Source of the DNA: a virus
Taxonomy: Duplodnaviria; Caudoviricetes
IMG/VR virus record: IMGVR_UViG_3300006872_000014
Location: 1-40,761 of that record
Length of the DNA stretch: 40,761 nt
Reading direction: 5' to 3' (one strand)
Position numbers and translations under genes: made by a program
Shown: positions 1 through 40,761 of the stretch, piece by piece
Position numbering within the stretch: the first letter of the stretch is position 1
How the letters are laid out: the number at the start of each line of letters is the position of its first letter
Notes under the pieces: generated by a model
Databases searched by the model: none
What the model saw: the letters and a program-made list of their open reading frames with translations, nothing else
Told to the model about the DNA's origin: nothing

Positions 1-1009
1 CCCGCCAATTCTTGAACCCGAAAACCGCATTCAGGTCATTGAAAAACCGCTTCTGGATTTCCTCAGCGGCATAGTTGGTGGTTGTGCGGATCATGGCGCC
101 GTCGCCGCTCGGCTCGATCATGCAAACTCCAGAGTTTTCAAACCACGCACGATACCTGTCGACGCCGACTATTTTCACCAATCGGTGCACCTTGGGCGCT
201 AATCCGTTCTTAGGAAGAACGATCCCAGGTTCCGGCTTCACCGCCAGCCCCTCAATGTCGCGCCAGCGCTGATGACGCAAATATCGGACGCAATCGCATA
301 CCGCCTTCGAACTGTCAGGGTAGACCCGTTTGAAGCCAGCCAGCCCGTCGACAGCTTCCCGCCGCTCATCCTCTGACAACGCCTTGAACAACTTGAAAGC
401 TTCCTGCCTTGAGCCCTTGGTGAGGGTCCCGCTTTCGGTGAGCCGCCTCGGATAGGGCAACCAGATCGTTCGTTCGAAATCGCTTTCGAGCGAATCTTTT
501 TCTTCTTTCTTTTTTATAGTCTCAGTCTTATCTAGTCTAGTCTTAGGGGGCGGGTCCTCTACGATTAAATCGGCCCTTATCAATGCGTTATCGTCCAACT
601 CGCGACCATTTCGCTCTGCGTTCGCGTCCGGTTCGCGACCATTTCGCTGACCTTTCGCTATCATTTCGTGAGCATTTCGCGGCTGATTCGCATTGCTTTT
701 CGGGTCGATCTGATCGGGCTTAGGCTCCTTGTTGCGGATGGAATTGATCTCTCGCTCGGCTTTTTCGTTCCACAGATAGCCGTCGCGAAGGAAAACTTTG
801 CCGGCGTCGATGAGACGGGCGACAAGCGCGCGGGCCTTCCTGGTCGATGTGCGGAACATGCCGGCGAGGACGCGATCATTGGTTGGGCAGCCGCGCTCGC
901 TGCGGTAAATCGCATTGCATATGCGAAGAAACGCGGCCTCCTCTTCGAGCGAGAGGTCGGCGGTCCGATGATCCCAGAGCACAGGGTCCATGCGGTAGAA
1001 CGAAGCCAT
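1..1009 (-). CDS. Phage replication initiator protein (YdaU/DUF1376-like N-terminus, DnaA-domain-I-like C-terminus); truncated by the window edge
   Basis: Absent from the ORF track because it has no stop in the window. Manual translation from ATG 1009 (TGATG overlap with the upstream gene) gives MASFYRMDPVLWDHRTADLSLEEEAAFLRICNAIY..., open to position 2. It has a central low-complexity linker with iterons, a 'DFERTIWLPYPRR' motif and a C-terminal 'RYRAWFE...TTTNYAAEEIQKRF'. Confidence 0.8.
   Translation of the reverse strand, partial: MASFYRMDPVLWDHRTADLSLEEEAAFLRICNAIYRSERGCPTNDRVLAGMFRTSTRKARALVARLIDAGKVFLRDGYLWNEKAEREINSIRNKEPKPDQIDPKSNANQPRNAHEMIAKGQRNGREPDANAERNGRELDDNALIRADLIVEDPPPKTRLDKTETIKKKEEKDSLESDFERTIWLPYPRRLTESGTLTKGSRQEAFKLFKALSEDERREAVDGLAGFKRVYPDSSKAVCDCVRYLRHQRWRDIEGLAVKPEPGIVLPKNGLAPKVHRLVKIVGVDRYRAWFENSGVCMIEPSGDGAMIRTTTNYAAEEIQKRFFNDLNAVFGFKNWR
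495..702. repeat. Putative replication origin inside the initiator gene (phased iterons plus AT-rich tract)
   Basis: TTCG recurs every 11 bp at 610, 621, 632, 643, 654, 665, 676 and 687. A 16-bp direct repeat TCGCGACCATTTCGCT is at 600 and 633. A T-rich tract lies at ~495-520. Confidence 0.65.
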
Positions 1010-1497
1010 CAAGCAGCCCCGTCGAAAAATTCGCGGATGTGGGCTATGACGCTCCCGCATTCCTTCCAAATCTCGCGCCCCAAAAAGCGCATAGTGAACA
1101 CTCGATGTTTCGCGAAAGTCGCCAGCCTTAAATTGTCATGGGCGATCTGCCGTTCATCGGAATAATGCCAGTCCTTGCCGTCAGCCTCAGCGACCAGCGC
1201 AGTAACGCCGCGCGCGCTGGCGCGGAGGAACAAAAAATCTGGTCTGTAGTCCCCGATCCATGCTTGCGGAAAAACGACGATTCGCCCGACATGCCCGCGC
1301 GCCTCGTCAATAGCTTGCTTGATGGTCAATCCAGCCTGACCGATGACGAAATCATAGCGCGTAATATGCGCCATGAGTTGCGCTTCTATCGGGCTTTCCG
1401 TCGCCTCCACGGCGTCCACTACCGGAATTTTTTCAACGGCTCCGTTGCGGATCGCGCCGACGAACGGAGAGTTGAGAATGGAGGCGAGTTTGCGCAC
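1009..1497 (-). CDS. DUF559/Vsr-like PD-(D/E)XK endonuclease domain protein
   Basis: Motifs ESPIE, QAWIGDYRPDFL, EADGKDWH, HDNLR and MRFLGREI. Confidence 0.75.
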   Translation of the reverse strand: MRKLASILNSPFVGAIRNGAVEKIPVVDAVEATESPIEAQLMAHITRYDFVIGQAGLTIKQAIDEARGHVGRIVVFPQAWIGDYRPDFLFLRASARGVTALVAEADGKDWHYSDERQIAHDNLRLATFAKHRVFTMRFLGREIWKECGSVIAHIREFFDGAA

Positions 1498-1760
1498 TAC
1501 GCCCGCCTCCAGAGCCCGGCCTTGACGCCGGCGAGGCGCTTGACCTTACCGGCCCGCTCAAGCTCGCCGAGGACGCGCAGCATTTCAGCGGGGCGGCGCG
1601 CGAGCCTCTGTGCTATCTGACCGGCGCTAAGCTCCGCTCCGCGCTTCAGGGCGTCGTAAACGCGCTCGGGTAGGTGGACGGCGCACGGCTTCCCCGCGCT
1701 TATGTAGGACGATTTGCGGGGCTCTGGGGGGGCTTCTGCGGGGGAGGGATGGTCGGTCAT
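1497..1760 (-). CDS. Small winged-HTH protein
   Basis: LSAGQIAQRLARRPAEMLRVLGELERAGKVKR. The TAG stop overlaps the next GTG. ATG 1760 is the preferred start. Confidence 0.6.
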   Translation of the reverse strand: MTDHPSPAEAPPEPRKSSYISAGKPCAVHLPERVYDALKRGAELSAGQIAQRLARRPAEMLRVLGELERAGKVKRLAGVKAGLWRRA

Positions 1761-1771
1761 GGAAACTCTCG

Positions 1772-1844
1772 AAAAAAGCGCCGGCCGGTGAAGCTTCCGG
1801 AGTTTCGGCGGAGGCAACGAGGATCAGTCGCTGTCCCAGCCGGC
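1772..1844 (-). terminator. Structured intergenic element or terminator
   Basis: Minus strand GCCGGCTGG pairs with CCGGCCGGC, encloses an inner hairpin and is followed by GCTTTTTT. Confidence 0.45.
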
Positions 1845-1848
1845 CCGA

Positions 1849-2142
1849 TTACTTGCCGCTGCTTCGCGGGTTTTGTAAAGATGGCTGATCTGTAATTTTT
1901 TCCAGAGCCTTGACGGCGCGCTGATAATGGCGCCTTTGGATACGCGCTGCATCGGATAGGTTATACCAGACGGCGGTTGTCGAGATGCCGAACGCTTCGG
2001 CGATCTCTCTGAGCTTTGCCCCCTCCGCCCGCATCTTGCGCATCGCCGCTACGCGCTCCGGATCGCGCCTCTTGGGCGGCTCGGAATCCGGCTTGCGTCT
2101 GGCGCCGTTGAACTTTCGGCGGTCGATCGGTTCTTCCCGCAT
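1849..2142 (-). CDS. HTH DNA-binding protein
   Basis: MRAEGAKLREIAEAFGISTTAVWYNL; GAGG ribosome-binding site upstream. Confidence 0.7.
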   Translation of the reverse strand: MREEPIDRRKFNGARRKPDSEPPKRRDPERVAAMRKMRAEGAKLREIAEAFGISTTAVWYNLSDAARIQRRHYQRAVKALEKITDQPSLQNPRSSGK

Positions 2143-2152
2143 TGCAGCCGCC

Positions 2153-2536
2153 TCAGTCGTCGCTTGAGGTCTTGAATTTCAGATTGAGCCCCATGGCCCA
2201 ATCGTCTTCGCGCGCGAATCGTTCGACGATCGCCGTCGAAAGTTTTTCGATCTTCGGCTCCATCGATTGCTTGATGAGTTCCTTGATCTCGTCGAACCTT
2301 TCGGCGACAATATCGCGAACGGCGCGCGCCGCAGCGTTCTGGATTGACTCCGCCAACACATGATCGAGAAAGGCGATCTTCTTCTTGGCGTAATACCCGC
2401 GCTCAGGATCGGGAACTTCGATCTGCTTGTCGAGCGAAGCGCTGACTAGCCGCTCGATTATGCCCCCTTCGCCGCCGACCAAAGCCTCCGCAACTTTCGC
2501 CTTGATGATCGCCGTCACCGCATCGTTGATTTCCAT
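2153..2536 (-). CDS. Hypothetical protein
   Basis: 127-aa ORF with a GGAG RBS, in operon order. Confidence 0.7.
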   Translation of the reverse strand: MEINDAVTAIIKAKVAEALVGGEGGIIERLVSASLDKQIEVPDPERGYYAKKKIAFLDHVLAESIQNAAARAVRDIVAERFDEIKELIKQSMEPKIEKLSTAIVERFAREDDWAMGLNLKFKTSSDD

Positions 2537-2702
2537 CCTTGCTCTCCTTTGTGCCTTCCTGCTCCCTGAACCTGTGAATGAACGCGCACGCTTCGAGATA
2601 CTCGCCCCAGCGATAGCCGAGCTTGCCAGCGATCCATTCGCCCGGCTTTCCCTCCGCCTGGTAGTGGATGATGCGCTCGTGGGAGGAGGTGAGGGAGATC
2701 AA
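2403..2702 (-). CDS. Hypothetical protein
   Basis: TTG start overlaps the upstream stop and fills the gap. Its 3' part overlaps the next gene extensively. Confidence 0.4.
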   Translation of the reverse strand: MISLTSSHERIIHYQAEGKPGEWIAGKLGYRWGEYLEACAFIHRFREQEGTKESKDGNQRCGDGDHQGESCGGFGRRRRGHNRAASQRFARQADRSSRS

Positions 2703-3001
2703 ACCGCCCTCCAAACTATAACGCTGACCTTGCCTTCCTTGCGGCGGAGTCCGGAGTCGGCTATTTTATTCAGCTTACTGAGTTCAGACGTGCGGGGCTG
2801 GATTGATGCGTAATCGACATTGACGCCCGCCGCAATTTCCCGCGTGGTCGCCGGGCCACGAGAGCGCAGGAATGAAAGCACGATCTGCTGGAGGTGCGGC
2901 GCGGACGGCTTCACATGCTCGGCGGCGGCGCGCGATGTGTCGGTTTTGCGAAAGCCCGGCGAATGGGGATAAGGCTCACCGGAGAAGAGGTCAGGCTGCA
3001 T
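2699..3001 (-). CDS. Winged-HTH phage protein
   Basis: TDTSRAAA...GPATTREIA...SIQPRTSELSKLNKIADSGLRR...VWRA is a typical small phage wHTH pattern. Confidence 0.75.
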   Translation of the reverse strand: MQPDLFSGEPYPHSPGFRKTDTSRAAAEHVKPSAPHLQQIVLSFLRSRGPATTREIAAGVNVDYASIQPRTSELSKLNKIADSGLRRKEGKVSVIVWRAV

Positions 3002-3309
3002 TATGATTTGCCTCCTTGAAACAGAAGCAATTGCCCACGATTTGGTTCTGGGCGAAATTCTTCTTGCAGGTTTGGAAGAGGTCCGCCCTTAAGCCAGGCC
3101 ATGACATGGGCTTCCTGTGAAATCGAGTATGGAGAGGTTCCCTTCCTTCCGATAAGCGAAAACCGCCTTTTGCCGTCGCCGCGTTGTTCGAGAATCCAAT
3201 AGGTGTTGCATTGTTGGCCGGGTATTTCATTGCCTTTTTCATCAACATTCTTGGAAATGCCTTCGACGGCTCCGACATAAGCCCATCGATATTTATCAAG
3301 AAACTTCAC
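3001..3309 (-). CDS. Hypothetical protein
   Basis: GTGA coupling at 3309; low-GC ORF. Confidence 0.6.
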   Translation of the reverse strand: MKFLDKYRWAYVGAVEGISKNVDEKGNEIPGQQCNTYWILEQRGDGKRRFSLIGRKGTSPYSISQEAHVMAWLKGGPLPNLQEEFRPEPNRGQLLLFQGGKS

Positions 3310-3416
3310 CCGACCGCCCTCCACACCATCGCCCCGGCGACGAGAAGCGCCACCGCCAAGCCGAAGGAGAAGACCCAGAGCGTGATCCAGATGTCTACGG
3401 GGAGGGGCTTTTTCAT
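3306..3416 (-). CDS. 36-aa single-TM membrane protein
   Basis: Manual translation MKKPLPVDIWITLWVFSFGLAVALLVAGAMVWRAVG, with ATGA and GTGA overlaps at the two ends. Confidence 0.6.
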   Translation of the reverse strand: MKKPLPVDIWITLWVFSFGLAVALLVAGAMVWRAVG

Positions 3417-3781
3417 GGATTATCTTCCGTGAAAGGACGTATGCGCACGGTCACGTTGCGCCCCGTCTTCTTCGTCCATTCCGCCGTCACCCGAACGCAA
3501 TCGCTATCGTCGATGACGACGCCGGAATTGACAAGCGCGTCGGAGATCGGCTTGATCAGATTGTCGATGTCTCGCCTGCGGTTGTCCGGCTTTCCCGCGA
3601 TGATGTGAAGCTCATAGGCGCATTTCAGCCTCGGCGGACGTTGCGCCATGATTTCAAGGCCAGCCGCCCTGCGCCATTTCGAATAGCCGCCGGTGCGCGC
3701 CCGCCCGCCTCCTGACAGGTTGCGGAACGCCTTGTTGACGCTAGGCGGATACGGCAATTGAAGGACGGACCAGTCGCTCAT
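3413..3781 (-). CDS. rusA: RusA-family Holliday junction resolvase
   Basis: LPYPPSVN at the N-terminus and the catalytic RRRDIDNLIKPISDALVNSGVVIDDS motif. Confidence 0.9.
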   Translation of the reverse strand: MSDWSVLQLPYPPSVNKAFRNLSGGGRARTGGYSKWRRAAGLEIMAQRPPRLKCAYELHIIAGKPDNRRRDIDNLIKPISDALVNSGVVIDDSDCVRVTAEWTKKTGRNVTVRIRPFTEDNP

Positions 3782-3825
3782 GAAAGCTCGGATTCCTTCA
3801 ACTCGCGGATGATGTCGTCATAATG

Positions 3826-4128
3826 CTAACGGCACTCGCGCGCCTGCCGACAAAGAGCGCGGCCTATAACCTGCCACGGCTTTTGCAGATTCTCGCGCAT
3901 GTCGAGCAGGCGAAGGCTTTCCGAATCAGTCCATATTTTCCCGCAGCGCCTTTTGATGCGCTTGTCGCCGGCGGCGATCATGCGACTGATCAGATTGCTG
4001 ATCGCATTCCGGCTTTGCGTCAACTTGGTTGTTTTCGCTATCTCCGCGCCGCTCAAGCCTTCGTTATGCAGCTTTGCAACCAACGACTTTTCCGCATCCG
4101 TCCATTTCACGTCCTTGCGGGGCATCAT
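3826..4128 (-). CDS. GcrA-like N-terminal HTH plus a second Myb-like repeat; possibly extends through TAG to 3778
   Basis: WTDAEKSLVAKLHNEGLSGAEIA...SRNAISNLISRM matches the GcrA N-terminal pattern. A second repeat reads WTDSE...PWQVIGRALCRQARECR. Confidence 0.7.
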   Translation of the reverse strand: MMPRKDVKWTDAEKSLVAKLHNEGLSGAEIAKTTKLTQSRNAISNLISRMIAAGDKRIKRRCGKIWTDSESLRLLDMRENLQKPWQVIGRALCRQARECR

Positions 4129-4422
4129 TCACCCCATCACATAAAAGGCGAGGAACGGAAGGCCGATGACCACAGCCGCGAGAATCCCTCCAGCGGCGAT
4201 CTTCCATGCGGCCCAGAATTCACGGAGAACGTAGCGGCGCCCGCGAGCGAAGGGGGGCATGGCGGGCGCCGCCGTCTTGCACGCCTTCACGGGGGAGACG
4301 CAGGCGCGCGAGTCGAAGGGTATGACGAGGCAGTCGTCATCTTCCGGCAAGGGAAGGTCGAGGAGCTTTCTTTCAAGCGGTGTCGGGAAGTCCGGCACGA
4401 TCACGTTGGCGGATTTTCTCAT
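4129..4422 (-). CDS. Hypothetical protein with a C-terminal TM helix
   Basis: ATG 4422 overlaps the upstream stop; hydrophobic C-terminus IAAGGILAAVVIGLPFLAFYVMG. Confidence 0.6.
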   Translation of the reverse strand: MRKSANVIVPDFPTPLERKLLDLPLPEDDDCLVIPFDSRACVSPVKACKTAAPAMPPFARGRRYVLREFWAAWKIAAGGILAAVVIGLPFLAFYVMG

Positions 4423-4574
4423 CTCGCCCTCCGCGTAATGAAAGCGCACGCAAGGGCGATGAAGAGGAAGATGCATTGAACGGCTAAAAAGACCGGTTCG
4501 CCCGAAGCTGCCGCATTGGCGACCGCCAGCGCGTTCACCGCCGCCGCGAACAAGAACCAGTGGAATGGGCGCAT
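4419..4574 (-). CDS. 51-aa two-TM membrane protein
   Basis: Manual translation MRPFHWFLFAAAVNALAVANAAASGEPVFLAVQCIFLFIALACAFITRRAR; GAGGGG RBS; ATGA overlap with the next gene. Confidence 0.6.
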   Translation of the reverse strand: MRPFHWFLFAAAVNALAVANAAASGEPVFLAVQCIFLFIALACAFITRRAR

Positions 4575-4590
4575 AGCCCCCTCTTTCGTT

Positions 4591-4782
4591 TCAGCCGACC
4601 GAATACCAATCGTTCGGCTTGACCTTGCCTTCGGTCACTTCGTTGATACGCTCGACCATGTAGGGCGCTGGCGTGCGCCCCGCCTCATATCTCGCGACGA
4701 CGACGGGGCTTGACGCGCCGATCATCTTGGCGACTTCGCGCTGCGTCAGTCCTCGTTTCTCTCGCCATACTTTGAGCTTCAT
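4591..4782 (-). CDS. Cro-like XRE HTH repressor
   Basis: 63 aa, LKVWREKRGLTQREVAKMIG...VARYEAGRTP...TEGKVKPNDW. It is the first gene of the operon. Confidence 0.85.
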   Translation of the reverse strand: MKLKVWREKRGLTQREVAKMIGASSPVVVARYEAGRTPAPYMVERINEVTEGKVKPNDWYSVG

Positions 4783-4788
4783 ATCCCG

Positions 4789-4817
4789 AGACTAACCGCG
4801 CCGGTTATCGGCGTCAA
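4789..4817 (-). promoter_or_regulatory. Sigma70-like promoter for the cro operon with an operator in the spacer
   Basis: TTGACG (4817-4812), 17 bp, TAGTCT (4794-4789). The palindrome TAACCG-CGC-CGGTTA is at 4793-4807. Confidence 0.7.
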
Positions 4818-4849
4818 GCGGGCTGTGCGAAATTATTTTCTGCGGCCTG

Positions 4850-4878
4850 TTGACTGCGCTAACCGCTGCGGTTATGTT
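4850..4878 (+). promoter_or_regulatory. Sigma70-like early promoter with an operator in the spacer
   Basis: TTGACT (4850-4855), 17 bp, TATGTT (4873-4878). The palindrome TAACCG-CTG-CGGTTA is at 4860-4874. Confidence 0.75.
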
Positions 4879-4902
4879 GGGGCGTAAGCAAGGGAGTCTG
4901 AG

Positions 4903-5226
4903 ATGGCAGGCAATCACTATCTTGACGCGGGACCGCAATACGACACCGACACGCCGCAGAAGCTCCGCGCTCAGGAGCGTTTCGACAAGGCGGAGGCCGA
5001 CCGCGCGGCGTTTCAGGAGCTCGGGCGCAAATGGGCGGATGAAGCGCTGGCGCTCGCAGCGGCGCGGAAGGTGGAGCCGTCTGGCTACTTCCTGAAAATC
5101 GCTCAGGAGCGGGGCGAGACTTTCCCGGACTTCGCCCGGGGCTCTCTCGCCGACCATGCCTGTGAGTTTTTCCACCTCCCCGACCCTCAGGATGAATACG
5201 ACCATGAAATGGGAGAGATCGAATGA
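4903..5226 (+). CDS. Hypothetical early protein
   Basis: AGGGAG RBS; first gene after the promoter; ATGA coupling downstream. Confidence 0.7.
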   Translation: MAGNHYLDAGPQYDTDTPQKLRAQERFDKAEADRAAFQELGRKWADEALALAAARKVEPSGYFLKIAQERGETFPDFARGSLADHACEFFHLPDPQDEYDHEMGEIE

Positions 5227-5459
5227 GCCCGGAAGAGGCGAAAACCAAATGGTGCCCATTTGCGCGCATCGGCGGTAGCGCTGGCACGGAGGGAGCCTCG
5301 TATAATCGACTGTTTCTTCATGGTGGCGAAATCTCGCACGATGCGGCTACTTGTATCGCAGATCAGTGCATGGCTTGGCGTTGGACTGATCGGGAGAATG
5401 CCGCGCTTGGAATAAAAGATAGCGGCTATTGCGGTCTCGCCGGGAGGGAGACGGAATGA
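5223..5459 (+). CDS. Small Cys-rich phage protein
   Basis: EEAKTKWCPFAR...CIADQCMAWRW...GYCGLAG is a recurrent phage small-protein pattern. Confidence 0.75.
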   Translation: MSPEEAKTKWCPFARIGGSAGTEGASYNRLFLHGGEISHDAATCIADQCMAWRWTDRENAALGIKDSGYCGLAGRETE

Positions 5460-5680
5460 CCTGCCACGCGCAAATCGTTCCCTTCCCTACATGGCGCCAG
5501 CGGATGATCGCAGAGCTTGCGCGGGCTGACGCAGAGGCGATGAAGCTCAACGTCATCGCGGAAGGTCTGGCGGATAAACACGGCGACAAGCTCGCCCGCA
5601 TGAACGCATCGAACGCCGCAGCCATGCTGCGCGGAATCATCGGCGGCGTCATCCATGATCTTGAGAGGAACGGGAGATGA
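5456..5680 (+). CDS. Hypothetical protein
   Basis: ATGA overlaps at both ends. Confidence 0.65.
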   Translation: MTCHAQIVPFPTWRQRMIAELARADAEAMKLNVIAEGLADKHGDKLARMNASNAAAMLRGIIGGVIHDLERNGR

Positions 5681-6426
5681 GCGAAGAAAAACGAGAGCTT
5701 GTTGTGAATGATCGTCGTCACGTGGCGGCGGATGCAGGTGAACAGCCGCCCGCAACTACGCCTATGGAGATGCTGAGTAGGGCGCTGTCTTCTGGCGCTT
5801 CTCCGGAAACGCTTGAAAAGCTCATGCAATTGCAGGAGCGCTGGCAGGACCGTTCCGCCAAGGCCGCATACGATGCCGACATGGCGGCTATGCAAGGTGA
5901 TCTTCCAGTCATCGAAAAGCGGCGCACGGGCAACAACTGGAAGTATGCAGACTGGGGCGACATAAAGCTGCAAATCAATCCTATCCTGCAAAAACACGGC
6001 TTTGCGATCACGCATCGCATTCAGGCTCACGAAAAAGAGCTTGTCGTCACCGCGATCTGCTCGCATCGCGGCGGGCATCGCGAGGAAACCTCATTACCGC
6101 TTCCATACGACACGACCGGCAGCAAGAACGCGGTGCAAGCGCGCGGATCGACCGTTCAATACGGCATTCGCTACACCGGCTGCGCCATCGCCGGCATTGC
6201 GATCAGCGGCGAAGATAAGGACGGCGTGGAAGCTGACGATTACGACACGTCAGAATGGACGGCCAAGATCGCCGCCGCCGATGAAGCGCATGATAAAGGA
6301 ACCCTTCTCGCAATCCAGAAAGAACTAAAGGGAAAGCGGACGGAAATTCCAGACGGCGCATGGAAGATTTTAAGCAGCGCATGGTCGGCTGCATTAAAGC
6401 GGGCGGAGGCGACGAAGAATGTCTGA
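5677..6426 (+). CDS. ERF-family ssDNA annealing protein
   Basis: KYADWGDI, PILQKHGF, HRGGHREE and KNAVQARGSTVQYGIRY...EDKDG match the ERF signature. Confidence 0.9.
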   Translation: MSEEKRELVVNDRRHVAADAGEQPPATTPMEMLSRALSSGASPETLEKLMQLQERWQDRSAKAAYDADMAAMQGDLPVIEKRRTGNNWKYADWGDIKLQINPILQKHGFAITHRIQAHEKELVVTAICSHRGGHREETSLPLPYDTTGSKNAVQARGSTVQYGIRYTGCAIAGIAISGEDKDGVEADDYDTSEWTAKIAAADEAHDKGTLLAIQKELKGKRTEIPDGAWKILSSAWSAALKRAEATKNV

Positions 6427-7048
6427 GATTCAACGTACTCCAGAATGGTACGCCAAGCGCGCCGGCTGCTTCACGGCCTCACGCATGGCTGACATCATGG
6501 CGCGCACGAAGACCGGCCCGAGCGCCAGCCGCAAGAACATGATCGCGCTACTCGCCTGCGAACGCCTGACCGGCCAATGCGTCGAGACTTTTCAGAACGC
6601 GGCGATGCAGCGCGGCGTCGAATTGGAGCAAGAGGCTCTGGATGCTTACGCCTTCGAATGCGGCGTCGCGGTGGAGGCGGTCGATTATCTCGATCATCCT
6701 GAGTTACCGCGCGTCGGCTGCTCGCCTGACGGTCTTATCGGAACTGACGGACTTGTCGAGGTCAAGTGCCCGTCCGCAATGGGCGTCCATCTGGAAGCCC
6801 TGCAATACGGCGCCCATGCGGATCAGTATCGCTGGCAGTTGCAGCATCAGCTATTCGTCAGCCGCCGGCAATGGGTCGATTGCGTCTCCTATGATCCAAG
6901 ATGGCCTGCGGGGCTTCAACTGGCGATCAAGCGCGTCCTTCCGAACGCGGACGATCAGGCGGCGCTCGCCGGCGAGATCGCTAAGGCCGAGCTTGAGATC
7001 GGGCAGATCGTTTCAGAACTGAGAAAATTAGGGAAAATTGCGGCATGA
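6419..7048 (+). CDS. YqaJ/lambda-exonuclease family protein
   Basis: QRTPEWYAKRAG-FTAS, AMQRGVELE, CSPDGL, EVKCP and YRWQLQHQL. Confidence 0.92.
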   Translation: MSEIQRTPEWYAKRAGCFTASRMADIMARTKTGPSASRKNMIALLACERLTGQCVETFQNAAMQRGVELEQEALDAYAFECGVAVEAVDYLDHPELPRVGCSPDGLIGTDGLVEVKCPSAMGVHLEALQYGAHADQYRWQLQHQLFVSRRQWVDCVSYDPRWPAGLQLAIKRVLPNADDQAALAGEIAKAELEIGQIVSELRKLGKIAA

Positions 7049-7971
7049 GCACAGAATTGATCCCCGTCGAATCCGTCAACGCGGCGGAGCTTTTCGCAGG
7101 CGACGGCCTTGACGGCCTTCTCGCCAAAATCCGCGATCATGCGATCAGCGTCGCGGCGGATGTGAGCACGGACAAGGGCCGGAAGGAAATCGCCTCCATC
7201 GCCTACAAGGTGGCGCGGTCAAAAACGACGATTGACGATGCAGGAAAGTCGCTTGTCGCCGACTGGAAAGCGAAGTCGGCGGCGGTGGACGCAGCGAGGA
7301 AGAAGGCGCGCGACTACCTGGACGCCCTCAAGGATGAAGTCCGCCAGCCTTTGACCGATTGGGAGGCGGAGCAAGAACGCATTGCGGAGGAGGCCCGCGA
7401 GGCCGAGCGCAAGCGCATCGCGGACGCTGAGGCCGCACGTCTCGCCGAACTTGAGCGGCGCGAGGCTGAAATCCGCGCCAAGGAAGAGGCGATCAGGAAG
7501 GCTGAGGAAGAGGCGCGCGCCAAAGCGGCGGCGGAGCGCGCGGAACAGGAGCGTATTGAACGCGAGGAGAGCATCCGCAAGGAAGCGGCAGAGCGCGCGG
7601 AGCGCGAAAAGGTCGCTGCGCTTGAAGCCGCGAAGCTCGCCGAAGAACGGGCGGCGCGGGAAGCAGAACAGGCGAAGGAGCGCGAACGTCTCGCCGCCGA
7701 GAAAGCCGAGCGCGATAAACAGGAAGCTGTCCGCCAAGCCGAACAGCGCGCGCGGATGGAAGCCGAGCAAAAGGAACGCGCGCGTCTTGCCGACGAAGCT
7801 CACGCCAAGGCCGAACAAGAACGCCTCGCCGCCGACCGGGAACATAGGCAAGCGATCAACGCCGCAGCGCTCAAGGCGCTTATCGATGAAGGCGTCGGCG
7901 AGACGACGGCGAAAAAGGTCCTGACGCTAATCGCGTCGGGCGCGATCCCGCGCGTCAGCATCAACTATTGA
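7045..7971 (+). CDS. Coiled-coil phage protein (the family often mislabelled TolA-like)
   Basis: DVSTDKGRKEIASIAYKVARSKT, EVRQPLTDWEAE, an E/A/R-rich rod and a C-terminal IPRVSINY. Confidence 0.8.
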   Translation: MSTELIPVESVNAAELFAGDGLDGLLAKIRDHAISVAADVSTDKGRKEIASIAYKVARSKTTIDDAGKSLVADWKAKSAAVDAARKKARDYLDALKDEVRQPLTDWEAEQERIAEEAREAERKRIADAEAARLAELERREAEIRAKEEAIRKAEEEARAKAAAERAEQERIEREESIRKEAAERAEREKVAALEAAKLAEERAAREAEQAKERERLAAEKAERDKQEAVRQAEQRARMEAEQKERARLADEAHAKAEQERLAADREHRQAINAAALKALIDEGVGETTAKKVLTLIASGAIPRVSINY

Positions 7972-8489
7972 TGACCGCGCCGCCGATCATATTCGAGTGG
8001 CAGGGCGACGCGATGACGCCGGCGACGCCGTTCATGGCGAGGCTATGCGACAAGCATTTCGTGATCGGGGAGAAATACCGTCTTATTGAGGATTACGCCC
8101 GCTCGCACAAATCCCATGCGCACTATTTCGCGGCGATCAACGACGCATGGAAGACCTTGCCGGAGACGATGGCGGAGGAATATCCTACATCGGAGCATCT
8201 TCGCAAGAAAGCGCTGATCCGCAAGGGTTACTGCGATGAACGCACGTTTGTCTGTTCATCGAAAGCCGAGGCGCAGCGCCTTGCGCCGTTTGTCGCTCCG
8301 ATGGATCATTACGCCATAGTGACGGTGAAGGAATCGACGGTGAGGGTCTACACCGCGCAAAGCCAATCGACCAGAGCGATGGGCGCGAAGGCGTTTCAGG
8401 AGTCGAAGCAGGCCGTGCTAGACTTCATCGATGCGCTTCTCGGCGTTCCGAACGGAACGATGAAGCGGGAAGCGGGGCAATCAGCATGA
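7968..8489 (+). CDS. Putative NinB/Orf-like recombination accessory protein
   Basis: RSHKSHAHYFAAI...SQSTRAMGAKAF; lies between the recombinase genes and the HNH gene. Confidence 0.55.
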   Translation: MMTAPPIIFEWQGDAMTPATPFMARLCDKHFVIGEKYRLIEDYARSHKSHAHYFAAINDAWKTLPETMAEEYPTSEHLRKKALIRKGYCDERTFVCSSKAEAQRLAPFVAPMDHYAIVTVKESTVRVYTAQSQSTRAMGAKAFQESKQAVLDFIDALLGVPNGTMKREAGQSA

Positions 8490-8893
8490 AACCAACCGTT
8501 TCCATAATCCCATCGCGCGAGGCGGTGACGCTTGACCCGCAGCGCTGCTTTTCGGAGAAGCAAAAGGCGGCGATATTCAAACGCGCGGGCGGGCGCTGCG
8601 AGGTCGGAGACTGCCGCAAGAAGATACGCGGCAAGTGGACTGCGGGGCACATTCTCGCATGGTCATTGGGCGGGCCGACGACGATTGAAAACGGCAGGGT
8701 CGAATGCCCAGACTGTTCCCCGATCACGCATGGCGAGGATACCGCAACGGCGGCGAAAGCGGAACGGCAAGGTCTGCGCAAAGGCCAACAAGCCCGCCGC
8801 AAGAACGGATCGAAACTGAAAAGCCGCAACGATTTAGGCGGCGAAGCCTACGCAGCCCGCAAGCAATGGGCGGAGAGAGTGAGAGAGAGATGA
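8486..8893 (+). CDS. HNH endonuclease-like protein
   Basis: RAGGRCEVGDC...GHILAWSLGGPTTIENGRVECPDC. Confidence 0.8.
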   Translation: MKPTVSIIPSREAVTLDPQRCFSEKQKAAIFKRAGGRCEVGDCRKKIRGKWTAGHILAWSLGGPTTIENGRVECPDCSPITHGEDTATAAKAERQGLRKGQQARRKNGSKLKSRNDLGGEAYAARKQWAERVRER

Positions 8894-9081
8894 GCAGCGA
8901 AATGGACACTTTGAATCGTCACTTGGTCGGAATGCAGGGCGGAAAAATTGTGATTATGAGCCCGCCGCTTGGCGGAATGACGAAGGAACAGGCGCTTGTT
9001 TTAGCCGCTTGGATTGTCGCAGTCGCTGATCCGCGTGGCGAAGATTTCCAGAAAGTGCTGGACGCCGTGATTTCGACTTAA
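8890..9081 (+). CDS. Hypothetical protein
   Basis: ATGA-coupled start at 8890. Confidence 0.6.
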   Translation: MSSEMDTLNRHLVGMQGGKIVIMSPPLGGMTKEQALVLAAWIVAVADPRGEDFQKVLDAVIST

Positions 9082-9097
9082 CCAAGGACCCCTCGCA

Positions 9098-9415
9098 ATG
9101 ACAGAGAGTGAAGCGACGAAGAGGCCGTGGCGCGCATGGCGGAATTCCTGCTTCTGGGAATTAGAAGGCCCAAATGGAGAGGGTATCGGCGATCTATGCG
9201 CCTCCGGCGCCGAGGATGACATAGATGGTACCAAAACAGAGGAGGCTAACGCGGCTCTTATCGTCACCGCCGTCAACTCCCACGACGAAGCGCGGGAGCT
9301 TCTGCGGGAGGCGCAGCAGGTGCTTACTCATGGGCAAACATCTGACAATCTGGAGGCGGCAGACGCTAAAGAGGCGGTTGTTGCCCGCATCGGCGCTTTT
9401 CTAGGGAGGAAGTGA
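9098..9415 (+). CDS. Hypothetical phage protein
   Basis: TKRPW...EANAALIVTAVNSHDE is a common phage early-gene motif; AAGGA RBS. Confidence 0.75.
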   Translation: MTESEATKRPWRAWRNSCFWELEGPNGEGIGDLCASGAEDDIDGTKTEEANAALIVTAVNSHDEARELLREAQQVLTHGQTSDNLEAADAKEAVVARIGAFLGRK

Positions 9416-9738
9416 TGGCGAAGCCGACAATTCATGAACTGGAAAAGCTGCTCGACGAGCCGGACGGTAAATACGAAGTCGTTCTTAACCCCGACGGCTC
9501 CGTGACTACGGCTGAGCGAAAGCCTCATGATTGCCGCTCCGATCCCGCCGTGCAGGAACTCGTGAGAGCGGCTCGTGGGGTTCATGTTGCATTAAGAGAA
9601 CGTGCTAAATGGTTGAGTGACGAGAGTAATCTTAATGGTGACGCAACTTCACGTGGGCGCGCATGTGAGGCTGGTTTTATCGTGCGCACAAAACTGAAGC
9701 CTCTTACTGACGCCCTCTCCAAATTCCCGCTCGAATAA
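9412..9738 (+). CDS. Hypothetical protein
   Basis: Coupled start, GGAGG RBS. Confidence 0.65.
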   Translation: MMAKPTIHELEKLLDEPDGKYEVVLNPDGSVTTAERKPHDCRSDPAVQELVRAARGVHVALRERAKWLSDESNLNGDATSRGRACEAGFIVRTKLKPLTDALSKFPLE

Positions 9739-9751
9739 AAGGAGAATCCGC

Positions 9752-9943
9752 ATGACTGACGCTCCGAAATCGTTTGTTTGTTCGAAGAACATGCCGTGGT
9801 CTCCCGAACTGTGGAAAGGTTCCGTTATACATCCGGACGCGAAGTGCGTGCGCGAGTATGATGATTACTATGATGGTTGCGACCTTGAAGATTACGAGTG
9901 TCCGCATTGCGGCACAAAATGGACGAAGGAAATAGCGCGATGA
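9752..9943 (+). CDS. Small Zn-ribbon-like protein
   Basis: YECPHCGTKW; AAGGAG RBS. Confidence 0.7.
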   Translation: MTDAPKSFVCSKNMPWSPELWKGSVIHPDAKCVREYDDYYDGCDLEDYECPHCGTKWTKEIAR

Positions 9944-10638
9944 CTGACGCTCCGATAACACGGGAGGGGCGGACACGCGCAATCCATGTCTCATTTGTGC
10001 AGCCAGTCACTCTGACGCAAGATCATATGCGCCTGCTCGATTCTATCATCGGCGAGATTTGCGACGATTACGAGCGCGCGCATCCGGGCCGCACATGCTG
10101 GCCGGCTGGCTTCGGAGATCGCATTGTCTCCATGCCGATGACGGCGCAGGATGACGCCGATGGAGTGCCAATCGTATTCGATGAAACAACGTATGCAATC
10201 GACTGCGCGGAACGCGAGGATTACGATTGGCCTTGTGCGAAATGCGAGCACAAGCAAGGCGATCACGGTCACTGCATCATCGACCCACCAGCCGGTGATT
10301 GCGCCTTTGAACCGAAGGCTGCTCCGCCCTCGCCTCCAAAGCCGCGCGGCCTCGTTCCGATGCACGTTTATCTTTCCGCCGTCAACGGACGCTCTGAAAT
10401 GCGGAAAGCGCTTAAAGAAACGCGCACCGCCCTCCAATCCGCAGAGGCGAAGATAGAGAGGCTGAGGACGGCGCTTAAGATCATCGCAAATGGTGAAGGC
10501 GGTCTTGCACCGATACGGGACGCCGCCGGCGGTGTTGTCGATGCGCTTCCAGAAAGACTATCGGCAAGAGAACTTAGCGCAATCGCTCGCACCGCATTGA
10601 AGACCGCAGACGCGCCCGGCGGGAAAGGGGAGGGGTAG
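9940..10638 (+). CDS. Mosaic hypothetical protein (Cys/His cluster plus coiled coil)
   Basis: CAKCEHKQGDH...C...CAF; C-terminal 'KIERLRTAL...IARTAL'. Confidence 0.7.
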   Translation: MTDAPITREGRTRAIHVSFVQPVTLTQDHMRLLDSIIGEICDDYERAHPGRTCWPAGFGDRIVSMPMTAQDDADGVPIVFDETTYAIDCAEREDYDWPCAKCEHKQGDHGHCIIDPPAGDCAFEPKAAPPSPPKPRGLVPMHVYLSAVNGRSEMRKALKETRTALQSAEAKIERLRTALKIIANGEGGLAPIRDAAGGVVDALPERLSARELSAIARTALKTADAPGGKGEG

Positions 10639-10639
10639 G

Positions 10640-10858
10640 ATGTCATACAAATCTGCAATTACGCCAGATGGGCCGGTCGTTCGCGAAATCACCGCAACTG
10701 GCGAGCGAGCATGGCGTCAAAACAGCCGAACCTCATTCGCTTATTGTGCAGACCACAAAGGCCCATGGGTATCCATAAATATCATCTATCTGCCTCGTGA
10801 TGTTCTTCACGCTTTCGCCGAGCTAAATCGCGCCCGCTCAACAGGAGGCCAGCCATGA
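10640..10858 (+). CDS. Hypothetical protein
   Basis: Tightly packed ORF with an RBS. Confidence 0.6.
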   Translation: MSYKSAITPDGPVVREITATGERAWRQNSRTSFAYCADHKGPWVSINIIYLPRDVLHAFAELNRARSTGGQP

Positions 10859-11034
10859 CTGAGAGAGCTTGCGAGCGGTGCGGCGACTCTGGTTACGTTT
10901 GGCGAGTGCCGACCGGCGTCAATCCGTTCAAGATGCGCATCGAGCAAATTGCGAAAGTCTCGCGTAAGGTTCGATGCGAGTGCGCCCAATTCAAGAAGCG
11001 GGAGGAGAGCGATGACGCGCGAGGAACTGATTGA
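10855..11034 (+). CDS. 59-aa Cys-rich protein
   Basis: Manual translation MTERACERCGDSGYVW...RCECAQF; AGGAGG RBS; ATGA overlap. Confidence 0.6.
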   Translation: MTERACERCGDSGYVWRVPTGVNPFKMRIEQIAKVSRKVRCECAQFKKREESDDARGTD

Positions 11035-11443
11035 GGCGCTGGAGAAGGCGAGAGCGCCGGATCGGAGATTGGACGCCGAGATTGCCGTCACTTTGCGTAT
11101 TCCACCACCAGACACGGATGTAACGCATTGGAGCATTACTGGATTTCCGCGATGGCGCGCAGGAAGCGACGGTCGAGTGATTTGCATTCATCTTAGCGGC
11201 GAGGACGGGCCACATTGGCGGTCAAAGGCTTATACCTCCTCAATCGACGCCGCTCTTACGCTTGTGCCGGAGGGGCTGAGCTATGAAATCCGTTGTTCGC
11301 CGTATGGCGAGACATCACAAGCGGTGATTTGGAACGGCCGGCGGTCGCCCAGCGAGTCGGAAGTCGCGCGCGTTGGCATTGATGGCGTGCGTCCCGCAAT
11401 CGCTCTTTGCATCGCCGCCCTACGCGCAAGGGAGGAAACATGA
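11012..11443 (+). CDS. Hypothetical phage protein (possibly ABA-sandwich-like)
   Basis: LIEALEKARAPDRRLDAEI...YTSSIDAALTLVPEG...PAIALCIAALRAR is a recurrent alphaproteobacterial phage motif set. Confidence 0.75.
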   Translation: MTREELIEALEKARAPDRRLDAEIAVTLRIPPPDTDVTHWSITGFPRWRAGSDGRVICIHLSGEDGPHWRSKAYTSSIDAALTLVPEGLSYEIRCSPYGETSQAVIWNGRRSPSESEVARVGIDGVRPAIALCIAALRAREET

Positions 11444-11988
11444 AAGACCCTGTGGAGATAATGGCGCGGGCGATTTGGCTTCACGAGCAAGAAGAAAAAT
11501 GGGGCAAATTATGGATGGAGCCAGACAACTGGCGGTCGGTTCAATATCAAGATCGTGAACCATATCGCAAAATCGCTCGCGCCGTCCTCTCCGCCCTTCG
11601 TGATGCAGGGGCGATCAGGGAGCCGAATGAAGAATCGGCGTGGCTGATTGAGAGCTTCCATGTCGGCCATGCTGTCTGGTGGAGTCGCGTCGATAACCCG
11701 GAGGACGGCGTCACCGGTTGGTCGGACGATAGTCAGGCGGCCATTCGGTTCGCGCGCGCTCAAGACGCTCAGGCGATTATAGACGCGATCGGTTGGACGA
11801 CAGCAAAGCCGTCCGAACATTTATGGGTCGATCCGTCGCACAAGTGGAAATTCTTTGAGCGCTACGGCTTCACGTCATGCGAAGTGTGCGGCATTGTTCA
11901 GCGAGCGGACGGACAGAACGGGCCGTGCAAAGGGCCTGTGAGAGTAGGCCCGCGCCAGCCCCTTCCCCAACCGCCGGAGGAGAGATGA
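11440..11988 (+). CDS. Mosaic hypothetical protein
   Basis: VEIMARAI...YRKIARAVL; WSDDSQAAIRFAR...EHLW; C-terminal CEVCGIVQRADG-NGPCKG. Confidence 0.7.
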   Translation: MKDPVEIMARAIWLHEQEEKWGKLWMEPDNWRSVQYQDREPYRKIARAVLSALRDAGAIREPNEESAWLIESFHVGHAVWWSRVDNPEDGVTGWSDDSQAAIRFARAQDAQAIIDAIGWTTAKPSEHLWVDPSHKWKFFERYGFTSCEVCGIVQRADGQNGPCKGPVRVGPRQPLPQPPEER

Positions 11989-12212
11989 GCCGCGAGGCTA
12001 ACATGATCGACATGTTCGAGCGCGTCGGTCGCAAAGTTGAAACTCTCGAAGTCGACCTCGCCCGCCTGAAAGACCTGCTGCGGAAGTGCGACGACGGAAT
12101 CGGTCTCATAGCAGACGTACACTATTCGGTCGTGAAAGGCTTCGTCCCACGACGTAAATATGTTGAACTCGCTGCTCTCCGCGACCGCATCAAGAAGGAG
12201 CTTGGAGAGTGA
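11985..12212 (+). CDS. Hypothetical protein
   Basis: GGAGG RBS, ATGA overlap. Confidence 0.6.
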   Translation: MSREANMIDMFERVGRKVETLEVDLARLKDLLRKCDDGIGLIADVHYSVVKGFVPRRKYVELAALRDRIKKELGE

Positions 12213-12514
12213 TCCGCAGACTGCTTTTCAAACTGACGCCGAAGCGCTTACGCTGCCGCCTGTTCGGGCATACCGGCAAGGTCTATGAATTGACCGGCCT
12301 TGATGAGGTTGCCGGAACCTACGAAGAAATCGACATGACTGAATGCGGACGGTGCGGCAAAAAATTCACGATCGTCCACCATGAAACCACTGAGGAGGCT
12401 GAATTCAACGCCGCCTTCGCAAAGGCTCATTCAGCCGGAACCGTGCGGCGGCAAATCGAAGGATGGTTCGAGAAGGACCGCCCCTCTCCCGTTCAGAAAT
12501 CAGAGGGAGGGTGA
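12209..12514 (+). CDS. DUF1660-like protein
   Basis: LRCRLFGH...ECGRCGK. Confidence 0.6.
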   Translation: MIRRLLFKLTPKRLRCRLFGHTGKVYELTGLDEVAGTYEEIDMTECGRCGKKFTIVHHETTEEAEFNAAFAKAHSAGTVRRQIEGWFEKDRPSPVQKSEGG

Positions 12515-12517
12515 AGG

Positions 12518-12700
12518 ATGTCGTCTGCGTTCGAATGTTTTTTCCGTCGAGTGCCGCCGGCAGAATTGCTTGCCGCGCGACTGTTCGGCAAACGTCGAGT
12601 TGCGCAGTGGGAAGACGCGACGGTCATTTTCTATGAGTGGCGCGGACGATCATATATAACTGAATGGAGGACGCCTACCTCACGTCCCTCGCCCACTTAG
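12518..12700 (+). CDS. Hypothetical protein
   Basis: GGAGG RBS; ARLFGKR...YEWRGRSYI. Confidence 0.55.
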   Translation: MSSAFECFFRRVPPAELLAARLFGKRRVAQWEDATVIFYEWRGRSYITEWRTPTSRPSPT

Positions 12701-12720
12701 AGAGAAGGAAAGGACAGAAA

Positions 12721-12897
12721 ATGAGATGCTTTAAATGTGGATGCGTTGTCCCTAGCAGCTCTAACGTCTGCGCGGAGTGCGTTCGCGCGCTTGAGTATGA
12801 AGAAGAGATGGAGCGCGAGGAACATGAGCGCCAAGAGCGAGAACGGTTAGAACGTGAGGAGATGGACGAACATTTCCGGCGCCACCCGCACGGCTAG
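12721..12897 (+). CDS. Small CxxC...CxxC acidic protein, last early gene
   Basis: MRCFKCGC...CAEC...EYEEEMEREE; AAGGA RBS. Confidence 0.55.
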   Translation: MRCFKCGCVVPSSSNVCAECVRALEYEEEMEREEHERQERERLEREEMDEHFRRHPHG

Positions 12898-12900
12898 TGA

Positions 12901-13161
12901 CTACCTAACATCCCTCGCCCATTTTGCCAGCAAGTAGTCGATGAACGCCTCATAGTCCTCGCCATCGTCCATAGGGCGGAGCGGGGCGGGTTTAGCGGGG
13001 GCCTTCGCTTTCAGGATCGCCAGTTCCGCCTGACAGAGCGCCAAGGGCGTATCCATTGGCGGCTTCGATCTTGATGCGCACCCGCTCGCGAGAAGCAAGG
13101 TCAGGAGCGCAACCGCCGACAGGGGCGCGATTGCGGCGGATGATCGTTTCGAGGGTCTCAT
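12901..13161 (-). CDS. o-spanin (Rz1-like lipoprotein)
   Basis: Signal peptide with lipobox LASGC and a Pro-rich mature part; overlaps the i-spanin in another frame. Confidence 0.75.
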   Translation of the reverse strand: MRPSKRSSAAIAPLSAVALLTLLLASGCASRSKPPMDTPLALCQAELAILKAKAPAKPAPLRPMDDGEDYEAFIDYLLAKWARDVR

Positions 13162-13384
13162 ATTCGGCCTTCCTCTGCGTTTCGGCCTCTCCGGCCTTCA
13201 GGATTGCGTCCACAGCGGCGGTGGCGTTGTCCCTGATCGCCTGAGCCGTTTCCTTGTCCTGCGCTTCCAGAGCCTTCGTAAGCGCCCTGGCGTTGCGGGC
13301 GTCCTCGTAAAAAATGCCGGCGAAGAACGCCAAAGCGATCGGTGCCGCGAATTTCGCCAGCCAGTTCCAGACTATTGCCAGCAC
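12992..13384 (-). CDS. i-spanin (Rz-like)
   Basis: N-terminal TM followed by a coiled coil and a Cys; overlapped by a lipoprotein gene. Confidence 0.75.
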   Translation of the reverse strand: MLAIVWNWLAKFAAPIALAFFAGIFYEDARNARALTKALEAQDKETAQAIRDNATAAVDAILKAGEAETQRKAEYETLETIIRRNRAPVGGCAPDLASRERVRIKIEAANGYALGALSGGTGDPESEGPR

Positions 13385-13410
13385 GGGGAAAGCCTCATAG
13401 GGTCAGACAA

Positions 13411-13614
13411 ATGCAGACGACAAAATCGCAATCGCCTCCCGAAAAATGGGTATCGGATGATCCTGGATTTTGGGGAACCACACGACAACTGACTGTTTGC
13501 GCAAAGTGTGGCCAATCTCCGGGCGGAAAAGACAAGCCTCGCCGCATCGCGAACATGTTCAAGTCTTCGATGCATTTTCTTTGCGACGCCTGTTACGATT
13601 CCTTGCCGGATTAA
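13411..13614 (+). CDS. Small zinc-finger protein antisense to the lysis cassette
   Basis: CAKC...CDACY; fills the otherwise empty 13385-13649 gap. Confidence 0.55.
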   Translation: MQTTKSQSPPEKWVSDDPGFWGTTRQLTVCAKCGQSPGGKDKPRRIANMFKSSMHFLCDACYDSLPD

Positions 13615-13649
13615 CGTCCGGCCCGCACTCGCCCTTCCCTTAAGCGGGG

Positions 13650-13844
13650 TCATGAGGGCTTCCGGCGAACATCGAATCCGACCGTCTCTGGAAGACGATA
13701 AAGCGGCTGTCCGTTCGCATCGTACAGGCCGGAAAACTTCGGCTCGCGAATGTCATCGACAAGGGGCTTTTCAGGTTCGTCCCCGAATCCGTCCCAAGCG
13801 TCATCGCCCCACCACAGCTTCGGCTTTGCTACATAGCGCGGCAT
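13650..13844 (-). CDS. Hypothetical protein
   Basis: SGLYDANGQPLYR...VGF motif; AGAGGAG RBS. Confidence 0.7.
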   Translation of the reverse strand: MPRYVAKPKLWWGDDAWDGFGDEPEKPLVDDIREPKFSGLYDANGQPLYRLPETVGFDVRRKPS

Positions 13845-13845
13845 A

Positions 13846-14052
13846 TCACGGCTCCTCTATCGGCCCTCTATAGACAAGATCGACGAAGGCGCGGGGCTCG
13901 CCTTCCATGAGCTTCCATTTCAGCTTGCCGCCGACCATGACGACCTTGGCGATCTCCGCTCCCTTGCCGGCGTTGATCCAATACCATCTATTCGGGAGGT
14001 AATCGATCGCGGCGCCAGAAACCGCTTGGCCGAGATCTTCCGCGAGCATCAT
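13846..14052 (-). CDS. Hypothetical protein
   Basis: WYWI...GPIEEP small-protein pattern; coupled start. Confidence 0.6.
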   Translation of the reverse strand: MMLAEDLGQAVSGAAIDYLPNRWYWINAGKGAEIAKVVMVGGKLKWKLMEGEPRAFVDLVYRGPIEEP

Positions 14053-14300
14053 CCCTGCCCGCCTCCCTTGAGCTTGGCGAGTTCGGCCTGTGCGTGAGCG
14101 AGGTCCTTCGTCAATTCGTTCTTTTCAGCGATCAGGACCGCGTTTTCAGCGATCAGCTTCGCCTTGTCGCCAAGCACGAGAAACCCGCTCTTGATGATGC
14201 GATAGAGGAAATACCCTGCGACCGTCGCGCCGAAGATGAACCCGGCGGCGAGTTCCTTCACTGTCTCAGGTTTGAGCCAGTCTTTTTGCCAGTCCTCCAT
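14049..14300 (-). CDS. Single-TM plus coiled-coil protein (holin/antiholin-like)
   Basis: ELAAGFIFGATVAGYFLY followed by a heptad-like tail; located in the lysis cassette. Confidence 0.6.
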   Translation of the reverse strand: MEDWQKDWLKPETVKELAAGFIFGATVAGYFLYRIIKSGFLVLGDKAKLIAENAVLIAEKNELTKDLAHAQAELAKLKGGGQG

Positions 14301-14816
14301 TCACGCCACCTCTGCCTTAGGAGGCGGAATGCGCGATCGGACAAGACCGCTCCAAGTCCAGCCCCGAAAACGAGCCATAAAAGCGTGATCCAGTCTCGCG
14401 CCCCATTCATGTCGGCCTGCCGCTGTTGCGATTAACACGGTGATGACCGACGCCGCGCGAAGGACGCCCAACGTCCAAAGGTAGAAAGCCTGATTAGTCT
14501 GGCCGGTCAGGAAATAGGCGAGATGGAGAACCAGCATCGCCGCGAAGAAGAGGACGCACAACGCAGCCCACGCCGCGCGCCTCCGCATCATGAGAACCCC
14601 GAAGATGATGATGACTCCGATGTCGATCGAAGCATAAGCCTCGACTGGAGAAATGTCATTGAACGAATTGCGGGCCGCCCATCCAGCCAGCCATTCGGCC
14701 AGAAGAACCTCCGCGCCGAGAGTGTGTTGGCGCCCGACCTTCGGCCTCGCGTCGATCAGCGTGTAAGCGAGGACGATCGCGGTCAGCCAGAAATGGCTAG
14801 CGGCCCAATTCATCAA
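14301..14816 (-). CDS. Multi-pass (about 5 TM) membrane protein of unknown function
   Basis: About five hydrophobic segments with polar residues in or next to them (IDA, AEW, SIDIG, LVLHLAY); ATGA-type coupling to the upstream small protein. Confidence 0.75.
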   Translation of the reverse strand: MMNWAASHFWLTAIVLAYTLIDARPKVGRQHTLGAEVLLAEWLAGWAARNSFNDISPVEAYASIDIGVIIIFGVLMMRRRAAWAALCVLFFAAMLVLHLAYFLTGQTNQAFYLWTLGVLRAASVITVLIATAAGRHEWGARLDHAFMARFRGWTWSGLVRSRIPPPKAEVA

Positions 14817-15070
14817 TCGTCGTCCTTCGGCCCGCCGCCCGAGTTCGGCGTGATGCCGACATCGCCGGATGCGACAAGCGCGGCGTCATGGAAGAGCTTC
14901 ATGCCGGCCTTGGCGACGGTTTGCCCTGAAACGAGTTTGTGAAAATGCGCCGTCGTCACCCCGCCTTCTGCGGATGCGGCATCGACAATCGCTTGCGCCG
15001 CCGCTTTATAGGCCGCTTCCGCCGCCAGCAGATCAGCCTGCAAGGCGTTCACCTGTTCCTGCGTAGCCAT
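14813..15070 (-). CDS. 85-aa helical protein with a C-terminal ITPNSGGGPKDDD tail
   Basis: AAGGAG RBS before ATG 15070; Ala-rich helices; polar Gly-rich tail. Confidence 0.75.
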   Translation of the reverse strand: MATQEQVNALQADLLAAEAAYKAAAQAIVDAASAEGGVTTAHFHKLVSGQTVAKAGMKLFHDAALVASGDVGITPNSGGGPKDDD

Positions 15071-15072
15071 GT

Positions 15073-15591
15073 TCACTCCTTCCCGTTTGAAACCATCCGG
15101 CCTGTGTCGGGCCAGTATTGAAGCGTCGTGCATTCCTTCGGATCAATCCGGCAATGCGTCTGCATGTTATAGAGGTTCCTCAAGTTGATCATCTCGCCCA
15201 TGCCTTCGAATTGCGTCTCGACTTCGATTTCCTTCGCCTTCGTTTCCCGAACGAAGCCTTCAAGTGAGGATTCCAGCGCGCCGATCCGCGCGCGGTTGTC
15301 GAGACTGTCCGCGCGCATTTCCGCCCGGATGGTCGAGCCCATGACAAGCTCCTGCTTCAAAGGTTCCACCGCAAGCGCAATCGATATTTGCACGGCCGAC
15401 CAGACGACGCCGCCGAAAACGACGAGTGCGGCCCCTGCCGAAAGCATCGCAGGCCATGAAAACTGCCTCGACCTCGTGAGCGCATCGACCGCACTCGTCA
15501 GCCCGTCCAGTTTCGATGCGACGAGGCGATATTCGCTACGCAGATCATTGATCTGGTCGTAAATATCCTTCTCTGTCGCGTCGCCGTTCAT
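15073..15591 (-). CDS. Single-TM coiled-coil protein (holin-like position)
   Basis: Coiled coil, then TM (WPAMLSAGAALVVFGGVVWSAV), then coiled coil with a CxxxxxxC. Confidence 0.65.
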   Translation of the reverse strand: MNGDATEKDIYDQINDLRSEYRLVASKLDGLTSAVDALTRSRQFSWPAMLSAGAALVVFGGVVWSAVQISIALAVEPLKQELVMGSTIRAEMRADSLDNRARIGALESSLEGFVRETKAKEIEVETQFEGMGEMINLRNLYNMQTHCRIDPKECTTLQYWPDTGRMVSNGKE

Positions 15592-15592
15592 G

Positions 15593-15709
15593 TCAGAACA
15601 ACAGTCCCCCGACGATCAGCCCGCCGACGAATGCGGCGGCAAGCTTCCAGTGCGTCAGCAGAAACCCGGCGACCGAGCCGAGCGCGTCTTGCAGTTTCAG
15701 CGGCATCAT
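15593..15709 (-). CDS. 38-aa membrane protein, possible holin
   Basis: Manual translation MMPLKLQDALGSVAGFLLTHWKLAAAFVGGLIVGGLLF; AGGAGG RBS; directly follows the endolysin. Confidence 0.6.
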   Translation of the reverse strand: MMPLKLQDALGSVAGFLLTHWKLAAAFVGGLIVGGLLF

Positions 15710-15719
15710 GGCCTCCTAG

Positions 15720-16121
15720 TCATTGTCCGTAGCCTTTCGGAAGTTGAAAGTGCGGGCCGTCCTTGAATGTTTTCCAGTCGCCGCCCCACTCTATCGGGAT
15801 TCCCAATTCCGCCGCAGCCTTTTTCATCGCCCGCGCAATGTCAGCATACAGCGAAAACGGCGTCCATTGAAGCGTTCCGTTGACGTAGGCCGCGACATCG
15901 AAAGCGTGAGCGTAGCCGTCATGCTGGAGAAGGTGTCGGGAATTCATGGTCTTAGACGCGCCGGACTTAACGAATTCCTTCTGCTGTTCGATCGTCCTGA
16001 CCCCGGCGGTTACGCCGAAATCCACTTCGGTCAGTTCAATCGCCCGCTTGGCGACTTTAACGAGGTCCGGGTGAACGCCGTTCAGTTTGTCGAGAGAGCG
16101 CTGAGAAAGGGAGAAGGCCAT
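15720..16121 (-). CDS. Endolysin, M15 family L-Ala-D-Glu peptidase
   Basis: LSQRSLDKLNGVHPDL, GVRTIEQQ, SRHL, HAFD and WGGDWKTFKDGPHFQL. Confidence 0.92.
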   Translation of the reverse strand: MAFSLSQRSLDKLNGVHPDLVKVAKRAIELTEVDFGVTAGVRTIEQQKEFVKSGASKTMNSRHLLQHDGYAHAFDVAAYVNGTLQWTPFSLYADIARAMKKAAAELGIPIEWGGDWKTFKDGPHFQLPKGYGQ

Positions 16122-19100
16122 CACCACGCCTGCCCTGCATCATAGGTTGCAAAGGTCGAAAGACCGCCGATCATCGTTTGCCATGCGACATGGAAGGCTT
16201 GCGTCGTCGTCGCCGACCGGCGCCAGTATTCGCATAGGCGTCCGTCGAAGTTGCGCGTATGGAGCGGCACATTCGGCGGATTGCCGTTGTGGTTGCCCAT
16301 CGAAAGCGGCGTCGTTCCAGCGACGAATGTTCCTACCGGAGCCGTCGCGACAGTCACCGCCGCGTTGGCCCCGTTAAGCGTGAATATCGGATCAGCCGTC
16401 GAGCCGTCATGGCTGTAGCAGAATCCGGCCCATGTGTTGAGGGTCGCGTAGGTGGTGTACCATTTGCCGTCAGTTGTCGAAAACTCGCGCTCAAGAACGA
16501 TCGCTCCGATATTGTCCTGAATGTATAGATCGTCTCCGTCGCGCATGTGGAAGAGGCGGGCGAACCCGGTGTCGGCGACCCCGACGCCGCCGCCGCCCTT
16601 CGCCGAGCGATTGAAGAATATCCCGCACGAGAGCGCCGCATTGTTCGTCGTCAGCACGCTGTCGCTAGCGTCCCCGGCGTTGACGCCTTGGCTGTCATAG
16701 CCTCTCGCTGAGAGCCTGTTCGGCCCTCCGCCCGCGATAAGCTGCGTCCCGAATTGCTGGAAGATTTCCCCATTCGCATGGTTCGCTGTCATTTCGACCG
16801 TGTAGAGATCGAAATCCTGATAGACTTCTTGGCTTCCATACTGCGCGCTCGCCGCAGGCTGGGTGAGCGTGCCGTCGCCGCCGGTCCTCAATTTCACCAC
16901 GGCCCCGACGCTCATCGCGTTCGGCGTCCTAGTGCGCAATCTTCCGGTGCCAGCCGTCTTGTTGAAGTTCATGATGTGCAGCGGCAGCCGCGTCGTTTTG
17001 TCCGCGAGATAGGCTTTGATGTCGCCGCCGTTCGATTGCGCCTTCTGGAAGAATTGATGCGCCGCACCGCCGGGAAGGAGGCTTAGATCAATGTCCCACA
17101 CAAATCCGGCTTCAAGCCCGGCCGCATAAGCGAGCGTCGCCGTCGTCTCCCATTCCGTCTGCGGCGTCGGCGGGGCGACCCCGGTCAGATTCTCGACATG
17201 ACGCCAGAACACATTACCCCTGAGTTCGATGGCGTCGATATGCGGCGAGGCCCCGCCGGTGATATGCTGCGCGGTGTTTCCGCTAACCGTTCCGTAGACG
17301 AAGTTATCGGAGGTGCGCTTGATCTCGATGACGCCGCCAGACGCAGCGGCGTAATAGGTGATGGTGAGGTCATGCGCATTGCCGTCGAGAAGATCGAGGC
17401 CCGTCGTCGTCACCGCGTCCGGCGCGGCTTGGCCGAGATAGGTGAGGGTCAAAGCTCCTGACGCGCCTGGCTTCATCGCGACGAAATCGCCATTCGAGGT
17501 CATGTTGAGGCGGCCGTATTCCGCCGTCCTCGTTCCGTCAGGATGAATTATGAGCCTAACGGCCCTTGTAGCGTTCGCCTGTAACGAAGAGCCGAGTGAG
17601 AATAGGCCAATCTCGAATTCATTGGCGCTGTATAGCGCCCTGTCTCCAGCATCATCGACGACGGTGAAGCCGTTCGCCAAGACAGCTCCGGCAAGGATGA
17701 GGCTCACGCGGGTTTCTCCTTCGAAATCTTCAACGAGGTTTGTCGGAGGCGTGATCGAACCCGCGCCCTGACGCGAATTGTCATAGATCGCCTTCGCCGC
17801 GCCGGCGGTCGGAATGGTTCCGATCGAAGTGACGGGAAGTTCGAACCACGGAGCCCCCGCCGTCGCGAGATTGTCGTCGCGGACGTATTTGTAATAGTTC
17901 GAAATGATCTTGCCGGGGTAAAGCGCCGTGAATTCCTGAATGAAGCGGTTGATGACCGCCTCGCCGTAAGAGCCGTCGCGGAAGCGGTTCCGATAGCCGA
18001 TGAGGCCCGGAATGTTCGCCGTGTCGGTTCCGCTCACGTCCTCATGGAACCAGCCCTCATAGTTCCCAAGATACTCCATGCCCGCCGCGTCGCAGGCGTT
18101 CTTGTGGCGCGTGATCGAGCCCAATTGTCCGAATACGGATGATGCGCCCGAGGCTGCGTTCACATACCAGTTGAAAATAATCTGATCCAGATTATCCTCA
18201 GATACGGCCACAGCGGCGTTGAACGCCGCGTAAAATTCGGAGGAAGTCTGCGCGCCGAACGGGTTGCCGTTTCCTGGAGAACGGCTCGTCCATTTGAACC
18301 CTTCGGAGAGGTAGTTCGTCGTCATGATCCCGAGGCGGCCGATCGGGAGCGAGGCCGAGGGGAATTCAGCCGAGAAGACGTTCCAGCCGTCAGCCCATTG
18401 CTGGGTGTTGGGGGCGGAAACATTCGTCTGCGCGCCGATCAGGAATTTCCATTGCTGGTTCGGCTTCATCTCGGCGATGACGCGGGCGATCTCGGTCGCC
18501 GCGAGATTTCCGAAATACGCCGCCCCGCCGAACGCCGTGTTGGCGCCGTATTGCGGAAGGCCGGTTCTCGACTTCAGATGATCCGTCACCGCCTTGGCGA
18601 AGGCGTTTGAGAGAGGGAAGTTTCCATAGCCCCAAATCTCGTTTCCGAAGCCGAGGAAGAAGATCGTGCTGTCCGGGTATCCGGCGTCGATGAGATCCTG
18701 GACGCGAGCCTGCGCCCATGCCCGCCATTCGGTTTTGGCCGAGGCGACGATCGAGGAGAAATTCGCCGAAACGACGGCGGCGTAGGCGTTGTAGAGCGCG
18801 ACTTCGGAGGCGCTGCCGAATGGATTTGCGCCAGCCGCAGCCGTATAGAAGCCGTTCGGATCGCTCGCGGTGACGCCCATGCCGAAGGTTATGGGAACCT
18901 CGAAATGGAGCGCCGCGCCTTTCTCGGCGCATTTCTTCGCCCACATGTAGATGTTGGTCCCCTGCCTAAGCAGGTTCGAATTCGCAACATTTGGATTGCC
19001 GCTCGCCACCCATGAACGGGCGTTGGCAGTCAGGAGGTAGTCGGTCTTCGAAACCATGTTCGAAGCGTAGGCCGCCTTCCCCGCCGGCGAGCAGTGATCC

Positions 19101-21787
19101 ATGATGCGGATCACTTTGTCCTGCGCGAGATCGGCGTCTCCTTCGGAAGTGAACGGTTCCGTCTCCCATGAAGCTTCGTCGGCCGCCCGGCCCGCCCACC
19201 AGCGGCGGACCCAGATGTTCGAGCCAGAGCTGTTGGTCAGGGTGAGCGGATTTTGCGACGTGTCCGCCGAAGTGAGCGTCCTTGCAAAGCGGCGGCGAGT
19301 GAAAGTGAACGCCGCCCCGCCATTGATGAGCGATGATTGTCCGCCCGAGACGCCGGTGACGGTCCCGCTTTCGGCCCATGAGCCGGTGAACGCGGAAGCG
19401 TCCGCCACATCTCCGGTCCTGACGTCGATCTGCATCGACCATGCGCCGGTCTGGAAATTGGCGAGAGCGGAAAGATTGTTCTGAGTGGTGCGCGGCTGCG
19501 TGATCGGCATCGATTCGCCAGGCGCGAGCATGAACCAGCCGGTTGTGGGGTCGCTCTCCCCATCAAGGACCTTCTGGATCGAACCTTTAAGGTTCGTCGT
19601 CCATATTTTGTTGGACCCTGCGGAAGCGGCTTCGAACCCGATGACGCGCGTCTTGTTCTTGAGAAGGACATGGAAACCGACGCTGATCGGGCTGTCAGCC
19701 TCGATCCCGCGCTGCATGATCGGCTTGCCGTCGAGCGTGTTGGGGATGAGGGTTCCAGGAGGCGGCGGATCAGCGGGATTTGCGAGCTGCGTATGCGTCC
19801 AGTTCTGGATGACGCCTACGTTGCCGGCGATGTCGCTGATGCTGAGAAGGAAGGACGCCGAGCCGACGAAGGAAGCGGCGGACTGGTCGAAATCGATGAG
19901 GCCGGTCGAGCCGATGGTGAAGGTCCCGGCTCCCGAAACGTTCTGCGTCGTGCCGAGATCGGCCCCGTTGATGTCGCGGAAGCGGACGGAGGAAAGATCG
20001 AGCGGATAGGTTCCCGCGATCCAGAAAGAAGCGGCGTTGAACGGGGTGAAATCGATCCCCTTCGTCGATTGCGTGGCGATGGAGCCTGAGCCAGCCGCTT
20101 GCGGCGCGACGACGGCGCGCCAGTCGATCGTTTTCGTGACGAGCGTCTGCGGCCCGCCTGCGGTCGCTTCGAGCGTGTAGGTGAGCGTTCCAGATGCCGA
20201 GGCGGGAGAGACCGGCGTCAACGTCACCTGCTTCCTGTCCGCCGAAATGACTGCAGAGCCTACGTCCAGATTGGCCGAGAGGGCGACGATAAAGTTGTTG
20301 TTCGCATCGTCGGAATTGGCGACCACATCGAGCGTGATCGACTTGTCCGCTGTGGCTGTGATGGTGGAAGGAAGGCCGTCCACAGGGGGATTGTGGATCG
20401 ACTTGAAAACCGGGCTGCCCTGCACTGGATTGCCTGCCAAAGTGCCGGAATAGGTCGCGGTCCCTTGCAGAATCTCATTATTGGCGAAGACGCCGGTAAG
20501 ATCGAAAACGCCCGAGCCAAGAGCGTTCTTCGTCACCTTGCCGGTAAGGGCGGCGGGAATGGTGATGTCCTCCGCCGCATCCGTGCCAAGCGCGGTTCGA
20601 ACGTCAACCCGTTGAACGGTGGTCGCGTTCTCAGGCCATGTCACCGTTTGCACGGGATCGATGATGACGACGGGCGAGGCCGGACGATCAAAGGTGAAGG
20701 CTTGCGTATCGACCGATCTGGCGAGGGCGCCGGTCTCGGTTGCGCGAAGGATGAAAGAGCGGGTGACGGCCCCGCCCTCTACAGGGTAGGCGATGTTGAC
20801 CCCATCCCATGAATAGCCTGCAGGCGGATTTGTGCCATCGGCGTTTTTGAGGGCGTAGGTGAGGCTTTCCGAATCCGAGAACACCGTCGACGCGGCGAGC
20901 GGGAAATTTCCGGTTTCAGCGATGGCGATCGAGATCGGCGTGACGGCGGAAAGGACGATCGGCAAGGGATTGGCGACCACATCCCACGGCGCGCTGACCT
21001 GAGCGGTCTTGCCGTTGGCGTCCGTCACCTTGTAGAGGCCGGTCTTGAGCCCGGAGCCGGTCGCTTGCGAAGTGAGCGAGGCGACGCCGTTTGAAATCCC
21101 TGAGAGCGTGAAATTCGTGAGCGCCGTTCCGTCAGAATTCAAAACCTGATAGGAAAGAGGCGCGGCCCCGCCGGAGAAGAAGACCTTCAAATCTTCCGTG
21201 AAGGCGGTCGGAACCCCCTCCGCGAAACTGCGCTGCGCCGGCTGCGCGACGGCGACCGGGCCTTGAACGACGGCTGGAATCTTCGTCCCCGTCGAATTGA
21301 TCGTGACTGGCGTCCATGAGATTTTGCGATGGGTCGCCAAGTCCATCACGGCTTCGGCTTCGAAGCTCGCCTGAATCGGGGTTCCCTGATCGTAATTCGC
21401 CCGCCACGCCGGATCGACTTTCAGCCGAAAATGCTCTCCACCCAAATGCGTGACTAGGGTTCCCGTCTGCGCTTTGGTGAAAGCTCCCGAGACGAACGTC
21501 GCGCGGCCTCCGGAGGACGGAAGGCGGACAAGATAGGCCCCCGCATTGTCAGGATCGGGCGTAACGACGGGCGGCAGCGCGGCGGGCGCGCCGACGAGCA
21601 GCGCGTCGATGCCGGCTGAATTATTATAGAGCCGGGTATAGCGGTCGTAATCCGCATTCGACAGCGACTTCGATGCATAAACCAGCGACGCCGCCTTGTC
21701 TGGATAAACCGGCGTCGCGCCTTTCGGCACGTCGATGATTTCGCGGATTTGATAGACCGGCGGCTGCTGCGTCGTGACGGGTGGCAT
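16121..21787 (-). CDS. 1888-aa multidomain protein: Ig/cadherin-like repeats, GH-like TIM barrel, DUF2341-like and LamG-like domains
   Basis: Beta-rich repeats (YKVTDANG, FSDSESLTY, LDVVANSDD). GH-like motifs IRIMD, GNEIWG and YEGWFH. FQKAQSNGGDI and FDGRLCE near the C-terminus. Confidence 0.7.
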   Translation of the reverse strand: MPPVTTQQPPVYQIREIIDVPKGATPVYPDKAASLVYASKSLSNADYDRYTRLYNNSAGIDALLVGAPAALPPVVTPDPDNAGAYLVRLPSSGGRATFVSGAFTKAQTGTLVTHLGGEHFRLKVDPAWRANYDQGTPIQASFEAEAVMDLATHRKISWTPVTINSTGTKIPAVVQGPVAVAQPAQRSFAEGVPTAFTEDLKVFFSGGAAPLSYQVLNSDGTALTNFTLSGISNGVASLTSQATGSGLKTGLYKVTDANGKTAQVSAPWDVVANPLPIVLSAVTPISIAIAETGNFPLAASTVFSDSESLTYALKNADGTNPPAGYSWDGVNIAYPVEGGAVTRSFILRATETGALARSVDTQAFTFDRPASPVVIIDPVQTVTWPENATTVQRVDVRTALGTDAAEDITIPAALTGKVTKNALGSGVFDLTGVFANNEILQGTATYSGTLAGNPVQGSPVFKSIHNPPVDGLPSTITATADKSITLDVVANSDDANNNFIVALSANLDVGSAVISADRKQVTLTPVSPASASGTLTYTLEATAGGPQTLVTKTIDWRAVVAPQAAGSGSIATQSTKGIDFTPFNAASFWIAGTYPLDLSSVRFRDINGADLGTTQNVSGAGTFTIGSTGLIDFDQSAASFVGSASFLLSISDIAGNVGVIQNWTHTQLANPADPPPPGTLIPNTLDGKPIMQRGIEADSPISVGFHVLLKNKTRVIGFEAASAGSNKIWTTNLKGSIQKVLDGESDPTTGWFMLAPGESMPITQPRTTQNNLSALANFQTGAWSMQIDVRTGDVADASAFTGSWAESGTVTGVSGGQSSLINGGAAFTFTRRRFARTLTSADTSQNPLTLTNSSGSNIWVRRWWAGRAADEASWETEPFTSEGDADLAQDKVIRIMDHCSPAGKAAYASNMVSKTDYLLTANARSWVASGNPNVANSNLLRQGTNIYMWAKKCAEKGAALHFEVPITFGMGVTASDPNGFYTAAAGANPFGSASEVALYNAYAAVVSANFSSIVASAKTEWRAWAQARVQDLIDAGYPDSTIFFLGFGNEIWGYGNFPLSNAFAKAVTDHLKSRTGLPQYGANTAFGGAAYFGNLAATEIARVIAEMKPNQQWKFLIGAQTNVSAPNTQQWADGWNVFSAEFPSASLPIGRLGIMTTNYLSEGFKWTSRSPGNGNPFGAQTSSEFYAAFNAAVAVSEDNLDQIIFNWYVNAASGASSVFGQLGSITRHKNACDAAGMEYLGNYEGWFHEDVSGTDTANIPGLIGYRNRFRDGSYGEAVINRFIQEFTALYPGKIISNYYKYVRDDNLATAGAPWFELPVTSIGTIPTAGAAKAIYDNSRQGAGSITPPTNLVEDFEGETRVSLILAGAVLANGFTVVDDAGDRALYSANEFEIGLFSLGSSLQANATRAVRLIIHPDGTRTAEYGRLNMTSNGDFVAMKPGASGALTLTYLGQAAPDAVTTTGLDLLDGNAHDLTITYYAAASGGVIEIKRTSDNFVYGTVSGNTAQHITGGASPHIDAIELRGNVFWRHVENLTGVAPPTPQTEWETTATLAYAAGLEAGFVWDIDLSLLPGGAAHQFFQKAQSNGGDIKAYLADKTTRLPLHIMNFNKTAGTGRLRTRTPNAMSVGAVVKLRTGGDGTLTQPAASAQYGSQEVYQDFDLYTVEMTANHANGEIFQQFGTQLIAGGGPNRLSARGYDSQGVNAGDASDSVLTTNNAALSCGIFFNRSAKGGGGVGVADTGFARLFHMRDGDDLYIQDNIGAIVLEREFSTTDGKWYTTYATLNTWAGFCYSHDGSTADPIFTLNGANAAVTVATAPVGTFVAGTTPLSMGNHNGNPPNVPLHTRNFDGRLCEYWRRSATTTQAFHVAWQTMIGGLSTFATYDAGQAW

Positions 21788-21794
21788 TGTTCAC

Positions 21795-24700
21795 CTATGC
21801 GGGTTTGTCGGCGCGAAGCGCGATCTTGAAGCGGTCCATGCGGGCGAAATATCCGCCGTTGCGCGAGAAGCCGCCCCAATAGGGCGCGAGCGGAATTGTC
21901 GGCGTGACGGCCGTCGTGATGTGGCCGGCAAAAACGCCGTTGAGGAAGAAATCGGCGTTGCCGCGATAATCGATCTCGATGCGCAAAATCTGATAGACCG
22001 AATTGACGTGCAGCCTGCCGCTGTCGAAATTCCGGACGACGCCGTTCGCACATGCGACGCAGCGCCAGTTGTCGGTCGAGAAATTCGTGTCGAAGAGCCA
22101 GCCGACCGCATCTGTCGCGTTCGCGATCACCGACGAGCCGTTATGCTCCATCGGCATTTCAAGCGCCGAATTCTGGTCGGTGAAGCCGAAGAACAGCGCC
22201 GCGTCCGTCACGTCGTTATGAGTAACGTCGGCCTCGATAACGAGCCCGCGTTGCGAGCGATAGACGAGCGGACCGACCATCTGGACGCCGTTCACCGCCA
22301 TCGTTTTCGTCACGGTGTTTTTCACGTCGAACGTTAAAAGGCCGCGTTCCGCCGTCGCGTCGATATAGGGGAGCAACGTCGCGCCGTCCGATCCCTTGGC
22401 GGTGTTCCAGAAGCGCGAATTCGGCTGCGTCGCGGTGCCGCTGGCGATCTCGTCGAAAAACTCGCGGCGCATCTGCCATTCGCGATGATCGTTCTCGTGC
22501 AGGATTTTCGGATCAAGAATTTTATTGTTTCCGAATGGAACTGTCGGATAGGTCGCCTCGTCGAAATAGGTGCGGCAATCGACCTTGTTGCCGGGGCCGA
22601 TCTGCAAATTCGAAACGCCGGCGGCGGTCGCCTTTACGAAGGCGCGGAAGCGGGTTTTCAGTTTGAGACTGTGCGACGATCCGACGCCAAGCGCGGTAAC
22701 GTCGATCGCCGTCGCGCCGCCCTCGTTCAGCTTGAGCGTGTCGGCGGTGATGTCGCGCGGAATGTAAATCTGTCCGTCCGTATAGCCGGCGATCGCGGTC
22801 CCGCCGCCCGCCGAATATTCAAGCTGCATCCCCGTGTCGTAACCGTGACCGACGATCAGTTCGTGCGCCGTTCCCGAGCCGGCCGAGGTCAGGTTGATCG
22901 CAGCGCCGCCCTCGCTCGCCGCCAGTTTGAAAACACTGTTGACGCCATCATAGGACCAGTCGCGGACATAATAGTCCGTGTCCGTCGAAAGACCGCCAAT
23001 CGCGGCGCCGCCGCCATGGCGATAACGCAGCTTCTGATTGTTCTGGAAAACGCTGCCAGCGAGCGTGATCGTGTCATTGGCGACGCTCGCCGCCGTCGCC
23101 GGATTGAACACGGTCACGCTCGACAAGGTAAGCGTGTCGTTCGCGGTTGAAACGACCGACGCGGACGACCCGTCGAAAATCCGCACATAACCGACGCCGT
23201 CGTCGCTCGTCACAGTGTTGCCGTCGATCTGCACGTTCGGTGCGGCGACCGCGATCACATGATCGATCATGTCGTTGAAGCGGTCGGCGGTGAGGCCGAA
23301 GCGGTCGCGGAATTGATTGTTGAGGATCGCCGCGCCGTTCCACAAAGACCCCTTCAACTCGATCGCCGGCGCGTTCGTCTGGATGATGAAGGTGTTGCGC
23401 TCGATGACGAGACCGCAATAGGCGTTGCCGACAAGATCGGTCGACTGATTGTTGAAGGTCGCGCCCTTGCCGCTGTCGGTGGCGAAGCGGTTGCCGGAAA
23501 TCTCCAAAACACGCGAATTCGAATTCGTGCTGGCCGCATCGACCAGCATGTCGATGGCGGCGACCGTCGTGTGATCGATGTAAGAATTCCTGATCCAGAC
23601 GTTGGTCAGCGACCCCGTATCGCCCGACGGCTTTCGCAAGCGCAGTCCGACCGGCCTGCCGTCCGCCGCCGATTCGGTTTTCGAAAACAACTGGAAGCCG
23701 CAGGACTGCATTTCGAAGGTGTCGATATTGGCGCCGGAAGCGCCAGACTGGATCGAAATGAAACAGCCATCGGCGTCGACATTGCCGGGAATTGTCGTGC
23801 CGCTCATTTCGACGCGATGAAGGCGTTTCACCGACGTGTTGTTGTAATCGAAGATCGAGTCTGCGGCCCCGGCCTGGACGCCGAATTCGATGTTCCATTG
23901 ATCGCAGAGGATAAGGCCGGCCTGCGTCGTTTTCAGCGCCTTGCCCCATCCGCGCCCGCCGATCCGCGAGATGACCCCGTCGCGCGCAAGCTGCAATTCG
24001 AACGCGGCTTGCGCCGGGTCCGGCGCGTTGAGATAGGAAATGTCGAAGCCGTCGATCAAAAAGCGGCGCAGATAATTCGGCGACGATCCGAGTTTGAACA
24101 ACGTGCCGACGGTCCCGGCGCCGGACGCCACTTGCAACTGCGTCGCGTTCGGGACGCCGAGCAGCGCAATGAAGTCTTCCGTCGCGGAAGTCGCCGGCCC
24201 GACAATCGCCGACAGCGGCGTCACATCGTCGAAAACATAAATGCCGGGATGAAAATCGACGACATTCACGTCGCCGGCCGCAATCGCCGAAACCATGGTC
24301 TCCCACGGCGCCATGTTCTCGGTGTTTTGCAGGATGCCGAAATAGCGCGCCGGGCGGCGTTTGGCGCCGGAAAAATAATTGACGGCGGAAAGCTGGCTCG
24401 GCGGGCGCGTCGCGCTCATCGTCGCGAAGCCGTCCTCATTGAGCGCGCCGGGCGAAAGCGCCGCAATCGCTTGCGCGACGCGCAGCGGGTTCATCTGCGT
24501 CACTTGATCGGTTCCGGCTTCCGCTTGCGTCTGGCTCGCGAAATTCGGGGCCAGCGGATCGGCGTTCGGCGCGGCGGCGGCGAGAATGTAGAGCCTGTTG
24601 TCGCCGGTGTTCTTGTAAATAGCCCCGGTGGCGGCGTCGGGGTCGGCCCATGCGGCGGCGGCGTTTGCAAAGGCGCCGATGTAAATCGTCCCAAGCGCAG

Positions 24701-25724
24701 CAGCGACATCTTCCGCTTCGAAGGCAGCGGCCTCAGAGCGCAGCGCGTCGGTCGCGCTATAGGCCGCATGATGCTTCGCCGACCTCAGCGAATAGATTTC
24801 ATGCGCGGTTCCGGTTCCGAGCGAGGTAATATCAACGGTCGAGCCGAAGCGCGAGCCGGCGAGCTTGAACGAATTCGGATCGACGACTTCGACCCAATAC
24901 TGCGTGTTGTGGACGAGGCCGACGGGGGCGGTTCCGCCGCCATTGCGATAGGTGACAGGCTGATCGTTGACAAGGCCGTGCGCAACCTTCGTAATGACGT
25001 TCGTCGTCGTGTTGAGATCGGTCTGGGGATTGAAGGTGAACTTGTCGCCGGTAACGCCTTCGACGGGCGTATCCACTGCGGCGTTGGTCCATGCCGCGGT
25101 GTCGTCGCGGGCGTCCTCGGCGGCGGCTTGTGCGGTTTCCGCGTTCGTCTCGGCGGTCTCCGCGCCAGTACGCGCCGTTTCCGCGGCGGCCTGAGCCGTC
25201 TCCGCATTCGTTTCGGCCGTCTCTGCATTGGTTTCGGCGAGTTCGGCGGCCGTTTTCGCAGTCTCCGCCGCCGCCTGGGCGCTCTCCGCCGCCGTTTGCG
25301 CGTTCTCGGCGTTCTGCTCGGCTAGTTCTGCATTCGCCTGAGCCGTCTCGGCGAGACTTTGAGCGAGTTGCGCCGCCGTCGCGGCGTCAAGCGCTTCATT
25401 TCGCGCCGTTTCGATGTCCGATCCGATGATGTATAGGATCGAATCCGTTTCCGGGGTATAATTGTCGATGGTGCGGAAAAGAAAGGTCGCTTCGTCCGGC
25501 GTCAGCAGGTCGATCTTGTAGTCGCCGATGCCGGATTTCAGCCAGCAAGCGGCGATGCCGGCGGCGTTGGTGACGACGGGATTTGAGAGCGCGACCGTCC
25601 CCGCTTCATCCGCATAGGCGGCTTTCGGCGTGGTTGTCCCGGCTGCTCGGGTTCTGAATTTCGCGCCGGGGACAGGGTTCCCAGAGGCGTCGAAAGCTTG
25701 GATTGCGACAAGCTGTCCGGCCAT
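21795..25724 (-). CDS. Tailspike/tail fibre with a pectate-lyase-like beta-helix (putative depolymerase)
   Basis: N-terminal virion-binding GNPVPGAK...AGTTTPKAAYAD...NPVV, an Ala/Glu/Thr heptad rod, a 'FHPGIY' beta-helix start, Asn ladders and a C-terminal lectin-like domain. Confidence 0.8.
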   Translation of the reverse strand: MAGQLVAIQAFDASGNPVPGAKFRTRAAGTTTPKAAYADEAGTVALSNPVVTNAAGIAACWLKSGIGDYKIDLLTPDEATFLFRTIDNYTPETDSILYIIGSDIETARNEALDAATAAQLAQSLAETAQANAELAEQNAENAQTAAESAQAAAETAKTAAELAETNAETAETNAETAQAAAETARTGAETAETNAETAQAAAEDARDDTAAWTNAAVDTPVEGVTGDKFTFNPQTDLNTTTNVITKVAHGLVNDQPVTYRNGGGTAPVGLVHNTQYWVEVVDPNSFKLAGSRFGSTVDITSLGTGTAHEIYSLRSAKHHAAYSATDALRSEAAAFEAEDVAAALGTIYIGAFANAAAAWADPDAATGAIYKNTGDNRLYILAAAAPNADPLAPNFASQTQAEAGTDQVTQMNPLRVAQAIAALSPGALNEDGFATMSATRPPSQLSAVNYFSGAKRRPARYFGILQNTENMAPWETMVSAIAAGDVNVVDFHPGIYVFDDVTPLSAIVGPATSATEDFIALLGVPNATQLQVASGAGTVGTLFKLGSSPNYLRRFLIDGFDISYLNAPDPAQAAFELQLARDGVISRIGGRGWGKALKTTQAGLILCDQWNIEFGVQAGAADSIFDYNNTSVKRLHRVEMSGTTIPGNVDADGCFISIQSGASGANIDTFEMQSCGFQLFSKTESAADGRPVGLRLRKPSGDTGSLTNVWIRNSYIDHTTVAAIDMLVDAASTNSNSRVLEISGNRFATDSGKGATFNNQSTDLVGNAYCGLVIERNTFIIQTNAPAIELKGSLWNGAAILNNQFRDRFGLTADRFNDMIDHVIAVAAPNVQIDGNTVTSDDGVGYVRIFDGSSASVVSTANDTLTLSSVTVFNPATAASVANDTITLAGSVFQNNQKLRYRHGGGAAIGGLSTDTDYYVRDWSYDGVNSVFKLAASEGGAAINLTSAGSGTAHELIVGHGYDTGMQLEYSAGGGTAIAGYTDGQIYIPRDITADTLKLNEGGATAIDVTALGVGSSHSLKLKTRFRAFVKATAAGVSNLQIGPGNKVDCRTYFDEATYPTVPFGNNKILDPKILHENDHREWQMRREFFDEIASGTATQPNSRFWNTAKGSDGATLLPYIDATAERGLLTFDVKNTVTKTMAVNGVQMVGPLVYRSQRGLVIEADVTHNDVTDAALFFGFTDQNSALEMPMEHNGSSVIANATDAVGWLFDTNFSTDNWRCVACANGVVRNFDSGRLHVNSVYQILRIEIDYRGNADFFLNGVFAGHITTAVTPTIPLAPYWGGFSRNGGYFARMDRFKIALRADKPA
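25100..25400 (-). repeat. Coding heptad repeats (AETAETN/AETAQAA) in the tailspike
   Basis: Imperfect 7-aa (21-bp) periodicity in the translation. Confidence 0.7.
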
Positions 25725-25743
25725 GGTTTCGGGGGCTCCAGTG

Positions 25744-25766
25744 AAAACCCCGCAGATGCGGGGTTT
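25744..25766 (-). terminator. Hairpin, possible rho-independent terminator
   Basis: AAACCCCGCA/TGCGGGGTTT perfect inverted repeat, ending in TTTT on the minus strand. Confidence 0.5.
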
Positions 25767-25847
25767 GGTGGGTAGACGGATCGATTGGTGGTTAGTCGGT
25801 TATGCGGCGACGATGATTTTCGTCGGAATCGTCATCAAGATTGCGGC

Positions 25848-27734
25848 TCACTGGCTGCGGTCATTGCTTTGAAGAAGAATGTTCGCCTGCGGGCCGGTGC
25901 GGAACGGGATTTGCGGCGGCGGCTCTGCGACTGGCGCGAGCCTTGCTCCGCCGGAACCGAAGAAAACTTCCTCAAGAATGTCGCTCACGCGCTCGGCGCG
26001 CCGTCCGCTCAAGGCGCGATTGAGTTTTCTCGCCGCTTTGCGCGGGAGAGTGGACAACGGATTGTCAACCAGTTCTTCGGCGGCCCTGCCGGTTTTCGAT
26101 TGCGTCGCGCGCTCGAACGCTTCTTTCGCCCTGAGGCGCGGCTCTGTTTGTGATCCCGAAAACGGATCGATGACGCGCGCCTTGAGCGAGCGTTCTTCGG
26201 CCTTCTTGATCGTGTCGATGAAGGCTTGCGCGTCCTGCGGATCATCGAAGAGAACGCGAACCTTTCGCCGGAATGATTCCGTCGCGAAACGTCTCCCCGC
26301 CGTGGCGCCATCCTTAAGATTGTCGATGGCGTCCTCAAGCTGGTTCATGACGCCGACGCGGAGAAATTCCTTCTCGGATTGCGTCATCGCGCCGATGTCG
26401 GAGGCAAGATCGTCTGCCGCATATCCGGGATTGAGGAATTTCTTCCCGAGATTGAGCGCATCGTCGGCGGCGAGCGATCCGGACCAGATGTCGAGACCTT
26501 GCGCATATTCAGGCGACAGGCGGATAAGGCGCGAGCGGAGTTCGTCGCGGGCGATGATGAGCCGGCGCGCTTCCGCTCCCTTTCCGGCGCGCACTCTCGC
26601 GCTCACCATGTCGTCAAGATTTTCCTTTGCGACCTTCAAGACTTCAAACGGTGTGCCGTCTTGGCTGTTGGCGAGTTCGCGCGCCGCTTTCGTCACGGCA
26701 GCCCGAACGGCCGGACGCTCACGGATGAGGTCGTCGACAAAGCCGTCCGGAACCGGCGTCTGCCGCGCAGTTTCGAAAAGAGGGCCTGCCTGCGTCTGGC
26801 GGGCGATTTTCAGCGCCGAGGCCGCCGCGCGGACGGATTGATCGCTCTTTGAAATCGATCCGGCTACGACGCTGCGCACCTCATCAGCCGCCTCTCCCCT
26901 GATCCGCGAGACGAATTCGACCGCCGACGTTGGCCTTTGCGAGGCGATTTCGCGCTGCACGGCCTGCAGGGACGGCCCGGCGAGATCGAACAATTCGTCG
27001 GGATTGGCGCCGTTCTTCATCCAGACGCGCAAGGCGGCTTCCGCCTTGCTGCGCGAGCCGAGATCGTATTCGAGCGCGTCGCGCACGGCGGCGTAAGCGC
27101 GCCTCGCATCCTCCGGCGCTCTGGCGCCGGCCCGTCGCGCGTTGAAAAACTGCGCCGCCTTGTTGCCGATAATGTTGAACGCTGCGCCGGCTCCCGCGCC
27201 GATGGCGGCGCCTATGCCGGCTCCCTTCGCCCTTTCCTTAATCCCGCCGGTCGTCGATCCGGCGCCGTAAAGTCCGCCCTGAATGGCGCCGGTGGCGGCG
27301 GCGGCTACGGGGCCAGCCGCTTTGATGAGCCCTATGCCGCTTCCAAGAGCCCCGCCAGCGACTTCCGAGACGAGAGCCGTCACAGGACGCTCTTTCCTGA
27401 ATTGCTCGCGTCCGGCCCTCTGGAAGTCCTGCAGATCGACGAATTCCTGACCTATCGCCTGCGGGATGGCGCGCAAATCTCCGGTGCGCGCCGCATTGAC
27501 TATTCCCTTGCCGGTTCCGACCGTGGCGGCCAAGAGCCCGGAGGAGATTTCATCGGCGAATTCGAAGGACGCCCCTTGCGCTAGCAAAGTTCCCGGCCCC
27601 GTGGGCGCCGCACCGATCCGCCGGCGGCGAAGCTCGGCTTGCGCCATTTCCGGTGTGATCGCTTGCGGTTGAAGAGCGCGGCGGCGCTCCAGTTCGGCGC
27701 GCGCCATCTCAGGCGTGATTTCACCTGCCGCCAT
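25848..27734 (-). CDS. DNA ejection (internal virion) protein, large
   Basis: 628 aa, Ala/Gly-rich; QGASFEFADEI, GAIQGGLYGAG and GSQT motifs; third gene of the ejection trio. Confidence 0.7.
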   Translation of the reverse strand: MAAGEITPEMARAELERRRALQPQAITPEMAQAELRRRRIGAAPTGPGTLLAQGASFEFADEISSGLLAATVGTGKGIVNAARTGDLRAIPQAIGQEFVDLQDFQRAGREQFRKERPVTALVSEVAGGALGSGIGLIKAAGPVAAAATGAIQGGLYGAGSTTGGIKERAKGAGIGAAIGAGAGAAFNIIGNKAAQFFNARRAGARAPEDARRAYAAVRDALEYDLGSRSKAEAALRVWMKNGANPDELFDLAGPSLQAVQREIASQRPTSAVEFVSRIRGEAADEVRSVVAGSISKSDQSVRAAASALKIARQTQAGPLFETARQTPVPDGFVDDLIRERPAVRAAVTKAARELANSQDGTPFEVLKVAKENLDDMVSARVRAGKGAEARRLIIARDELRSRLIRLSPEYAQGLDIWSGSLAADDALNLGKKFLNPGYAADDLASDIGAMTQSEKEFLRVGVMNQLEDAIDNLKDGATAGRRFATESFRRKVRVLFDDPQDAQAFIDTIKKAEERSLKARVIDPFSGSQTEPRLRAKEAFERATQSKTGRAAEELVDNPLSTLPRKAARKLNRALSGRRAERVSDILEEVFFGSGGARLAPVAEPPPQIPFRTGPQANILLQSNDRSQ

Positions 27735-28776
27735 TGGCGATTGCCTCTAGTTCCGCATCCGAAAAAGATGAAAGATCAGGCGGGCCGGATGGCCCTTGAA
27801 GCGGGATCGGCGCGACGGCCTCCGTCAGCCCCAATTTGGCGTTGATGATGGCGTCAATGTTCCGGATTTTGGCGATCCACGCCTCCGGCCTGTCGGTGCG
27901 TTTCGGGACCATGTCGAGCAAGAGCGCCTGATCGCGATCGGTGAACACGCCCTCGCCGGCGACCCTGAAAATCTGCTTCAACACGGGAGCCGTGGCGGCG
28001 ATGGCGCCTTCCGCCGTCTGCTGGTCAGCGCTGAACGCCGGGAGGCGACCGCGGATCGGTCCGGTTTCGGTTTCCGCCAGCGCCTCGATGAGGCCGTTAC
28101 GGGCCGTGAGCCAGGTATTGAGCGCCTGCTGCTTTTCATTGCCGCCGGCCAGTTTGGCCGTATTGGCCGCTTGCGTCGCATCGAATTGCCGTTGATCCTC
28201 GGCAAAGCGCCTTTCGTCGAGTCCGATCCTCTGCCGGCTGAGATCGACTTCGGCGCTGCGCAAGCCTTCGCCGACGCGATTTGCCCTGCCCGTCTCCGCG
28301 ATGCGCTGGCCTTCGAAGACGTTCTGCTGCTGCTGATTGGGATCGATCGCCGAGCGCGCAAGGCCGGTGAAGCCGTTTGGGACGCCGACGTTCTGATAGA
28401 GGATGGGAAGGTCTTCTTCGTCGAGAACGCCTTGCTCGACAAGGGCTTGGCCGTTGAGGTCGAGATAGGCTTTCTGATGCTGCGGGGAGAGGCTGTCGAG
28501 GAAGGCGGCGCTGTTCTGGATGTATTGGAATTGCGCCTGCTGTTTTTTCGCTTCGGCCTCTGCCTGTGCTGCAGACATGGCGCCGCGCTGTTGGGCGAGC
28601 CCCGCGAAGCCCGGCTCATTCGAGCGCAAGGCGAGTTCTTCCGCCCCTGTGAAATCCCCGCTTTCGAGAAGGTCGGCGAACTTGTTGCGGCGATTGGATT
28701 TGCCGACCGCGCCGCCGAGCAAGACGACATCCGCCGCCTTGCCGAGCCCGCCCACGAGATCGCGAAATGCGTTCAT
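27721..28776 (-). CDS. DNA ejection protein, middle
   Basis: Gln/Ala-rich helical protein with FRVAGEGVFTDRD; positional equivalent of P22 gp20. Confidence 0.65.
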   Translation of the reverse strand: MNAFRDLVGGLGKAADVVLLGGAVGKSNRRNKFADLLESGDFTGAEELALRSNEPGFAGLAQQRGAMSAAQAEAEAKKQQAQFQYIQNSAAFLDSLSPQHQKAYLDLNGQALVEQGVLDEEDLPILYQNVGVPNGFTGLARSAIDPNQQQQNVFEGQRIAETGRANRVGEGLRSAEVDLSRQRIGLDERRFAEDQRQFDATQAANTAKLAGGNEKQQALNTWLTARNGLIEALAETETGPIRGRLPAFSADQQTAEGAIAATAPVLKQIFRVAGEGVFTDRDQALLLDMVPKRTDRPEAWIAKIRNIDAIINAKLGLTEAVAPIPLQGPSGPPDLSSFSDAELEAIANGGR

Positions 28777-29540
28777 TGCGAATAGCGCTCCATGACCTTG
28801 GCGTAATCGACGGTCTTATATCCGGCGCGCACGCCGACCGCTTCGGGAAGGAGCCTTTCGACCTCATCCGCCATGAAGCCGACATCCTCGCCGGAAAGAC
28901 CGAGCGCTTCAGCATCCTCATTCCAGCGCCAGCGATAGACGGCGAGCGGGCCGAATTGATCGATCTTCGAAATGTCGGACTTGAGGCGGCGATCGGAGAA
29001 TCCTGTATAAGCTTGCCCGAAAGCGTTGCCGATGCCGGCGATTTGCCCCAGCGTCCCGAGGAAGCCTTGCCGCGTCGAGGCGATGTTCTGAGCGGTGTTC
29101 AGCGCAGCCTGTCCTTGGCTTCCGAGGATGTTGGCGACCCCCGTCGCGGCGCCGACGCCGAGCCCTGATTGCGACTGGTTGAGCCCGAGATATTGGGAGA
29201 GCGCGTTCTGATAGGAGCGCCGGCGCGCATCCTCGACGGCGTTCAATCGCGCCTGGCTGAAGAGAAGCCCGCCGCTTGAAAGCCCGGCGTCCACCGCGTC
29301 GCGCTCTGTTCGGAAAGCATTCTCTCCGCCCGTGAAGAACGGCGAGGCTTCGAACCGCGCGCGCGCCGCAGCGTTTTGTTCATCCGTGCCGAGCCCCAGA
29401 AAAGCGTTGGCGTTGCCGAACGCCGGCAGCCCGCCCTCGGCATAGGGCTTGATCTGGTTGATCGCTTGGCCTGCGAACTGGTTGAACTGTTCCTGACCGG
29501 CCCTGAGATCGCGCCGTTTCTTTTTTCCGCCGCCGCACAT
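28773..29540 (-). CDS. DNA ejection protein (P22 gp7-like) with a C-terminal peptidase S74-like chaperone domain
   Basis: MCGGG start; PYAEGG and GGLLFS; C-terminal SDRRLKSDI...YRWRW...GFMADEV...PEAV...VDY. Confidence 0.75.
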   Translation of the reverse strand: MCGGGKKKRRDLRAGQEQFNQFAGQAINQIKPYAEGGLPAFGNANAFLGLGTDEQNAAARARFEASPFFTGGENAFRTERDAVDAGLSSGGLLFSQARLNAVEDARRRSYQNALSQYLGLNQSQSGLGVGAATGVANILGSQGQAALNTAQNIASTRQGFLGTLGQIAGIGNAFGQAYTGFSDRRLKSDISKIDQFGPLAVYRWRWNEDAEALGLSGEDVGFMADEVERLLPEAVGVRAGYKTVDYAKVMERYSQ

Positions 29541-29542
29541 TG

Positions 29543-30016
29543 CTAAGCCTCGAATTTCATGACGCACATGCCGTCAATTTCCTCGTCGCCGACAAACCGG
29601 AACCCGCAGAATTCATTGAACCGCCGCGCATCTTCTTTCTGCGGATCGGAGTAGAGGACGATATTTTTGAAAACCCTCTTGCCGAATTGCGCCGCTTTAC
29701 GCACGGTCTTGCAAAGCGTCATCCGCGCACGCTCTGTCTCTTCTGTCGAAAAAAGCCACGCTTGCGCTTTAACGCCGTCTTCCGACCAATAACCGAACAC
29801 ATTGCATGGATTGCCGCTGGGAGCCCTGACAATCCATGCGAACGGAAGCGCCTCTATCGTATTGCGCACGATATGCTCCGCAGGCGTTTCATCCGCCCAT
29901 CTCCTTATCTCAAGAGCGTCGCGGTCGCGGATGTGATCGGCGACGAATAGCGCCGTCTCTGGCGTCGCTTGCTCAGCGACATAGCGCGCATCGTCCGCCG
30001 TCGTCGGGGCGATCAC
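29543..30016 (-). CDS. GNAT-fold virion assembly protein (T7 gp13/DUF2833-like)
   Basis: HIRDRDALEI, AWLFST and RRFNEFCGF; GTGA coupling at 30016. Confidence 0.65.
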   Translation of the reverse strand: MIAPTTADDARYVAEQATPETALFVADHIRDRDALEIRRWADETPAEHIVRNTIEALPFAWIVRAPSGNPCNVFGYWSEDGVKAQAWLFSTEETERARMTLCKTVRKAAQFGKRVFKNIVLYSDPQKEDARRFNEFCGFRFVGDEEIDGMCVMKFEA

Positions 30017-30201
30017 GAGTCGCGAAGCGCCTTGATCTTGTCGAGTTGCGCGAGAAGCCATGCTTCGACTTCGGCGTCTGTTTTAGGCATGTCGGCCTTC
30101 GATTCGAAAGCATGGGCGAGCCCGAACCCGTCAAGCCGCGTCGGCTGATAATTCCCGCTCCCGCCCTCATAGGCGACAAGGCAAATCTTGATGGATTTCA
30201 T
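30013..30201 (-). CDS. Hypothetical 62-aa protein
   Basis: GAGGA RBS; fills the gap in the operon. Confidence 0.6.
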   Translation of the reverse strand: MKSIKICLVAYEGGSGNYQPTRLDGFGLAHAFESKADMPKTDAEVEAWLLAQLDKIKALRDS

Positions 30202-30208
30202 TTCATCC

Positions 30209-30949
30209 TCATGCGTTCAGCGCGTCGATGATTTCGTTGATCTTCGCGCCGAGCGCGTCAAGCGCCGTATTCGTCGTCGCGAAGTCAGTCACGGCGTGCG
30301 CCGTCGAAGCGTCGCTAATGCCGGTCGTTTTCGTCACTTTGCCGCCGACCGCCGTATCGACTTCCGTTTTCGTGTAAGCATTCGTGATGCCGTAACCGGC
30401 GATCGTCGTCGGCGTGCCGGTGAAGTTCGCCCATGCGAGATAAAAAGCTCCCGACTGGCCGTCGAGAAGATCGGCGTCGAGCCCTGAGCCTGATCCGTCC
30501 ACCGTCTTGATGGCGGTGAGAATTTCGGCGGCGGTCTGATCGGCGGTCGCCCCAGCCTCTATGCCGTCGAGCTTCGTTCCGTCAACGGACGGATCGCGCC
30601 CGTCGATGGTGCCGGCGAGGACAATATTGCCGGGAATGTTGAGCCCGGCGAATTGAGGACTTGCAGATGTCCTTATGTCCTGCGCGAGGTCGAGCGTCGC
30701 GGTGTAACCGGGGCCGATGACGCCAGAGACGGTCAATCCCTTGGCTGGGGTCGCGACGGCGACAGCGGCGACATAGGAGCCGGTCGGGATCGCCAGCGTC
30801 ACATCCTCTTCGCCGGTCGGGCCGTAAAAGTTCGTCGTGAAATTTTCGAGAACGAGCCGCATCGCCTCCGTGGCCGCTCCGGTCGTCAAGTCCACGATCG
30901 GCGTTTCGGGCGGAAACAGCGTCATCCTCAGCGAATAATTCCGCGCCAT
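30209..30949 (-). CDS. Tail needle or short fibre protein
   Basis: Fibre motifs KLDGIEAGA, DGSGSGLDADLLDG and PTTIAGYGITNAYTK; follows the gp10-like gene. Confidence 0.7.
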   Translation of the reverse strand: MARNYSLRMTLFPPETPIVDLTTGAATEAMRLVLENFTTNFYGPTGEEDVTLAIPTGSYVAAVAVATPAKGLTVSGVIGPGYTATLDLAQDIRTSASPQFAGLNIPGNIVLAGTIDGRDPSVDGTKLDGIEAGATADQTAAEILTAIKTVDGSGSGLDADLLDGQSGAFYLAWANFTGTPTTIAGYGITNAYTKTEVDTAVGGKVTKTTGISDASTAHAVTDFATTNTALDALGAKINEIIDALNA

Positions 30950-32385
30950 TACGTCACCGGCTCATTGTAGGTGAGGCCGTAAATCGGCCAGCCGACAGCG
31001 GCGGAATAGGCGATCTCGATCTTGGCGACAGGCGGCTGAAACGTGCCTTGAGCGCCGAACACCGCGCGCCAGCGGTATTGCGCATGGGTTCCGATTGGAG
31101 CCGTCGGTTCGTCGCCGAACGTGTGCCCGTCATAGGAAGACCTGAGCATCACTTGCGGATTATCGTCTTCGTCAATCCCCGATGCGTCGAGCCCGACGCC
31201 GGCCTGTCCTTCAATAACGATATTCGAAACCGGAACGCCTTTCGGGTCTTTGATCGCGAGGAAGAACGTCGCCACCCTTCTAACAGTAACCGCATCCTCC
31301 TTGAACACCGACCCGTCGAGCTTGTAGAGCCGCCCGTTCGAGAGCTTCTGGACGTAGAGATTGCCGAACGCCTCGACGAAATAATCGAAGGACCATTCCT
31401 TCATCAATTCGTCGCCGAGATCGCGACGGCGGTGCCAAGTGCCCACTTTGGCGTTGAAGAAGTAGGAGCCTTTACCAGGAATGAAGAGCTTCACGAATTG
31501 ATGGCCGCGCCAGTTATGCGCGGTGAGCCGGACAAGCTCCTTATTGGCGAGGGAAAGCGAATCGATCTGCCTGACTATCCAGTCCTGCGAGATTTCCTCC
31601 GCTCCCGCTCCCGCCCAGCGTCTCAGCGTATTGTCATGGGCGACCCAATAGGCAGCCCCGCCTATCTGGCATCTTGCCCGGTTTCCGATCACGCCATATT
31701 CGAAGACCATCCCCTGCCGCTGAATGAAGGGGATCGTATCGCTGTCTGTGCCGGTCCAGATTTCGGTCTTGCGCGTGCCCTTCGCCAGCAAGTTCCCGCC
31801 GACGACGAGCAACGCCTTGATCTGATCGGGGTCGCGCTCGGCGGTGAAAAAGCCCTGAATCGTGGTGGCGTCGCCCGGCGCGGAATAAAAGACCCGCCCG
31901 GAATTATCCTCCGCATAGAGATGACGGTTGTTTACCACCGCAACGTCGATGATCGCGCCAGAGGCTCCCGCCGCCGTCAGATTGGCGGTGAAATCAGTGA
32001 CCGTCGTTCCGGTGACGGTGTAGACTTTCCCTCCCGAATTCAGCACCGCTTGCGTTTGGGAAAGCCCCCAAGCGGCGGGCTTTGAATCGTTGACGATGGT
32101 TCCGGTGAGCTGCGTCGTAACCCCGGCGGAATCGGTCTTGCGCACCGTCGTCGAATAAACGCCGATGATGGACCCCGAGGCGATGGCGTCGGACTGGAAG
32201 CACCCACGGCCGATCGAGCCTCCGGTATAATCGGAGAAAGCCGTCAGTCCAGGCGTCGGCATCAAGCGCCAGTCCCAGCCGTAGCGCTCGTCCGCCGGCT
32301 CGGCGTACATGTTTTCGAGATGCGAGGACGGCAGGAAGAACGCCTCTTCAACGAGGCAGGACGGATCGACCTGAATGCGGGGCAT
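30949..32385 (-). CDS. Tail hub / packaged-DNA stabilisation protein (P22 gp10-like)
   Basis: ENMYAE, PTPGL, TAERDPD, TEIW and LRSSYDGHTF...G; typical length. Confidence 0.85.
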   Translation of the reverse strand: MPRIQVDPSCLVEEAFFLPSSHLENMYAEPADERYGWDWRLMPTPGLTAFSDYTGGSIGRGCFQSDAIASGSIIGVYSTTVRKTDSAGVTTQLTGTIVNDSKPAAWGLSQTQAVLNSGGKVYTVTGTTVTDFTANLTAAGASGAIIDVAVVNNRHLYAEDNSGRVFYSAPGDATTIQGFFTAERDPDQIKALLVVGGNLLAKGTRKTEIWTGTDSDTIPFIQRQGMVFEYGVIGNRARCQIGGAAYWVAHDNTLRRWAGAGAEEISQDWIVRQIDSLSLANKELVRLTAHNWRGHQFVKLFIPGKGSYFFNAKVGTWHRRRDLGDELMKEWSFDYFVEAFGNLYVQKLSNGRLYKLDGSVFKEDAVTVRRVATFFLAIKDPKGVPVSNIVIEGQAGVGLDASGIDEDDNPQVMLRSSYDGHTFGDEPTAPIGTHAQYRWRAVFGAQGTFQPPVAKIEIAYSAAVGWPIYGLTYNEPVT

Positions 32386-32735
32386 CAGTAATCTAGAAAC
32401 TTGACCGGTTCATCCGAATGATCGCGAGCCCCCGCGACCAGCGTCATGCGGCGCAAGGCGGTCGGCATCTGCGCGCGGTAGTAGTTCGCTCTTTCCTCCG
32501 GAACGAGCCTGCCGGCGGCGTCGCCCGCCACATATTCGGCGAAGCCGGGCGCGGCCCCGTCCGGCGTTTCGTTGATGTCCCAGAACGCGATCCCCATATG
32601 CGCAAGTTCCGCATGACAGGTCTCAAGGCTCGTGAGGATGACGGCGTTTGACGCGCCGTCCGCGCCCTGCCCTGCTGGAGCAAGTTTGAGAATGCGCGCG
32701 GCCATATCGGCGATGTCCGTTTTTGACCGCGCCAT
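32385..32735 (-). CDS. Head-tail adaptor (P22 gp4-like position)
   Basis: 116-aa helical protein immediately upstream of the gp10-like gene. Confidence 0.6.
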   Translation of the reverse strand: MARSKTDIADMAARILKLAPAGQGADGASNAVILTSLETCHAELAHMGIAFWDINETPDGAAPGFAEYVAGDAAGRLVPEERANYYRAQMPTALRRMTLVAGARDHSDEPVKFLDY

Positions 32736-32745
32736 TTCGTCTTCC

Positions 32746-33132
32746 TCAAGCGTCGTTGTTGGGAATGAAGAGGATGACGGCGATCAGGGCGCCGGCGGTC
32801 GCCGCCGTTCCCGATTCCGTCCGCGTCAGTGAAACCGTGACTTCATTCGCGGAATAGAGGTCGTCGGAAGTCGCGAGATCGTCCGCCGATTTCTTGCCGG
32901 CGGAAGCGACGGAAACCGCCGACATGAAGCCGTTCGGATCGGCGTTGGTGCCCATGTCGAGAAGATCGGACACGCTTGAATTGAAAGCGGTCGTGACGAC
33001 GACATAGGCGTCTTGAATGATGGAGCCGGCGGGAAGTGTCGCAATGTCGACCTCCACCCCGGTCGGAAGATCGAGCAGCGCGAACGCCTTGCGGTAGTAG
33101 TGCACCTGTTGCGTGTGCAGTTGGCGAGCCAT
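32746..33132 (-). CDS. Capsid decoration or minor structural protein
   Basis: LPAGSII...VTTAFNS...LDMGT beta-sandwich pattern directly after the MCP. Confidence 0.65.
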   Translation of the reverse strand: MARQLHTQQVHYYRKAFALLDLPTGVEVDIATLPAGSIIQDAYVVVTTAFNSSVSDLLDMGTNADPNGFMSAVSVASAGKKSADDLATSDDLYSANEVTVSLTRTESGTAATAGALIAVILFIPNNDA

Positions 33133-33149
33133 GAAATGATCCTTTCGAG

Positions 33150-33177
33150 AAAAACGGGGAGGCGGTTAAGCCTCCCC
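33150..33177 (-). terminator. Rho-independent terminator after the MCP
   Basis: GGGGAGGC/GCCTCCCC stem followed by GTTTTT on the minus strand. Confidence 0.75.
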
Positions 33178-33185
33178 TATGTGCG

Positions 33186-34331
33186 TCAGAGCGTGGCGAT
33201 GACGGCGTGATAGCCGGTTGCGACGCCGTGATCCTTGAGGTCGCCCGTCTCCGTCGAAGCGTTGGAGCCGAACGTCATTTTCTCGATCGCGTCGATCGTT
33301 TCGATGGCGACGCCGTGCTTGTCGCCATAGTCGAAGTCCTCAGTGACGGACTTCCAGCGCTTGGCGAGACCGTGGGCGATCGCCTGCGCGCCGCAGAGAT
33401 AGACCGGGGCGAGCGGGATGCCGGCGGCGCCCGCCGTCGCCCAATTGGCGATGCTGAGATTGTCGACCTCGTGAACGATCATGCCGTCCCAATAGATGTC
33501 TCCGCCCTGGAAGAGCCGGTTGTTCTCCTCCGTGAGCGTCACATCTTTCTGGGCGTTGGTGATGACCGTATCCGCCTTGATGTCCGCCATCGTGCGCGGA
33601 TTGACGAAGACGACATAATAGCGCCGGTTCTGCGCCGAAACGCGGATCGGACGGATTTTCGGCGAGGCCGCGAGCGCCTTGCGGCGAAGGCGCGATAGAA
33701 ACGCCGCGGCGTCGCCGGCCGAATCCCACCCGCCGTTGGCGACGGTAAGATCGGTCAAGGTGGCGGAGAGGTCGTAAGTTGCGCCGCCGGCCGGCGCGTC
33801 GGTCGCAAGCGCGATCGGAGCCGCAGCCGCGGTGCCGCCGAACATCACGCGATCGGTGTTGTCGTCAAGCCATGCGTCTGCCTGCGTCGCGGTCGCGGAA
33901 GCGTAAGCGACGCCGTTGATGTCGGAAAGCGCGGCGATGATGCGGTTCATCGAACCGACCTCCATCGCCCAATCCATCAAGGTCGCCCGAGCGGCCTTGC
34001 GAAGATCGATCGCGGAATACTGCTCCTCGATCTCGGCGACGCGCACCGCGTTGCGTAGTTTGTCGACCGTCACGGCGAACGAGCGTGACAGCATCGCCTC
34101 TTCGTTGCCCTCCAAGGTCGAGGAGCCGGTGACGCCGGCGCCGGCGAGCTTGTTGACGAGGGCGAAGGTGATTTTCTGATACCTCTTGACGGTATCTTCC
34201 TTCATCTGGATGATCGAGTTCTCATCCGTTCCGAAATAACGCTTGAACGGATTCTCCTGGATGTACTCCATGAAGAAGTCGGCATCCCATTTCTGCACCT
34301 TAAGGCCGGCAGCGGCCACTGAGTTGGTCAT
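33186..34331 (-). CDS. Major capsid protein, N4-gp56/DUF4043-like
   Basis: GVTGSSTLEGNEE, IDLRKAARATL, NRLFQG and LCGAQA...EDFDYG...DHGV. Confidence 0.88.
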   Translation of the reverse strand: MTNSVAAAGLKVQKWDADFFMEYIQENPFKRYFGTDENSIIQMKEDTVKRYQKITFALVNKLAGAGVTGSSTLEGNEEAMLSRSFAVTVDKLRNAVRVAEIEEQYSAIDLRKAARATLMDWAMEVGSMNRIIAALSDINGVAYASATATQADAWLDDNTDRVMFGGTAAAAPIALATDAPAGGATYDLSATLTDLTVANGGWDSAGDAAAFLSRLRRKALAASPKIRPIRVSAQNRRYYVVFVNPRTMADIKADTVITNAQKDVTLTEENNRLFQGGDIYWDGMIVHEVDNLSIANWATAGAAGIPLAPVYLCGAQAIAHGLAKRWKSVTEDFDYGDKHGVAIETIDAIEKMTFGSNASTETGDLKDHGVATGYHAVIATL

Positions 34332-34407
34332 TTGAGGTCTTTCCGGCGGGGACTAGCCCCGCTCTGAGAGGGTCGGCGTCTCGCGACGCTGATTTCCGGT
34401 TGAACGA

Positions 34408-35256
34408 TTACCGAAGCAGGGCTTCGAGGGAAGAATCGGCCGGAACGGACTTGTTGCCGCCCTTGCCGCCCTTGTTGAAGTTGCTCGGCATTGGTTTTTG
34501 CTTCTGCGCGGGGGGCGCTTCCTCGTCCTCGTCGTCGGCCTGCGTTTCCATCGCGGCCTTCAATTCGGCTTCGATCTGCGCCCGGAGGGTCTTTTCGTAA
34601 GCGTCAAGCCCGCCCGCCTCCGCGATCTTGCGTAGATGGTCGGCTTGAAGTTTCTGCGCGTAGGAGAGGCGTTGCTGGTCGTCATGCCATTGGACGATCT
34701 CGCGCACGGGATTGCGCGAATTGTCCGCCGCCTGAATGAGAAGCGGGTTCGTCTTCGCCGCTTCCTGAAAGGCGAGTATGGCCGCATTGACCTTTTCTTC
34801 GCCGAAGGTGACGAGGGCGTTGTCGAGCGAAATCTGGAATTTCAGATTCGAGAGGTCGGCGCTCTGCGTCTGGCGCAAGGCGTCGTGATAGCCCTTTTCG
34901 TCGTCCAAAACGCTCGGGACCTCTTCCGGCGGCTTCTTGATGAAGGTCGACCAGTCCGGCTGCGCCTTTTGCTTCGCCTCCAATTCGGCGAGTCTTTTAT
35001 CCTTGGCGTCAAGCTCGGCCTTGAGCTTGTTCTGGACCTCGAGGAAGGCGGCCAAGGGAACCGATCGCTGTTCGCGCGGCTTCTTGGGCTTTTCCTCTCC
35101 TTCATCGCTCGCCTCGGCCGGTTTTTCCTCAGCCTCGGCGTCCGCCTCGTCTTTCTGCGCCTCATCGGATTCGGCCTCTTCGACCTTCTCTTCGGGCGCT
35201 TCCGGCGTTTTCTCTTCGGGTTCTTCTCCTTGCAGAATGTCGTCAAGTTCGCTCAC
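34408..35256 (-). CDS. Scaffolding protein
   Basis: Acidic N-terminus, VPLAAF..E motif and coiled coil; lies between portal and MCP. Confidence 0.8.
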   Translation of the reverse strand: MSELDDILQGEEPEEKTPEAPEEKVEEAESDEAQKDEADAEAEEKPAEASDEGEEKPKKPREQRSVPLAAFLEVQNKLKAELDAKDKRLAELEAKQKAQPDWSTFIKKPPEEVPSVLDDEKGYHDALRQTQSADLSNLKFQISLDNALVTFGEEKVNAAILAFQEAAKTNPLLIQAADNSRNPVREIVQWHDDQQRLSYAQKLQADHLRKIAEAGGLDAYEKTLRAQIEAELKAAMETQADDEDEEAPPAQKQKPMPSNFNKGGKGGNKSVPADSSLEALLR

Positions 35257-35267
35257 GTTCAGTCCTC

Positions 35268-35346
35268 TGCCCGTTCAAGCCGGCACCGCTTCAACGCCCT
35301 TCATGCGCAGGCGACGCGCCAACGCCCGTTAACCCCGGCGACGGGT
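35268..35346 (-). promoter_or_regulatory. Three tandem mini-pseudoknot units in the scaffold 5' leader
   Basis: ACCC-GT-CGCC-G-GGGT-TAACG-GGCG; GCGC-GT-CGCC-T-GCGC-ATGAAG-GGCG; AAGC-GG-TGCC-G-GCTT-GAACG-GGCA. Confidence 0.6.
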
Positions 35347-35349
35347 AAC

Positions 35350-37146
35350 TCACTGGACCGTCTGCGGCTCGCGCGGCTCCGGCCCCATCATCGCTTCGGC
35401 GAAGGTTTTCATCGCCTCGATCTCTGTCTTCTTCGCTTCCGCGATCTTCTTTTGCGTGTCGGCGTTCGTGTTGTTGACGCCGGCCTCCGTCTCCGGATTG
35501 GGCGCCGCCGCCTGTTGCTGGAGGATTTCAAGGAGAGCGTCCTTGTTCCTCAGATTCGGCGCGGCGCGCAGGTAAATCTCCGGCGGGAAGACGACGCCGG
35601 CGCTCGCCAGCGCGACAAGCTGCTCGAACTGCTCGCCGGCCAGAGTCACAATGTCCGGCGCGTCCTCGATGATGATGTCAACGTCCATCTGAGCCACGGG
35701 ACGCGAGGAAAAGCTGATCTGATCGGGCGCGACGCCTTGGGCTTGCGCCATCTGCGCGATCTGAGGCGGGACGTTGAGCCCGACGAAACGGACATTGCGT
35801 TCATCGTCGGTCACGCGCACCCATTTCGGCGCGGTCCAGAACTGGCGGATTCCCATCCACATCTTGCGAAAGACGTGGCGATCAAGGACGCGCAGCCGAT
35901 CGAGAAGGGCGCCAAGCTCGATCAAATTCGCCTGCTGCTTCGCCTGAATGGCGACGCCGGACTTTTCCGGCCCCTCCTGCCCGCGGAGCGACGATGACGC
36001 GCCGATCCGGCGGATCGATTCCTTGGCGTCCTGCAATAGCTGGAAGTGGCCGACCACTTCAGCGTTATTGTCGATGAGGCCGACATCCTCGCCCCACTTC
36101 GCATGTTCGGCAAGCTCGATCGCGCCGTCAGGCTTAGCCAGCTCGCGTTTCAAGGCGCGGACGTTGACGATCGCCCCCTTCTTGTAGAAAAGCTGCCGGA
36201 CGTTGAGATGGTGCAGCAATTTCGATGCGCGCTTGTTGATCTCAAGCTGGCGATCTTTCAACTCCCTTACCAACCCCGACCGCTCATTGTCAGGATCGAT
36301 ATGCGCGCTCATCCACTCGTAAGGATGGGTCGACGCTCCGTCCTCATCGACGATCGGGCTCGGGCCGTATTTCAATAGCCCGTCTTCGCCGCCGGTGAAC
36401 TCGGCGAAGTGCCAGACGCCGCGCTTTTGATAATAGACGATGCAGACGCAGACGCGCTTTTCCTTGGCGTCATACCAGCGATGCGAGCGCGGCTTGTCGT
36501 CGTGCATCGTGTCGTCGGCGTATTTGATCAATTTCGCCGCTTCGAGCTTTTCTTTGTTCTCCTCGCCGTACTCGAAGACTGCATCGTCAAAATCGAGCCA
36601 GCGCACGAGCCCGCGATAGGCGGCGTCCTCGAAATCAGGCTTTGCGGAGTGAACATCCCACCACATCCGGTCCCAATCGTTCTGGGACAACTCAAGCTCG
36701 ATTTCCCCGTTTGGCCTTCGGACGGGGACAAGCTCCATCCCGCCGAAACCGATTGTGAGGAGGTCGAACCAGACGCCGGAACGCTTGTCGTCATATTCCT
36801 CGCGCTCGGCGACGAAGCGCAAGGCGTCGGTCGCCGCCTCGGCGTCCTGTTCGTGCAACGGCGTCCTTGGAAAGGCGCGCGGGTCGGTCCGCTGCTGCTT
36901 TTCGAGCCCAACGAGGAAGTCGATGACAGGCTTGATCTCGTTGTAGACGTTCGCCGCCTGCCCCCTTGAAGCAAGCTCCTTGATCTGTTCGGTCGTCCAT
37001 TGCCGGTTGAAATAGAACCAGCGATCATCCTCCCAGCGCTCGCGCCATTCGATAGAATTATGGTGCCACGTCTCGTACCACGAAACGAAGGTACTGTTGT
37101 CAGGCGCGGCCTCGCCGTCGTCGATATTCGTCAGGCCGTCAGCCAT
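35350..37146 (-). CDS. Portal protein (P22-like)
   Basis: QWTTEQIKELASRGQ, NEIKPVID..VG.E, SGLVRELKDRQLEINKR and SGVAIQAKQ. Confidence 0.9.
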   Translation of the reverse strand: MADGLTNIDDGEAAPDNSTFVSWYETWHHNSIEWRERWEDDRWFYFNRQWTTEQIKELASRGQAANVYNEIKPVIDFLVGLEKQQRTDPRAFPRTPLHEQDAEAATDALRFVAEREEYDDKRSGVWFDLLTIGFGGMELVPVRRPNGEIELELSQNDWDRMWWDVHSAKPDFEDAAYRGLVRWLDFDDAVFEYGEENKEKLEAAKLIKYADDTMHDDKPRSHRWYDAKEKRVCVCIVYYQKRGVWHFAEFTGGEDGLLKYGPSPIVDEDGASTHPYEWMSAHIDPDNERSGLVRELKDRQLEINKRASKLLHHLNVRQLFYKKGAIVNVRALKRELAKPDGAIELAEHAKWGEDVGLIDNNAEVVGHFQLLQDAKESIRRIGASSSLRGQEGPEKSGVAIQAKQQANLIELGALLDRLRVLDRHVFRKMWMGIRQFWTAPKWVRVTDDERNVRFVGLNVPPQIAQMAQAQGVAPDQISFSSRPVAQMDVDIIIEDAPDIVTLAGEQFEQLVALASAGVVFPPEIYLRAAPNLRNKDALLEILQQQAAAPNPETEAGVNNTNADTQKKIAEAKKTEIEAMKTFAEAMMGPEPREPQTVQ

Positions 37147-38435
37147 GATGCGTCTTCATCCTCGCTGTCGTGATCGTACTTGTCGCGCGGCTTCTTGGGC
37201 GGCTCAGGTTCCGCTGGGCGGATCGAACAGTTGACCGCGAATTCTCCGAATGCGTCGGCTCCATGCGAATTGTCGTCATGAAGAGGGCCTTGAAACGTCT
37301 GTAGCGGCTCCGACCAGCGCCGGCGATAGTTGCGCAGCCGCTTGCGGCCAAGTTCGGTTTTTTCCTGATCGAACCACACGCACGGGAAGAGAGAGCGCGC
37401 GGCGTTGATGCGCTCCTCCGGCCCTTGCGCGACCCCCACCATGACCGGCGATACGCCAAGCTCCCGAAGCGTCTGCACGCGGGACTTCGCGCCGGCGCCC
37501 CATTCCCGGACCGTCACATCGTGCGGGAAATAATGCTTCGAATAGCGATAGGGTTTCGACCTTATCGCCTCTTCGACGATAAGCTGCGCGCCGTCTCCCG
37601 ATGTCTCGTAATAGTCTATCGCCCGGACCTGTCGGCCGTTTTCCTGCATGAACCAGACCGCAGTGTAATCGTCGACGCCGATGTCCCACGCCGTGATGAC
37701 AGGCAAGGCCGGATCATGAGGGAATGCGCCGATCCTGCCGTCTCGCTCGGCGGCGATAAGGTCGCGGGCGTAATAGCTTCCCTCAGTGACGATCTCGTAA
37801 GAGCCGCCCCAGATGTGCGCGGCTTTTTCCGGATCGGTCGCATAATCATGCTCCATCTCCCTGCGCAGGACTTCCGGAAAGAACGGATTGTCATTCCAGT
37901 TCGCTTCAACGACCAGCGCCTCGGGCGGCCGCTTCATCCCCCTGAAAAAAAGATCGACCGCATCCGTGTCAAAACGCGGGTTCCATGCGAACCAAAGCTC
38001 AGACCCATCTTTGCGGATCGTCGGCCGGAGAAGGTCAAGCGACCGCTGGCTAAGGCTCTGCGCCTCCTCAACATAGGCGAGGTCGTACCCTTCCAGCGAT
38101 TTGATCGAATCTGCGGTGTGGTTCTGCATCCCCTGGAAGATCAGCAGCCCGTCGCCGGGCGACCGGATGACCGCTTCCTGAACGTCGAACAGCGAGCCGA
38201 CGCCGAACGCCTCGATCTTATCCTCGATCAGCCGTTTGACCGACTGCGAAAGCGTCCGCTGAACCTCTCGAATGCAAGCCGCCCGATAGCCAGGCCTCGT
38301 GATCGCATTGACGACAAGCCTTTCGGCGAAGAAGTGCGACTTCCCGCTCCCGCGCCCGCCATGCGCTGCCTTATACCGCCCATCCGCGAGAAGCGGCTTG
38401 AAAATCCTCGGGCACTTGGTCCTGATGACCGTCAT
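37131..38435 (-). CDS. terL: Terminase large subunit (PBSX family)
   Basis: Walker A HGGRGSGKS, Walker B YVEEAQ, PTIRK, nuclease AWDIG and HGADAF. Confidence 0.95.
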   Translation of the reverse strand: MTVIRTKCPRIFKPLLADGRYKAAHGGRGSGKSHFFAERLVVNAITRPGYRAACIREVQRTLSQSVKRLIEDKIEAFGVGSLFDVQEAVIRSPGDGLLIFQGMQNHTADSIKSLEGYDLAYVEEAQSLSQRSLDLLRPTIRKDGSELWFAWNPRFDTDAVDLFFRGMKRPPEALVVEANWNDNPFFPEVLRREMEHDYATDPEKAAHIWGGSYEIVTEGSYYARDLIAAERDGRIGAFPHDPALPVITAWDIGVDDYTAVWFMQENGRQVRAIDYYETSGDGAQLIVEEAIRSKPYRYSKHYFPHDVTVREWGAGAKSRVQTLRELGVSPVMVGVAQGPEERINAARSLFPCVWFDQEKTELGRKRLRNYRRRWSEPLQTFQGPLHDDNSHGADAFGEFAVNCSIRPAEPEPPKKPRDKYDHDSEDEDASWLTA

Positions 38436-38476
38436 TTAGCAGATTGTTGCGCTCGGCTCGGTGACGCTATGTCATT

Positions 38477-38872
38477 TCATCGCGCAGGATTGGCAGTATC
38501 GTCCAAAGGATCGACGATTTCCGTCACGACTTTCTGCACCTTCACGCCGATCTCGCCGCCGAGATTATGATCGATGCGGTCCCCGTACTTCTTCGGCTTC
38601 AGCTTGCCGGCAGCCCATTTCCGAGCGTCGATCTTGACGCGGCGGTCATCCGGCGAAAGCTCGGAAGTATCTGCAATGTCGACAATTTCCTGAGCGTAAA
38701 CATCGGCTTGCGCCTCGCGCGCGCGCGCGTATTTGTCGGCGAAGTCGCCGTCTTTCGCCAATCGCTCGTAGACAGCATCCTTTCCCGGCAGGTGCGCGTC
38801 GGCGCAAATCTTGACGACTGCCTCGCCGCTGGCGATGCGGCGCAGGATTTCCTCTTCCTGCTCAGGCCGCAT
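38477..38872 (-). CDS. terS: Terminase small subunit (Sf6-like)
   Basis: EILRRIASGE..KIC, YARARE and IDARKWAAGKLKPKKYGD. Confidence 0.92.
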   Translation of the reverse strand: MRPEQEEEILRRIASGEAVVKICADAHLPGKDAVYERLAKDGDFADKYARAREAQADVYAQEIVDIADTSELSPDDRRVKIDARKWAAGKLKPKKYGDRIDHNLGGEIGVKVQKVVTEIVDPLDDTANPAR

Positions 38873-39218
38873 AGTCTTTGAGCCTTATGGTTGGTTGGGA
38901 TTCCTGGGCGTGAATGCGTTGGGTGATCTTCTCGCCGGTGGAAAGGGTTGCGGTGATGTCGGCATAACCGGAGCCGGTCGGTCCGGTGAGGATGAAGGAG
39001 AGGACGCCCGCGGCGATCGTCGGCGCGGAAACCGCGAGATTGCTGCCGGCGGTGACGACCGACGAAATCGTGTCTCCGGTTGCGAGATAGTCGCTGAGAT
39101 CGAGCTTGATCGCGCGGATGTCGCCTTGATCGATGAAGATCAGCGCTTGGTTGCCGCGCGCGTCCATCCCTTGCACGGCGATGTCGCCATTCGCCATCCG
39201 CCTAATCCGAAGCGACAA
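38862..39218 (-). CDS. Fibre-tail adaptor-like protein
   Basis: LDLSDYLATGDTISSV...ITATLSTG; GGAGG RBS before the TTG. Confidence 0.55.
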   Translation of the reverse strand: MSLRIRRMANGDIAVQGMDARGNQALIFIDQGDIRAIKLDLSDYLATGDTISSVVTAGSNLAVSAPTIAAGVLSFILTGPTGSGYADITATLSTGEKITQRIHAQESQPTIRLKDYAA

Positions 39219-39273
39219 TTACTTCCTCCGCCTGTTCAGGGGTTGATCATCTTGCCGGCGCCGGCAAAGAGAT

Positions 39274-39301
39274 GCCCCGCCAGCGGTTAGGCTGACGGGG
39301 C
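39274..39301 (-). terminator. GC-rich hairpin downstream of the structured RNAs
   Basis: GCCCCGTCAGC-CTAACC-GCTGGCGGGGC followed by ATCTCTTT. A G-U pair forms only on the minus strand. Confidence 0.55.
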
Positions 39302-39304
39302 TGG

Positions 39305-39455
39305 ATTGGTGGGCCGACAGGGCGCTTATCCTGTCCTTACGGCGCGCAGGTACCCCCGCAAGCTTTTCCTTTGCCCCTTCCGGGGGATTTGTATTGGCGG
39401 GCCGTGCTCGGACCTCTAAGGATTTGCCGTCCTTCGCGTGTCAAACGCCGCCAAT
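39305..39455 (-). ncRNA. tRNA-like structured RNA, copy B
   Basis: 5' ATTGGCGGCGT-TTGAC-ACGC; AAGGA-CGGCAAA-TCCTT arm; 3' GACAGG-ATAAGCGC-CCTGTC-GGCCCACCA. Confidence 0.5.
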
Positions 39456-39487
39456 TCTGTTTCCCCTATGGGGATATAACGAAAGCC

Positions 39488-39733
39488 TTATGCCGTAAAG
39501 CGGAAAGCTCCTGGCGCGTATTCTTCGGTTTCGAGATAGAGCTTGCCGTCGATCCTGACGAACCTTACGTCGCGCCCGTTAGGGCCGCCGCTCAAAGTGA
39601 AGCCGGTATTCCAAGCGTCATTCCCCTCATGGATCAACGTCAACCTTGAGGCGTCCTCTTCTTTCGGCTTCGGGAGCGCCTGAGCGCTCACCATCAAAGC
39701 TACTGCGCCTATGAGGAAGGAACGGCGGTGCAT
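39488..39733 (-). CDS. 81-aa protein with a twin-arginine-like signal
   Basis: MHRRSFLIGAVALMVSAQA. Confidence 0.6.
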   Translation of the reverse strand: MHRRSFLIGAVALMVSAQALPKPKEEDASRLTLIHEGNDAWNTGFTLSGGPNGRDVRFVRIDGKLYLETEEYAPGAFRFTA

Positions 39734-39752
39734 CGTCTCTCGTCCTAAAGGC

Positions 39753-39906
39753 TTTCGCGCGGGCCGGGCGCTACTCCGGCTTCTGACTCAATGACGGGCC
39801 TCGGTCCAGTTGTGCGTGCACGCTTCTCTGCGGTAGCCCAGCATCGTCGCATATATCAAACCTTAGATGCCTTAGGCGTGTCTGCTTTCCACGCCGCCGC
39901 GCGAAA
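39753..39906 (-). ncRNA. tRNA-like structured RNA, copy A
   Basis: 10-bp closing stem TTTCGCGCGG/CCGCGCGAAA, D-like arm GGCGTG-GAAAGCAGA-CACGCC and T-like arm GCCGG-AGTAGCGC-CCGGC. Confidence 0.55.
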
Positions 39907-39942
39907 CTCTGAATTCATTGGCGCAGTGCGCCGAATACCGGG

Positions 39943-39971
39943 AAATTGGCGTAAATCGTCCCGAGCGTCAA
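39943..39971 (-). promoter_or_regulatory. Candidate late promoter (pR'-like position)
   Basis: TTGACG at 39971-39966 overlaps the stop of the regulator gene; 17-bp spacer; weak -10 (CAATTT). Confidence 0.35.
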
Positions 39972-40555
39972 GCGGTTAGCGCGGATCGAAGGTCGAAACC
40001 GTGAAGTTCCTGCTTGAGACGCTTCGAAATTGCGTTGAGCTGTTCGGCCTTGAGGTTTTTCAGCCGCTTGACGGTGAGGCCGGTTTCTTTGGAAAGATCA
40101 GGCCAGCGTCGGCCGCACGCCTTGCCCCAGAGAACGTCCCTGGCGCGCAGTTTATCGTCGGCATGGATGAACCGCAGCCAAAGCAAAACCTCGCTGTAGC
40201 GCGAAATCTGTGCCGCCGTGGGGCTATCCGGGCGGAAGGTCGTCTCGTATTCAGGAAGCTTGCTTTCGAGGCGGGAGGCCCGCGCCGCGAAAATGTCCGC
40301 CGGCGTGTGCACCACATCCGGCCAGCCGTTGCCGTAGCCGCGGCCGCGCGGCGCTTCCATCGCACGCTCGACCCGCGCCGCTTCGATCAGCAGCGCCCAG
40401 ATGATTTTCGGCAAGGTGGCCTCGGCGCTGTCATAGCCGCAGGCGATGCAGAGCTTGAAGCCGTGGCGGATCGCATCGATCGTCCGGATCGGATCGATCG
40501 CCGTTCTGAGCGGCCGCTCTTCCTTGAGGTCGCAGGATTGGGCGGGGGAGGTCAA
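39968..40555 (-). CDS. Putative late transcription regulator (Q-position, DUF6362-like)
   Basis: LIEAARVE...NGWPDVVH...PTAAQISRYSEVLLWL and a C-terminal HTH; lies just before the late leader. Confidence 0.6.
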   Translation of the reverse strand: MTSPAQSCDLKEERPLRTAIDPIRTIDAIRHGFKLCIACGYDSAEATLPKIIWALLIEAARVERAMEAPRGRGYGNGWPDVVHTPADIFAARASRLESKLPEYETTFRPDSPTAAQISRYSEVLLWLRFIHADDKLRARDVLWGKACGRRWPDLSKETGLTVKRLKNLKAEQLNAISKRLKQELHGFDLRSALTA

Positions 40556-40746
40556 GCGGATGGCTCCTTGCGTTCTTCAAAATACCGCCGCAATCTGTTC
40601 ATCGCGCTTTCGTCGCCGCGCTTTGAGAGTTCCGCCGCGTAAACCAAATTCGGGCGTCCGGTCTCCTCCTCGAATTTCTGCATCTCGCGATGAAAATCGG
40701 CGGAGTCCATGCAGGCGGCTATGAATTTTGCGGCGGGCTCGCTCAT
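40552..40746 (-). CDS. Hypothetical 64-aa protein
   Basis: GGAG RBS; stop overlaps the next start. Confidence 0.6.
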   Translation of the reverse strand: MSEPAAKFIAACMDSADFHREMQKFEEETGRPNLVYAAELSKRGDESAMNRLRRYFEERKEPSA

Positions 40747-40761
40747 TCTGTCTCCGGGGGC

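What the first reader, a model, noticed from the sequence alone, without database searches (positions are those of the whole stretch)
14301..15070. Candidate peptide/membrane-partner system embedded in the lysis cassette
Seen: an 85-aa soluble helical protein ending H-x(10)-GITPNSGGGPKDDD is translationally coupled to a 171-aa ~5-TM protein. That protein carries Asp, Glu, His and Tyr in or beside its TM helices (SIDIG, RRAAW, MLVLHLAY, AFY). The pair lies between endolysin/holin-like genes and the spanins. Neither protein looks like a classical holin, spanin or endolysin. From memory and unverified, similar small-protein plus D/W/H/Y membrane-protein pairs recur in Caulobacterales and Sphingomonadales genomes. 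Inference: this may be a precursor plus its intramembrane processing, export or receptor partner, conceptually like AgrD/AgrB or arbitrium. It could regulate lysis timing or signal between infected cells. I know of no described system of this type.
Basis: partly seen in the sequence, partly recalled or inferred. Interest (0 to 1): 0.72.

Follow-up and report, generated by a model that had tools for sequence, protein, structure and literature searches.

The report
Phage-captured peptide–membrane signalling gene pair
Among its lysis genes this phage carries a small protein and a five-helix membrane protein from an uncharacterised, widespread regulator–small protein–membrane protein module of Caulobacter- and Sphingomonas-type bacteria; the module likely makes and senses a peptide signal, and the phage would use it to influence host or neighbouring cells rather than to burst the cell.

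Summary
An 85-aa helical hairpin (S) with a Gly-rich, Lys-bearing tail overlaps the start of a 170-aa five-TM protein (M), between the endolysin and the spanins. The pair is conserved: 79 of 93 M genes in fetched loci have S directly upstream. M keeps D64 (92%), W82 (93%), H97 (85%) and Y111 (78%) in 142 sequences. S keeps E18, H61 and a tail Lys or Cys. The pair is not lysis-specific. phiCbK and CcrBL9 carry it outside the lysis genes. In Caulobacter- and Sphingomonas-type chromosomes, plasmids and prophage-like contigs it usually follows a LuxR-type HTH regulator with one C-terminal TM helix (R; 53 of 72), next to conjugation, replication, lasso-peptide or repressor genes. C. crescentus CC_0781 is an S and is stationary-phase induced. 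Cellular S often end in Ala-Ala (ClpXP-type degron); none of 10 phage S from the R-less pair loci or this S's clade end in Ala or Val. No family, solved fold or paper describes the module in my searches. Best reading (about 0.4): propeptide plus membrane processor/receptor of a new peptide-signalling circuit, captured by the phage. Rivals: an intracellular modulator of an M–R sensor, or a toxin/antitoxin-like lysis timer. Not AgrBD, not arbitrium.

The parts
14813..15070 (-). S: 85-aa cytoplasmic helical hairpin, putative propeptide or modulator; conserved E18 (15019-15017), H61 (14890-14888), K82 (14827-14825)
14816..14857 (-). Disordered tail of S, residues 72-85 (GITPNSGGGPKDDD); ends DDD where cellular homologues mostly end in Ala or Val
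14301..14813 (-). M: 170-aa five-TM protein, predicted N-out/C-in; conserved D64 (14624-14622), W82 (14570-14568), H97 (14525-14523), Y111 (14483-14481); position 90 is Q/H in the family, F here
15076..15081 (-). AAGGAG ribosome-binding site of S
14812..14815 (-). TGATG stop/start overlap coupling S to M
14049..14300 (-). 83-aa weakly hydrophobic segment plus coiled coil, holin-like candidate; a similar 89-90 aa gene follows M in L001 and L003
   Evidence: (phrog_3879, unknown function)
15073..15591 (-). 172-aa single-TM coiled-coil protein, holin-like candidate
15593..15709 (-). 38-aa hydrophobic ORF with strong RBS after the endolysin, holin-like candidate
15720..16127 (-). Endolysin, peptidase M15
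12901..13384 (-). Overlapping i-spanin (13384-12992) and o-spanin (13161-12901) candidates

Best explanation
The S and M genes are a phage-captured copy of the core of a conserved regulator–S–M module of Caulobacter- and Sphingomonas-type bacteria, in which S is likely a propeptide, M is predicted to be its membrane processing/export and sensing partner, and the phage would release or feed in this signal late in infection rather than use the pair as a holin. SHOWN: homology to the cellular module, gene coupling, conserved residues, the third gene R (LuxR-type HTH, linker, single C-terminal TM helix, almost no periplasmic part), no R detected in this window, and loss of the Ala/Val C-terminus in phage S. 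INFERRED: (1) M grips the S hairpin (E18/H61 face) and acts on the Gly-rich K/C-P tail; the Lys/Cys exchange suggests a nucleophile for ring closure or acylation. (2) The product is read in the membrane by M together with R, which switches targets such as transfer, replication, lasso-peptide or prophage genes at high density or in stationary phase. (3) The phage S lacks the degron, would accumulate from the late operon, and would act on R circuits of the host, resident prophages or neighbouring cells.
For: Co-occurrence: 79 of 93 M with S directly upstream and 4 more as a second M in tandem. Tandem S-S-M or S-S-M-M in 9 loci. R directly upstream in 53 of 72 cellular S+M loci, and R+M without S in 6 loci, so M is tied to both S and R. 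Context: before trbC/virB3/trbE, before repC, before GntR plus lasso-peptide genes, directly after an XRE repressor-like gene in 3 viral contigs. Paralogues in one genome (up to 5) carry different tails. K-P, K or C-P lies in the tail after H61, mostly 16-24 residues on, in 64 of 68 S; K-P/C-P occurs in 8 of 3222 hairpin windows. C. crescentus CC_0781/CCNA_00822 falls in the 90% cluster of an S protein and is 13.2-fold up in stationary phase and up in carbon limitation (PMC4551563 Table 3). phiCbK has its own lysis cassette gp104-107 (PMC3556154 passages), while the pair is gp288/gp289.
Against: No peptide, cleavage or activity has been observed. M has no conserved Cys (best column 24%), Ser (44%) or second acidic residue, so no known protease chemistry is evident. 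D64, H97 and Y111 are predicted in the periplasm-side half (positive-inside counts), while S has no signal peptide. The tail after the Lys varies from nothing (P0016 ends at K) to over 20 residues, so an AgrD-like ring downstream of the nucleophile is not possible in all members. R-less S+M is not phage-specific: 8 of 8 extended chromosomal loci had no R within 1.7-2.9 kb upstream. Stationary-phase induction fits a stress or toxin-antitoxin role equally well. The window S links only weakly to cellular S by sequence (hhalign 53%, E 1.3e-4); the link rests on motif and synteny as well.
Confidence: 0.4

Rival explanations
1. Intracellular modulator model. M is a stand-alone five-TM sensor with an outward-facing D/H/Y pocket, R is its membrane-tethered transcription factor, and S is a labile cytoplasmic activator or inhibitor whose level is set by ClpXP. 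The phage supplies M plus a stabilised S to jam or lock a host stationary-phase or stress circuit. No peptide leaves the cell.
For: Conserved polar residues of M predicted on the outer side. R+M without S in 6 loci. 25 of 70 cellular S end AA and 51 of 70 end A/V, against 0 of 10 phage S (Fisher p 1.2e-5, not corrected for relatedness). AA-to-DD blocks ClpXP degradation of CdnL in Caulobacter (PMC11034885 passage). Weak fold likeness of M to 7TM sensor and rhodopsin-type bundles (TM 0.54-0.57, below naming bar).
Against: Does not explain why a Lys or Cys is kept at a near-fixed distance in a predicted disordered tail, nor the many chromosomal S+M loci without R. A degron also fits a spent propeptide.
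Confidence: 0.3
2. Toxin-antitoxin or holin-antiholin model. M depolarises or perforates the inner membrane, labile S holds it off, R autoregulates, and the phage uses the pair to time lysis.
For: S upstream of M, coupled, with a degron-like end. Found on plasmids and prophage-like contigs with several paralogues. In this clade the pair sits between tail or endolysin genes and spanin-like genes in 3 of 3 loci, and in the late operon of phage RW.
Against: M occurs without S in cis in at least 6 R+M loci. phiCbK, CcrBL9 and C2 keep the pair away from lysis genes. The window has three other holin-like ORFs. No holin family hit for 48 M in Pfam or PHROGs, or for 111 M in NCBIfam.
Confidence: 0.15
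3. Membrane modification enzyme with a carrier or acceptor. M transfers an acyl or other group onto the tail Lys/Cys of S, or from S to an envelope component, changing the cell surface (for example superinfection exclusion).
For: Lys/Cys interchange at the conserved tail position; a His/Asp pair inside a TM bundle.
Against: No fold or family match to acyltransferases. A dedicated membrane-tethered regulator and tail diversity among paralogues fit signalling better.
Confidence: 0.1

Closest known systems
Staphylococcal AgrD/AgrB peptide quorum sensing
   Same: Small helical-leader protein encoded next to a multi-pass membrane partner, a nucleophile-bearing segment followed by a charged or Pro-rich tail, and allelic tail diversity (Agr features from PMC10482373 passages).
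   Different: AgrB is a six-TM cysteine protease with a Cys84-His77 dyad; M has five TMs and no conserved Cys. S is 80-130 aa, usually with Lys. The partner regulator is a single-pass LuxR-type HTH, not AgrC/AgrA. The hosts are Gram-negative.
Arbitrium / RRNPP systems
   Same: Two adjacent genes on phages, plasmids and chromosomes, beside lysis-lysogeny or conjugation genes; phage copies proposed to hijack host circuits (PMC10075063 passages).
   Different: RRNPP needs a Sec-exported propeptide and a 250-500 aa cytosolic TPR receptor. S has no hydrophobic signal segment and M is a 170-aa membrane protein.
Membrane-tethered one-component regulators with a membrane partner (ToxR/ToxS, CadC/LysP, streptococcal HdrRM; recalled, not from a call)
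   Same: Cytoplasmic DNA-binding domain on a single TM helix that needs a second membrane protein.
   Different: R has a LuxR-type HTH and almost no periplasmic domain; a third, soluble hairpin gene is part of the unit.
Caulobacter phage phiCbK gp288/gp289, CcrBL9 gp274c/gp273c, RW gp079c/gp078c; C. crescentus CC_0781
   Same: Same S+M pair.
   Different: All annotated as hypothetical; in phiCbK and CcrBL9 they lie outside the lysis cassette.

Membership tests
R-S-M module (defined here) | 5-TM protein with D(TM3), W(loop 3), H(TM4), Y(TM5) | tested here: met
   D64, W82, H97, Y111 present; a plasmid-type profile hits the window M at E 5.9e-7; hhalign 92%; position 90 is F instead of Q/H
R-S-M module (defined here) | Upstream hairpin with E, H and tail K/C | tested here: met
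   E18, H61, K82; weak profile link, hhalign 53%
R-S-M module (defined here) | Adjacent LuxR-HTH/TM regulator | tested here: not met
   No R upstream; best R-profile hit in the window E 0.04, far away; record is 64% complete
AgrB/AgrD | Invariant Cys-His catalytic dyad in the membrane protein | tested here: not met
   No column above 24% Cys in 142 M; dyad per PMC10482373
AgrB/AgrD | Sequence-family match (Pfam, NCBIfam) | tested here: not met
   No AgrB or AgrD hit for 48 M in Pfam, 111 M in NCBIfam, 68 S in both
AgrB/AgrD | Cyclic peptide released | not testable with these tools
   needs mass spectrometry
Arbitrium/RRNPP | Sec-exported propeptide | tested here: not met
   No hydrophobic segment in S, max hydropathy 0.98; SignalP itself not run
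Arbitrium/RRNPP | Adjacent 250-500 aa TPR receptor | tested here: not met
   Neighbours are 170- and 172-aa membrane proteins with no Pfam hit
Holin/antiholin | Match to a holin family | tested here: not met
   holins are diverse, so this is weak
Holin/antiholin | Position in the lysis cassette | tested here: inconclusive
   Yes in 3 loci of this clade; no in phiCbK, CcrBL9, C2 or cellular copies
Holin/antiholin | Membrane lesion and endolysin release | not testable with these tools
   needs expression and complementation
A24 prepilin peptidase / Flp pilin (features recalled) | Two catalytic Asp in the membrane protein; hydrophobic pilin helix in the substrate | tested here: not met
   Only one conserved Asp in M; S not hydrophobic
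Any solved membrane enzyme or receptor fold | Structural match | tested here: inconclusive

The most novel reading that the evidence does not exclude
R-S-M is a peptide-based cell-to-cell signalling system of Gram-negative alphaproteobacteria, built from protein families unrelated to agr or RRNPP. Chromosomes, plasmids and prophages use it to time transfer, lasso-peptide and lysis-lysogeny decisions, and phages such as this one and phiCbK carry a degron-free, regulator-free sender to broadcast or spoof the signal at lysis.
Probability: 0.3. Interest if true: 0.93.

Novelty: categorically new. Interest (0 to 1): 0.77.

Why it matters
The module sits uncharacterised in the model organism Caulobacter crescentus (CC_0781) and its classic phage phiCbK (gp288/289), in many sphingomonads, on plasmids before transfer and replication genes, and beside repressor-like genes in viral contigs. 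If it is a peptide signal, it would extend peptide quorum sensing and phage communication to Gram-negative hosts with new chemistry, and would be a candidate switch for silent lasso-peptide clusters. Even if no peptide is released, it is a new type of membrane-tethered regulation that phages tamper with. Each reading can be tested directly with existing Caulobacter genetics.

Tried and rejected
Co-folding of S with M (ESMFold2, own alignments) returned 'no answer', score 0.00, no controls run; it says nothing for or against binding. Foldseek against PDB: no match at E<=0.001. VIA-align: best Z 10.6, rmsd 3.6, 132 aligned, to de novo helical bundles, i.e. a common arrangement. S against viral models: generic hairpins only. 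Atlas: only unnamed clusters (one auto-named 'diguanylate cyclase', no Pfam family), M features 0.93, S 0.82. Pfam, PHROGs and NCBIfam gave no family for S or M; an EccD hit in 4 of 111 M was treated as a hydrophobic chance match. Extra viral-contig scans found no new loci (one search returned the same contig as L001). No sequencing run was listed for the region. Lys-type versus Cys-type tails showed no clear partner residue in M beyond an enriched His at position 60 in Cys-type (7 of 11), confounded by relatedness. Six paper searches for the module or its locus tags and two wider ones found no description; subscription-only papers and supplements were not seen. Earlier-scan look-ups returned nothing. 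Likeness of the SGG tail to GlyGly-CTERM or lasso leaders (recalled) was rejected: no TM follows the tail and there are no biosynthetic enzymes in the unit. Three marginal M hits (L178, L200, L201) are probably false; they remain in the count of 93 but were left out of the conservation alignment.

Full report
Observation. The window is a 40.8-kb viral record, 64% complete, with terminase, portal, capsid, tail-fibre, Erf/exonuclease and primosomal genes. On the minus strand the late region runs: 1888-aa tail-fibre-like ORF, M15 endolysin (PF13539, phrog_465), 38-aa and 172-aa hydrophobic ORFs, S (85 aa), M (170 aa), an 83-aa ORF, two or three small ORFs, then spanin-like genes. S has a good RBS and its stop overlaps the M start. 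M folds as five helices plus a C-terminal helix (pLDDT 92.6). S folds as a hairpin with a disordered tail.

Close relatives. M has 12 homologues at 44-71% identity and 41 representatives at E<=0.001; S has 3. Two loci of this clade could be fetched, L001 and L003. Both repeat S-M-(89-90 aa TM/coil gene) ahead of spanin-like genes, judged by sequence. So the lysis-region position holds in 3 of 3 loci of the clade.

Other phages. The M model matched phiCbK K4JPZ4 (TM 0.64) and a CcrBL9 protein among viral models. Annotated genomes show the same pair: CcrBL9 gp274c/gp273c, C2 gp268c/gp267c, phiCbK gp288/gp289 and RW gp079c/gp078c, with S tails RSGGNDKP, RTGGEDKP and SVGGDKP. phiCbK's lysis cassette is gp104-107 (PMC3556154, passages), far from the pair. 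RW has it in the late operon before a 64-aa coil/TM gene. Lysis placement is therefore not general.

The cellular module. Plasmid hits showed a third gene, R: LuxR-type HTH, low-complexity linker, one TM helix near the C-terminus. A profile of plasmid-type M (8 plasmid proteins plus P0059) hits the window M at E 5.9e-7. The same profile matched 26 of 121 genomes in the order of a Caulobacter genome (most hits fall at every fifth handle, which suggests one family; G346 among them is unpublished and no other claim rests on it), 22 of 121 in the order of a Sphingopyxis genome, and 5 of 301 across the class, 2 of those marginal. There are up to 5 copies per genome. After dropping 6 duplicate loci and L175, 93 M genes remained: 79 have S directly upstream, 4 are a second M in tandem, 6 follow R without S, 3 are marginal hits and 1 is unexplained. 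Loci were selected by M and are not phylogenetically independent. R lies directly upstream in 53 of 72 cellular S+M loci and in 0 of 7 phage loci. R-less copies also occur on chromosomes: 8 of 8 extended loci had none within 1.7-2.9 kb, and 9 loci have two S in tandem. A winged-helix gene follows M in 23 of 93. Contexts include trbC/virB3/trbE, repC and GntR plus lasso-peptide genes. Of 45 pattern matches in viral contigs, 5 were M; all 5 have S, 4 have R, and 3 lie right after an XRE repressor-like gene.

Conserved features. In 142 M sequences: D64 92%, W82 93%, H97 85%, Q/H90 79%, Y111 78%. No Cys, Ser or second acidic column is comparably conserved. Charge bias gives N-out/C-in, which puts D64, H97 and Y111 in the outer half of the membrane (inference). 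In 68 S: E18 65, H61 64, and a K-P (31), K (18) or C-P (15) in the tail; K-P/C-P occurs in 8 of 3222 hairpin windows. The exact SGGxxK occurs in 7 of 10 phage S, and the Lys in all 10. The window S clade links to cellular S at only 53% probability by hhalign, against 92% for M. Cellular S end in AA in 25 of 70 (their M: 1 of 70) and in A/V in 51 of 70; none of the 10 phage S do, and those are about 30 aa shorter. Three of the full prophage-type modules examined keep AA or VA. In Caulobacter a C-terminal AA is a ClpXP degron that DD abolishes (CdnL; PMC11034885, passages); that S is such a substrate is inference.

Expression of a homologue. CC_0781/CCNA_00822 is in the 90% cluster of one S. It is 13.2-fold induced in stationary phase, up in carbon limitation, and 10-fold down in a cspC mutant (PMC4551563, Table 3 passage). 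This shows that a host copy is transcribed; it does not show function.

Mechanism. M is linked genetically to S (pairs without R) and to R (pairs without S). R has almost nothing outside the membrane, so input must come through its TM helix or a partner. S keeps a Lys or Cys at a near-fixed distance in an otherwise variable, predicted disordered tail. I take a propeptide, processed and sensed through M and read out by R, as most likely (0.4). On this reading the phage copy is a stable, regulator-free sender expressed with the late genes, acting on host, prophage or neighbour circuits. Against it: no recognisable protease chemistry, the predicted pocket faces away from cytoplasmic S, one homologue ends at the Lys, and R-less pairs also occur in cells. 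An intracellular, degron-tuned modulator of an M-R sensor (0.3), a toxin-antitoxin or lysis timer (0.15) and a modification enzyme (0.1) remain open.

Comparison and novelty. It may work like agr or arbitrium but belongs to neither: no Cys-His dyad (PMC10482373, passages), no signal segment and no TPR receptor (PMC10075063, passages). No Pfam, NCBIfam or PHROG family covers S or M, and the proteins looked up are named hypothetical by NCBI and UniRef. Paper searches (listings only, apart from the passages cited and one ICE preprint, which only names a LuxR-like gene) found no description; closed-access papers and supplements were not seen. The 'categorically new' rating rests on the components and gene architecture; the signalling mechanism is untested. 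The host of this phage is not known; an alphaproteobacterium is inferred from where the family occurs.

Noticed in passing
L252-L255, L140, L152, L160, L162, L163, L166, L167, L173: Tandem S1-S2-M(-M) clusters; in these loci the upstream S1 paralogue has a long tail whose last residue is Cys (L158, the ninth tandem locus, does not end in Cys).
   Followed up: partly
L209:1460-3725, L212, L227 (viral contigs): XRE repressor-like gene followed by R-S-M and a winged-helix gene, i.e. the full module in a phage immunity-like region.
   Followed up: partly
L005:2100-5016 and L016:1542-5273 (plasmids): R-S-M directly upstream of GntR and a lasso-peptide gene cluster, a possible regulator of lasso production.
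   Followed up: no
L014:1575-5333; L012 and L015:1601-5360: R-S-M upstream of trbC/virB3/trbE or repC, where acyl-homoserine-lactone systems sit in rhizobial plasmids (that comparison is recalled).
   Followed up: no
BFVD hits (A0A1W5PTQ8, A0A5J6U3C6, A0A088C309, A0A2I7QVX0, H9C0H3 and others): Several unnamed 140-180 aa viral proteins match the M model at TM about 0.5-0.6, hinting at a wider phage family; upstream genes not checked.
   Followed up: no
window 13372-14052: Small ORFs (68, 64 and a doubtful 93 aa) between the 83-aa gene and the spanins; the 64-aa one matches phrog_23102, unknown function.
   Followed up: no
window 16121-21787: 1888-aa tail-fibre or receptor-binding-like ORF directly before the endolysin; not analysed.
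   Followed up: no
L011 and L013: R-M without S, followed by a YecA-family gene and a resolvase on Novosphingobium plasmids.
   Followed up: partly
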